Of a stretch of 41,110 nucleotides of DNA, positions 1 through 41,110 are shown in pieces. The first letter of the stretch is position 1, and each line of letters starts with the position of its first letter. The notes under the pieces are model-generated. The model saw only the letters and a list, made by a program, of their open reading frames with translations. It ran no database searches and had not been told where the DNA came from. The DNA is from a virus: positions 1-41,110 of IMG/VR virus record IMGVR_UViG_3300009702_000007, one strand, 5' to 3'. The position numbers were made by a program, and so were the translations under genes.

Positions 1-123
1 TATGGGAATCCTCGAGTCGCGATACTGGCCGGACAACAGCTATATCGCCGAGATTGCCATCGACGGCGACGCCATCAGCGCCGAGGAGGTGCGCCAGGAA
101 TATCGGCGCATGCTGGTGCACCA
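1..123 (+). repeat. Left copy of the exact 123-bp terminal direct repeat
   Basis: Identical base for base to 40988-41110. It lies inside a coding region, so it looks like a circularisation overlap. Confidence 0.95.
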
Positions 124-1327
124 ACCCGCCGGCGCAACCGTGGTCCGCAACAACCTACCGCCGGGCTCGAGCTACAACCAGCTCGCCAGCAGCCTCGTGC
201 AGAAGCTCATCGCCGCCGAGGGCGACGCGATCGGTCACCTGCTCGCGCTCGGTGCGCAGATGAGCGAGGACTGGCTGCCCGACCGCGCCTATGGTCAGCA
301 CCTCGAACACTGGGAGCGCGTGCTCAAGGTGGCGAGCAGGGCCGACGACACGAGCGCCCAGCGCCGCGCGGTCTGCGTCGCGGCCATGCGCAAGGAGCTC
401 GGCTTTGCGCTCGAGGATATCAAGACGGCGCTCTCTCCACTTCTCGACGTCGACACGAAAGACATCGAGATCGTCGAGTTCACCGGCCTGCGCACCGACG
501 ACTTTTCGACCGACGACATCACGACGCCACCGAGCTCGCTGTGGAGCACCAAGGCGGGCGCCGGGACCATCACGATCGAGGCGGGCCCGTTGCTTCGCCT
601 GGCTATTAACTCGGGCGAAAACGCTCGCTGGTACAACGGCGGCGCGCCACGTCGCGAGGTGGCCCTCGCTGCAAATCTCGGCGAGGACGTGGACGGCGCA
701 ACCATGATGTCAACCGTGGTGCGTACGTCGCCGGCGTCGCCGGGCAACAACCAGGACGTGATCTACGGGCACTTCTGGCGAGACGTCGTCGGCAATGCCG
801 TGATTATCGGTAAGCAGTGGAACCAGGCCGACTCCTATGAGCACGTCGTCGGCTATGAGGTGAGCCTCGACGACGGGATCGCGGCCACGCTCTTTGACGT
901 TGACCCGGGCAGTAGCGGGTTCGACCACATTCTGACCCGCTATGACACCGCTGGGCAGATGTACTACGAGTACGCGAGCACGTTGGGCGGTTTGCTGGGG
1001 TACGGGGGCACAAGCCAGGCCGCGAATCTGAGTTCGCCGCGGTGGGCGGGCCTGTGCATCGTCGGGCTCGACAGCAGCACGTCGGCGGCGTGGGACATCG
1101 ACTTTACGGACTTCCGTCTATTCGAGCCGAAGTCTCCACGGGGACACGTCGCCATCGTCTACCGCGACCCGAGCGACCCGGGCACACCGAAGATCGATCA
1201 AGCCCAGGTTCAGGTTGACCGACAGGGGCCAGCGCACGGGCTGATCCAGGTCGCGACACACAAACAGGGGATGCTCGCCGGGACGGGGCGAGCCGGCAAG
1301 GACCCGGCATTTCCCACGCTCACCTGA
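2..1327 (+). CDS. Distal baseplate/tail adhesin, C-terminal part of the junction-spanning gene (Mu gp48/DUF2313-like segment plus a beta-rich C-terminal domain)
   Basis: Position 2 equals position 40989, in frame with the ORF opening at 40356. The stretch NLPPGSSY...LSEDWLPDRAYGQHLEHWERVL...RRAV matches the DUF2313-type signature. About 250 aa of jelly-roll-like sequence follow. TGA at 1325-1327. Confidence 0.8.
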   Translation: MGILESRYWPDNSYIAEIAIDGDAISAEEVRQEYRRMLVHQPAGATVVRNNLPPGSSYNQLASSLVQKLIAAEGDAIGHLLALGAQMSEDWLPDRAYGQHLEHWERVLKVASRADDTSAQRRAVCVAAMRKELGFALEDIKTALSPLLDVDTKDIEIVEFTGLRTDDFSTDDITTPPSSLWSTKAGAGTITIEAGPLLRLAINSGENARWYNGGAPRREVALAANLGEDVDGATMMSTVVRTSPASPGNNQDVIYGHFWRDVVGNAVIIGKQWNQADSYEHVVGYEVSLDDGIAATLFDVDPGSSGFDHILTRYDTAGQMYYEYASTLGGLLGYGGTSQAANLSSPRWAGLCIVGLDSSTSAAWDIDFTDFRLFEPKSPRGHVAIVYRDPSDPGTPKIDQAQVQVDRQGPAHGLIQVATHKQGMLAGTGRAGKDPAFPTLT

Positions 1328-1330
1328 CCT

Positions 1331-1837
1331 ATGGGCCTACCAGACGCACGAGAATATGATGTCGTTGACGGCGGACCGATCTCGGCGACTATCGCGAACG
1401 GTCTCCAAGACGGCGTCGTTGCCGCGCGCCGCGGTCAGCGCACGTGGCACTACCACCCGAGTGGCTACACGCTGGACGGGAACGCGACGTATATCTCGAG
1501 TGGTGGATATATTCAGTCGTCGACCGCAACCACTGTCACAATTCCACTGCAGGGACTACCGGCCGGAGCGAACATCGACGAGGCCAAGTTCTGGCTCGAC
1601 GAGAACAGCCAGGCGGCGGCCATCTCGTGCCGGCTGATCCAAGCAAACACTGCGTTCACGAATTCCAACATCGACAGCGGAACGTCGGCGGGGGACGGTA
1701 GCGCAAACCAGGTCACGATCACGCCTGATCACCTGCACGAGAATGATTCGGCGCTGGCACTCACCGTCGAAATCCCCAACGCGAGCCAGCGCGTCGGGGT
1801 CGTCCGCGTCAAATGGACGCCGACCCTGCAGACGTAG
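1331..1837 (+). CDS. Hypothetical tail-tip associated protein
   Basis: 168-aa ORF starting 4 nt after the upstream stop. Natural amino-acid composition and high third-position GC. Lies in the distal tail gene cluster. Confidence 0.65.
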   Translation: MGLPDAREYDVVDGGPISATIANGLQDGVVAARRGQRTWHYHPSGYTLDGNATYISSGGYIQSSTATTVTIPLQGLPAGANIDEAKFWLDENSQAAAISCRLIQANTAFTNSNIDSGTSAGDGSANQVTITPDHLHENDSALALTVEIPNASQRVGVVRVKWTPTLQT

Positions 1838-1839
1838 GT

Positions 1840-2247
1840 ATGGCCACAGCCGCACCGGACACTGGGCTCATGAGCATCAAGTATGGGCTCCTGGCGACGG
1901 CGACGATCGTGTCGGGCAAGGAAAATTACATCCGCGTGCCGATCGGGGGACCGACGAGTCTGCACATCGCGTGGGACGCCGTGGTGGACTTCGGTGACAG
2001 CCACGCGATCTACAGCTCGGCGCAGCCCGACCCTGACGTGCCGGCGTTCGACGCCCCCATCACCGCCTATCTCGACCGGTGGTCACTTGAGCCGATCTCA
2101 TTTACCGGCGCTGCGGCGGCGCTGGGCTGCAAGGTGCTGCACCTGGGCAACTGGCGCGCGCCGTGGCTGCTGCTTGCGATCGCTGCGCCCACGGCTGGGG
2201 GCGTCATCGAGATTTACGGCGCCGAGGTCGGCGACAACGTGCGGTGA
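1840..2247 (+). CDS. Hypothetical tail-associated protein
   Basis: ATG at 1840 lies 3 nt after the TAG of the upstream gene. The track start at 1813 would overlap that gene by 25 nt. TGA at 2245-2247. Confidence 0.6.
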   Translation: MATAAPDTGLMSIKYGLLATATIVSGKENYIRVPIGGPTSLHIAWDAVVDFGDSHAIYSSAQPDPDVPAFDAPITAYLDRWSLEPISFTGAAAALGCKVLHLGNWRAPWLLLAIAAPTAGGVIEIYGAEVGDNVR

Positions 2248-2248
2248 C

Positions 2249-3049
2249 ATGACGATCGATCGCTCCATACGTCCGCGCTCGGCGCCAGTTGCGGGGCTGA
2301 TCACCAAGCCCTTCTCGGGGCCGGGGGATGAGTGGCAGCAGTCCCCCCGCACGGCCGCGGAGATGGCGGCGGCGTTTGGCGGCCGCACGCCTGCGGCGCA
2401 CTACCCCTGCCAGGAGTTATCCGGCAATTTGGTAGCTGCGTTCGGCGGCACTGCCGACTTTGTGCCGGGTTCGTATGCTGGCGACGATTTGCCCGCGCAG
2501 GGCCAGCCCACGCCTTATGCTGGCTGGCGAGCAGTCGAGGCCAGGGGAGGGGCGTCAAATAACCGAAGTTATTTTAAGTGCGCGTCGGAACCTGTGTTTC
2601 AGGACAGCGGCACGTCTTACGCGTGGCTCCTTCATGTACGGCTGGGTACGATCACCAATCTCAAGTACCTGCTGGGTCAGAGCGCCGGGGGTAAATACGA
2701 CCTGCTGCGCACGGCTAGCTCAGGCGGGCATTTAGAGTGGATACTCAGCGACGGGGCGATTACCAAGTCGATCAGTGTCGCGCTCGACCATGCCAATACC
2801 GATACCTGGGTGTGGGTGAGCGTAGACCGGGCCTACGACCTGTCGCGCATCCATACGCGACTTGGGTCTGCCACTGTCGATATTTCTGCCCTGGGCATGC
2901 TGACCACATCGGTCCAGTATTTCACCGGATTGTCGAGCGTTGGTACCACCGAGTCCCAGTATCTGGGTCTGTGGTTTTTTAACGACGTCAACGCCGAGGG
3001 CGACCCGTCTGCCGAGTTCACAAACTTTCAGCGGTACGCGGATGCGTAG
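2249..3049 (+). CDS. LamG/concanavalin-like lectin-fold protein (candidate receptor-binding protein)
   Basis: ATG at 2249 lies 2 nt after the upstream stop. The Arg-rich first 122 aa of track ORF 1883..3049 overlap the previous gene and look spurious. The pattern SYAWLLHVRLG...HLEWILSDG...WVWVSVDRAY...QYLGLWFF is typical of LamG jelly-rolls. Confidence 0.7.
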   Translation: MTIDRSIRPRSAPVAGLITKPFSGPGDEWQQSPRTAAEMAAAFGGRTPAAHYPCQELSGNLVAAFGGTADFVPGSYAGDDLPAQGQPTPYAGWRAVEARGGASNNRSYFKCASEPVFQDSGTSYAWLLHVRLGTITNLKYLLGQSAGGKYDLLRTASSGGHLEWILSDGAITKSISVALDHANTDTWVWVSVDRAYDLSRIHTRLGSATVDISALGMLTTSVQYFTGLSSVGTTESQYLGLWFFNDVNAEGDPSAEFTNFQRYADA

Positions 3050-3146
3050 AGACTGGACCGCGCTACTCGACGTCGAGACGCTCGACCTCGTGCACTAGCA
3101 GAGCCACCAGCTCCGCGAGTCGCTCGGCGACGAGCGCACACCAACG

Positions 3147-3338
3147 GTGCTCTATGCCCCGCTCACCGATGGACGCTGGCTCAGTGCCCGCACAACGCCG
3201 GGCACCAACGGGCTTAGTGTGTCGATCTCCCCGGCCGCGCGACGTGTCGCAGCCTGCGAGGAGGACCTGCAGCGCGCCAAGGTTGCCGAGCGCGTCGGCA
3301 TGGTACAGCGCGCACGCAGCATGGTGAAAGAACGATGA
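3147..3338 (+). CDS. Small hypothetical protein (frame ambiguous)
   Basis: GTG start. Its TGA overlaps the next ATG (ATGA at 3335-3338). Third-position GC is only moderate and about equal to the antisense ORF 3063..3362. Confidence 0.3.
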   Translation: MLYAPLTDGRWLSARTTPGTNGLSVSISPAARRVAACEEDLQRAKVAERVGMVQRARSMVKER

Positions 3339-3679
3339 CCGACAAGACCGAGCGCGTCGCAACCGTCTTCGGCGTGGCGCCCGAAAAGCTGCTGCGCGTC
3401 CTCGCGCCGCTCATGACCGCGCTCATTGTCTGGGGCTTCAACACCGAGCTCGACCGCCGCGAACTGCGCTCGAGGCTGACCAAGGTCGAGGGCCAGGTCT
3501 CCACAAACCAGCGGCGGATCGTCGAGACCGAAAAGCTCAGCACCCGGCTCGAGCTTGCGCTGCGCTCAATCAATGCGAGCATCGTCGATCTCAAGAGCGA
3601 CATCAAGGAACTGCGATCTGACCTGAATCTCCAGCTCCAGCGCGCCGCACAGCAGCGCGGGCGCGGACGGAGCCCATGA
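3335..3679 (+). CDS. Lysis-cassette membrane protein: N-terminal TM helix plus coiled coil (holin/antiholin or Mu gp25-like, function open)
   Basis: TM segment LLRVLAPLMTALIVWGF, then a heptad-like region (RSRLTKVEGQV...DLKSDIKELRSDL) and a basic C-terminus. ATGA overlap with the next gene. Confidence 0.7.
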   Translation: MTDKTERVATVFGVAPEKLLRVLAPLMTALIVWGFNTELDRRELRSRLTKVEGQVSTNQRRIVETEKLSTRLELALRSINASIVDLKSDIKELRSDLNLQLQRAAQQRGRGRSP

Positions 3680-4050
3680 CGTGGGCAGCGAGCGACGTCC
3701 TGGCTTTGCTCGGCGGCGCCGGCACCCTCGGGCTCGCGATTGCCGCGCTGGTCTTCCAGGGCCGCTACGCCGGCGAGCGCGACGTCCGCAAGGACCTGCA
3801 GCGCGACGTGAGAGACCTGGACGCAGCCAAGAACACGCTCACCACCGAGCGCAACGACGCCCAGGCCGAGGTCGCACGCCTCACCGAGAGCCTACGCTCG
3901 GCCCATGAACAGCTCGATGCGCTCCGCTCTGATCCTGATGTACGTCGCGATCTGCGCGGCGGCGTGCCGGACCTGTCCGAGACCGACGCAGGTGGAGCTG
4001 ACACGTCGGGGCTGCGCACAAAGCCCCCCATCGCCGCCGATCTCCCTTGA
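3676..4050 (+). CDS. i-spanin (Rz-like inner-membrane spanin subunit)
   Basis: N-terminal TM helix VLALLGGAGTLGLAIAALVF, then coiled coil (DLDAAKNTLTTERNDAQAEVARLTESLRSAHEQLDAL). A lipoprotein ORF overlaps its 3' end in another frame. Confidence 0.8.
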   Translation: MTWAASDVLALLGGAGTLGLAIAALVFQGRYAGERDVRKDLQRDVRDLDAAKNTLTTERNDAQAEVARLTESLRSAHEQLDALRSDPDVRRDLRGGVPDLSETDAGGADTSGLRTKPPIAADLP

Positions 4051-4261
4051 TGCGACCGAGCTGATGAGCCCTGGCACGCTCGGCTGTACGGTCGACGCCA
4101 GTGAGGTGAGCGCATGCCTCGACGCGACGGGCCTGCGCAAGGCGGCGCGCAATGTGCGCGAGGCCTACAACACAGCCGCGCGGCTGTACAACGCGTGCCG
4201 CGACCCGAGCGAGCCCCCGGTGCCCTACCTGCGCCCGACGGTAAGCGGCGCCACACCCTGA
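3905..4261 (+). CDS. o-spanin (Rz1-like outer-membrane lipoprotein), overlapped architecture
   Basis: Signal peptide and lipobox MRSALILMYVAICAAAC. The mature part is rich in Pro and Cys. The gene starts inside the i-spanin gene in a different frame and extends 211 nt beyond it. Alternative ATG at 3917. Confidence 0.75.
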   Translation: MNSSMRSALILMYVAICAAACRTCPRPTQVELTRRGCAQSPPSPPISLDATELMSPGTLGCTVDASEVSACLDATGLRKAARNVREAYNTAARLYNACRDPSEPPVPYLRPTVSGATP

Positions 4262-4276
4262 GCGCAGCATCGGGGC

Positions 4277-4678
4277 ATGAACCACCCGGGCATCAAACTC
4301 TACGCTCTCGCCGTTGCCCTCGGGCTCGGGCTCACCTTCGCCAGCTCGCCGAGCTCGGCGCACCACATCGCGACGCAGCACGTTTTCGTCTCGGCGGCGC
4401 ACGCTCCGTTCGCCGCGGCGCCGCTGGCCAAGCCCGGCGACACGCGCGACGCACAGCCCAAGGCCGACGACTCGAAGCCCTCGCCCTCGCCCTCGCCCGA
4501 CAAGCCGGCTGAAACGCCCTGGTGGCACTGGATCGTCGTCGCGCTCGGCGGTGCGCTCACGTCCGAGGCGGTCTCGAAGTGGACCAAGAACGACGTAATT
4601 CACGGTCTGCTCACGGCCCTGGGGGCGGTCTTGCGTTGGTTGGGCCACGTAAGCACACGTAGCACACGTAAGCAATGA
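4277..4678 (+). CDS. Holin-like membrane protein
   Basis: Three hydrophobic segments (LYALAVALGLGLTFA, WWHWIVVALGGALT, VIHGLLTALGAVLRWLG) and a basic C-terminus (STRSTRKQ). ATGA overlap with the endolysin gene. Confidence 0.6.
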   Translation: MNHPGIKLYALAVALGLGLTFASSPSSAHHIATQHVFVSAAHAPFAAAPLAKPGDTRDAQPKADDSKPSPSPSPDKPAETPWWHWIVVALGGALTSEAVSKWTKNDVIHGLLTALGAVLRWLGHVSTRSTRKQ

Positions 4679-5505
4679 GTCGCCAGAATGCCACCCTGAT
4701 CCGTTTCGTGCGCGAGATACAATACGTGATCGGCGCGGTGGTCGATAGCATCATCGGCGATGAGACACGGCGACTCTGGGCGGCGCATTGTATCGATCGA
4801 CAGCTATCCGCACCAATCACGGCTGTAACGAGCCGAAAGAGGTTTGCGCGCACCGTGCAGGCGGCGCTGGAGGTCAAAGACGACGGCGACCCGGGCCCCA
4901 TCACGTGGGCAGCATGGACGAGGCATGCCTACCCGGAGGTGATAGCGGCAGCCGTTCATCCGCTCCCCATCTATCACGGCGCTAAGCCGGTCATGTCTAG
5001 CGGCTTCAATCGCGCGCTTGGCCCGAACTGGTCGCGTGACCATCATCTGGGCAATGACCTAGAGTATCACTGGGATGGCGAGGGGAGCCCACCCGAGGGG
5101 TGGCTCGAGTATCACTTTGGCTGGCGGCCGGAGCGACGGTTCTATGGGCCGGCGGTGCGGGTGTATGCGGTGCTGCCAGGCGTAGTGCAGTACGCCAAGA
5201 TGCTGGACGTGTCGCCCAAGTGGGGTGGTCCCCGCTGGGCCGTGAAAATCAGTCACGGCACGTGGCCGGGTCTCGGCCATGTGGTGAGCTGGTCTACGCA
5301 CCACCAGAGCGTCCTGGTGGCCGCCGGGGACACGGTGCAGGCGGACACGCCCATCGCGATACTTGGCGACACAGGGGCGCGTGGGGCGCCTCACGACCAC
5401 CACGAGCTGTGGCGATGGCGGGATGGGGAGACGGTGGATCGCCAGACGGCCCCGTTTGACCCGGCGCCAATCTTTGGCCAGCTGTCGTCTCTGGGCCCTG
5501 CCTGA
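4675..5505 (+). CDS. Endolysin: PG_binding_1-like N-terminus plus M23 (LytM-type) metallopeptidase
   Basis: VREIQYVIGAVVDSIIGDETRRLW and VQAALEVKDDGDPGPITWAAW resemble PG-binding repeats. HLGND fits the M23 HxxxD motif and PHDHHE fits HxH. It is the last gene before attP. Confidence 0.8.
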   Translation: MSRQNATLIRFVREIQYVIGAVVDSIIGDETRRLWAAHCIDRQLSAPITAVTSRKRFARTVQAALEVKDDGDPGPITWAAWTRHAYPEVIAAAVHPLPIYHGAKPVMSSGFNRALGPNWSRDHHLGNDLEYHWDGEGSPPEGWLEYHFGWRPERRFYGPAVRVYAVLPGVVQYAKMLDVSPKWGGPRWAVKISHGTWPGLGHVVSWSTHHQSVLVAAGDTVQADTPIAILGDTGARGAPHDHHELWRWRDGETVDRQTAPFDPAPIFGQLSSLGPA

Positions 5506-5534
5506 GCCGCACAAGGCGTCTCAGGACGCTCCAC

Positions 5535-5584
5535 CGGTGAGCGATCTATGCGGGTACTAACGCGGTGAGCGATCTATGCGGGTA
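5535..5584 (+). repeat. Two direct copies of a 22-bp element (candidate integrase arm-type sites)
   Basis: CGGTGAGCGATCTATGCGGGTA occurs at 5535-5556 and 5563-5584, about 70-120 nt from the attP core. Confidence 0.7.
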
Positions 5585-5654
5585 GGCCGCGGCGCAAATG
5601 CGGCACAACCGGCTGTTATAAGTCGACAAGGTTGTAATATTCTAGAGATCGAGA

Positions 5655-5704
<50 letters not shown>

Positions 5705-5760
5705 ACAACAACCGCAGTTACCCGGCGTTGCTGTCGTCGCCGGCGCCGCGCGCTTCGCCA

Positions 5761-5778
5761 TGCTCACCATGCTCACCA
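5761..5778 (+). repeat. Tandem 9-bp repeat (TGCTCACCA x2) in the int-proximal attP arm
   Basis: Read directly from the sequence. Located between the attP core and the int stop codon. Confidence 0.6.
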
Positions 5779-5814
5779 TGAGTGGTGCTGGTTTGCGGCA
5801 CAATGGCGGCACAG

Positions 5815-6843
5815 CTACTTCACCCTCCTGAGCCCCGGCCGGGGCAGCTTGGCGATTGCCGTTTCGTAGTTGTCGAGGCCGAGCTGCGCATAGACGCGCT
5901 CGACCATGCGAGTTGTGTTGCCCATGAGCCGCGCGACGACGAGCAGCTCCTCGCCGGCCTGGGCGAGCCAGCTGGCGAACGTACGGCGCAGGTCGTTGCT
6001 CGTCACCCGGGCCACGCCGGCGGCCTTGCAGAACCGCTCGAGGTCGCGTGTCGAGTTGCGCCAGGGGCCGACCACGAGGCCGTCTGTGCGAGGCGCACGC
6101 TCGAGCATCTCGGCGAGCTCGTCGGCGAGGGGCACGACGCGATCGCGGCGCTGGCGTTTCGTTCCCCGGATTCGGACGTGGCCGTCGTGGCCGTCGTGCA
6201 CGTCTTGCCAGTGCAGTCGCTCGGCCTCGCTTTTGTTGCAGCTGGCGAGGGCGTGCAGCGCGCACCATGTTTGCCGGCGCCACACGAGTGCGGCGCCGTC
6301 GCCGGCGTGCGTGGTCTCGAGGGCCTCGAGCAGCTTGTCGAACTGCGCACGCGTGAGCCAGGTCTCGCGCGGCTTGTAGTCGTTTTTGATCGCCGGAACG
6401 ATCGCCGGCGAGCAGCTGTGCGCCTTGAGCGTGCCGCGGAGCACCATGAGCTCTTTATGGATCGTGTTGGTCTTGGCACCCTCGCCCAGCCGCTGGGCGA
6501 CGTAGGCGTCGACCTGGGCCCGGTCTAGACCTTCGAGCGCCGCGGCGCGACCGAGCACGCGCTGCAGGTGGCCGGCCTTCGTGCGGTAGCTGTCGCGCGT
6601 GCCCTCGGCGAGCGTCGCACACGCCACGTTGACGTAGTGCGAGACGGCGACGTCTATCCGCGTTGCGGCGGCTTTGTCCGCGGCTGGGTCAATGGCAAGA
6701 CGCTCGAGCTTGCGGAGCTTCGCTTTGGCGACGTGGGCGCTCGTCGTACGGAGCGACGGCCGGCGCCGGCGCTGCTTGCCGTCTGGCCCGAGGACGTAGT
6801 AGTCGGCGTAGTAGATGCCGCCGCGTTTGTAGATCCGGGACAC
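5815..6843 (-). CDS. int: Tyrosine recombinase (phage integrase)
   Basis: 342 aa. N-terminal SAM-like region, catalytic-domain motifs (...NDLRRTFASWL..., ...LMGNTTRMVERVYAQL with the Tyr). GTG start preceded by AGGAG-6 nt. Adjacent to the tRNA-derived attP. Confidence 0.92.
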   Translation of the reverse strand: MSRIYKRGGIYYADYYVLGPDGKQRRRRPSLRTTSAHVAKAKLRKLERLAIDPAADKAAATRIDVAVSHYVNVACATLAEGTRDSYRTKAGHLQRVLGRAAALEGLDRAQVDAYVAQRLGEGAKTNTIHKELMVLRGTLKAHSCSPAIVPAIKNDYKPRETWLTRAQFDKLLEALETTHAGDGAALVWRRQTWCALHALASCNKSEAERLHWQDVHDGHDGHVRIRGTKRQRRDRVVPLADELAEMLERAPRTDGLVVGPWRNSTRDLERFCKAAGVARVTSNDLRRTFASWLAQAGEELLVVARLMGNTTRMVERVYAQLGLDNYETAIAKLPRPGLRRVK

Positions 6844-7043
6844 TGCTGACTCCTGATCCAGTCGTTAAGGTGCTGCTCGCTCACGCGAATCGAGCGGCCA
6901 AGGTAGACGTGAATCATCTGCCGCATCAACCGATAGGCCGAACTGCGTGAAACCTTGAGCCGTTGGGCGACCTCCTTGGCGCCGAGCAGCTGGCTCACTA
7001 GTCGAGCTCCAACAGCGAGAACCGGACGCCGGTGCCCGTGCAC
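6654..7043 (-). CDS. xis: Excisionase-type HTH protein (HTH_17/MerR-like) with a long tail overprinting the int 5' end
   Basis: LLGAKEVAQRLKVSRSSAYRLMRQMIHVYLGRSIRVSEQHLNDWI matches the excisionase-family HTH pattern. No in-frame stop occurs until 6654, 190 nt inside int. Likely start is GTG 6998 or GTG 7043. Confidence 0.7.
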   Translation of the reverse strand: MHGHRRPVLAVGARLVSQLLGAKEVAQRLKVSRSSAYRLMRQMIHVYLGRSIRVSEQHLNDWIRSQQCPGSTNAAASTTPTTTSSGQTASSAGAGRRSVRRAPTSPKRSSASSSVLPLTQPRTKPPQRG

Positions 7044-7057
7044 CCCTGGGCCATGGG

Positions 7058-8713
7058 CTACTTCCTCCGCTTCGTCGTCTTCTTTGCCTTCCTGGGGGAC
7101 GTCTTCTTTGCGGCCGCTTTCTTCTTGGTCGCCTTTGCCGCTTTCTTCTTCGCGGCTTTCTTCGGCTGGGCCTTGGCTTTGGCTTTGATCTCGGCCTTGA
7201 CCTTGCGCTCGATGACCGCAAGGTCGATGCCCCAGGCCTGCATCGCTTTACCGAAGGCCGGCGTGTGACCTGCGTAGTAACAGGCGTCGCGCAATGCGAG
7301 CTCGACGACCAAGCCACGCAGGGCTGCTCCGTCGAGCTGCTTGGACTTCTTTTTCGTTCGCAGCTGGCGCTCGAGGGCCTCGCGGTTCTTCAGTCCGCGG
7401 GCCTTCGCTGTCGCCGTGGCAGACAAGCCCGAGCATAGCAGTCGGGCGAGCGGCTCGAACACGGCAACGTCCTCGGCGTCCTCGGCCAGGGCGACGGCCG
7501 CGGCGATCGCGCGCTCGGTGGTCTCGGTCTTGATCTTCTCGAGCGTCCGCCGGCGCTTGGCGGCTGCCTTGTCAGAGGCGCTGGGCTTGTACGACGACGG
7601 CGACGATACACTGGCCTTGGTGGCCGCCGCCTTGGTGATCAGTCCGGCCGCCTTGAGCGCCTTGGTCACATCCTTGCGGGCGTACAGGTCGAACACCGTG
7701 CCGGCTTTGGAGCGGCCGATGTAGCGCTGCGGCGGGTCGGCCTTGAGCGCGGTTTTGAGCTGGGCCTTGCTCTTGCCGCCGGCGACGTCGCCAACGGTGG
7801 CAGACGTTCGGACGTACGCGGCGCTCGCGTGCAGGTTGTCGCGGTAGCTGATGCACTTCTCGAGCTCGGCCTGCGTTAGCACCTTGACGCCGTCGGCCTT
7901 GGCCGCGGCCTTCTGGGCCTTCCACCACGTCTCGACCTTCGACTTGTAACAGACCGTGTCGAAGCACTGATCTTCCTTGTCCTCCAGGTCGTCGAACAGC
8001 TCGCGCTGATTCGCAGTCCGCTTGGGGCACGCGGTGCACGCGCCGGCTTTGGCGACCAGCCTGGCATCGTCGATCGCAAACGGCGCGTCGGCCAGGCGAG
8101 TGAGGCTGCGGTAGGTGGCGTCGTACAACGACCAGTTCTGCTCGACAAAGTCCCCCTCGTACCTGCTCGAGATATCGTCCTTCGCTGCCTTGAGCAGATC
8201 GCGCTGCACCTTGTGGTCGGGCATGCGCGCGATCAGTAGCGCCTGGTGGTGCTCGACCTCGCCGGCGAGATATGCCTTGCGTACGTCGGCCGCGAGACTG
8301 CAGAGCTTGAGGCGCCCGCGCACGTGCTTGCTGGGCTTGGCGAACTTGTCAACCAGGTCCTCGACGTCGTACCCGTGCTCGTCGATGAGCCGCTCGTAGG
8401 CGGCCGCCTCGTCCATCGGGTGCAGGTCCTTGCGCTGCAGGTTTTCCTCGAGGCGCTGCTCGTCGGCCTGCTTGTCGGTGAGTTCGCGGACGATGCACGG
8501 GACAACCTCGAGGCCGGCCTTGGCCGCGGCCCTATGGCGTCGGTGGCCGGCAACGATCTCGTGGTGGCCGTTGACGGCGCGAACAACGAGCGGCTGTATC
8601 ACGCCCTGCTCGGTGATCGAGGCGGCGAGCTCGGCGATGTCGTGGCTGCCGTGTTGGCGGTTTATCGTCGCGGCGACCAGGTCGGCGACGGGGAGGTGTT
8701 TGAGGGTGTCCAT
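7058..8713 (-). CDS. ParB N-terminal-domain protein with a central Cys cluster and a Lys/Ala-rich histone-H1-like C-terminal tail
   Basis: GVIQPLVVR...EIVAGHRRHRAAAKAG is a ParB box with its arginine patch. CTACP...CFDTVC cluster. The last ~50 aa read KAEIKAKAKAQPKKAAKKKAAKATKKKAAAKKTSPRKAKKTTKRRK. Confidence 0.8.
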   Translation of the reverse strand: MDTLKHLPVADLVAATINRQHGSHDIAELAASITEQGVIQPLVVRAVNGHHEIVAGHRRHRAAAKAGLEVVPCIVRELTDKQADEQRLEENLQRKDLHPMDEAAAYERLIDEHGYDVEDLVDKFAKPSKHVRGRLKLCSLAADVRKAYLAGEVEHHQALLIARMPDHKVQRDLLKAAKDDISSRYEGDFVEQNWSLYDATYRSLTRLADAPFAIDDARLVAKAGACTACPKRTANQRELFDDLEDKEDQCFDTVCYKSKVETWWKAQKAAAKADGVKVLTQAELEKCISYRDNLHASAAYVRTSATVGDVAGGKSKAQLKTALKADPPQRYIGRSKAGTVFDLYARKDVTKALKAAGLITKAAATKASVSSPSSYKPSASDKAAAKRRRTLEKIKTETTERAIAAAVALAEDAEDVAVFEPLARLLCSGLSATATAKARGLKNREALERQLRTKKKSKQLDGAALRGLVVELALRDACYYAGHTPAFGKAMQAWGIDLAVIERKVKAEIKAKAKAQPKKAAKKKAAKATKKKAAAKKTSPRKAKKTTKRRK

Positions 8714-8723
8714 GTTCGCTCCT

Positions 8724-9095
8724 TTAGTCGTTGAGGTAGGCGTCGTCGTCGGCGAATTCGTGGCCGTCCATGTCGACGTCGATAGGCTCGCTCTGTCCAG
8801 TCGGCGCCGCCGGTAGCCGCAGGTCCCATGCCGTCACCGGCGCCGGCTTGCGTCGATACGCCAGGCGCGTCGCCACAGCCTCGGTCGTTGGCGTGAGTGC
8901 GTACATGGCCTCGGGCGAGTAGTACTGCGTTGCGTGCGTGCCGACCGCCTCACCCTGGTCGTTGACGTCCGGTACGTCGATACGGATCATCGCGCGTCCA
9001 AAGAGTTCCTCGTGAGTCACGCGGCCGCCGAGCACGCGGTGACCCATGAGCTCAAGGATGGCCCAGCCATCGAAGGTTAATTTCTTGGTTTCCAA
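8724..9095 (-). CDS. Conserved hypothetical early protein
   Basis: TTG start at 9095 is preceded by AAGGA-6 nt. The N-terminal 56 aa of track ORF 8724..9263 are Arg/Gly/Cys-rich and overlap the upstream gene. The core GWAILELMGHRVLGGRVTHEELFGRAMIRIDVP looks like genuine protein. Confidence 0.65.
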   Translation of the reverse strand: METKKLTFDGWAILELMGHRVLGGRVTHEELFGRAMIRIDVPDVNDQGEAVGTHATQYYSPEAMYALTPTTEAVATRLAYRRKPAPVTAWDLRLPAAPTGQSEPIDVDMDGHEFADDDAYLND

Positions 9096-9525
9096 CTGCG
9101 GTCCTTTCAGCGCTCGAGAAAGAGCACGGGCAGCGCGACGACCTGGCCGCGCTGCGGGTAGTCGATGAGCCCGGTAGCCGCGCTCGCGCCCGCAGCCGGC
9201 GGCGGTGCGCTCTGAGGTTGGCCTGGCCGTAGTGCTGCTCGGCCCACGCCGGCAGCAACCCATCGCGACGCATGAGCGACAGCGTGAGCACCATCGCGCC
9301 GAGCTCGGCCTGGGGCCGCGTCATGCCGCGCTCGTACTCGCCGATGGCGGCGCGCTCTTCGAAGTGCTCGCGCAACTCGGTAGACCGCGCGCGCGACAGC
9401 GCCCAGGGCGGTGGCAAATGCGCCCATGGCCGCGCGGCGAGCTCGGCGAGGATTCGCTGCCGGCCCGGCGCTGCGACGAGCTGCGCGGCGATGACGGCGT
9501 TGGCGAGGGCGGTCCATAGGTGCAC
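9052..9525 (-). CDS. Hypothetical early protein, probably frameshifted near its 3' end
   Basis: The N-terminal two thirds look natural (REHFEERAAIGEYERGMTRPQAELGAMVL...). After ...EQHYGQANL the frame becomes Arg/Ser/Cys-rich. The -1 frame there reads ...ATGLIDYPQRGQVVALPVLFLER and stops at 9107. Confidence 0.6.
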   Translation of the reverse strand: MHLWTALANAVIAAQLVAAPGRQRILAELAARPWAHLPPPWALSRARSTELREHFEERAAIGEYERGMTRPQAELGAMVLTLSLMRRDGLLPAWAEQHYGQANLRAHRRRLRARARLPGSSTTRSAARSSRCPCSFSSAERTAVGNQEINLRWLGHP

Positions 9526-9569
9526 CTACCAGTTTTCCATCTCGCGATCGAATTGGTCACCCAGCGACA

Positions 9570-10745
9570 TCACCCGACCTCGCACGGCTCGCACTTGGTG
9601 CCGCTCTCGATCGGCACGCCGCAGCCCTCGCACACGAGCTCGTCGTCGTCGAACCCCGGGGGCACGTCGGCTGCCGTCGCTGGCTCGGTCTTCTTGGCCG
9701 TCCTCTTCCTAGCCTTCGACTTGGACGTCTTCCTCGGCTTGGCCGCCGCCTCGCGCTTGGCCGCCTCGCGCTTGGATTGCGTCGCGGCGATGCGCTCGGA
9801 CTGCTTGGTTGGGCGCGGCTCGGCGGGGCTCTCGCCGCGCTGGACCAGGCGATGCTCGAGCACGTCGGCCCACGTGGCCTCGCCGTCGGTGATGCCCTGC
9901 CACACGCCGCGGAGCTCGTCGAGCTGCGCGGGCGATGCCTGGCCCAAGTCGGCGCCGAGATAGCGCTTGAGGTCGCTCGGCTTGACGCCGAGCCCGGCGA
10001 ACGCGTCGGCGATCACCTTGCGTGCCGCGGCCGGGTCGGCGGCCGTCGCGCTCGCACGCGTCGCCGCGAGCCGGGCCTTGGCGTCCATCTGCAGCCACCC
10101 TGGGATCATCCGTAACCCGAGCCGCCGGATCGTCTTGGACTGCATCGCGCCGATGCGGTCGGCGATTTCGTCCTCGCCGGCAGCGCGGTACTCGTACACC
10201 ATGTCGCCGTAGCTGTTTGGTCGCTGGGCGACGAGCTCGCGTCCGCGGATCAGCTTGCGGCGCTGCACGGTCTTGGGGACGATAAAGCACTCGGACAGGC
10301 ACATGTTGGCCTCGAGGTCGGTCAGCGTGACCTCGTAGATGCGCCGATCCTCGTCGTCAAAGATCGGCACCACGCGGCTTGTCACGTTGCCCATCATGAC
10401 CAGCACGGCCTCGACGAATCGAATCGACAGCCCTTCGATGCCCACGCCGACGGGCTTGCGGTACGTGGCGCCGCCGGGGTTCGGGTTCTTGGCGTCGCCG
10501 ATGCGCGCGAATTCGGGGTGCCTGCAAAAGTCGAGCACGCGCACGCGGACGTCGTCCCAGTCGCGCGGCCGCTGCAGCGCCATAATCGTATGTGCCTTGA
10601 CCAGGGCCTCGGCGGTGGCGGCTGCAGCGGTCGAGGCGGTCTCGGCTTGGCGCGTGAGCTGCTGTGCGCCGAATTCCTGGCGCTGGGTGACGCCGGCGGC
10701 GGCCGCATGGCGTACGGTGAGGGCATCTGTCTTGGTCGTGGGCAT
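9570..10745 (-). CDS. Conserved early protein, candidate recombination partner of the exonuclease, with a basic region and C-terminal CxxC..CxxC zinc ribbon
   Basis: ATG at 10745 overlaps the upstream TGA (TGATG). The first 28 aa in the track look spurious. C-terminus KPRKTSKSKARKRTAKK...CEGCGVPIESGTKCEPC. Function not recognised with certainty. Confidence 0.7.
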   Translation of the reverse strand: MPTTKTDALTVRHAAAAGVTQRQEFGAQQLTRQAETASTAAAATAEALVKAHTIMALQRPRDWDDVRVRVLDFCRHPEFARIGDAKNPNPGGATYRKPVGVGIEGLSIRFVEAVLVMMGNVTSRVVPIFDDEDRRIYEVTLTDLEANMCLSECFIVPKTVQRRKLIRGRELVAQRPNSYGDMVYEYRAAGEDEIADRIGAMQSKTIRRLGLRMIPGWLQMDAKARLAATRASATAADPAAARKVIADAFAGLGVKPSDLKRYLGADLGQASPAQLDELRGVWQGITDGEATWADVLEHRLVQRGESPAEPRPTKQSERIAATQSKREAAKREAAAKPRKTSKSKARKRTAKKTEPATAADVPPGFDDDELVCEGCGVPIESGTKCEPCEVG

Positions 10746-11080
10746 CAGTGCACCCCCGGCGTCACGATGCGCGGCCGCGCTGCGTTCTGCTCGGCGCTCG
10801 CGACGGCTTCCATGTACGCTCGCGCCCACGCCGGTTGCACGGTCTGCATCATGCGCAACAGGCTGGCGCGCAGCCCATCGAGCACAGCGCGCTGCTCGCC
10901 CAACTGCTGGAGGACGGGGACGGTGCGCGCGTACGTGGCGACGTCGTTCTTGGCGAGGGCGCCGAACTGCTGCCGTTCGAGCTCGAGCTGCTCGGTCATC
11001 GCTGCCAGGATGAGACGCTTGGTATCGACCAACAGGGCGAAGTACGGCTGCGCCTCGGGGAGAATTGTCGGGTTGCTCAT
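10745..11080 (-). CDS. Hypothetical early protein
   Basis: ATG preceded by AGGAG-4 nt. Natural composition (111 aa). Confidence 0.7.
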   Translation of the reverse strand: MSNPTILPEAQPYFALLVDTKRLILAAMTEQLELERQQFGALAKNDVATYARTVPVLQQLGEQRAVLDGLRASLLRMMQTVQPAWARAYMEAVASAEQNAARPRIVTPGVH

Positions 11081-11087
11081 TGCGCTC

Positions 11088-11486
11088 CTATTGGTGGTCG
11101 CGCATCCACTGGCCGTGAATGCGGTCGTAGTCGGCCTGTGATAGGTCGTAGGCCTGCATGATGATTTTTGCCGGCGTGTTGGCGGTGATGGCCTGATAGA
11201 CCCCGACGATCGCCGGCTTGCCGTCGGGCTTCTGTGCGGCCGCGGCGATGCGGATGCGGTCTCGGCGGCTTGGCGCCGGCTCGGTCGGCGCCTTCTTCGC
11301 CAGCGCCTCGCCGCGCTTCAGACAGCTGGACAGCGACGACGCCGCGAGCTCAACCGTGTAGTCGGCAACGTCATCCCACGCAGTAGACTCGTTGGCCTGC
11401 AGCCGGCGCGCCATGGTCGTCGCGCGCTCGGCCAGCTGGTCGTAGCGTCGAGCAACGACGGCGAGCAGTTCGGGTGCGACGCTCAT
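11088..11486 (-). CDS. Hypothetical early protein
   Basis: ATG at 11486 overlaps the upstream TGA (ATGA). The first 61 aa in the track overlap the previous gene and look spurious. Confidence 0.65.
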   Translation of the reverse strand: MSVAPELLAVVARRYDQLAERATTMARRLQANESTAWDDVADYTVELAASSLSSCLKRGEALAKKAPTEPAPSRRDRIRIAAAAQKPDGKPAIVGVYQAITANTPAKIIMQAYDLSQADYDRIHGQWMRDHQ

Positions 11487-11731
11487 CGCAGATCCTCGCG
11501 CACCCAATCGGCGAACGACTTGCCATCGGGGCAGCGTGCGCGGATAAAACGCGTCTCGTGGTACAGCGCTGCGCCATCTTTCCAGCGCCTCGCACAGCAC
11601 GGACCGATCGCCTTGCTCTGAAACAGCAGCCCGCCGCTCTCGTCGCTGTCGGTAAAATCCTTCGAGCAATCATCGCAGAGCACGACGTTGCCCGGCTTGA
11701 TGACGATACGCTCGATCACTTCGACCCCCAC
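11483..11731 (-). CDS. Small Cys-containing protein (possible zinc-binding)
   Basis: 82 aa. CDDC...CC...C pattern. Alternative GTG start at 11719 forms a GTGA overlap with the exonuclease stop. Confidence 0.6.
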   Translation of the reverse strand: MGVEVIERIVIKPGNVVLCDDCSKDFTDSDESGGLLFQSKAIGPCCARRWKDGAALYHETRFIRARCPDGKSFADWVREDLR

Positions 11732-12447
11732 GCCTTCGGCCGGTTGAATCGTCGGTAACCTTCGCCGCGATGCTGCTCGGCCAGGGCGGCGAGCTCGGCC
11801 TTGTCAACGCCGGCGCGCGCGGCGAGCTCGGCAACGACTGGTTTCCAGCTCACGCGACCAGCGACTGGTTTCCAGCTCACGCGTCCGTCGGCGAATTGAA
11901 TCCCGGCCGCGTCGCCGATGTGCGTGCACAGCTGATTCTTGAGCAGCGCCTCGCGCTCGGCGATCGCCACCTTGTCAGCGAGCACCTGGCGCAGCGCGTC
12001 GGCAAGCTCGAGCGTCTCTGCCGTCGACGCCAGGTACACGTCGCGTTTGAATTCGTGCTTGCGCGCGAGGTACTCGGTGTACGCCGTCGAGCCGTCGATG
12101 TCGGGCGGCTCGCGCTTTTCGACATACTCGTGCCAGAAAAACTCGACCGCCGGCACGAGTACGCGCTCGAAATGCAGGTCGCGCTCGAGCGTGTATTCGC
12201 GATAGTCGTAGCCGCCGATCAGCGCCGCGAGATCCCATCTGCCCAGGTCGTAGCCCCACATGTACCAGGCGCATTGGATGCGATACTCCTGGGGCACCTC
12301 GTCGCTGCCGTCGTCGCCCCAGCGGTGCGCCGAGTGGTGGCCGACCGTCTTGATCTCCACGCCGTGGCTGCCCGGCACGATGCCGTCTGGCGTCATGCGC
12401 GCCCATGGATGCTCGGGGTGGTAGTCGGGCTGCGACGACCACAGCAC
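11716..12447 (-). CDS. YqaJ/lambda-Exo-type PD-(D/E)xK exonuclease, part downstream of an in-frame TAG
   Basis: RMTPDGIV, VEIKT and PQEYRIQCAWYMW motifs. The same reading frame stays open and coding-like from 12558 (GELVGELPPFEGNERTKWGKLLEDPIR...). The first canonical restart is GTG 12447. Confidence 0.8.
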   Translation of the reverse strand: MLWSSQPDYHPEHPWARMTPDGIVPGSHGVEIKTVGHHSAHRWGDDGSDEVPQEYRIQCAWYMWGYDLGRWDLAALIGGYDYREYTLERDLHFERVLVPAVEFFWHEYVEKREPPDIDGSTAYTEYLARKHEFKRDVYLASTAETLELADALRQVLADKVAIAEREALLKNQLCTHIGDAAGIQFADGRVSWKPVAGRVSWKPVVAELAARAGVDKAELAALAEQHRGEGYRRFNRPKAWGSK

Positions 12448-12558
12448 CTTGACGTCGTTGCGCTGGGCGTACTCGCAGCGAATCGGATCCTCGAGCAGCT
12501 TGCCCCACTTGGTGCGCTCGTTGCCTTCGAAGGGCGGCAGCTCGCCGACGAGCTCGCC

Positions 12559-12855
12559 CTACACCTGGATTGGCGGGCAGTACGGGTGGTCGCCGACCGC
12601 GGCCGCGGCTTGGCTGCCACCGATGCCGCGCCATTCGATCTCGGGCTCGGGCGCCGCCAGCAGTTCGCAGTCCTCGAGCAGCACCCGGAGCGAGCGCTTG
12701 GAGCGGCGCCCGTTGGGCAGTAGCACCTGGACCTTGCCGGCGGCGTAGTCGACGCCCAGGACCTCGACCGCGGCGCTCTCGACGGGCCGACCGTGCCGGG
12801 CCAGCTGTCTGGCCTGCTTGCGGTGCAGGTAACGCTGTCCGACGGCGAGCGTCAC
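12559..12855 (-). CDS. N-terminal fragment of the same exonuclease (small N-terminal domain plus the YqaJ entry motif), ending at an in-frame TAG
   Basis: GTGA overlap with the upstream RHH gene. EIEWRGIGGSQAAAAVGDHPY resembles the YqaJ N-terminal motif. The TAG at 12559-12561 is in frame with 11716..12558. Confidence 0.75.
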   Translation of the reverse strand: MTLAVGQRYLHRKQARQLARHGRPVESAAVEVLGVDYAAGKVQVLLPNGRRSKRSLRVLLEDCELLAAPEPEIEWRGIGGSQAAAAVGDHPYCPPIQV

Positions 12856-13190
12856 TGCTTGACCTCGGGCGCGACCTGGTCGAGGTGCGCGTCGATCAGC
12901 TGCGCGAGCGTCGCGCTTAGCTGCACGCCCTGGCGCTTGCAGTGCACGCGAAAGCGGTCGTATGTTTCACGTGGCACATAGATGCTGCGCCGCGTTTGGT
13001 CGATTGATCTCACGCTGCCTCCCTCGTGGGCGCGCACGCGCTGCACAACCCGGGCTTGACCGTCGCGCTCCTCCTGCTGGATGCGCTCGCGCCGCTGCAC
13101 GAGCAAGCAGTAGCGCTGCTCGAGCGCGCGCAGCTTGTCGCGCAGGGCGCGCCGCTCGGCCGCGGTGTCGTAGGGGTCGGCGCCGGGCAT
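12852..13190 (-). CDS. Ribbon-helix-helix (CopG/Arc-type) DNA-binding protein with an N-terminal coiled coil
   Basis: C-terminal RRSIYVPRETYDRFRVHCKRQGVQLSATLAQLIDAHL fits a beta-strand plus two helices. The ATG follows the upstream TAG directly. Confidence 0.75.
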   Translation of the reverse strand: MPGADPYDTAAERRALRDKLRALEQRYCLLVQRRERIQQEERDGQARVVQRVRAHEGGSVRSIDQTRRSIYVPRETYDRFRVHCKRQGVQLSATLAQLIDAHLDQVAPEVKQ

Positions 13191-13586
13191 CTACTTGGCC
13201 CCCATGCGCTCGGCGTCAGACGTCTGGCGTCCGGCGTCGAGCATCGTCACCGTCTGCCGGTCGCGCTCCTGGGCCGCCTCGCAGTCCACGCACCGCGGCG
13301 GCGCCTCGGGGTGGTCGAGCTCCCAGCGCGCGCCGCACAGCTTGCACCGGATGGCGCGAACCTTGCCGGCGTCGCGCGCCTGGTCGCCGAGCTGCTCGTC
13401 GACGTACCAGCGCAGCTCGACCTCTAGGGCGCCGGCGCATAGCCGGAGCTGCTCGGCCATCGCGTACAGCCGCGTCATGATGTCGCGGGACTTGGTGCCC
13501 GCGGCGCGGCGCATCAGGTTATCGGCCTGCTCGCGCCATCGGGTTTGCAGGTTGGGGGCGGTCGGGTTGGGATTGGTGCGACTCAC
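13191..13586 (-). CDS. First gene of the leftward early operon, zinc-ribbon protein
   Basis: In-frame GTG at 13586 is the last triplet of the conserved 19-mer of the left promoter module. CKLCGARW...PPRCVDC. The track start (TTG 13616) lies inside the predicted promoter. Confidence 0.65.
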   Translation of the reverse strand: MSRTNPNPTAPNLQTRWREQADNLMRRAAGTKSRDIMTRLYAMAEQLRLCAGALEVELRWYVDEQLGDQARDAGKVRAIRCKLCGARWELDHPEAPPRCVDCEAAQERDRQTVTMLDAGRQTSDAERMGAK

Positions 13587-13648
13587 AAAGCAAACTTGTA
13601 CAGGGCGGGCCAGCAAGGGTCAATAGTAAGACAGGTTAAACTTGTAAG
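13584..13648 (-). promoter_or_regulatory. Leftward early promoter/operator module (PL-like)
   Basis: On the minus strand the order is CTTACAAGTTTAACCTGTC, 6 nt, TTGACC, 17 nt, TACAAG, 8 nt, GTG. It aligns without gaps to 14292-14356. Confidence 0.6.
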
Positions 13649-13776
13649 TTGCCACGGCGCCTCAACTCCCGCACGAGCACCTCGAGCAGCCGCAGCTGGC
13701 GCTCATAGTAATGCGGCCGAAGCCGGCGAAGTGCCCGACCGACGGCCGCCCATTTGTCCTTTTCGCTTTTCTCCAC
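13636..13776 (-). CDS. Possible 46-aa basic protein between the repressor gene and PL
   Basis: GTG..TAA ORF not in the track (under 60 aa): VEKSEKDKWAAVGRALRRLRPHYYERQLRLLEVLVRELRRRGNLQV. Natural-looking composition, moderate third-position GC. Alternative GTG at 13797. Confidence 0.35.
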   Translation of the reverse strand: MEKSEKDKWAAVGRALRRLRPHYYERQLRLLEVLVRELRRRGNLQV

Positions 13777-13852
13777 GCGAGGCGAATCAGCACACACCGT
13801 GCCGGGATCTGCCTGCGCTATCTGAAGTAGTTAGCGATGGGGGTCGGCCCGA

Positions 13853-13881
13853 GGGGTGTTCCAGGGGTGTTCCACGTTCCA
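13853..13881 (+). repeat. Tandem 11-bp repeats GGGGTGTTCCA x2 plus a partial copy
   Basis: Copies at 13853-13863 and 13864-13874, partial CGTTCCA at 13875-13881, and a related GGGTGTTC at 13905-13912. Located just 3' of the repressor gene. Confidence 0.7.
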
Positions 13882-13912
13882 GGCCAGAATGTCCACCCGC
13901 TCGAGGGTGTTC

Positions 13913-14278
13913 TCACTCGTCGAGTTCGAGGAGTTCGAGTTGGCGCAAGAATCGCTCGAGAGATTGAACACGCAGCCTGCGACCCGCCGCGAGCCAGCGC
14001 CGTTCAAGCGCGTCCGTGATTCCGGCGGCGGGCAACGGGATACCCAAAGCAGCGGCAATCGCAGGGACGAGCTTGCTTTGCTTCCCTGTACCCGTCTCAA
14101 GCCAGCTGATCGTCGCCTGGGTGGTGCCGAGCAGGTCGGCCAGGGCGGTCTGCGAAAGATCCCGCGCCTCGCGGGCTGTCTTCATCAGCTCGCGCCACTC
14201 TGCTGTCGTCGGGATCTCACCTTCGGTGTTCTCGATGAGCTGCCGGAGTTCGCGGCGCGTCAGCGTCACGGACTGCAT
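13913..14278 (-). CDS. XRE-family HTH repressor (CI-like), no S24 peptidase domain
   Basis: MKTAREARDLSQTALADLLGTTQATISWLETGTGKQS is a classical HTH_3. ATG at 14278. The 30 aa upstream in the track lie inside the operator region. Divergent from the Cro-like gene. Confidence 0.85.
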   Translation of the reverse strand: MQSVTLTRRELRQLIENTEGEIPTTAEWRELMKTAREARDLSQTALADLLGTTQATISWLETGTGKQSKLVPAIAAALGIPLPAAGITDALERRWLAAGRRLRVQSLERFLRQLELLELDE

Positions 14279-14291
14279 GGGAACATAGTCG

Positions 14292-14356
14292 CTTACGAGT
14301 TTCGTCTGTTTCGTGGTTGCAGAGTTTCCGGCAGATGTGTACAAGTTTGGTCTGTG
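14292..14356 (+). promoter_or_regulatory. Rightward early promoter/operator module (PR-like)
   Basis: The order is CTTACGAGTTTCGTCTGTT, 6 nt, TTGCAG, 17 nt, TACAAG, 8 nt, GTG. It is a mirror copy of 13584-13648. Confidence 0.6.
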
Positions 14357-14596
14357 GATGGCACCCAACTAGGCGCCCGCCTTGCCAAGCTGCGCGATAG
14401 GCGGGGCCTTACGCAGCAGCAACTTGCCGACCATCTCGCTGTGACGCAGCAAACGGTGAGCGGTTGGGAGAGTGGTGGCAGCACCCCCCGCATGAGGCGA
14501 CTCAAGACGCTCGCGGCGGTGCTCGACGTTCCGTTCGCTGAACTGGTTTCCCTCATAGAGCAAGACGAGGCGCAAGACGAGGCGCGCGCAGGGTAG
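14354..14596 (+). CDS. Cro-like XRE-family HTH protein
   Basis: LGARLAKLRDRRGLTQQQLADHLAVTQQTVSGWESGGSTP is an HTH_3. In-frame GTG at 14354. The rest of track ORF 13856..14596 is antisense to the repressor gene. Confidence 0.8.
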   Translation: MDGTQLGARLAKLRDRRGLTQQQLADHLAVTQQTVSGWESGGSTPRMRRLKTLAAVLDVPFAELVSLIEQDEAQDEARAG

Positions 14597-14680
14597 TGGC
14601 TCGATGTCGGGGGGAGATCGCACAGCTGCAATTTCGGCCCAGGGCGGCTACCCAAGTCGACCCAATATTCGCGGGCCAGC

Positions 14681-15106
14681 TTGGGGGCGCCTGTGACTCA
14701 GCAGTTAGAGCTGCCCTACACCGACCCCGAGGTCGAGCTCCTGGGCCTCATCAGTCGCATCTGCGTGATCAACGGCCACCAGGTGGTCGCCGATGCTCTG
14801 GGGATCTCGCTGTCCCACCTGATGCACGCGTTGGCCCGCCGGAAGAATGCGGCGGTCCGCGCTGAGAAGCTGTGGCGCCTGGTCCAATTCGAGGGCGGAC
14901 ACGACCTGATCCAGTTTCTCGCCGAGTGCCGCGGCGAGCAGATCATCACCGACCCACCGGCGAACCCGGTAGAGGAGCTGCGCGCGGTGCTGGATATCCT
15001 CGACGAGGAACTCGGGCCGCGCACACGCATGGCGCTCAAGCGCGCTATTCCGGCGCGCGTGCGACGCAACCGCGGACTACCCAAGGCCGGGGAGGGTGAG
15101 GGCTAG
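14681..15106 (+). CDS. Early regulatory protein with a putative HTH (CII-position)
   Basis: 141 aa. NGHQVVADALGISLSHLMHAL is HTH-like. Start is TTG 14681, or GTG 14693 preceded by GGGGG. Confidence 0.6.
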   Translation: MGAPVTQQLELPYTDPEVELLGLISRICVINGHQVVADALGISLSHLMHALARRKNAAVRAEKLWRLVQFEGGHDLIQFLAECRGEQIITDPPANPVEELRAVLDILDEELGPRTRMALKRAIPARVRRNRGLPKAGEGEG

Positions 15107-15450
15107 TGCGTCGCTGCACAGGTGCCCCACAGCCCCTTGGCCCCAAACAAGCGCCAGCGCTTGCAGGCCGCAGCGGTGTGCGAGCAAAACGTTGTGTTCG
15201 CCTCGCCGGCGACGGTGATGCACCAGACCCCACCGCGATGCCGCTGGCAGGGCTTCCAGTGCTTGGGGGTCATGGTCGATCGCGCCTCCTCGCACTTGGC
15301 CAGTCCGCGAGCGCAGCTCGTCATCGCCGCGTCGCCGACACGCCCCGCACACCACCAGGTCGGTGTCGCCTGCTTGCTGCGCGGCGGGCGATGGTCGGGT
15401 TTGTCGCATCCGGCGAAGGCCACCACCCAAACAACCAGAATCGCTCGCAT
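15103..15450 (-). CDS. Small Cys-rich lipoprotein encoded antisense to the early-right operon (moron, candidate superinfection exclusion or conversion factor)
   Basis: ATG followed by MRAILVVWVVAFAGC, which is a signal peptide plus lipobox. The mature part has 8 further Cys. Its stop overlaps the convergent stop of the previous gene (CTAG). Composition is more balanced than the sense-strand alternative. Confidence 0.6.
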   Translation of the reverse strand: MRAILVVWVVAFAGCDKPDHRPPRSKQATPTWWCAGRVGDAAMTSCARGLAKCEEARSTMTPKHWKPCQRHRGGVWCITVAGEANTTFCSHTAAACKRWRLFGAKGLWGTCAATH

Positions 15451-15517
15451 GCCCCAACGCTACCCAGCGCCGCGCCAGCGCGCAACCACCTGTCAGATTT
15501 TCGGCTCGGGGGGAGTC

Positions 15518-16407
<890 letters not shown>

Positions 16408-16411
<4 letters not shown>

Positions 16412-17781
16412 CGCGCGAGGGGTACATGCCGCACGACACCGACGCCGAGCAATCGCTGCTGGGAGCGGCGTTTCTGAGCACATCTGTACTCGACCTGGTG
16501 CAAACACGCGCGGTCGAACTATATGACCCGCGTCACCGCGTGGTGTGGGCTGCGATGCGTCGCCTGCATGAGCTCGGCAAGCCGCTCGACGACGTGACCG
16601 TCGGCGCCGAGCTCGACGAGGAAGGAAAGCTCGCGGCCGTCGGCAGCCACGCCTACCTTGCTGAGCTCATGTTTCGTACGCCGACGGCGGACAACGCCGA
16701 ACACTACGCGGCTATCATCCACGAGCATTACGTGCGCCGCCATCTCATGCTCGAGGCTGGCGCGATCGTCGAGGCGGCCCGCCGCGGCGACGCCGACGCC
16801 GGCGATTTGCAGGGCGAGGCCATCGAGCGATTGCGTAAAATCGACACGGCGCGCGACCAGCGCGGCTCGACGATGGGCGACCTCATGGTGAGCCGCCTGG
16901 GCGCGGCGACCGAGCTGAGCGAGCGCCGCGCCCAGGGCGACGTCGTCGCACCTGGGCTACCCACCGGCATTCCGGCGCTCGACGACGCCCTGGGCTGCGG
17001 CCTGCGCCGAGGGATTCCGACCGTGCTGTGCGGCAGACCTGGCCATGGGAAGAGCGCGATGGCCCAGACGATAATTCTCGCGAACGTGAGCGCCGGCGTC
17101 GGCGTGATCGAATTCCGCGTCGAGGATACCGACGAGGCGAGCGCCGACCGCATGCTGAGCCGGATCTCCAACGTGCCCGCCGAGGATCTGGCCGCCGGCA
17201 AGCTGTCGCGGATGGACCTGGCCGCGCTCACCCAAGGCGTCGAGCGCTGGCACAAGCGGTGCCGGACGTTCTGGCACCTCGACGGCCGCGGCGACGTGAG
17301 TGCCGACGACATCGTGCGCGACGTGCGTCGGCGGCGCAGCGAGATACCCAACCTGCAGCTCGTCGTCGTGGACTTGCTCAACGAGCTGCGATGGCCGCGC
17401 GGCGCCGACTCGATGAAAGACGCAATGAGCCGCGGCATTCGTACGCTCGGCCGACTGGCTCGCGACGACAACCTCGTCGTGCTTGTGCTGTGCCAGCTGA
17501 ACCGCAAGCTCGAAGAGCGCAAGGACAAGCGGCCGCGGCTGATCGATCTCAAGGAGACCGGGGCACTCGAGGAGCGCGCCAAGTGCGTGCTCAGTGTCTA
17601 CCGGGGTATCGAGTACGGCGACCCCACCGACGGGGTCGACTACCTGGCCGGCGAGTCGCGGCCCCCCGCAAGCGAGTGGCAAGAGCGGATCGAAATCGGC
17701 GTGATCAAGAACAGCCAAGGGAAAAACAACAGGGCCGTCCGCGCCAAGTGGCACGGCCCAACCGTGAGGGTTTACGCATGA
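16408..17781 (+). CDS. dnaB: Replicative DNA helicase, DnaB family
   Basis: N-terminal DAEQSLLGAAFLS motif, Walker A GRPGHGKS, then LVVVDLLNEL and LCQLNRKLEERKDKRP. TTGA overlap with the upstream gene. Alternative ATG at 16426. Confidence 0.92.
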
Positions 17782-17957
17782 GCGACCAAATCACCGACCA
17801 AGCGCTATGCGAGCTTGAGCACAGCGTGTTGTGCCTCAAGGTCGCCATCGCCGGCCACGTATCACGCAACGGCCACGGCCAAACCAAGCAGCGCGCCCGT
17901 GCCCGCTACGTCCGGTACCAGGCCGAGCTGCAGCGTCGCGAGGGGCATCGTGGCTAA
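17778..17957 (+). CDS. Small hypothetical protein (59 aa)
   Basis: ATGA overlap with the dnaB stop. Only the C-terminal 59 aa of track ORF 17028..17957 look natural. Confidence 0.55.
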   Translation: MSDQITDQALCELEHSVLCLKVAIAGHVSRNGHGQTKQRARARYVRYQAELQRREGHRG

Positions 17958-18222
17958 TCGCGCGAACGCCTTCCGTTACCCGCTTCGCGAGCGGCCATGG
18001 CCGCCCGGCAGCTACGGCTGGACGGTCTGCGCGGTCTGCAGGCGCGCGTGGCGTCCGTCGCCCGGCAGCGTACTGCAGTGTCATGCAACCTGCCTGTTCA
18101 CGACCCAGGCAATCGCGGCGATGCTGCGCACGACCAGGCCGATGCCCGAGCTCGCGCGGCACTACGGCGTGACGGCGCGAATTCTGGCGGCTGCGCTCGG
18201 CACGGGAAGGCGAGGGCGATGA
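17950..18222 (+). CDS. Small protein with a Cys/His cluster and a C-terminal HTH-like segment
   Basis: GTG at 17950 overlaps the upstream gene end by 8 nt. CAVC...CHATC. MPELARHYGVTARILAAAL. Confidence 0.55.
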   Translation: MANRANAFRYPLRERPWPPGSYGWTVCAVCRRAWRPSPGSVLQCHATCLFTTQAIAAMLRTTRPMPELARHYGVTARILAAALGTGRRGR

Positions 18223-18341
18223 CCGCTCTGGCCGAGCTGCTCGACGCGCTCGCAAACCTGGTCTTGCAGGTCCTCGAGGACGTGGGCCACCTCGTCGAGG
18301 ACCTACACCGAATCTGTGCCCGACTCTGGGCGGGAGAGTGA
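18219..18341 (+). CDS. 40-aa acidic helical peptide
   Basis: ATGA overlap upstream and GTGA overlap downstream. Sequence MTALAELLDALANLVLQVLEDVGHLVEDLHRICARLWAGE. Confidence 0.45.
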   Translation: MTALAELLDALANLVLQVLEDVGHLVEDLHRICARLWAGE

Positions 18342-18934
18342 CATTGGAAACACGAAGCAAACAAGCTCCTCCGGGTCGCAGGCTGGCCCTCGTCACCGTC
18401 ACCGGCATTGTGGCGCTCACGCTGGCTCTGCAGAGCGGCGGCCGCGTCGAGGCATCACCGCGGTATCAGCGCGCGCTCGTGACTCAGTTTGCGAGCAAGA
18501 CGATCGGCGATCCGTTGCGACGAACACCGACGTATGACAAGCAGGCCGGCCAGTGGTTCGCCTGTCTCAAGGATGGCCGCAAACGTAGGATGAGCCCGTA
18601 CGTTTGGGGCATCGCCGCTCGGCAGGGGGAACTGCCGTGCGGCGCGCTCGTCGAACTGTGCCGCGAGTTCAAAGGGCGGTCGCTCTGTGTGGTCGCGCCC
18701 GTCGTCGATCGCGGCCCCTATCATGCGGTGCGCGCGAGCTGTCCGCGGCCGCCGCGGCACAGCCAGGTTTGCTGGAGTCGCGGCAAGACCATGTTGCGGC
18801 AGCGGCCGGGGTGGCGCTGGGAAACCAAGTTTGACCTGTTGCCGCGCGTCGCATGGGCGATCCGGGTCCTCGGCAAGGGGATGGTCTGGTGGCGTGTCGT
18901 GTGGAGCCCGCTGCAGCGAAGGCGCGACCTGTGA
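18338..18934 (+). CDS. Secreted or membrane-anchored RlpA-like double-psi beta-barrel (DPBB) protein
   Basis: Signal anchor RRLALVTVTGIVALTLALQSG. ELPCGALVELC...GRSLCVVAPVVDRGPY...KFDLLPRVAWAI resembles RlpA/DPBB_1. GGGAGA lies before the GTG. Confidence 0.65.
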   Translation: MTLETRSKQAPPGRRLALVTVTGIVALTLALQSGGRVEASPRYQRALVTQFASKTIGDPLRRTPTYDKQAGQWFACLKDGRKRRMSPYVWGIAARQGELPCGALVELCREFKGRSLCVVAPVVDRGPYHAVRASCPRPPRHSQVCWSRGKTMLRQRPGWRWETKFDLLPRVAWAIRVLGKGMVWWRVVWSPLQRRRDL

Positions 18935-19182
18935 GACCCTACGGAAACCAGCGCTGCAGTCGCTGCAACAACTGGCGACACCCGGACACGGGCCTGTGCC
19001 CGCGCTGCGACATCGGCCTCGACGGTAAGCCGTATGCGCGCATCGCCGACACGATCACGCCGGCACCGCGCGATCGCTGGCGTCGGCGTGTCGGCTGGCC
19101 TGAGCTGCTGCTGCTGTGTACCGCGCTGCTCATCCTCGCGCTCACGGCGACCACGGTCGTGCGCTGGTGGAGCGCGCTGTGA
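18931..19182 (+). CDS. Zinc-ribbon protein with a C-terminal TM helix
   Basis: GTGA overlap. CSRC...CPRC. TM segment WPELLLLCTALLILALTATTVV. Confidence 0.6.
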   Translation: MRPYGNQRCSRCNNWRHPDTGLCPRCDIGLDGKPYARIADTITPAPRDRWRRRVGWPELLLLCTALLILALTATTVVRWWSAL

Positions 19183-19430
19183 CCGTGCGGCCGCACGTCG
19201 TGCAGTGTCGCAGCTGCGGCGCCGATATCTTCTACGCCGTCGGCGCCAAGGGGGCACCGATGCCGATGGACGCCGAGCCCGTCGTCGACGGCAACCTCGT
19301 GCTCGAGCCGCGACGCGACCGATCCGCGCCCCGTGCCGTCGCGTTTCAGCCGCTGATTCACAGCCAGGCCGAGCGCTACCAGTCGCACTTTGCCAGCTGC
19401 CCGCACGCGGATCACTGGAGGCGCCGTTGA
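19179..19430 (+). CDS. Small Cys/His protein
   Basis: GTGA overlap. CRSCGADIFY...HFASCPHADHW. Confidence 0.6.
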   Translation: MTVRPHVVQCRSCGADIFYAVGAKGAPMPMDAEPVVDGNLVLEPRRDRSAPRAVAFQPLIHSQAERYQSHFASCPHADHWRRR

Positions 19431-19434
19431 CGCG

Positions 19435-19755
19435 ATGCTGTGCCTGTGTGGACAGCCCGTGCAGCCCGGCGAGGAGGTCTGCGCGTCGTGCTGCGACTGC
19501 GGTACGCCCAAGGCCAAGGCCTGGCACTACGCCTGCGAGCGCTGCATGTTCGCCGACGGCGAGACCACGTCGCACGCGCGCATCATCGACGCGCTTCGCC
19601 AGGCCGACCATCGCATCGACTGCTATCAGCTGGCCCGACTGGCCGGCATTTCCCGCCGCAACGTGCTGCGCGCGATCAAGACGCTTATCGCCATGGGACG
19701 CGTCCGAAAACAGAAGCGTCAACACGAAACCAGCCTGTACAGCCTGAGAGGACAT
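19435..19755 (+). CDS. Winged-helix DNA-binding protein with an N-terminal Cys cluster; its reading frame has no stop of its own
   Basis: IIDALRQADHRIDCYQLARLAGISRRNVLRAIKTLIAMGRVRK...SLYSL is a wHTH. The frame then stays open through the next gene and into the rusA frame until 20695-20697. The end coordinate given here is nominal. Confidence 0.55.
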
Positions 19756-20080
19756 GATGAGCAAAGCGAACAAGAGACAAACCGAGCTCGACGGATTCGA
19801 GCGGCCAAGCAACGACGAGCTCGACGCATTGGTCGGCGCGTATCTGGAAGCCAAGACCGAGCGCGTCGCGGCCCAGGAGGCCGAAGACGCCGCGCGCAGC
19901 AAGCTGCAAGCGTTCATGGGCGAGGCGAGCGACGAGCTCGAGTCCAACGACGACGGCGAGCCCTGCTACCGCTACGTCGACGGCGAGCAGGTCTACATCG
20001 CTACGCTGCGCACCAAAGAGCGGCTGAGCGTCAAAAAGGCCAAACCGTCCGAGCCCGTCGAACTGCACGCCGTCGAGTAA
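19754..20080 (+). CDS. Acidic hypothetical protein
   Basis: GAGAGGA SD-like motif before ATGATG. Very high third-position GC and natural composition (108 aa). Confidence 0.75.
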   Translation: MMSKANKRQTELDGFERPSNDELDALVGAYLEAKTERVAAQEAEDAARSKLQAFMGEASDELESNDDGEPCYRYVDGEQVYIATLRTKERLSVKKAKPSEPVELHAVE

Positions 20081-20091
20081 GGCGCCAACGC

Positions 20092-20697
20092 ATGCTCGCG
20101 AGCCAGAAACTGATCCGCTTCACTGTGCCGGGGCCGCCGCAGCCGCAAGGATCGAAGACGGCCAAGGTGCTGGGCAAGCGGATCTATCTGCCCGACGGCA
20201 AGCCGGCGATCGTCGAGCCGCGCGCGATCTTGGTCGAGCAAGCGAACAAGACGACCAAGACGCGCAAGGCCGGCGCCCTCGACCGGTGGCGCAGCAAGGT
20301 CGCCGAGGCGGCGCGCGCGGCCATGGATGGTCGGCCGCTGTGGGACGAGCCGTGCATCCTGGTCTGCGAGTTTTTGCTGCCGCGCCCGCGGTCGCACTGG
20401 ACCAAGTCGGGCACGCTGCGCAAGGGGGCGCCACTGCTGCCGAAAAAACCGGACTGGTCCAAGCTCGTGCGCGCGGTCGAGGATGCGCTCACCGGCGTGG
20501 TCTACCGGGACGACAGCCAGGTCGTCATGCCCTCGGATCCGTGGGGCATCTGCCAGCTGCAGCCGCGCAAGCGGTACGCTCGGCGGCAGTGCGCCGACGA
20601 CGGCCGCGACGTGGTCGGCGGCGTGTTCGTCGAAGTGCGCCAGCTGTCGGCCGATGAGCAGGCCCAGGTATTGGCCGGGGGGCGTGCAAACCCATGA
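20092..20697 (+). CDS. rusA: RusA-family Holliday-junction resolvase (with a C-terminal extension)
   Basis: PDWSKLVRAVEDALTGVVYRDDSQVV matches the RusA catalytic Asp motif. ATG at 20092 begins MLASQKLIRFTVPGPPQPQGSK. Confidence 0.8.
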   Translation: MLASQKLIRFTVPGPPQPQGSKTAKVLGKRIYLPDGKPAIVEPRAILVEQANKTTKTRKAGALDRWRSKVAEAARAAMDGRPLWDEPCILVCEFLLPRPRSHWTKSGTLRKGAPLLPKKPDWSKLVRAVEDALTGVVYRDDSQVVMPSDPWGICQLQPRKRYARRQCADDGRDVVGGVFVEVRQLSADEQAQVLAGGRANP

Positions 20698-21212
20698 GCA
20701 AACCCAAGAGCAAGGCGCCGGCGAAGCGCAAGGCGAAGCGCAAGCGCGCGCCCAAGGAGCCGCGACCGACCACGACCAAGCAGGCCGAGCAGCTGCGGTC
20801 TTTGCTGGCGCCCTACCGCGCCCAAGAGCGCAGGCGCCAGCTCGCCGTCGTTGTGGGCGACGAGGACGCGATCCGCCTGTTGCAGTCGTGGACCATGGTG
20901 GAGGTGTGCTGGAAGCCCCACGCGCGCAGCGTGCCCAAGTACGGGCGCTGGTCGTGGCTCTGGCGCAACGTCTGGTACGAGCGCGACCGGCTGCACGACC
21001 TGGCCGGCGTCACCGCCAAGCGCGGCCGTGAGCTGCTCGACCGGCTCATCACGGCGCAGCTGGTCTACCCCGACGGTACCATCACGGCCGACGCGGCCGA
21101 GCTCGTCGAGGACCACGTCGACCACCGATTCCCCAGTCGCCAGCGCGGGCGACCCAAGGGGAGCAAAGACAGTAAGCCGCGCGCGAAGGGACAGAGCGAT
21201 GTTTCGGGGTAG
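20694..21212 (+). CDS. Hypothetical protein with a Lys-rich N-terminus (possible late regulator by position)
   Basis: ATGA overlap with rusA. 172 aa. LAGVTAKRGRELLDRLITAQLV is HTH-like. Confidence 0.6.
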   Translation: MSKPKSKAPAKRKAKRKRAPKEPRPTTTKQAEQLRSLLAPYRAQERRRQLAVVVGDEDAIRLLQSWTMVEVCWKPHARSVPKYGRWSWLWRNVWYERDRLHDLAGVTAKRGRELLDRLITAQLVYPDGTITADAAELVEDHVDHRFPSRQRGRPKGSKDSKPRAKGQSDVSG

Positions 21213-21251
21213 CTTCTGCAAGACACGCCGCGAGGTGCTGGTGGGGAGAGT

Positions 21252-21473
21252 ATGAAAGTCGAATCGATCAAGCTGCACACAGAGCAGGGCTACCCCATGG
21301 TCTCGGCGCTCATCGAGGGCAGGTGGCACGTGCTCGAGAACGTAGTGGCATTCGCGGTCAACGCCGACTCGAACGACGTGGAGGCGACGCTCATCCTGGC
21401 CGACACGAGCGGGACTCGGCTCGAGCTCGACCTGCAGGTGTTCCCCGACGACGTGGCGACGAAGGGGGCATGA
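21252..21473 (+). CDS. Small hypothetical protein
   Basis: GGGGAGAG lies before the ATG. 73 aa. Last gene before the low-GC spacer. Confidence 0.65.
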   Translation: MKVESIKLHTEQGYPMVSALIEGRWHVLENVVAFAVNADSNDVEATLILADTSGTRLELDLQVFPDDVATKGA

Positions 21474-21788
21474 CACCGATGTCCGTGTGCAGGCCTACGT
21501 TTCAGAAAGCGCAGTGATTACGTGATGTTGGGGGGGGTTAGAAAACTCAATGATAATAATATCCTGGGGTACCCCCATGACAGCCTCGTGCTCCGAAAAA
21601 CGAGAGTTTCGTGTCCCCAAATTCATAAAAAATGGCAGATGACGTGTCTGGCGTCCTGCGAACCACGACCTGGGCAAGCGCCTTGGCTTCCACGCCAACA
21701 AGGCGCTACTGGCCGACACGCAAGGGGCCGGGCCAGCGGGGACACCCAGGAATAGCCAGGTGTGTGTACGATTATTTCATTTCGTGTG

Positions 21789-21816
21789 TTGACGGGTCGT
21801 AATTCGTATGTATAAT
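21789..21816 (+). promoter_or_regulatory. Near-consensus sigma70-type promoter (late-operon promoter candidate)
   Basis: TTGACG (21789-21794), 16-nt spacer, TATAAT (21811-21816). Sits in the most AT-rich stretch of the window. An in-frame ATG lies at 21823. Confidence 0.6.
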
Positions 21817-21852
21817 AGAAGCATGACACGGACACAAACCACGGAGGACACG

Positions 21853-22164
21853 ATGACCACAGCGACGACGACAATCACTTCCGCCACCCCGACCAAACTC
21901 CGCAGCGGCAGCTGGGGTGCCAAGGTGCAGGATGCGAATCCGCAGCTCGGTCAGGTCGTGCGCATCACCACCAAGTCGGGCAAGTCGTGGCTCGCCACCG
22001 TGACGAGAGTCATCTGGAGCGGCAACGGCGTGGCCATCTGCGCTACGGCCTCGGCGAAACCCCGCCAGCAGCGCTCCTACTCGGTGGTGTACTGCGGCTA
22101 CCCCTGCCCCGTCACCGGGCTCAAATGCTGCGCGGCCAACGGTCAGTGCCATGATTGCCTATAA
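21853..22164 (+). CDS. Small protein with a beta-rich N-domain and a C-terminal Cys cluster, first gene after the strong promoter
   Basis: GGAGGA-5 nt-ATG at 21853. An in-frame ATG at 21823 could give a leaderless isoform. GSWGAKVQD...VVRITTKSGKSWLATVTRVIWSGNGVAICAT. C-terminus YCGYPCPVTGLKCCAANGQCHDCL. Confidence 0.7.
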   Translation: MTTATTTITSATPTKLRSGSWGAKVQDANPQLGQVVRITTKSGKSWLATVTRVIWSGNGVAICATASAKPRQQRSYSVVYCGYPCPVTGLKCCAANGQCHDCL

Positions 22165-22177
22165 TCAGGAGGTTACG

Positions 22178-22393
22178 ATGATGACAATGCAAACGAAAAC
22201 ACTCGCAGAAATCAAAGCCCTACACCCCGTCCCGGCGTACATCCTCGAGTGCCCCGAAAACGACTACGTCCGCGTGCTGGTGTGGGCGAACGAGGCCGAG
22301 TCCGAGAACGACGACGGCGCCCATGCGGTTGCGTCCTACCGGCTCTCTGAGCCCCTCTCGTTTTCGTCGGCTGCCGACGGGCTGGTGGGCTAA
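22178..22393 (+). CDS. Small acidic hypothetical protein
   Basis: AGGAGG-5 nt-ATG at 22178. 71 aa. Confidence 0.7.
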   Translation: MMTMQTKTLAEIKALHPVPAYILECPENDYVRVLVWANEAESENDDGAHAVASYRLSEPLSFSSAADGLVG

Positions 22394-22644
22394 TGGACAA
22401 AATCCGAGTAAACATCTCGCTAGATGCCGCGGTCCTAGAGGACATCGACGCCCTAGCCGAGGAGCACACGGGTGGCGACCGGTCTGCGTGGATTGCCCAG
22501 GCTGCCAGCCATGCACGGGGCCGTGCTGTGGGGCGAGCTCGGTTGCTGCGGCGACTGGACGCGCTTAGCGCGGAGCTGGACGCGCTCGAGCTCGAGCTGG
22601 CCGAAGTGCGTGCACAGGTCGGAGACTCTTCGACGTCCGATTAG
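22393..22644 (+). CDS. Ribbon-helix-helix protein with a C-terminal coiled coil
   Basis: TAATG overlap. IRVNISLDAAVLEDIDALAEEHTGGDRSAWIAQA is a CopG-type RHH. Confidence 0.7.
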   Translation: MDKIRVNISLDAAVLEDIDALAEEHTGGDRSAWIAQAASHARGRAVGRARLLRRLDALSAELDALELELAEVRAQVGDSSTSD

Positions 22645-22802
22645 GTCTTCAGCCCTAAGCCCTCCCAAATTGCATCGTGGTCAACCTGTAGGCTGAACCC
22701 ATCCCCCGCCTGATCAAATACGAGCCCGCGCCGCCGCGCGAGGATCCCGAGCTGCCGCCGCCGCCCAACGGCCCGCTCGAGCGTGCGCTGTGGCTGCAGA
22801 CC

Positions 22803-23048
22803 ATGTACGCGCAGGAGGCGTACCGGATCGCCAACGATGACCAGCTCACCGACCAGGCCCGGCGCGAGCTGATGCTCAAGTACGGCAAGGCGATGAACGC
22901 GGCGATGCCGCACGAGGAGGTCGCCCAAGTCAAGGCGCTGCTCGACGTCGAGCATAAGCAGATCAGGGGAAAGAAACTGCACGGAAAGGTAGCCAGTGCC
23001 ACGCGCGGCCGGTCGAGACGTCTTCGCTCGGCGACTCCGAGGGAGTAG
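22803..23048 (+). CDS. Possible small terminase or packaging accessory protein (5' end unresolved)
   Basis: Located directly upstream of TerL. The first canonical start is ATG 22803, but a coding-like signal in the same frame runs from 22692, right after an in-frame TAG. Confidence 0.45.
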   Translation: MYAQEAYRIANDDQLTDQARRELMLKYGKAMNAAMPHEEVAQVKALLDVEHKQIRGKKLHGKVASATRGRSRRLRSATPRE

Positions 23049-24609
23049 CGCAGACCGCTTCGCCGACCTCTGCCTCGAAATCGTCGACGGCGACACCGGC
23101 GAGATGCTGCTCGACGTCGGCGGCGTCTGGGACCGCAAATTCGGCCGCTGGGACGGCGCCGACCCGAGCACGTGCATTCGTTGCGAGGCGCACCCCGGCC
23201 AGGTCGAGGCGGTGCACCTGTATCGCGAGCGGCTCGAGGCCAGGCTCGCCGGGCACACGGTCGACTGGCACACGCTGTTGCTCTACGGCGGCACGCGCGC
23301 CGGCAAGACTACGCTCGGCGAGTGGCTCACGGTCGCAGAGCTGATCGCGCGGCCGCGCGCACGCGTGCCCCTGATTCAGCACGTCGAGGTCGAGCGTTAC
23401 CCCGAGATCGAAAAAGAGCTGGACGAAATGCTGCCGCCGACGCTGTTCGAAAAGGTCGGCGCATCGTACGTGACCGTGCACGGTTCGCAGGCGTGGATCA
23501 TGAGCGCGCGCAATCCGCAGTCCGTCAAGGTGGGCCGCATGGATGCCGCGTTCGTCAACGAGGCCCAGCGGGTCAAGCAACTAGCGTGGCAGCTGGCGGT
23601 CATGCGCCTGAGCGATACCAACGGCCTGTGCATCCTGGCGTGCAACCCGAGCAACGACGACGCAGATGGCGAGTGGGTCGACGAGCTCTATGACGCGGCC
23701 AAGGACGGCCGCGAACCATCCGTGCGGCAGTGCCACTGCCACTACAGCCAGAACCCGCACGTGACGCACGAACAAATCCAGTCAATCAAGCGCACGATGA
23801 GCAAGCGCGACGCCGAGATCGAGATCGAGGGCAAGCGCCAGCAGCCGAGCAGCGCCGTGCTCTATGCGTGGTCGAGCGAGAACCTGCGCCCGATGCCGAC
23901 GTTTGGCGATATCACCGAGCTCGCCGCGCAGCGCTGGGGGTTCGGCCGCGGTGTGCGAGACATCGTCGGGCAGGACTACCAGCTACAGCCGATGATCGCG
24001 ACGGTCAGCCGCGCGTATCAAAACCCGCACGATGAGCGTACGCCGTTGTGGTGGACGTACGCGCTAATTGTCGTCGAGGACGGCAACGAGCAGCACCTCA
24101 GCAACGCCATGTACGAATTCGGTCTAGCCCCGTCGGCCACGGCAATCGTCGGCGACGGGTCCGGTGAGTTTCAGGACGTCGAGCGCACGAAGGGTGGTCA
24201 CAGCTTTACGCACATGCGCAACGCCGGATGGAAGCGAATCTACACGCCGGTGCGCGGCACCACCAAGAACCCGGATCTCATCGTGCGCATGAAGAACGCC
24301 AACCGCCTGCTCGAGAACGCCGACGGGGTGCGCATAGCCTTCATCGACCCCGACGTGGGCGAGACGTTCTTGAAGCGCAACGGGCTGCAGTGGACGTCCG
24401 AGGCGCAACCGGCCGAGCGTCTGGTCGAGATGCTGCGCACGTACAAAAGAAAGAGCGCGGTCCCGGATCGGCGCGCACGGCAGGCCCACTACTGGGACGG
24501 CTGGTCCTACCCGCTGCATCGCTGCTATCCGCCGATCGTTCACGTCGAGAGGGTAGGCTACAGGTCACTACGCAAGCGGCGACGGCCGCGGCAGATGAAG
24601 GGCTTTTGA
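22996..24609 (+). CDS. terL: Terminase large subunit
   Basis: Walker A-like LLLYGGTRAGKTT. 537 aa. Nuclease-half motifs plausible. Immediately upstream of the portal gene. The start (GTG 22996) is uncertain. Confidence 0.85.
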   Translation: MPRAAGRDVFARRLRGSSADRFADLCLEIVDGDTGEMLLDVGGVWDRKFGRWDGADPSTCIRCEAHPGQVEAVHLYRERLEARLAGHTVDWHTLLLYGGTRAGKTTLGEWLTVAELIARPRARVPLIQHVEVERYPEIEKELDEMLPPTLFEKVGASYVTVHGSQAWIMSARNPQSVKVGRMDAAFVNEAQRVKQLAWQLAVMRLSDTNGLCILACNPSNDDADGEWVDELYDAAKDGREPSVRQCHCHYSQNPHVTHEQIQSIKRTMSKRDAEIEIEGKRQQPSSAVLYAWSSENLRPMPTFGDITELAAQRWGFGRGVRDIVGQDYQLQPMIATVSRAYQNPHDERTPLWWTYALIVVEDGNEQHLSNAMYEFGLAPSATAIVGDGSGEFQDVERTKGGHSFTHMRNAGWKRIYTPVRGTTKNPDLIVRMKNANRLLENADGVRIAFIDPDVGETFLKRNGLQWTSEAQPAERLVEMLRTYKRKSAVPDRRARQAHYWDGWSYPLHRCYPPIVHVERVGYRSLRKRRRPRQMKGF

Positions 24610-25952
24610 TGATCCTCAACGAACGCGGCCAGCCGTATCCAGATCGACAGAAGCCCCGACTCATCGGCGGCCGGCAGCCGCGTGGGCGCATGGCGCGGCT
24701 GTACAACGCGCCGCCGCTGCCCCTGCCCCTGGCGCCGCCGCGCGGCATCACCGCCAGCGCGCTGCGGGACATGGCGATCATCAACCACCCGGGCCACGAC
24801 CTCAACCCGGAAACGGTGATCGCGGTCTACGGCCGCGCCGAGCGCGGCTGGTCGCGCGACCAGTGCGACATGTTCACCGACGTCATCGAGATGGACGGGC
24901 ACCTACGCGCCGCCATCGAGTCGCGTCTGCTCACGATCGTCGGCAAGCCGTGGTCGGTCATCCCGGGCCAGGGCGGACCCGGCAACGATCGGCAGACCGA
25001 GGTGCTCGCAGAGATCTGCCACGGCGCGCTCAAGGACACCAATTTCCTCGATGCGCTGGGCATGAGCCTTGCCGCGCGCGCCATCGGTTTCGCGGGCTCC
25101 GAGATCCACTGGCGGCTCGTAGACGGCGACATCATTCCGGTCTGGTTTACGCAGGTTCCCTTCAATCGCTTCGCGTTCGACGCGTACGGCGAGCCGCGCT
25201 ATGTCAGCGACCTGGCCGACATGTCGGGCATCCCGCTCGATCCGGGCCTGTGGTGGTGGAGCGTCAACTCGACGCCGTTCACCCAGGTCCTTGCGCGCGC
25301 CGGCCTGATGCGTACCGCCACGTGGTACTCGCTATACAAGCGCTGGTCGTGGCGCGACTGGGTCATCTATGCCGAGCGCTTCGGGCTGCCGCTCGTCGTC
25401 GGCAAGTACGACCCCGATGGCGATGAGAATGACTACGACGTGCTCACCGACGCGGTCGAGAACCTCGGCGACGACGGCTATGCGGTGCATAGCAAGCATG
25501 CCGAAATCGACATCAACGAGGCCCAGCGCGGCGGCGACTCGAACAACCTGCACGCGGGCATCGTGCACGAAGCCAACCTCGAGATTAGCAAGCTGTTCAC
25601 CGGCGCGACGCTGAACATGGAGACCGGCAGCAAGGGCAGCTACGCCCAGGCCGACATCCACGCCAACCGCGAGTTCCACTTGATCCTGGCGGACATGCAG
25701 CAGCTTGTGCAATCGGCGCTGCAACGCTGCGTGTTTGGGCCGATGCGCCACTACAACGGCTTGACCGAGGCCAGGCTGCCCGAGCTCAAGGTCGAGCTCG
25801 AGCAGGAGGCCGATCCCGAAAAGCGCGTGCGCGTGCGCCAGATGTACCACGCGATGGGGCTGCCCTTGTCCAAGTCGCAGCTGTACGCCGAGAGCGGACT
25901 ACGGCCGCCGGCGAACGAGGCCGACACGTTGGCGGCCTCGCCGGACAAGTAG
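24609..25952 (+). CDS. Portal protein, Mu gp29 (DUF935) type
   Basis: TGATG overlap with terL. YKRWSWRDWVIYAERFGLPLVVGKYD is characteristic of DUF935 portals. The N-terminal 127 aa in the track look spurious. Confidence 0.85.
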   Translation: MILNERGQPYPDRQKPRLIGGRQPRGRMARLYNAPPLPLPLAPPRGITASALRDMAIINHPGHDLNPETVIAVYGRAERGWSRDQCDMFTDVIEMDGHLRAAIESRLLTIVGKPWSVIPGQGGPGNDRQTEVLAEICHGALKDTNFLDALGMSLAARAIGFAGSEIHWRLVDGDIIPVWFTQVPFNRFAFDAYGEPRYVSDLADMSGIPLDPGLWWWSVNSTPFTQVLARAGLMRTATWYSLYKRWSWRDWVIYAERFGLPLVVGKYDPDGDENDYDVLTDAVENLGDDGYAVHSKHAEIDINEAQRGGDSNNLHAGIVHEANLEISKLFTGATLNMETGSKGSYAQADIHANREFHLILADMQQLVQSALQRCVFGPMRHYNGLTEARLPELKVELEQEADPEKRVRVRQMYHAMGLPLSKSQLYAESGLRPPANEADTLAASPDK

Positions 25953-25983
25953 GCGGATCACAGCGTTGCCTCAGCGTTGACGC

Positions 25984-27225
25984 GTGACGCAACCGACATA
26001 CGAGATCCCCGACAGCATTTGCCGCTCGGCGGCGCACCATGTCGACGCGGGCGAGCTGCGCGCCACCTCGGGCGGTAGCGCGTTCTCCCTGGCAGCCGAC
26101 GACGAAAAGCGCACCGAGCTGCTCGCCATGGCGCGCGCCGGCGAGGTAGTCGAGCTCGATATATCGTTTGTCGCGTACCGCCAGCAGCGCGGGCAGAGCA
26201 ACGCCAATTACACCCGCTTCGCCGCGGATATCCTCGCCGACGTGTGCGCATCGTTTGAGGGGTTGCCGCTTCTACGCGACCACAACACGCACAACATCGA
26301 CGCGCGCGCCGGAACCGTCATCGGCGCCCGCTACAAGCGCATCCGCGGCGGCGGCGAGTTCCACCTGACGGGCCGCGTGACCGCGCAGTGGGCGGTGGTG
26401 GCCGTGCTCGAGGGCAACCTCGACCGGTTCAGCATCGCGTGGGTGCACGGCGGACGCGAGACGATCATTTGCTCGGCGTGCGACTCGGCGATCCTCACCG
26501 AGTGCTACCACTGGCCGGGCGACCTGGTCGAGCGGCAGAAAAAGACGATCCGCGCGGAGTGGATCTACACGGTGGCCAGGGGCCGCGAGGCGTCGGGGGT
26601 AAGCGACCCGGCCGTCGACGGCACCGGTATCGAGGGGATTCGCGCATCGCTGAACGCGGCAAACCTGCCTTGCGCCACACCCACCACGGAGGATGACAGC
26701 ATGTCGCTCAAAGCAATCGCCAAGTCCCTGGGTCTGTCCGAAGACGCGACGGCCGATGACATCGAAGCCGCCATCAAGGCCAAGCAGGGCCAGCTCGACG
26801 CCGCTGCCAGCGAGGCCGCTCAGCTGCGCACCGCCAAAGAGGCCGCCGAGGCCGCGGCCGCGGCCTCGGCCGACAAGGCACGCGCCGCCGAGATCGACCA
26901 GCTGTTCGCCAAGCACGTGAACAAGTTTCCGGTCGCGCGCGACGGCGACGGCAACAAGGTCCGTCACCCCGAAGATGTGCAGCTCCGCGAGCTCGCGGCC
27001 ACACAGTACGACTTCGTCGAAGGGCTGCTCGAGGCCAAATCGCCGTACACCCCGGCCGACGGCCCGCCGGTACATACGCCCGAGCCGACCGGCGACCCGG
27101 CCAATCCCGCGGCCCTGTCGTACGACAGCAACCCGGGCCTCAGGAAGGCCTGCAAGCAGCTCGGCGTGAGCGCCGACGACTTCGCCCAATTCAACCCCGT
27201 CAACGGAACCGCGTTCGACGCGTAG
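25984..27225 (+). CDS. Prohead protease fused to a scaffold-like C-terminal region
   Basis: Lies between the portal and capsid genes. The C-terminal half is Ala/Glu/Lys-rich and helical (MSLKAIAKSLGLSEDATADDIEAAIKAKQGQLDAAASEAAQLRTAKEAAEAAAAA). Confidence 0.65.
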   Translation: MTQPTYEIPDSICRSAAHHVDAGELRATSGGSAFSLAADDEKRTELLAMARAGEVVELDISFVAYRQQRGQSNANYTRFAADILADVCASFEGLPLLRDHNTHNIDARAGTVIGARYKRIRGGGEFHLTGRVTAQWAVVAVLEGNLDRFSIAWVHGGRETIICSACDSAILTECYHWPGDLVERQKKTIRAEWIYTVARGREASGVSDPAVDGTGIEGIRASLNAANLPCATPTTEDDSMSLKAIAKSLGLSEDATADDIEAAIKAKQGQLDAAASEAAQLRTAKEAAEAAAAASADKARAAEIDQLFAKHVNKFPVARDGDGNKVRHPEDVQLRELAATQYDFVEGLLEAKSPYTPADGPPVHTPEPTGDPANPAALSYDSNPGLRKACKQLGVSADDFAQFNPVNGTAFDA

Positions 27226-27234
27226 GAGACGACC

Positions 27235-28017
27235 ATGACCGCACTCGCCAAAGACACCACGGCCCGACGCTGGAAAGAACCAGGCGTCATCGTGTCGTGC
27301 CCCGTCGCTGCGGACGACACGATTTACAAAGGCGCGATGTTCGTGCTCGATGCGTCGGGCAACGCCATCCCCCTGGCTGACACCGCGGCCGTCGCCGCCG
27401 GCAAGCCCAAGTCGGTACTCGTCGCCCTCGAGCAGGCCGACAACACCGGCGGGGCCGCCGGTGACATCAACGTCCGCGGCCAAAAGGGCGTGGTATCGAT
27501 CGCCACCAGCGGCGGCAGCGCCATCGACGCGACCGACCGCGATCGCACCGTGTACGCGCTCGACGACAACACCGTCGTCAAGGCGGCCGGCGTCACAAAC
27601 AAGATCCCGGTCGGTCGGCTGCACTCGATCGAGGATGGCCACTACTTCATCACGCTGCGGGACAAAGAAGACTCGCTCGCGTCCGGTGTCGCCCAGGCCA
27701 TCTACGACCACGCCGACGACGTCGGGGTCAACGAGCTCGTGGCCGCGGCGCCGTACGACCGCTCCGTGCTGTGCGTCGCCAAGGTGACCGAGACGCTCGC
27801 GGGGACCACGACGACCCCGACCTATGAGGTTGGGTCGGTGACCGCCGCCGACGCGCTCGGCGTGTTCAACGCCGGCGCGCAGGCCGACGTGAGCGGAATC
27901 AGGATTTTACAGGGCGTGCTGCCCGCGGGCGAGTCGCTCGACGTGACGGTCACCAACGGCACCGGGGGCTCGGAGGCCGGAAAAGTTCAGTTCACCGCGA
28001 TCGCGGTGCCGCTGTAA
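27235..28017 (+). CDS. Head decoration/cement-type protein (DUF2190-like N-domain plus an extra C-domain)
   Basis: AGGAG lies before the ATG. DTIYKGAMFVLDASGNAIPLAD...INVRGQKGVVSIATSG...TVYALDDNTV resembles DUF2190. Located just upstream of the major capsid gene. Confidence 0.55.
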   Translation: MTALAKDTTARRWKEPGVIVSCPVAADDTIYKGAMFVLDASGNAIPLADTAAVAAGKPKSVLVALEQADNTGGAAGDINVRGQKGVVSIATSGGSAIDATDRDRTVYALDDNTVVKAAGVTNKIPVGRLHSIEDGHYFITLRDKEDSLASGVAQAIYDHADDVGVNELVAAAPYDRSVLCVAKVTETLAGTTTTPTYEVGSVTAADALGVFNAGAQADVSGIRILQGVLPAGESLDVTVTNGTGGSEAGKVQFTAIAVPL

Positions 28018-28055
28018 GCGCGCGGTGAGCGCAGGAACCTAGCAGGGAGACAGCA

Positions 28056-28982
28056 ATGCCAATCGGCGGACAAATCGCAAACCAGGTCAAGATCGAAAAC
28101 GCGCAGGTCGCGTTTTCGACGGCCTTCAGCAAGGCGTTCACGCTCACCGAGGATCCGCTCGTCGTCCTCGCGAGCGAGCAGACCGGCAACACGCCGACGG
28201 TCGACGTCAAGATGTTCAGTTTGTCGCGGTCGATGCGCGAGTGGACCGACCAGCGCCAGCTGGCCGAGAAGCGCGCTGAGAACGTGCAGTGCACCGCGCA
28301 CGACTTCGAGACGTCCGAGCGCGCCAACGTCAACGACATCATGGACGACAACCTTGGCGCCTACAGCGACATGATGGGCGACATGGGGTCGGCGGCGAAG
28401 CTGCACTACGGCGAGCTCACCGTCGACGCGCTCAACAACGGGTGGTCCGCCTCAAGCCCCTTCGGCCTGTGCTACGACGGCAAGCCGCTGTTCAGTGCGA
28501 CGCACCAGGAGGGCGAGGGCTCGGCGTGGGACAACACCAGCACCGCGGTGTTTTCCTACGACGCGCTCTGGACGCTGTGGGAGGCGATGGCCAGCCAGAA
28601 AGACGAGTTCGAGCGCCCGCTGCGCATCCGGCCCAATACGCTCGTCGTCGGGCCCAGCCTGGCGCGGACCGCGATGCAGGCCCTGGGCGCCGACCTCATC
28701 AACGATGGCGCCAACGTGCAGGTCACCAACGTCACCGGCAACCTGAAGCTCAACCTTCTGCTGTCCGAGTCGCTCATCGGCGCGTACGCCAACTACTGGT
28801 ACCTGGCCGACCTGAGCCGACGCGCCAAGCCTATCGGCATCTACAAGCGGCAGACGATCCAGCTCGGGTTCAGCGATATCGACGTCTTCAAGACCAAGGA
28901 AATGTACGTCGGGGCCGATTCGCGCGACTACGCCTACTACGGATTGCCTCAGCTGATCTACGGTTCCACCGGCGGCGGCTAG
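28056..28982 (+). CDS. Major capsid protein, Mu gpT family
   Basis: MREWTDQRQ...FETSERANVNDIMDDNLGAY...GLCYDGKPLFSATH fits the Mu-like gpT pattern. 308 aa. Confidence 0.85.
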   Translation: MPIGGQIANQVKIENAQVAFSTAFSKAFTLTEDPLVVLASEQTGNTPTVDVKMFSLSRSMREWTDQRQLAEKRAENVQCTAHDFETSERANVNDIMDDNLGAYSDMMGDMGSAAKLHYGELTVDALNNGWSASSPFGLCYDGKPLFSATHQEGEGSAWDNTSTAVFSYDALWTLWEAMASQKDEFERPLRIRPNTLVVGPSLARTAMQALGADLINDGANVQVTNVTGNLKLNLLLSESLIGAYANYWYLADLSRRAKPIGIYKRQTIQLGFSDIDVFKTKEMYVGADSRDYAYYGLPQLIYGSTGGG

Positions 28983-29005
28983 TCGCCGCACCACACCGAC
29001 CGCTG

Positions 29006-29617
29006 ATGATGGGCCAGGTAATCACCCTGGAGACCCACGTGGCGAAAAAGACCAAGACGAAGAAGGCGAAGGCCCAGGCGAAGGTCCAGGCGAAGGTCGA
29101 GGGTGATGTGTCCCCGGCAGATCAGCTCGAGGATCCGGCTGCGCTCGTCGACGCGGCTCGCGCAGAGGCCGCGCAGAGGCTCAGAGACGCCGAGGAGCGC
29201 ATCGCCAAGATGGAGCACGACTCGATGAGCCGCGTCCGCGCCGAGCTCGACGAGGAGCGCGCCAAGATGGAGTCGATCGTGACCGTGTACGTCTGCGCGC
29301 GCAACCGCCGCGCCAACTGGCCGGCCCTATATCGGCCAAACGCGCGCGTTTACGCGCCGCCCGTCGTTACCGAGATGGAGGTAACGCAGCTCCAGCGCAA
29401 AGCGCTGCGCGCCGACAGCATGGTCCACTGCTGGGACGAGCGGCCCACCGCCCCGCCGGCGACCGCAGTCCGCCACAAGTCTGCACCCGTGTCACCCAAG
29501 GGGCTTCTCGCCGGCGCGAAGGGCCACAACCCCAAGCCGCGCCAGCCGCGGCGCAACCCCAAGCAGCGCGGCCGTGGCGATGACTTCTTGACGCCGCCGA
29601 GCAAGCGCGGAGGGTAG
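29006..29617 (+). CDS. Hypothetical head-associated protein (Lys-rich N-terminus, coiled coil, basic C-terminus)
   Basis: ATG at 29006. High third-position GC throughout. The earlier part of track ORF 28289..29617 overlaps the capsid gene. Confidence 0.65.
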   Translation: MMGQVITLETHVAKKTKTKKAKAQAKVQAKVEGDVSPADQLEDPAALVDAARAEAAQRLRDAEERIAKMEHDSMSRVRAELDEERAKMESIVTVYVCARNRRANWPALYRPNARVYAPPVVTEMEVTQLQRKALRADSMVHCWDERPTAPPATAVRHKSAPVSPKGLLAGAKGHNPKPRQPRRNPKQRGRGDDFLTPPSKRGG

Positions 29618-29620
29618 CAG

Positions 29621-30073
29621 GTGCCGACCCCCCGCTACGCCGTGCGCGCCGACGTTGAGCGCGCTGCAGGCGGCGCCGCGCAGCTTGTGCAGATCGCCGA
29701 CCACGACGCCGACGGCGTCGAGGACACCGGGCTCGTCGACGAGTACCTGTGCGATGCCGAGGCGATGGTCGACAGCTACTGGCGTTGTCGTTACGAGCGC
29801 TCGCCCGACCCGGTGCCGCGCGTCCTTATGCGCATCACGGCCAAGCTCACGGTATACAAGCTCAAGGCCGACGCCGCGCACGGTGCGACGATCAGCGAGT
29901 TCGAGCAAAACGAGCACGAAGAACACCTCAACTGGCTCAGCGACCTGGCCGCCGGCAAGGTCGACCCCGGCGTGAGCCCCACACCGGCGCGCAGCCCGCG
30001 CAACCGCCAGGCGCGCAGCGAACAGCCGACGACGAACCGCACGCGTCGCGAGGCGTTCAAGGGGTTCGTATGA
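29621..30073 (+). CDS. Head-tail connector protein, Mu gp36/DUF1320-like
   Basis: YAVRADVERAAGG..LVQIADHD....VDEYLCDAEAMVDSYWRCRY resembles DUF1320. Position supports the call. Confidence 0.6.
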   Translation: MPTPRYAVRADVERAAGGAAQLVQIADHDADGVEDTGLVDEYLCDAEAMVDSYWRCRYERSPDPVPRVLMRITAKLTVYKLKADAAHGATISEFEQNEHEEHLNWLSDLAAGKVDPGVSPTPARSPRNRQARSEQPTTNRTRREAFKGFV

Positions 30074-30116
30074 GCGCCGACGACAAACTCTCCCTCTCCC
30101 TCGATGTTGCTGGCTG

Positions 30117-30650
30117 TTGATCGGCGCCAGCCACATAGACCTACGCAAGCTCGACCGCGCCATTCGTCGCGCCACGGTCGCGGGGGCTGACCTGCGCCCG
30201 GTGTGGCGCGCAATGCGACGCGCACTGCGCAAGGATCAGGGCGAGCACATGAAGAAACAGCAGGGCCCGAAGGGCAGGTGGCCGGGCCCCAGTGCCGCCA
30301 CGCTCAATCGCCGCCTCCGCGCCGGCGGCATCGGAAAAAAGTTCACCAAGCGCGGCAATCGGTTGAAAAAACGCCACAGCCGTCGGCTCGGTCGCGTGCT
30401 GTCACGCAAGCTGCTCTCGCGTGCGCGAATCAAACTGCGCCCGACGTTCATGCGCCTTTTCACGGTGCCGGGCAAGCCCGGGCGTGGCGGTCGGCGAGCC
30501 AAGGGTGCCGGCGTGCACCAGCGCGGCGGCAAAGCGGGCCGCCCGCGCGTGACCATCCCGCAACGCCAGTTTCTCTGGATCTCGACGGCGCTTACTCGGA
30601 AGGTTGTCGCCGCGGCCGCCACACATCTGGTCGAGCATTTCGAGCGGTAG
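30117..30650 (+). CDS. Virion morphogenesis protein, Mu gpG-like
   Basis: IDLRKLDRAIRR...DLRPVWRAMRR...GPKGRWPG...IPQRQFLWIS fits the gpG/tail-completion family. TTG start. Confidence 0.6.
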   Translation: MIGASHIDLRKLDRAIRRATVAGADLRPVWRAMRRALRKDQGEHMKKQQGPKGRWPGPSAATLNRRLRAGGIGKKFTKRGNRLKKRHSRRLGRVLSRKLLSRARIKLRPTFMRLFTVPGKPGRGGRRAKGAGVHQRGGKAGRPRVTIPQRQFLWISTALTRKVVAAAATHLVEHFER

Positions 30651-31256
30651 ATGGCGATCAGCAAGCGACAAGAGATCGAGGACGCGGTCATTACTGCGCT
30701 GTCAGCGCTGCTGCGGCCAACCAAGTACCTGGCGGCGATCGACGCGTACAATGGCGAGCTCGACCGCTTCGAGGGCGCGGACGATGTGCGCGCGGCGTTG
30801 TCGGGGGTACCCGGGATTTTGGTGGCGGGTGGCGATGGTCGCTACAGCGCGCAGGGCACGACCCGTCGCCGCTTCGCCAAACAGATTCAGATCGAGCTGT
30901 TGCTCGTATCGGCGCACGGGCGCGCTCAACACGCACGCACGCGGGCCGACGCCGCGGCCCAGGCCAGCGTGCTGCGTGACCCGGGCGTGTACCTGATCGA
31001 GGAGGATGTGTTCAGCTTGCTCGCCGGCGAGGACCTCGGCATCGACACGGCGGGCCAGTTGATGCCCGTCGCCGAGACGCTGCTGTTTGAGCTGCCGGAT
31101 CTCACAGCCCGACACGTGACCTATAATGTCACCCACGACGTGCGCAAAACAAACCTGGATCACGGCACCGAACCACTATCGGGATACCGGATCGAAACCA
31201 ACCTCGAGGATGGCGAGCCCCTCAACCCGTTGGCCGAGCGCGAGAAAGTCTACTAG
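30651..31256 (+). CDS. Mu gp37/DUF1834-like tail-proximal protein
   Basis: ATG follows the upstream TAG directly. AIDAYNGELD....VPGILVAGGDG pattern. Position supports the call. Confidence 0.55.
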   Translation: MAISKRQEIEDAVITALSALLRPTKYLAAIDAYNGELDRFEGADDVRAALSGVPGILVAGGDGRYSAQGTTRRRFAKQIQIELLLVSAHGRAQHARTRADAAAQASVLRDPGVYLIEEDVFSLLAGEDLGIDTAGQLMPVAETLLFELPDLTARHVTYNVTHDVRKTNLDHGTEPLSGYRIETNLEDGEPLNPLAEREKVY

Positions 31257-31493
31257 ATGCCACGCAACGAAAAAACAATCGCCGTCACACCGACCAGCGG
31301 GCCGGTATATTTCCCGTCGCGCATCAAGACCGCACCGGGCGCCAAGCCGTTTGCGCTGCAGCCGGGCCAGATGCTCGATGTACCCGAGCGCGACCCATGG
31401 GTGCGCAAGCAACTGCGCGACCGCGGCAAGGCCAAGGCCACCCTCGCGCGCGCCAAGCCCACCGCCAAGAAGGCAAAGAAGGCCAAGGAGTAG
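31257..31493 (+). CDS. Small basic hypothetical protein
   Basis: 78 aa. ATG follows the upstream TAG directly. Confidence 0.6.
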   Translation: MPRNEKTIAVTPTSGPVYFPSRIKTAPGAKPFALQPGQMLDVPERDPWVRKQLRDRGKAKATLARAKPTAKKAKKAKE

Positions 31494-31496
31494 CCA

Positions 31497-32945
31497 ATGA
31501 CGATCGCGCACAGCGTACCCGCCAACATCTTGCGCACCGGCCATTTCGGCCAGATCAACCTCGACGTCGGCACGCAGGGGCTAGCCACGCTAACCCAACC
31601 CGTCGTGTTGATCGGCACGCACGCGGGCGGCACGGCGACGGTCGATACGCCGTATCAGATCTTCAGCGAGACGCAGGCCGAGACGCTGTTCGGCGTCGGC
31701 CTCGAGATCACGATCATGTGCAAGATCGCGCTACGCACCGCCAAGCGCCTCGGCCTGTTCGTGCCGATCTGGGCGATCGGCATAGCCGAGCCGTCCGGCG
31801 GCACCGCCGGCATCTGGAAGTTCACCGTAAGCGCGGGCTCTGCGGCGGTCGGCGGCTCGATCGTGTTCTGGATCAACGATCAGCGGTTCGTCGCGAACGT
31901 CACCGCCAGCGATGATCAGGATGCGGTCGTGCTGGCGATGCTCGCCGCTATCGACGAGCGCCTGGTCGAACTGCCAATTACCGCCGCGGTGGACGGCGTT
32001 TACGCCAACGAGCTCAACCTCACGGTGCGCTGGAAGGGCATCACCGGCCGCGATCTCAATCTGTATGTCGAGGACGTGGCCGCGACGGGGCTGTCGATCA
32101 CGCCGAGCGAGGACACCAACGGCGCCGGCGTCACCGACATCACCAACTCGCTGGCGGCGATCCTCGCGGTCGACCGACACATCGTTGCGATCGCCAACCA
32201 CGACGCGACCGACGTGACCGACCTCAAGGCGCACATGGCGCTGGCCTGGGCGGCGGGCCAGGGCGGATGGCGCTTTTCGGTGCTCGCCGAGACGAGCGCC
32301 ATCGCGACGGCGACGGCGCTCGACCCGAACAACGAGGCGCTGATGACGCTGTCGTACCTCAACAGCAAATCGACGCCCGGCCAGATCACCGCGTGCGCGG
32401 CGGTCGCCATCGCCGGGCAGACGGCGCCAAACAAGAACTTCGACGGGTTCGTGCTGTCCGAGATCGGCACGCCACATGCTCAGGGCGACTGGTACGACAG
32501 CGACGACCTCGAGACCGCGCTCGCCGGCGGCGTTACCCCTCTGCGCGTGAACGGCAACGGCGAGACCGTCATCGAGCGCCTGGTCACCACGCGCACCAAG
32601 GACGCCGCCAGCAACCCGTACGGCAAGGTCCGCGACTATGCGACCATCAATACGCTGGTCTACATGCTCAAGCAGGTCGACATCACCGCCAACAGCCCGA
32701 AGTACTCGGGAAAAAACATGAGCGCGCGCGTCATGAAGGCTTACCGCGACGACGTCTATTCGGCGCACCTCGAGGCCCAGGAGCTCGAGTACATCCAGCA
32801 CGTCGAGGATCACGCCAGCGAGCTCGTCGTCGAAGAGGACACCCAGACCGCGGGCCGCATGGTCCTGAGCCAGCCGGTCGAGCCGGTGCCGAATCTGCAT
32901 CAGAAGGTCACCGTAACCACATTGCGCACCGCCATCGGCGGGTAG
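31497..32945 (+). CDS. Contractile tail sheath protein
   Basis: 482 aa, immediately upstream of the tube, chaperone and tape-measure genes in a Mu-like order. Confidence 0.75.
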   Translation: MTIAHSVPANILRTGHFGQINLDVGTQGLATLTQPVVLIGTHAGGTATVDTPYQIFSETQAETLFGVGLEITIMCKIALRTAKRLGLFVPIWAIGIAEPSGGTAGIWKFTVSAGSAAVGGSIVFWINDQRFVANVTASDDQDAVVLAMLAAIDERLVELPITAAVDGVYANELNLTVRWKGITGRDLNLYVEDVAATGLSITPSEDTNGAGVTDITNSLAAILAVDRHIVAIANHDATDVTDLKAHMALAWAAGQGGWRFSVLAETSAIATATALDPNNEALMTLSYLNSKSTPGQITACAAVAIAGQTAPNKNFDGFVLSEIGTPHAQGDWYDSDDLETALAGGVTPLRVNGNGETVIERLVTTRTKDAASNPYGKVRDYATINTLVYMLKQVDITANSPKYSGKNMSARVMKAYRDDVYSAHLEAQELEYIQHVEDHASELVVEEDTQTAGRMVLSQPVEPVPNLHQKVTVTTLRTAIGG

Positions 32946-32953
32946 GAGCTGCC

Positions 32954-33358
32954 ATGGGCCGCGACGTCGTAGACATCATCCCCATTCGCCTGTCGAGTGA
33001 CTCGCAGGGAGAGAAGGAGCTCGGCTATGTCGAGTCGGCTAAAATGGAGTACACCGCGCCGGTCAACCGCGTGAACCTGATGAACACCCAGCGGTCGAGC
33101 GTGTTCCAGACCGGGCCCGAGGACCCGTCTGCGACGCTCACCTACGTGCCCGAGCTGCTGCTGCGCGAGGTCAACTGGTTCAGCCTGTGGCGCGCCAAAG
33201 AGTCGTTCGAGATCGTGTTCGAATACGGCGTCGGCGGACTGCGCGAGAAAGCGCAGCGGTGTCGAGTCGAGTCGATCAGCGCCAACGCCAGCGCCGAGGG
33301 CGACGCGCGGCAAGAGGTCGCGATCAAGATCGGTAAGATCGTCGAGATCCTCGAGTAG
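32954..33358 (+). CDS. Tail tube protein
   Basis: AGGAG-5 nt-ATG at 32954. 134 aa, between the sheath and chaperone genes. The earlier part of the track ORF overlaps the sheath gene. Confidence 0.65.
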   Translation: MGRDVVDIIPIRLSSDSQGEKELGYVESAKMEYTAPVNRVNLMNTQRSSVFQTGPEDPSATLTYVPELLLREVNWFSLWRAKESFEIVFEYGVGGLREKAQRCRVESISANASAEGDARQEVAIKIGKIVEILE

Positions 33359-33361
33359 CCC

Positions 33362-33916
33362 GTGGCCGCACCCAAGAACGCCAAGCCCGAGGCGCCGTCG
33401 GCCGGCGCCGTCATGCTCGCCGAAGTGCGAGCGCAGCGCGACGCGCACCGCGTCTTCAGCTGGCCCGGCACCGATCTGCAGGTGCAACTCGTGCCGCTGT
33501 CGGATGGCGAGATGCTGCTCGCCGAGGCCGCGGCGTTCAAGCACTTCGCCGATATCGGTTTAGTCGTCGACCACTTCACGCTCGATGACCTGAAGGCCGA
33601 AATCGGCCGCCAGATTCTGGCGCTTTCGCTGCGCGTATACGACCCCGACCAGCCCGAGCTGCGCAGTGAACGGCTGTACCGCAGCGCCAGCGAGTTTCGG
33701 CGCACCGTCGAATACTGGGAGCGCGAGGCGCTCAGCCGCGAGTACCTCGCGTTACAGAACGAGATCGATCGGACGTCGCCGGGAGCATTGCCCGACGAGC
33801 TGCTCACCGAGATGGCCGAGCTCATAAAAAAAAAGGACGCGACCGCGTTGTCCAAATTCGACTCCTGCACGCTGGCGCGCTACGCGATTACTACGGCGAC
33901 CCAGCCCGACAGCTGA
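33362..33916 (+). CDS. Tail assembly chaperone (G-like, 0-frame product)
   Basis: Located directly upstream of the tape-measure gene. Contains an A9 run with A_AAA_AAG in frame. Confidence 0.7.
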   Translation: MAAPKNAKPEAPSAGAVMLAEVRAQRDAHRVFSWPGTDLQVQLVPLSDGEMLLAEAAAFKHFADIGLVVDHFTLDDLKAEIGRQILALSLRVYDPDQPELRSERLYRSASEFRRTVEYWEREALSREYLALQNEIDRTSPGALPDELLTEMAELIKKKDATALSKFDSCTLARYAITTATQPDS

Positions 33917-34023
33917 GCGACTGGCAAGTCTGGGAGTGGTGGATCCTGTGGTGCGAGACGCAAGAGGCGGTCGAGCGCGCTCGCAAAGCAGCCGAGCGTA
34001 GCCACAGCAGAGGGCGACGCTGA
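33362..34023 (+). CDS. Frameshift-extended chaperone isoform (GT-like)
   Basis: After the slip the -1 frame stays open to the TGA at 34021-34023. It covers the otherwise non-coding 112-nt gap (…SDWQVWEWWILWCETQEAVERARKAAERS…) and ends 5 nt before the tape-measure GTG. Confidence 0.55.
33829..33835 (+). other. Slippery heptamer A_AAA_AAG for a programmed -1 frameshift
   Basis: Lies in the 0 frame as I-K-K-K inside the only A9 run (33826-33834) I noticed while reading this window. Confidence 0.6.
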
Positions 34024-34028
34024 ACGGC

Positions 34029-35755
<1,727 letters not shown>

Positions 35756-35759
<4 letters not shown>

Positions 35760-36676
35760 GCCAGGGTTTCCGCTATCCAGCCAGCTGGGCCGGCATCGCG
35801 ATCGACGTGACCGGTGCATCCGTGCGTCACGGCCGCACGGTGCCGCAGCATCTACGCCCCCGACGCGACGGTGCCAGCCTCGAGGACACGGGCCGGGATC
35901 CATGGGTTTGTCAGGTCGAGTTTCTCTTTCTCGACCGTGACGCGCACCCGGGAGAGCCGTCGCCACTGCCCGATTACGAGCAGCGGTTTACCGCCTTCGA
36001 CGTGCTCGTCGACAGCGGAGCGACGCGGACGCTCGTGCACCCGTACCAGGGCGCGGTGCGCTGCAAGGTCGAGGGGTTCGAGCACCGCGCAGCGGCCGAG
36101 GATGGCCAGCCGGTCATCCGTTGCTCGGCGACGTTCATCGAAGACGGCGAGGCCGAGATCGTGTTTGCGCCCGACCCGATCAAGTCGGTCTCCGGCCCGC
36201 AATCGCTGCGGGGCCGCGCGACGCAGGTCAAGACGGCCATGTCCGATACCGGCGCGCCCGAGTCGGCGGTGTTGGCCGACGTCGACGTCGACGCGGATCG
36301 CTGGGGCAACGATCCGACGCTGTCGTCACGCCAGGTGTATCTCGAAATGGTGCGCCTTCGCCGGCGGCTCAGCGACGAGATGCTGGCGGCCGATCCATAC
36401 ACGTCGATCGAGCGGTACCCGATCGCGCGCGCGTATCACGAACTGCAGTGGGAGCTGGTCCGCGCGTTCGAGGCCTACAGCTCGTCGAGCTCGCGCGTGA
36501 TCAGCCTCGAGGTCACGGCCGCCCAGCCGCTACGGACCATCGCGGCGAACTTCTACGGCGCCGCGCAGGCCGACGCCCGGCTCGTCGAGCTACTCGATCT
36601 GAACCCTGGTTTGCGCACGCCAGCGCTTGTTCCGGCCGGGACCACCCTGCGCGCGTATGCGCTCGTGGTGCACTGA
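35756..36676 (+). CDS. Mu gpN-like DNA-circulation/baseplate protein with a LysM-like C-terminus
   Basis: ATGA overlap. ASWAGIAIDV...HGRTVPQH...LEDTGRDPWVCQVEFLF...TLVHPYQG fits DNA_circ_N. The C-terminal PLRTIAANFYG...LLDLNPGL...VPAGTTLRAY is LysM-like. Confidence 0.7.
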
Positions 36677-37947
36677 TGCTGTACGATCACGAGGTCGCCA
36701 TCGAGGTCGAGGGTAAGCGGTTTCCGGCGTGGGGGTCCTACCGCATCTCGATCGACATGCTGCAGCCTGCGGACAGCTTCAGCCTGTCGACGCAGTTCAC
36801 CCGCGAGGCGTGGGCCCGGCTGCGCACTGACGCCGAAGTCGGCGTCTACATCGACAAGACGCGGCTCATCACGGGGTACATCGACCAGCGGCGCAAGCGC
36901 TCGGGCCGCCAGGGCCGCACGATCGAAGTGACCGGGCGCGACAAGACCGGACGCCTGGTCGACGAGTCGGCGCCGTCGTTTTCGTTCGGCGGCTTGCACC
37001 TGGTCGGACTAGTCAAAAAGATCATCGGCGCCGACCGGCCCGGGGCCCCGTTTTCGCACGTCACGCTGGTCAACACCGACAACCGCCGCCTGCTGCGCGG
37101 TGGCTCGACCCCGCAGAGCAGAACCTACAAAGAGCCCGTGTCCGGGTCATCGCCGATCTGGGACAAGTTCAAGGGCAACCCGCGCGCACGACAGCACATC
37201 CAACGCGTCTCCGGCGAGCAGGCCAAGGTGACAATCGTGTACGGCAAGCCGGTCGTCACGCAGCCCGGGATCCTCGACGGCCGCAGTCGCGTGCCGCGGC
37301 GTGTGCGGCCCGGACAAAAGCGCTGGGATGCGCTCACCACGATTTTTCGGGAGGCACGTCTGCTCGCCTGGTCGACGGGCGCGGGCGATGCGCTCTTCAT
37401 CGGCGTCCCTGCCTACGAGCAGGAACCACAATACCAGTTCATCGATGCGTTCGACGAGCGGCAGAGTAACTGTGCGATCAACGTGACCGAAGATGTGGGC
37501 GAGATGTACTCGATGTACACGGTCGTCGGCGCCGCCGTCGGCACGCGCACCACAAAGGCCCGCGACCGGCGCATCCGAAAGACCATCTACGCCAACCCAG
37601 ACAACACGATCGACGGCACCGGTGACGCGTTCCTGCGCCGCAAAGAGCTGGTCATCACCGACAACTCGATCCGCAGTCCCGAGCGCGCCGCCGAGCGGGG
37701 CGAGCGCGAACTGTTGCGCCGCGAACTATCCTACCGCGAGCTCGAGGTCATGGCGCCGGGACATGCGCAAATGTACAACAGCAGTCGGGCGACCATCTTT
37801 GCGATCGACACCCTGGCGCACGTCATCGACGAAGCGACGGGCATCGATGACGACTACATCGTGGTGGCGACCAACCTCGAGCACTCGCGCGAGGGCACGC
37901 GCACCACGCTGCGGCTCAAGCCGTGGGGGAGCATCTTTACGCTATGA
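36676..37947 (+). CDS. Baseplate hub protein, Mu gpP/gp44 (late control D-like)
   Basis: TGATG overlap. 423 aa. Position between the N-like and gp45-like genes. The N-terminal 185 aa in the track look spurious. Confidence 0.7.
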   Translation: MLYDHEVAIEVEGKRFPAWGSYRISIDMLQPADSFSLSTQFTREAWARLRTDAEVGVYIDKTRLITGYIDQRRKRSGRQGRTIEVTGRDKTGRLVDESAPSFSFGGLHLVGLVKKIIGADRPGAPFSHVTLVNTDNRRLLRGGSTPQSRTYKEPVSGSSPIWDKFKGNPRARQHIQRVSGEQAKVTIVYGKPVVTQPGILDGRSRVPRRVRPGQKRWDALTTIFREARLLAWSTGAGDALFIGVPAYEQEPQYQFIDAFDERQSNCAINVTEDVGEMYSMYTVVGAAVGTRTTKARDRRIRKTIYANPDNTIDGTGDAFLRRKELVITDNSIRSPERAAERGERELLRRELSYRELEVMAPGHAQMYNSSRATIFAIDTLAHVIDEATGIDDDYIVVATNLEHSREGTRTTLRLKPWGSIFTL

Positions 37948-37950
37948 GAG

Positions 37951-38580
37951 GTGGTGGAGTATCTTGACGCTATGAGAGAGGACGCCGAAACGCTGCGCCG
38001 TGAGGGTGGTGAACTATGGACGATGGTTCTCGATGCGGTGCGCCGCGTGCTGCTCGTGGAGATCGCCGACGGCCAGGCGACCACCGAAGGCTACCAGCAG
38101 GACGACGGCACGTTCGAGGGCGCCGGCGAGCCGGTCGACGAATTCGGACCGATGTACGTGTACGCCAAGCCCGGTGCCAGCGACGGCGCCGAAAGCGTCT
38201 TGCTGTCGGTCGGCGGGTCGGCCGAACACCGCGTCGCGGTCGCGCACCGCAACGAGGCGGCGCGACTACGCTACGTCGCCGAGCACGGAGACATCGCCGA
38301 CGGCGAACAGGCGCTGTTCAACTCCAGCGGTCTTGCTCGCGTGTTCATCACCGCCGACGGCGACGTGTATATCACGGTGGCGTCCGGTCGAAAGTTGTAC
38401 ATCATGACCAAAGGAGGCACGACCAAGGCCTTGGCGACGCTCGAGGACGTACAGCACGTACGCGACGACCTGAACGGCCATAGTCATGCGTACATCCCCG
38501 GGTCAGGAGGAAGCGCGTTCACGACCGGGAACCCGAGCGTGACCGCGCCGGTTGGTACAGCCCACATCGAATCCGAGTAG
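37951..38580 (+). CDS. Baseplate spike/assembly protein, Mu gp45 (V-like)
   Basis: 209 aa. Position supports the call. ...LFNSSGLARVFITADGDVYI... beta-rich core. In-frame alternative ATG at 37972. Confidence 0.6.
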   Translation: MVEYLDAMREDAETLRREGGELWTMVLDAVRRVLLVEIADGQATTEGYQQDDGTFEGAGEPVDEFGPMYVYAKPGASDGAESVLLSVGGSAEHRVAVAHRNEAARLRYVAEHGDIADGEQALFNSSGLARVFITADGDVYITVASGRKLYIMTKGGTTKALATLEDVQHVRDDLNGHSHAYIPGSGGSAFTTGNPSVTAPVGTAHIESE

Positions 38581-38606
38581 CCACAGCGCACGCCTACGCT
38601 CGCTGT

Positions 38607-38984
38607 GTGGCCTGGGATCTACTTTTTGACGACGACGGCGACCTGACCGACGACGGCGCCGGCGGCTACGTGACGACCGAGACGGCTGCGTCGATGGTCC
38701 GCCACCAGGAGCATGACACGCTCGGCGCATGGGCCGGTGACCCGACGGCGGGCCGGCGCAAGGATGGCAGCGGCCTGGCCGGCAAGCTCGCCATGGAGCG
38801 CGAGGCGCAAAGTTATCGCGAGTGCTATGCGGTGCTCGAGCACGCCGGCGTCATCGCCGACGTGCAGGTTACAATCGACAAGGACGGCGACAACCGCTTT
38901 GTTGTCGTGAGCACGATGACAGATCTGCTGCACCTTGACGTCGCCGACGTCGCGGTGCTCGAAGAGTTCGGCGAGGTGGCCTGA
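38607..38984 (+). CDS. Baseplate protein, Mu gp46-like
   Basis: 125 aa acidic protein. WDLLFDDDGDL...GAWAGDP pattern. Position supports the call. Confidence 0.6.
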   Translation: MAWDLLFDDDGDLTDDGAGGYVTTETAASMVRHQEHDTLGAWAGDPTAGRRKDGSGLAGKLAMEREAQSYRECYAVLEHAGVIADVQVTIDKDGDNRFVVVSTMTDLLHLDVADVAVLEEFGEVA

Positions 38985-40351
38985 TGCCGTACGAGATCCC
39001 CAGCGTCGACAACATCACCGACTTTTTCGTCGCGGCGCACAAAGGCAAGGACTCGCGAGCGAACTACAACAAGCACTCCGCGCTGCGGCGCCTTGCGCGC
39101 GCCCGTGCGCTTTCACTGGCCGACGGACACTACCAGCTATACCTCAACGGCGCCGACGCGATGCCCGACACGGCACGCGAGGAGGCCCTCGACCGTTGGC
39201 TCAACCTGTTCGGCATCCCGCGGCGCGGCGCCGTGGGCGCGGCGCGGTCCGCAGCGTGGCGGGTGACTGGGACCTCGGGCGCCACCGTGCCCAGCGACCG
39301 ATCGCTCACGCACGTGGCCAGCGGGCTGACGTTCGAGACCCGTTCGAGCGGGACGATCCCATCCGGCGGTTACCTCGACGTCGACATCGCTGCGACGAGC
39401 ACCGGCGCGCAGACAAATCTTGAGGTCGGCGAAGAGCTGCGCTGGGACTCGGTGCCGACCGACCTCGACGATACCGCAAGCCTGGTCCTCGAGCTCCGCG
39501 ACGGCCGCGACGCCGAGCTCGACGAGGCCGCATCTGCGCGACTGGCGGCGCGGATCGCCGAGGGCAACGCCGGCGGCAACCGCAACGACTGGGAACACTG
39601 GGCGATTGAGTCGGCGCCGTATGTCGAGTCTGCCTACATCTATCGGCACCGCCGCGGACTCGGCACGCTCGACGTCGCAGCGCTCAAGGCCGGCTCGGGA
39701 TCAGCGCGCCTGCTCGGTGCCACTGAGCGCGCCGAGGTGGACGCGTACCTGCTCGGACTGCGGCCGATCCTGAGCGTACACCGAATACTCGAGGTCACGC
39801 AGACCGCGGTCAACGTCGAGGCGGTCGTCAAGCCACTGTCGTCATATGAATGGGACTGGGACGATTCGACCCCGCCGACGTTTTCGGCCTACGATGCCGG
39901 CACGCGAATCGTTACGTTCGGCGCAGACCGCCCGGCCGACATGGCAGCCGGCGACCGTCTCGCGTTTGACCTCGATGGCACCGAGTACACTATCGAGGCG
40001 CTCAGTTCCACTGATGCGGTGATCCTGAGCAGCGATCTACTCGTGGTGCCGGCAGGCGGCACCGAGTGTTACAGCGGTGCCGCATTCACGGCGGCCGCGC
40101 GCGATGCCGTGCTGGCGCTGTTCGATACGCTCGGCCCGGCAAACCCAGACGGCAGTTCATACGGCGACTGGGAGGGCAACCTTCGCGTCAACGCGGTGCG
40201 CGCCGCGATCGACCAGATCGACGGCGTGCTCGACGTGACCATGGTGACCCCGACATTCAACGTACAGGCTACCGACTACCCGTATCCGAGCGACGATTCT
40301 ATCGACCACCTGATCGCCGGCTGGGTAGTCGTTCGCCGGGATTGGAGCTAG
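38984..40351 (+). CDS. Baseplate J-like protein (Mu gp47)
   Basis: TGATG overlap. 455 aa. Size and position typical for Baseplate_J. Confidence 0.7.
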   Translation: MPYEIPSVDNITDFFVAAHKGKDSRANYNKHSALRRLARARALSLADGHYQLYLNGADAMPDTAREEALDRWLNLFGIPRRGAVGAARSAAWRVTGTSGATVPSDRSLTHVASGLTFETRSSGTIPSGGYLDVDIAATSTGAQTNLEVGEELRWDSVPTDLDDTASLVLELRDGRDAELDEAASARLAARIAEGNAGGNRNDWEHWAIESAPYVESAYIYRHRRGLGTLDVAALKAGSGSARLLGATERAEVDAYLLGLRPILSVHRILEVTQTAVNVEAVVKPLSSYEWDWDDSTPPTFSAYDAGTRIVTFGADRPADMAAGDRLAFDLDGTEYTIEALSSTDAVILSSDLLVVPAGGTECYSGAAFTAAARDAVLALFDTLGPANPDGSSYGDWEGNLRVNAVRAAIDQIDGVLDVTMVTPTFNVQATDYPYPSDDSIDHLIAGWVVVRRDWS

Positions 40352-40355
40352 CTCG

Positions 40356-41110
40356 ATGCGGCGCTACGGATTCGATGTGCGCGACGAGACCGTCTGCCTG
40401 TTTCCGTTCGACGAGGTCGCCGATACGGTATGGCCGGTAGACATGCTCGAACACAGCAAGGCCCTGCAGGGAGACGACGGCAACAGCATCTTTTTGCCGG
40501 CGATCGTCGAGGCCGAACGGGGGCGCGCGCGAGCGTTTGGCGACGCGACCATCGGCCAGGCTGCCGAGGAGGTCGCCGGATCGCTTCAGCTGCGACGCAA
40601 CTGCTCGATTCGTGCCGCGTTCAGGTACTCGATTGCCGATGCCAGCAACGGCGAGATCGCGACAGTGGTTCAGCGCGGCGCCGGCACGGGCAGTGATACT
40701 CAGCGCCGCCTGTACGGCCTCGAGGTCAAGCGTGTGAGCGCGACGAGCATAACGCTGCGCATGCGCTGGGACGATTACAACGGCTCGAGCTACGACGACA
40801 CGGTCGTCGAAAGCGACTCGCTCCCCTACACGGGCGACGAGGTTGTCGTCGTTGCCGTGCGCGAGTGGGTGAGTCAGAGCCTTGCCTACGTGTACTTCTA
40901 CGTCGGCGGCGAGCTGGCGAGCGGCCCACACACCGAGACCGCGGCGTTTATCCGCGAGGGTTCGGGTGGTCCGCTGCTTGTCGGCTCTATGGGAATCCTC
41001 GAGTCGCGATACTGGCCGGACAACAGCTATATCGCCGAGATTGCCATCGACGGCGACGCCATCAGCGCCGAGGAGGTGCGCCAGGAATATCGGCGCATGC
41101 TGGTGCACCA
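40356..41110 (+). CDS. N-terminal part of the junction-spanning distal tail adhesin: LamG (Laminin_G_3-type) lectin-fold domain
   Basis: ATG at 40356 with no stop before the window end. Missing from the track because it lacks a stop. FPFDE...RAFGDA...LRRNCSIRAAFRY...VVVVAVREW...YVYFYVGGELAS...YIAEIAIDGDAISAEEVRQEY is a textbook LamG_3 pattern. Continues at position 2 (652 aa in total on the circle). Confidence 0.8.
   Translation, partial: MRRYGFDVRDETVCLFPFDEVADTVWPVDMLEHSKALQGDDGNSIFLPAIVEAERGRARAFGDATIGQAAEEVAGSLQLRRNCSIRAAFRYSIADASNGEIATVVQRGAGTGSDTQRRLYGLEVKRVSATSITLRMRWDDYNGSSYDDTVVESDSLPYTGDEVVVVAVREWVSQSLAYVYFYVGGELASGPHTETAAFIREGSGGPLLVGSMGILESRYWPDNSYIAEIAIDGDAISAEEVRQEYRRMLVH
40988..41110 (+). 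repeat. Right copy of the exact 123-bp terminal direct repeat
   Basis: Identical to 1-123. Confidence 0.95.

Follow-up and report, generated by a model that had tools for sequence, protein, structure and literature searches.

The window analysed here is a phage genome of 41,110 nt from IMG/VR that is complete, circular, orphan and temperate, with a GC content of 66% and a lambda-like map. Its leftward operon comprises recombination and integration genes (a YqaJ/RecE-type exonuclease, a ParB-like protein and an integrase), and a DnaD-like loader and DnaB are encoded rightward. The repressor gene rep (13913..14278, minus strand) encodes a protein of 121 aa with an N-terminal helix, a 434-like helix-turn-helix (HTH) core and two C-terminal helices. 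It is divergent from a cro-like gene (14354..14596, plus strand; 80 aa), from which 75 bp separate it. Pfam HTH_3 matches both proteins, and their recognition helices are alike (TQQTVS in Cro, TQATIS in Rep). On the other side of rep lie orf53 (13636..13797, minus strand; 53 aa), a conserved small gene overlooked in the sequence-only reading of the region, and the first leftward gene (13191..13586, minus strand), whose 131-aa product has a CxxC...CxxC motif and belongs to no known family. That reading had placed the in-frame starts of the two outer genes at GTG codons, at 13586 and 14354, and both assignments hold. The gene calls of ENA, Logan and JGI all start the first leftward gene at its GTG. 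For the cro-like gene, no in-frame start other than the GTG at 14354 precedes the HTH or preserves it whole; the gene itself is not called by public gene callers.

Two mirror-image promoter/operator modules flank rep and orf53. The right module (14292..14356, plus strand; PR/OR-like) leads into cro, and the left one (13584..13648, minus strand; PL/OL-like) leads into the first leftward gene. Re-reading the region and realigning, without gaps, the reverse complement of 13584-13648 to 14292-14356 recovered every element that had been described: distal 19-mers CTTACAAGTTTAACCTGTC and CTTACGAGTTTCGTCTGTT, identical at 14/19 positions; a gap of 6 nt after each; a -35-like hexamer; a spacer of 17 nt in both modules; proximal 19-mers TGTACAAGTTTGCTTTGTG and TGTACAAGTTTGGTCTGTG, identical at 17/19 positions and both containing the -10-like hexamer TACAAG; and 8 nt between TACAAG and the GTG (13586 on the minus strand, 14354 on the plus strand). 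A repeat search returned the proximal arms as a 28-nt inverted repeat of 82% identity (13575-13602 / 14338-14365), which extends 9 nt beyond the GTGs. The geometry of the 65-bp mirror modules thus stands, but their alignment as a whole is not statistically special: an identity of 39/65 is unremarkable for a GC-rich window, and a dozen other inverted 65-nt pairs within 2 kb also reach 39-40/65. The significance of the modules rests on four short sites and their 46-nt spacing, not on the 65-nt alignment.

The pattern ACRAGTTTNNYYTGT has exactly four perfect matches in 41 kb, all within the two modules flanking rep. As proposed from the sequence, a pattern search and the coordinates place two copies in each module, spaced by 46 nt in both, with the proximal copy over the -10 and the distal copy just upstream of the -35. 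The proximal right operator ACAAGTTTGGTCTGT (14341..14355, plus strand) covers the -10 and the predicted start site of transcription and ends with the first two bases of the cro GTG; the proximal left operator ACAAGTTTGCTTTGT (13585..13599, minus strand) likewise overlaps the -10 and the first two bases of its GTG. The distal right operator ACGAGTTTCGTCTGT (14295..14309, plus strand) is the most deviant copy, with ACG for ACA. The distal left operator ACAAGTTTAACCTGT (13631..13645, minus strand) is the most palindromic, its plus strand also matching with two mismatches, and the TAA stop of orf53 sits within it. When one 15-mer was used as an unbiased query, the other three matched it at 12-13 of 15 positions; a first-order Markov null gives 0.24 such matches per window, with a maximum of two in 200 simulations. 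The resemblance of the modules might be put down to chance or to a duplication residue without function, and a 39/65 alignment no better than many inverted pairs in the window would fit that. Against it, the 15-mer pattern is AT-rich in a genome of 66% GC, yet its four exact copies lie nowhere but on the two sides of rep, at identical 46-nt spacing and in identical register to two start codons, and the same design is found in the closest relative (locus L142) despite a Rep that is 56% identical and a different operator word. This explanation is already effectively refuted, and we give it next to no credence.

The sites had been described as directly repeated and weakly palindromic. They are direct repeats as described, but more than that: the dyad ACA-N9-TGT runs through them with a 5+5+5 layout (ACAAG-N5-yyTGT), and they are asymmetric pseudo-palindromes. 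All four are oriented towards their gene, as would be expected of a directional element no less than of an asymmetric operator. The distance of 46 bp from centre to centre corresponds to ~4.4 helical turns, and the two sites of a module do not lie on the same face of the DNA. Neither operator region holds a third ACA-N9-TGT or a near copy of it. An extra copy matching at 12/15 positions lies at 18825, inside a gene.

The hexamers of the two modules are the top local matches to a sigma-70 weight matrix, each on the correct strand. The putative PL consists of TTGACC (13618..13623, minus strand) and TACAAG (13595..13600, minus strand) and scores 9.4 bits; the putative PR consists of TTGCAG (14317..14322, plus strand) and TACAAG (14340..14345, plus strand) and scores 5.3 bits locally and 4.3 in a constrained scan, at about the 98-99th percentile of the null. 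A stricter promoter scan reported no promoter in the switch region. CAAGTT at 14342-14347 is an alternative -10 reading for the putative PR.

The absence of a Shine-Dalgarno (SD) motif before either GTG, noted earlier, is borne out by anti-SD pairing energies. In the window, 72% of genes pair with the anti-SD at -5 kcal/mol or better (median -6.45), and the corresponding values are +0.3 for the first leftward gene, -3.0 for cro and -0.7 for rep, which places the three switch genes among the weakest SD scores in the genome. A leaderless promoter for rep itself, with GACTAT at positions -12 to -7 relative to the ATG, was considered and rejected: a -35 is lacking, and among the relatives most rep genes are preceded by leaders. 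For the two early operons the modules lie so near the first codons that their mRNAs are probably made without a leader.

An alternative is that the operators are real but the early mRNAs have leaders. Transcription would then start tens of bases upstream, from a promoter near or in the distal site or inside rep, the proximal operator would act as a roadblock downstream of the start site, and cro and the first leftward gene would be translated without an SD from an A/U-rich leader, for example via ribosomal protein S1. Several features of the window are compatible with this. The TACAAG hexamer ends in G where sigma-70 promoters have a near-invariant T, the score of PR is modest, and the 20 nt leading up to each GTG are richer in A/T than the genome as a whole. 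The start codons themselves point the same way: leaderless translation in E. coli and Caulobacter shows a strong preference for AUG, non-AUG codons account for 4.4% of Caulobacter leaderless mRNAs, and short leaders are also inhibitory (PMC8459731). In contrast to this preference, which applies outside mycobacteria, both starts here are GTG, a poor leaderless start in proteobacteria (PMC8459731); with a proteobacterial-type host, leaderless GTG starts would thus be inefficient unless the host differs. On the other hand, the 75-bp intergenic region holds no better upstream promoter, and an operator over the -10 and +1 is in the usual position for this class of repressor.

Relatives of the switch were sought at several levels. 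At the nucleotide level, the immunity region has no match among 50,697 phage records. Rep, Cro and the first leftward protein, used as queries in word-indexed searches, recovered nothing but the phage itself and one generic XRE protein of 47% identity in a non-phage context. Scans of IMG/VR with Rep, DnaB and the exonuclease returned distant matches only, and viral and metagenome contigs scanned for a two-site DNA pattern yielded chance matches only, in AT-rich contigs or tandem repeats. Two further assemblies of the same phage are 99.95% identical with an unchanged switch region and therefore add no comparative information; the source samples carry the accessions SRR6056608 and ERZ27249683. 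We defined the repressor family, of 329 members, by a full HMMER search and compared ten loci encoding Rep relatives.

The same layout recurs in these ten loci: cro, operators, rep, (a small ORF), operators, leftward genes. In 18 of 20 cases a TTGnnn-17/18-TAnnnN promoter is positioned so that its -10 ends 5-9 nt before the start of cro or of the first leftward gene. TTG is present at the -35 in 17 of the 18 start-abutting promoter-like sites of the window and its relatives, the exception being cro of L148 with TAGAAA. With the -10 required to end 5-9 nt ahead of the start codon, the promoter score reaches 3.2 or more in 18/20 cases and 9.0 or more in 11/20; for the other 43 genes of the window its mean is -7.4 and its maximum 6.0, and a null built from all ATG/GTG triplets has its 99th percentile at 4.9 and its 99.9th at 9.0. 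Strong hexamer pairs occur among the relatives (TTGAAA-17-TATGTT, TTGACT-17-TAGTTT, TTGACC-17-TAGCTT). The cassette of L142 has 46/47-nt spacing and reads TTGAAy-17/18-TATAAG-8-ATG, so that the geometry of distal site, -35, spacer, -10 and 8 nt matches that of the window nearly base for base, with ATG as the start and a different operator word, ATAAGTTTnnnCGAT. The cro-like gene starts at GTG in 6/10 of the family loci, and in L143 the GTG is pinned down as the start by an in-frame TGA two codons before it.

These comparisons bear directly on the question of leaders. The position of the -35 and -10 relative to the start codon is kept in 18/20 cases, several of them with strong hexamers, and relatives that do have a leader carry an SD, as at the leftward gene of L145 (AAGGAGG) and probably that of L148. 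We therefore judge leadered early mRNAs to be unlikely. Since the start-abutting promoter geometry recurs in relatives, the leaderless reading of the early mRNAs is well supported by comparison, although not proven, and is probably correct.

The operators of the relatives are palindromes with a 5-bp centre (ATAGG-N5-CCTAT, TACCGC-N5-GCGGTA, TAGTAG-N5-CTACTA), and their words are not -10-like. The word differs phage by phage and tracks the phage's own repressor, as expected for immunity specificity. Because these clear palindromes share the geometry of the sites in the window, binding by an HTH dimer would be the natural reading of the latter. The 15-19-mers could instead be chiefly promoter elements, TAyAAGTTT serving as an unusual extended -10 or discriminator read by the host polymerase or a phage-directed one, and the distal copies serving as tandem promoters. 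Such a role would account for the fact that each of the four copies points to the gene it precedes and for the presence of a TAnAnGTT(T) core in the window, L142, L147 and L150 despite their differing repressors; in L142 the complement of the distal right site also gives a plausible -10 for rep (TATAAC). However, the distal copies lack a -35 at a spacing of 16-18 nt, the ACA...TGT dyad and 5+5+5 layout match palindromes that are themselves not -10-like, the word changes from phage to phage along with the repressor, and ACAAG is a 434 half-site word next to a 434-like repressor. We consider a chiefly promoter role distinctly improbable, and the sites are treated as operators below.

The repressor itself points to phage 434. 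The best PDB match of Rep is 1per, the 434 repressor (E 1.9e-5; GTTQATISWLETG versus GTTQQSIEQLENG), and the Rep profile matches the 434 repressor with E 3.4e-10. An AF2 model of Rep has seven helices with a pLDDT of 94.5, comprising the HTH core and helices 90-105 and 107-119. Foldseek superposed it on 1pra, 2or1 and 3jxb with an rmsd of 1.1-2.1 A over 53-57 residues, and the fold search matched the HTH core alone, to P22 c2 and 434, whose N-terminal domains are closest to the Rep HTH in both sequence and fold. Rep shows no S24 (LexA-like) self-cleavage domain: Pfam returned HTH families only, and the AF2 model has no beta domain.

We favour, with moderate confidence, the view that the region is the immunity switch of a temperate phage, in which mirrored, operator-covered promoters produce leaderless or almost leaderless early mRNAs. 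Two sigma-70-type promoter cassettes (TTGnnn, 17 nt, TACAAG) would flank rep and orf53 as mirror images. Dimers of the 434-like HTH repressor most likely bind the operators, and the cro-like protein, with its similar recognition helix, would bind the same operators with different preferences. Transcription is predicted to start at, or within ~2 nt of, the G of each GTG, so that the cro operon and the leftward recombination/integration operon would both be expressed from leaderless or almost leaderless mRNAs. Repressor bound at a proximal 15-bp operator, which overlies both the -10 and the predicted start site, would directly block polymerase. The second operator lies 46 bp upstream, just past the -35. 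On the right, this distal site occupies the stretch 16-30 nt ahead of the rep ATG and may thus serve in autoregulation of rep; we infer that it probably limits rep transcription too. Binding is predicted to be strongest at the proximal sites, weaker at the left distal site and weakest at the right distal site.

The likeness to lambda OL/OR that had been pointed out extends to the surroundings: rep, an HTH_3 repressor gene, lies between the modules, which face a divergent cro-like gene, also HTH_3, on one side and leftward recombination genes with an integrase on the other. As in the CI-Cro switches of lambda and 434, the repressor and cro genes diverge from a short control region common to both, another set of operators is found beyond the repressor gene at the leftward early promoter, and the leftward and rightward operons serve recombination and int, and replication, respectively. 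ACAAG is the conserved half-site word of phage 434 operators, and the half-sites here resemble it. The 434 operator has a 14-bp layout in which the outer 4+4 bases are conserved and the centre is variable (PMC1636474). Conserved outer bases and a variable centre are also seen here, but the sites are 15 bp long (5+5+5) rather than 14, the ACAA...TTGT of 434 is absent, and ACA...TGT alone is shared, the right half being degenerate. Further differences set the switch apart from lambda and 434: each side has a pair of operators 46 bp from each other, where the classic arrangement has three adjacent operators that allow pairwise cooperativity; the start codons are GTG; and Rep, at 121 aa, ends in a two-helix domain and lacks a RecA-cleavable S24 domain. 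In lambda only cI, transcribed from PRM, is leaderless, whereas here both early promoters abut start codons. A design common to ten related phage fragments is, as judged from these loci, a real one, but it is a variation on the classic lambda/434 switch.

Start-abutting promoters have a precedent in immB of the telomere phage PY54, whose host is a proteobacterium, the type indicated for the host here. Its cI and cro promoters lie immediately upstream of the start codons, as predicted for cro and the first leftward gene here, and RACE showed both mRNAs to be leaderless (PMC4488713). PY54 differs in its AUG starts (GTG here), in the leaderless pair (cI and cro there, predicted cro and first leftward gene here), and in operator layout and proteins, which are unrelated beyond the HTH. 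The C proteins of restriction-modification systems are likewise small HTH_3 proteins, C.BclI and C.AhdI being among the best structural and sequence matches, and they are reported to have paired operators just upstream of a leaderless transcript (PMC2632904). Here, however, there are no restriction or methylase genes, the sites flank the repressor gene in a lambda-like map, and site words and spacing are unlike C-boxes.

The small gene orf53 is, by its similarity to Rep, a stand-alone paralogue of the Rep C-terminal two-helix domain. BLASTP aligns it to Rep residues 94-117 with 52% identity (E 2e-4), a profile-profile comparison gives 96.9% probability (E 1.9e-10), and such a small ORF lies downstream of rep in 9/10 relatives. 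This arrangement resembles Bacillus subtilis SinR/SinI (and SlrR), where the repressor likewise combines an N-terminal 434-like HTH with a C-terminal helix pair, and a small neighbouring gene is a stand-alone copy of the C-terminal helices. In the Sin system the small protein heterodimerises with the repressor, abolishing DNA binding (PMC3163267). In contrast to that system, the small gene here follows the repressor gene instead of preceding it, the context is the immunity region of a phage, and the C-terminal domains lack sequence similarity: SinR (1b0n, 5tn0) aligns to the Rep profile only at positions 27-82, the HTH. We regard orf53 as a testable candidate for a SinI-like anti-repressor carried by a phage. 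A possible LexA box upstream of orf53 (GTTC-N7-GTTC) was rejected: with two occurrences against an expected 1.26 the motif shows no enrichment, and it arises from an 11-nt tandem repeat.

The attP of the phage carries a tRNA-Phe half, which indicates a proteobacterial-type host. This half is found in at least 120 genomes of several phyla, and in none of them does a related prophage lie beside the tRNA gene; terminase and capsid matches among phage records are too distant for naming a host, and the 41,110-nt window contains no tRNA genes or Rfam families. A joint reading of all these points, which we offer tentatively and hold to be less likely than not as a whole, would be an undescribed phage family of proteobacteria-like hosts that uses start-abutting promoters for both early operons, initiates about half of its leaderless mRNAs at GUG, and releases its switch through the SinI-like mini-protein orf53 and not by repressor cleavage. 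If the 5' ends are as predicted, the locus would be a natural, compact two-operator version of the lambda switch, in which repressor site, -10, transcription start and start codon all coincide. Outside mycobacteria, GUG is regarded as an almost unusable codon for starting leaderless mRNAs, and the phage would then be a good system for studying GUG-initiated leaderless translation in non-actinobacterial hosts and for asking whether weak initiation tunes Cro.

Public gene callers miss the cro-like gene in the window and in 3/10 relatives (L143, L147, L149), place its start inside the HTH in a fourth (L145), and also miss ORFs at the leftward promoter of L150 and L151. Immunity regions of this kind are thus annotated incompletely, and systematically so, by automatic methods.

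Reading of positions 13300-14700 and alignment of the reverse complement of 13584-13648 with 14292-14356 located each module element where the sequence-only reading had placed it. The distal 19-mers, 14/19 identical between the two modules, are followed by 6 nt, a -35-like hexamer (TTGACC or TTGCAG), a 17-nt spacer, a proximal 19-mer containing TACAAG (17/19 identical), 8 nt, and a GTG at 13586 (minus strand) or 14354 (plus strand). As claimed, the pattern ACRAGTTTNNYYTGT is matched perfectly at four places in the 41-kb window, each of them in a module: 13585-13599 and 13631-13645 on the minus strand, 14295-14309 and 14341-14355 on the plus strand. The spacing of 46 nt between sites, likewise as reported, is the same in both modules. 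The proposed likeness of the modules holds for the four sites, but the overall identity of 39/65 is nothing special: about 12 further inverted pairs of 65 nt within 2 kb also score 39-40/65 in this GC-rich, codon-biased window. With one 15-mer as the query, the other three are recovered at 12-13/15, where a Markov null gives 0.24 such matches per window. The four sites stand out from chance; the overall 65-nt identity does not. An independent repeat search likewise paired the proximal arms, in an inverted repeat of 28 nt extending 9 nt into both coding regions. The similarity of the modules goes about 9 nt beyond the start codon (13575-13583 and 14357-14365, GTGAGTCGCACC vs GTGGATGGCACC), as it also passes the start codons in L142, the locus of the closest repressor relative (1251-1256 and 1960-1965, ATGGCCAA vs ATGCCGAA); it may reflect the initially transcribed or translated region, or gene conversion between modules. 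A 196-aa gene contains a fifth sequence close to the operator, CCAAGTTTGACCTGT (18825-18839, plus strand), which matches the proximal right site at 12/15 and may be chance or an additional site.

All four 15-mers share ACA-N9-TGT, laid out as ACAAG, five variable bases and yyTGT. The left half is strong and has a conserved TTT beside it; the right half is weaker and reads ACAGr on the opposite strand. The sites had been described as directly repeated; they are better regarded as asymmetric pseudo-palindromes. ACAAG is also the half-site word of phage 434. The sites in the window resemble the 434 operators, 14 bp long, whose outer bases are conserved and contacted and whose centre varies (PMC1636474). 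The distal right site, 16-30 nt upstream from the ATG of the repressor gene rep (13913-14278, minus strand), could limit rep transcription. In L142 the complement of the distal right site gives a plausible -10 (TATAAC) for a rep promoter with a -35 overlapping the PR -35.

A sigma-70 weight matrix selected TTGACC-17-TACAAG (9.4 bits) and TTGCAG-17-TACAAG (5.3 bits) as the best candidates, on the correct strands; neither is strong, and the -10 is without its customary final T. The modules are cassettes of the PL/OL and PR/OR type. Shine-Dalgarno (SD) sequences are present in 72% of the window genes, whereas the values for the first leftward gene (13191-13586, minus strand), cro and rep are +0.3, -3.0 and -0.7 kcal/mol. 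Elsewhere (21789-21855, plus strand), a GGAGG-containing leader and an ATG at 21853 come after TTGACG-16-TATAAT, a near-consensus promoter. This promoter probably heads another operon, and shows canonical promoters and SD to be in use in the host. A variant between assemblies, at 21808, falls in its spacer. The cro and leftward early mRNAs most likely lack a leader, or nearly lack one; phage PY54, with leaderless cI and cro mRNAs, offers a precedent (PMC4488713). The GTG start is the unusual part of the predicted design. In E. coli, haloarchaea and Caulobacter, AUG is strongly preferred for initiation on leaderless mRNAs, and in Caulobacter non-AUG codons begin 4.4% of these mRNAs; in mycobacteria GUG is efficient (PMC8459731). 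Either the hosts tolerate a 5'-GUG, or initiation is weak by design, or the 5' ends lie slightly upstream.

With the repressor as query, full HMMER over 1.8 billion representative proteins returned a family with 329 matches at E <= 0.001 and 53 at E <= 1e-10, mostly of 110-150 aa and aligned across almost the whole repressor. We fetched ten loci for comparison. In all ten the repressor is flanked by phage-specific repeats: one set between rep and cro, the other a few hundred bases past rep. L142, whose repressor is 56% identical, reproduces the cassette exactly: distal site, 7 nt, TTGAAC or TTGAAT, 18 or 17 nt, a proximal site containing TATAAG, 8 nt and ATG, with sites spaced 47 and 46 nt apart in mirror orientation. 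Its operator word differs (ATAAGTTTnnnCGAT), and the final two bases are the first two of the start codon, as in the window. Other relatives carry palindromic operators with a 5-bp centre (ATAGG-N5-CCTAT, TACCGC-N5-GCGGTA, TAGTAG-N5-CTACTA).

For the cro-like and first leftward genes, we scored the best promoter with a -10 ending 5-9 nt before the start codon. The score is at least 3.2 in 18 of the 20 genes and at least 9.0 in 11. The 43 other window genes average -7.4 and reach at most 6.0, and the 99th and 99.9th percentiles for all ATG/GTG triplets are 4.9 and 9.0. The misfits are the leftward genes of two loci, L145 (a leader with AAGGAGG) and L148 (probably a leader). GTG starts six of the ten cro-like genes, and in locus L143 it is fixed by an in-frame TGA two codons upstream. 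Since most rep genes of the relatives have leaders, we do not claim that rep is leaderless. In locus L147 an ATG opens a 5-codon mini-ORF (2679-2696) where other relatives begin the first leftward gene; the stop of the mini-ORF shares bases with the GTG that begins the called gene (GTGA), and it may be leaderless and coupled to the downstream gene. We consider the paired modules a genuine, conserved and functional feature.

Both regulators are HTH_3 proteins. Rep (121 aa) has the phage 434 repressor as its best solved relative (profile E 3.4e-10). Its confident AlphaFold model (pLDDT 94.5) comprises an N-terminal helix, a five-helix HTH core and two C-terminal helices, and its structural neighbours are limited to the core: P22 c2, 434 repressor and Cro, C proteins and HipB. 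Rep lacks an S24 domain and is therefore unlikely to undergo RecA-stimulated self-cleavage. The recognition helix of Cro (80 aa; 14354-14596, plus strand) resembles that of Rep (TQQTVS vs TQATIS). GTG 14354 is the sole in-frame start codon in the intergenic region upstream of its HTH, and a homologue starts three residues ahead of the same motif. Public gene callers use the GTG start of the first leftward gene; the GTG-initiated cro-like gene is absent from their calls in the window, L143, L147 and L149, and in L145 the call starts within the HTH. Also absent are the ORFs at the leaderless leftward position of L150, with a DnaJ-type CxxCxGxG zinc finger, and L151.

A small ORF, orf53 (13636-13797, minus strand; 53 aa, coding-like base composition), missed by the sequence-only reading, separates rep from the left module. 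Its TAA stop is within the distal left operator. The ORF encodes a free-standing paralogue of the two C-terminal helices of Rep (BLASTP E 2e-4). Equivalent small ORFs follow rep in nine of the ten relatives, and their profile matches the C-terminal domain from the Rep family (probability 96.9%, E 1.9e-10). The closest analogy is SinR/SinI, in which the small protein likewise copies the repressor's two-helix domain: SinI, a copy of the SinR oligomerisation domain, removes a 434-like repressor from DNA as a heterodimer (PMC3163267). The Rep and orf53 domains have no sequence relation to those of SinR; by analogy, we hypothesise that orf53 might act on Rep as SinI does on SinR. The gap between rep and orf53 contains tandem GGGGTGTTCCA x2 plus GTTCC (13852-13880, plus strand), yielding GTTC-N7-GTTC at 13858-13872, the LexA-box form of Alphaproteobacteria (PMC3091678). 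This motif is not enriched in the window (2 seen, 1.26 expected). The equivalent place in L142 has GGAAC-AAA-GTTCC overlapping a TTGACA-17-CAAAGT promoter.

The window (66% GC) has a terminal direct repeat of 123 bp (1-123 and 40988-41110), and is therefore a complete circular genome, about 40,987 bp in size. The genes leftward of the switch include those for a YqaJ/RecE-type exonuclease and for a ParB-like protein; a DnaD-like loader and DnaB are encoded rightward, and the head genes are Mu-like. The map is lambda-like: int...exo...gene 1, PL/OL, orf53, rep, PR/OR, cro, replication genes. The suggested resemblance to lambda OL/OR is borne out by this map and by the PL/OL- and PR/OR-type cassettes around rep. 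The predicted switch belongs to the lambda/434 type in altered form, and is no separate sort of system.

The integrase gene (5815-6843, minus strand) is closely followed downstream by a 51-nt 3' half of tRNA-Phe(GAA), CCA included (5654-5704), which is preceded by two perfect 22-nt direct repeats (5535-5556 and 5563-5584); 5535-5704, marked by the tRNA half, is the probable attP. Cultured phages, IMG/VR and the JGI metagenome collection yielded no close relative of the phage. Many Gamma- and Alphaproteobacteria, Desulfobacterota, Myxococcota and one Acidobacteria MAG carry an identical tRNA-Phe half, and no Actinobacteria are among the approximately 80 matches listed of at least 120. Because of the taxa sharing it, the host is probably proteobacteria-like.

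An in-frame TAG at 12559-12561 (minus strand) interrupts the exonuclease gene; in two further public assemblies of this phage the codon is TGG (Trp). In 10 of the 11 differences from these assemblies, the window has A/T and the others G/C. The exonuclease gene also contains a 27-nt tandem duplication, 93% identical (11832-11885, plus-strand coordinates), encoding the repeated peptide GRVSWKPV(A/V).
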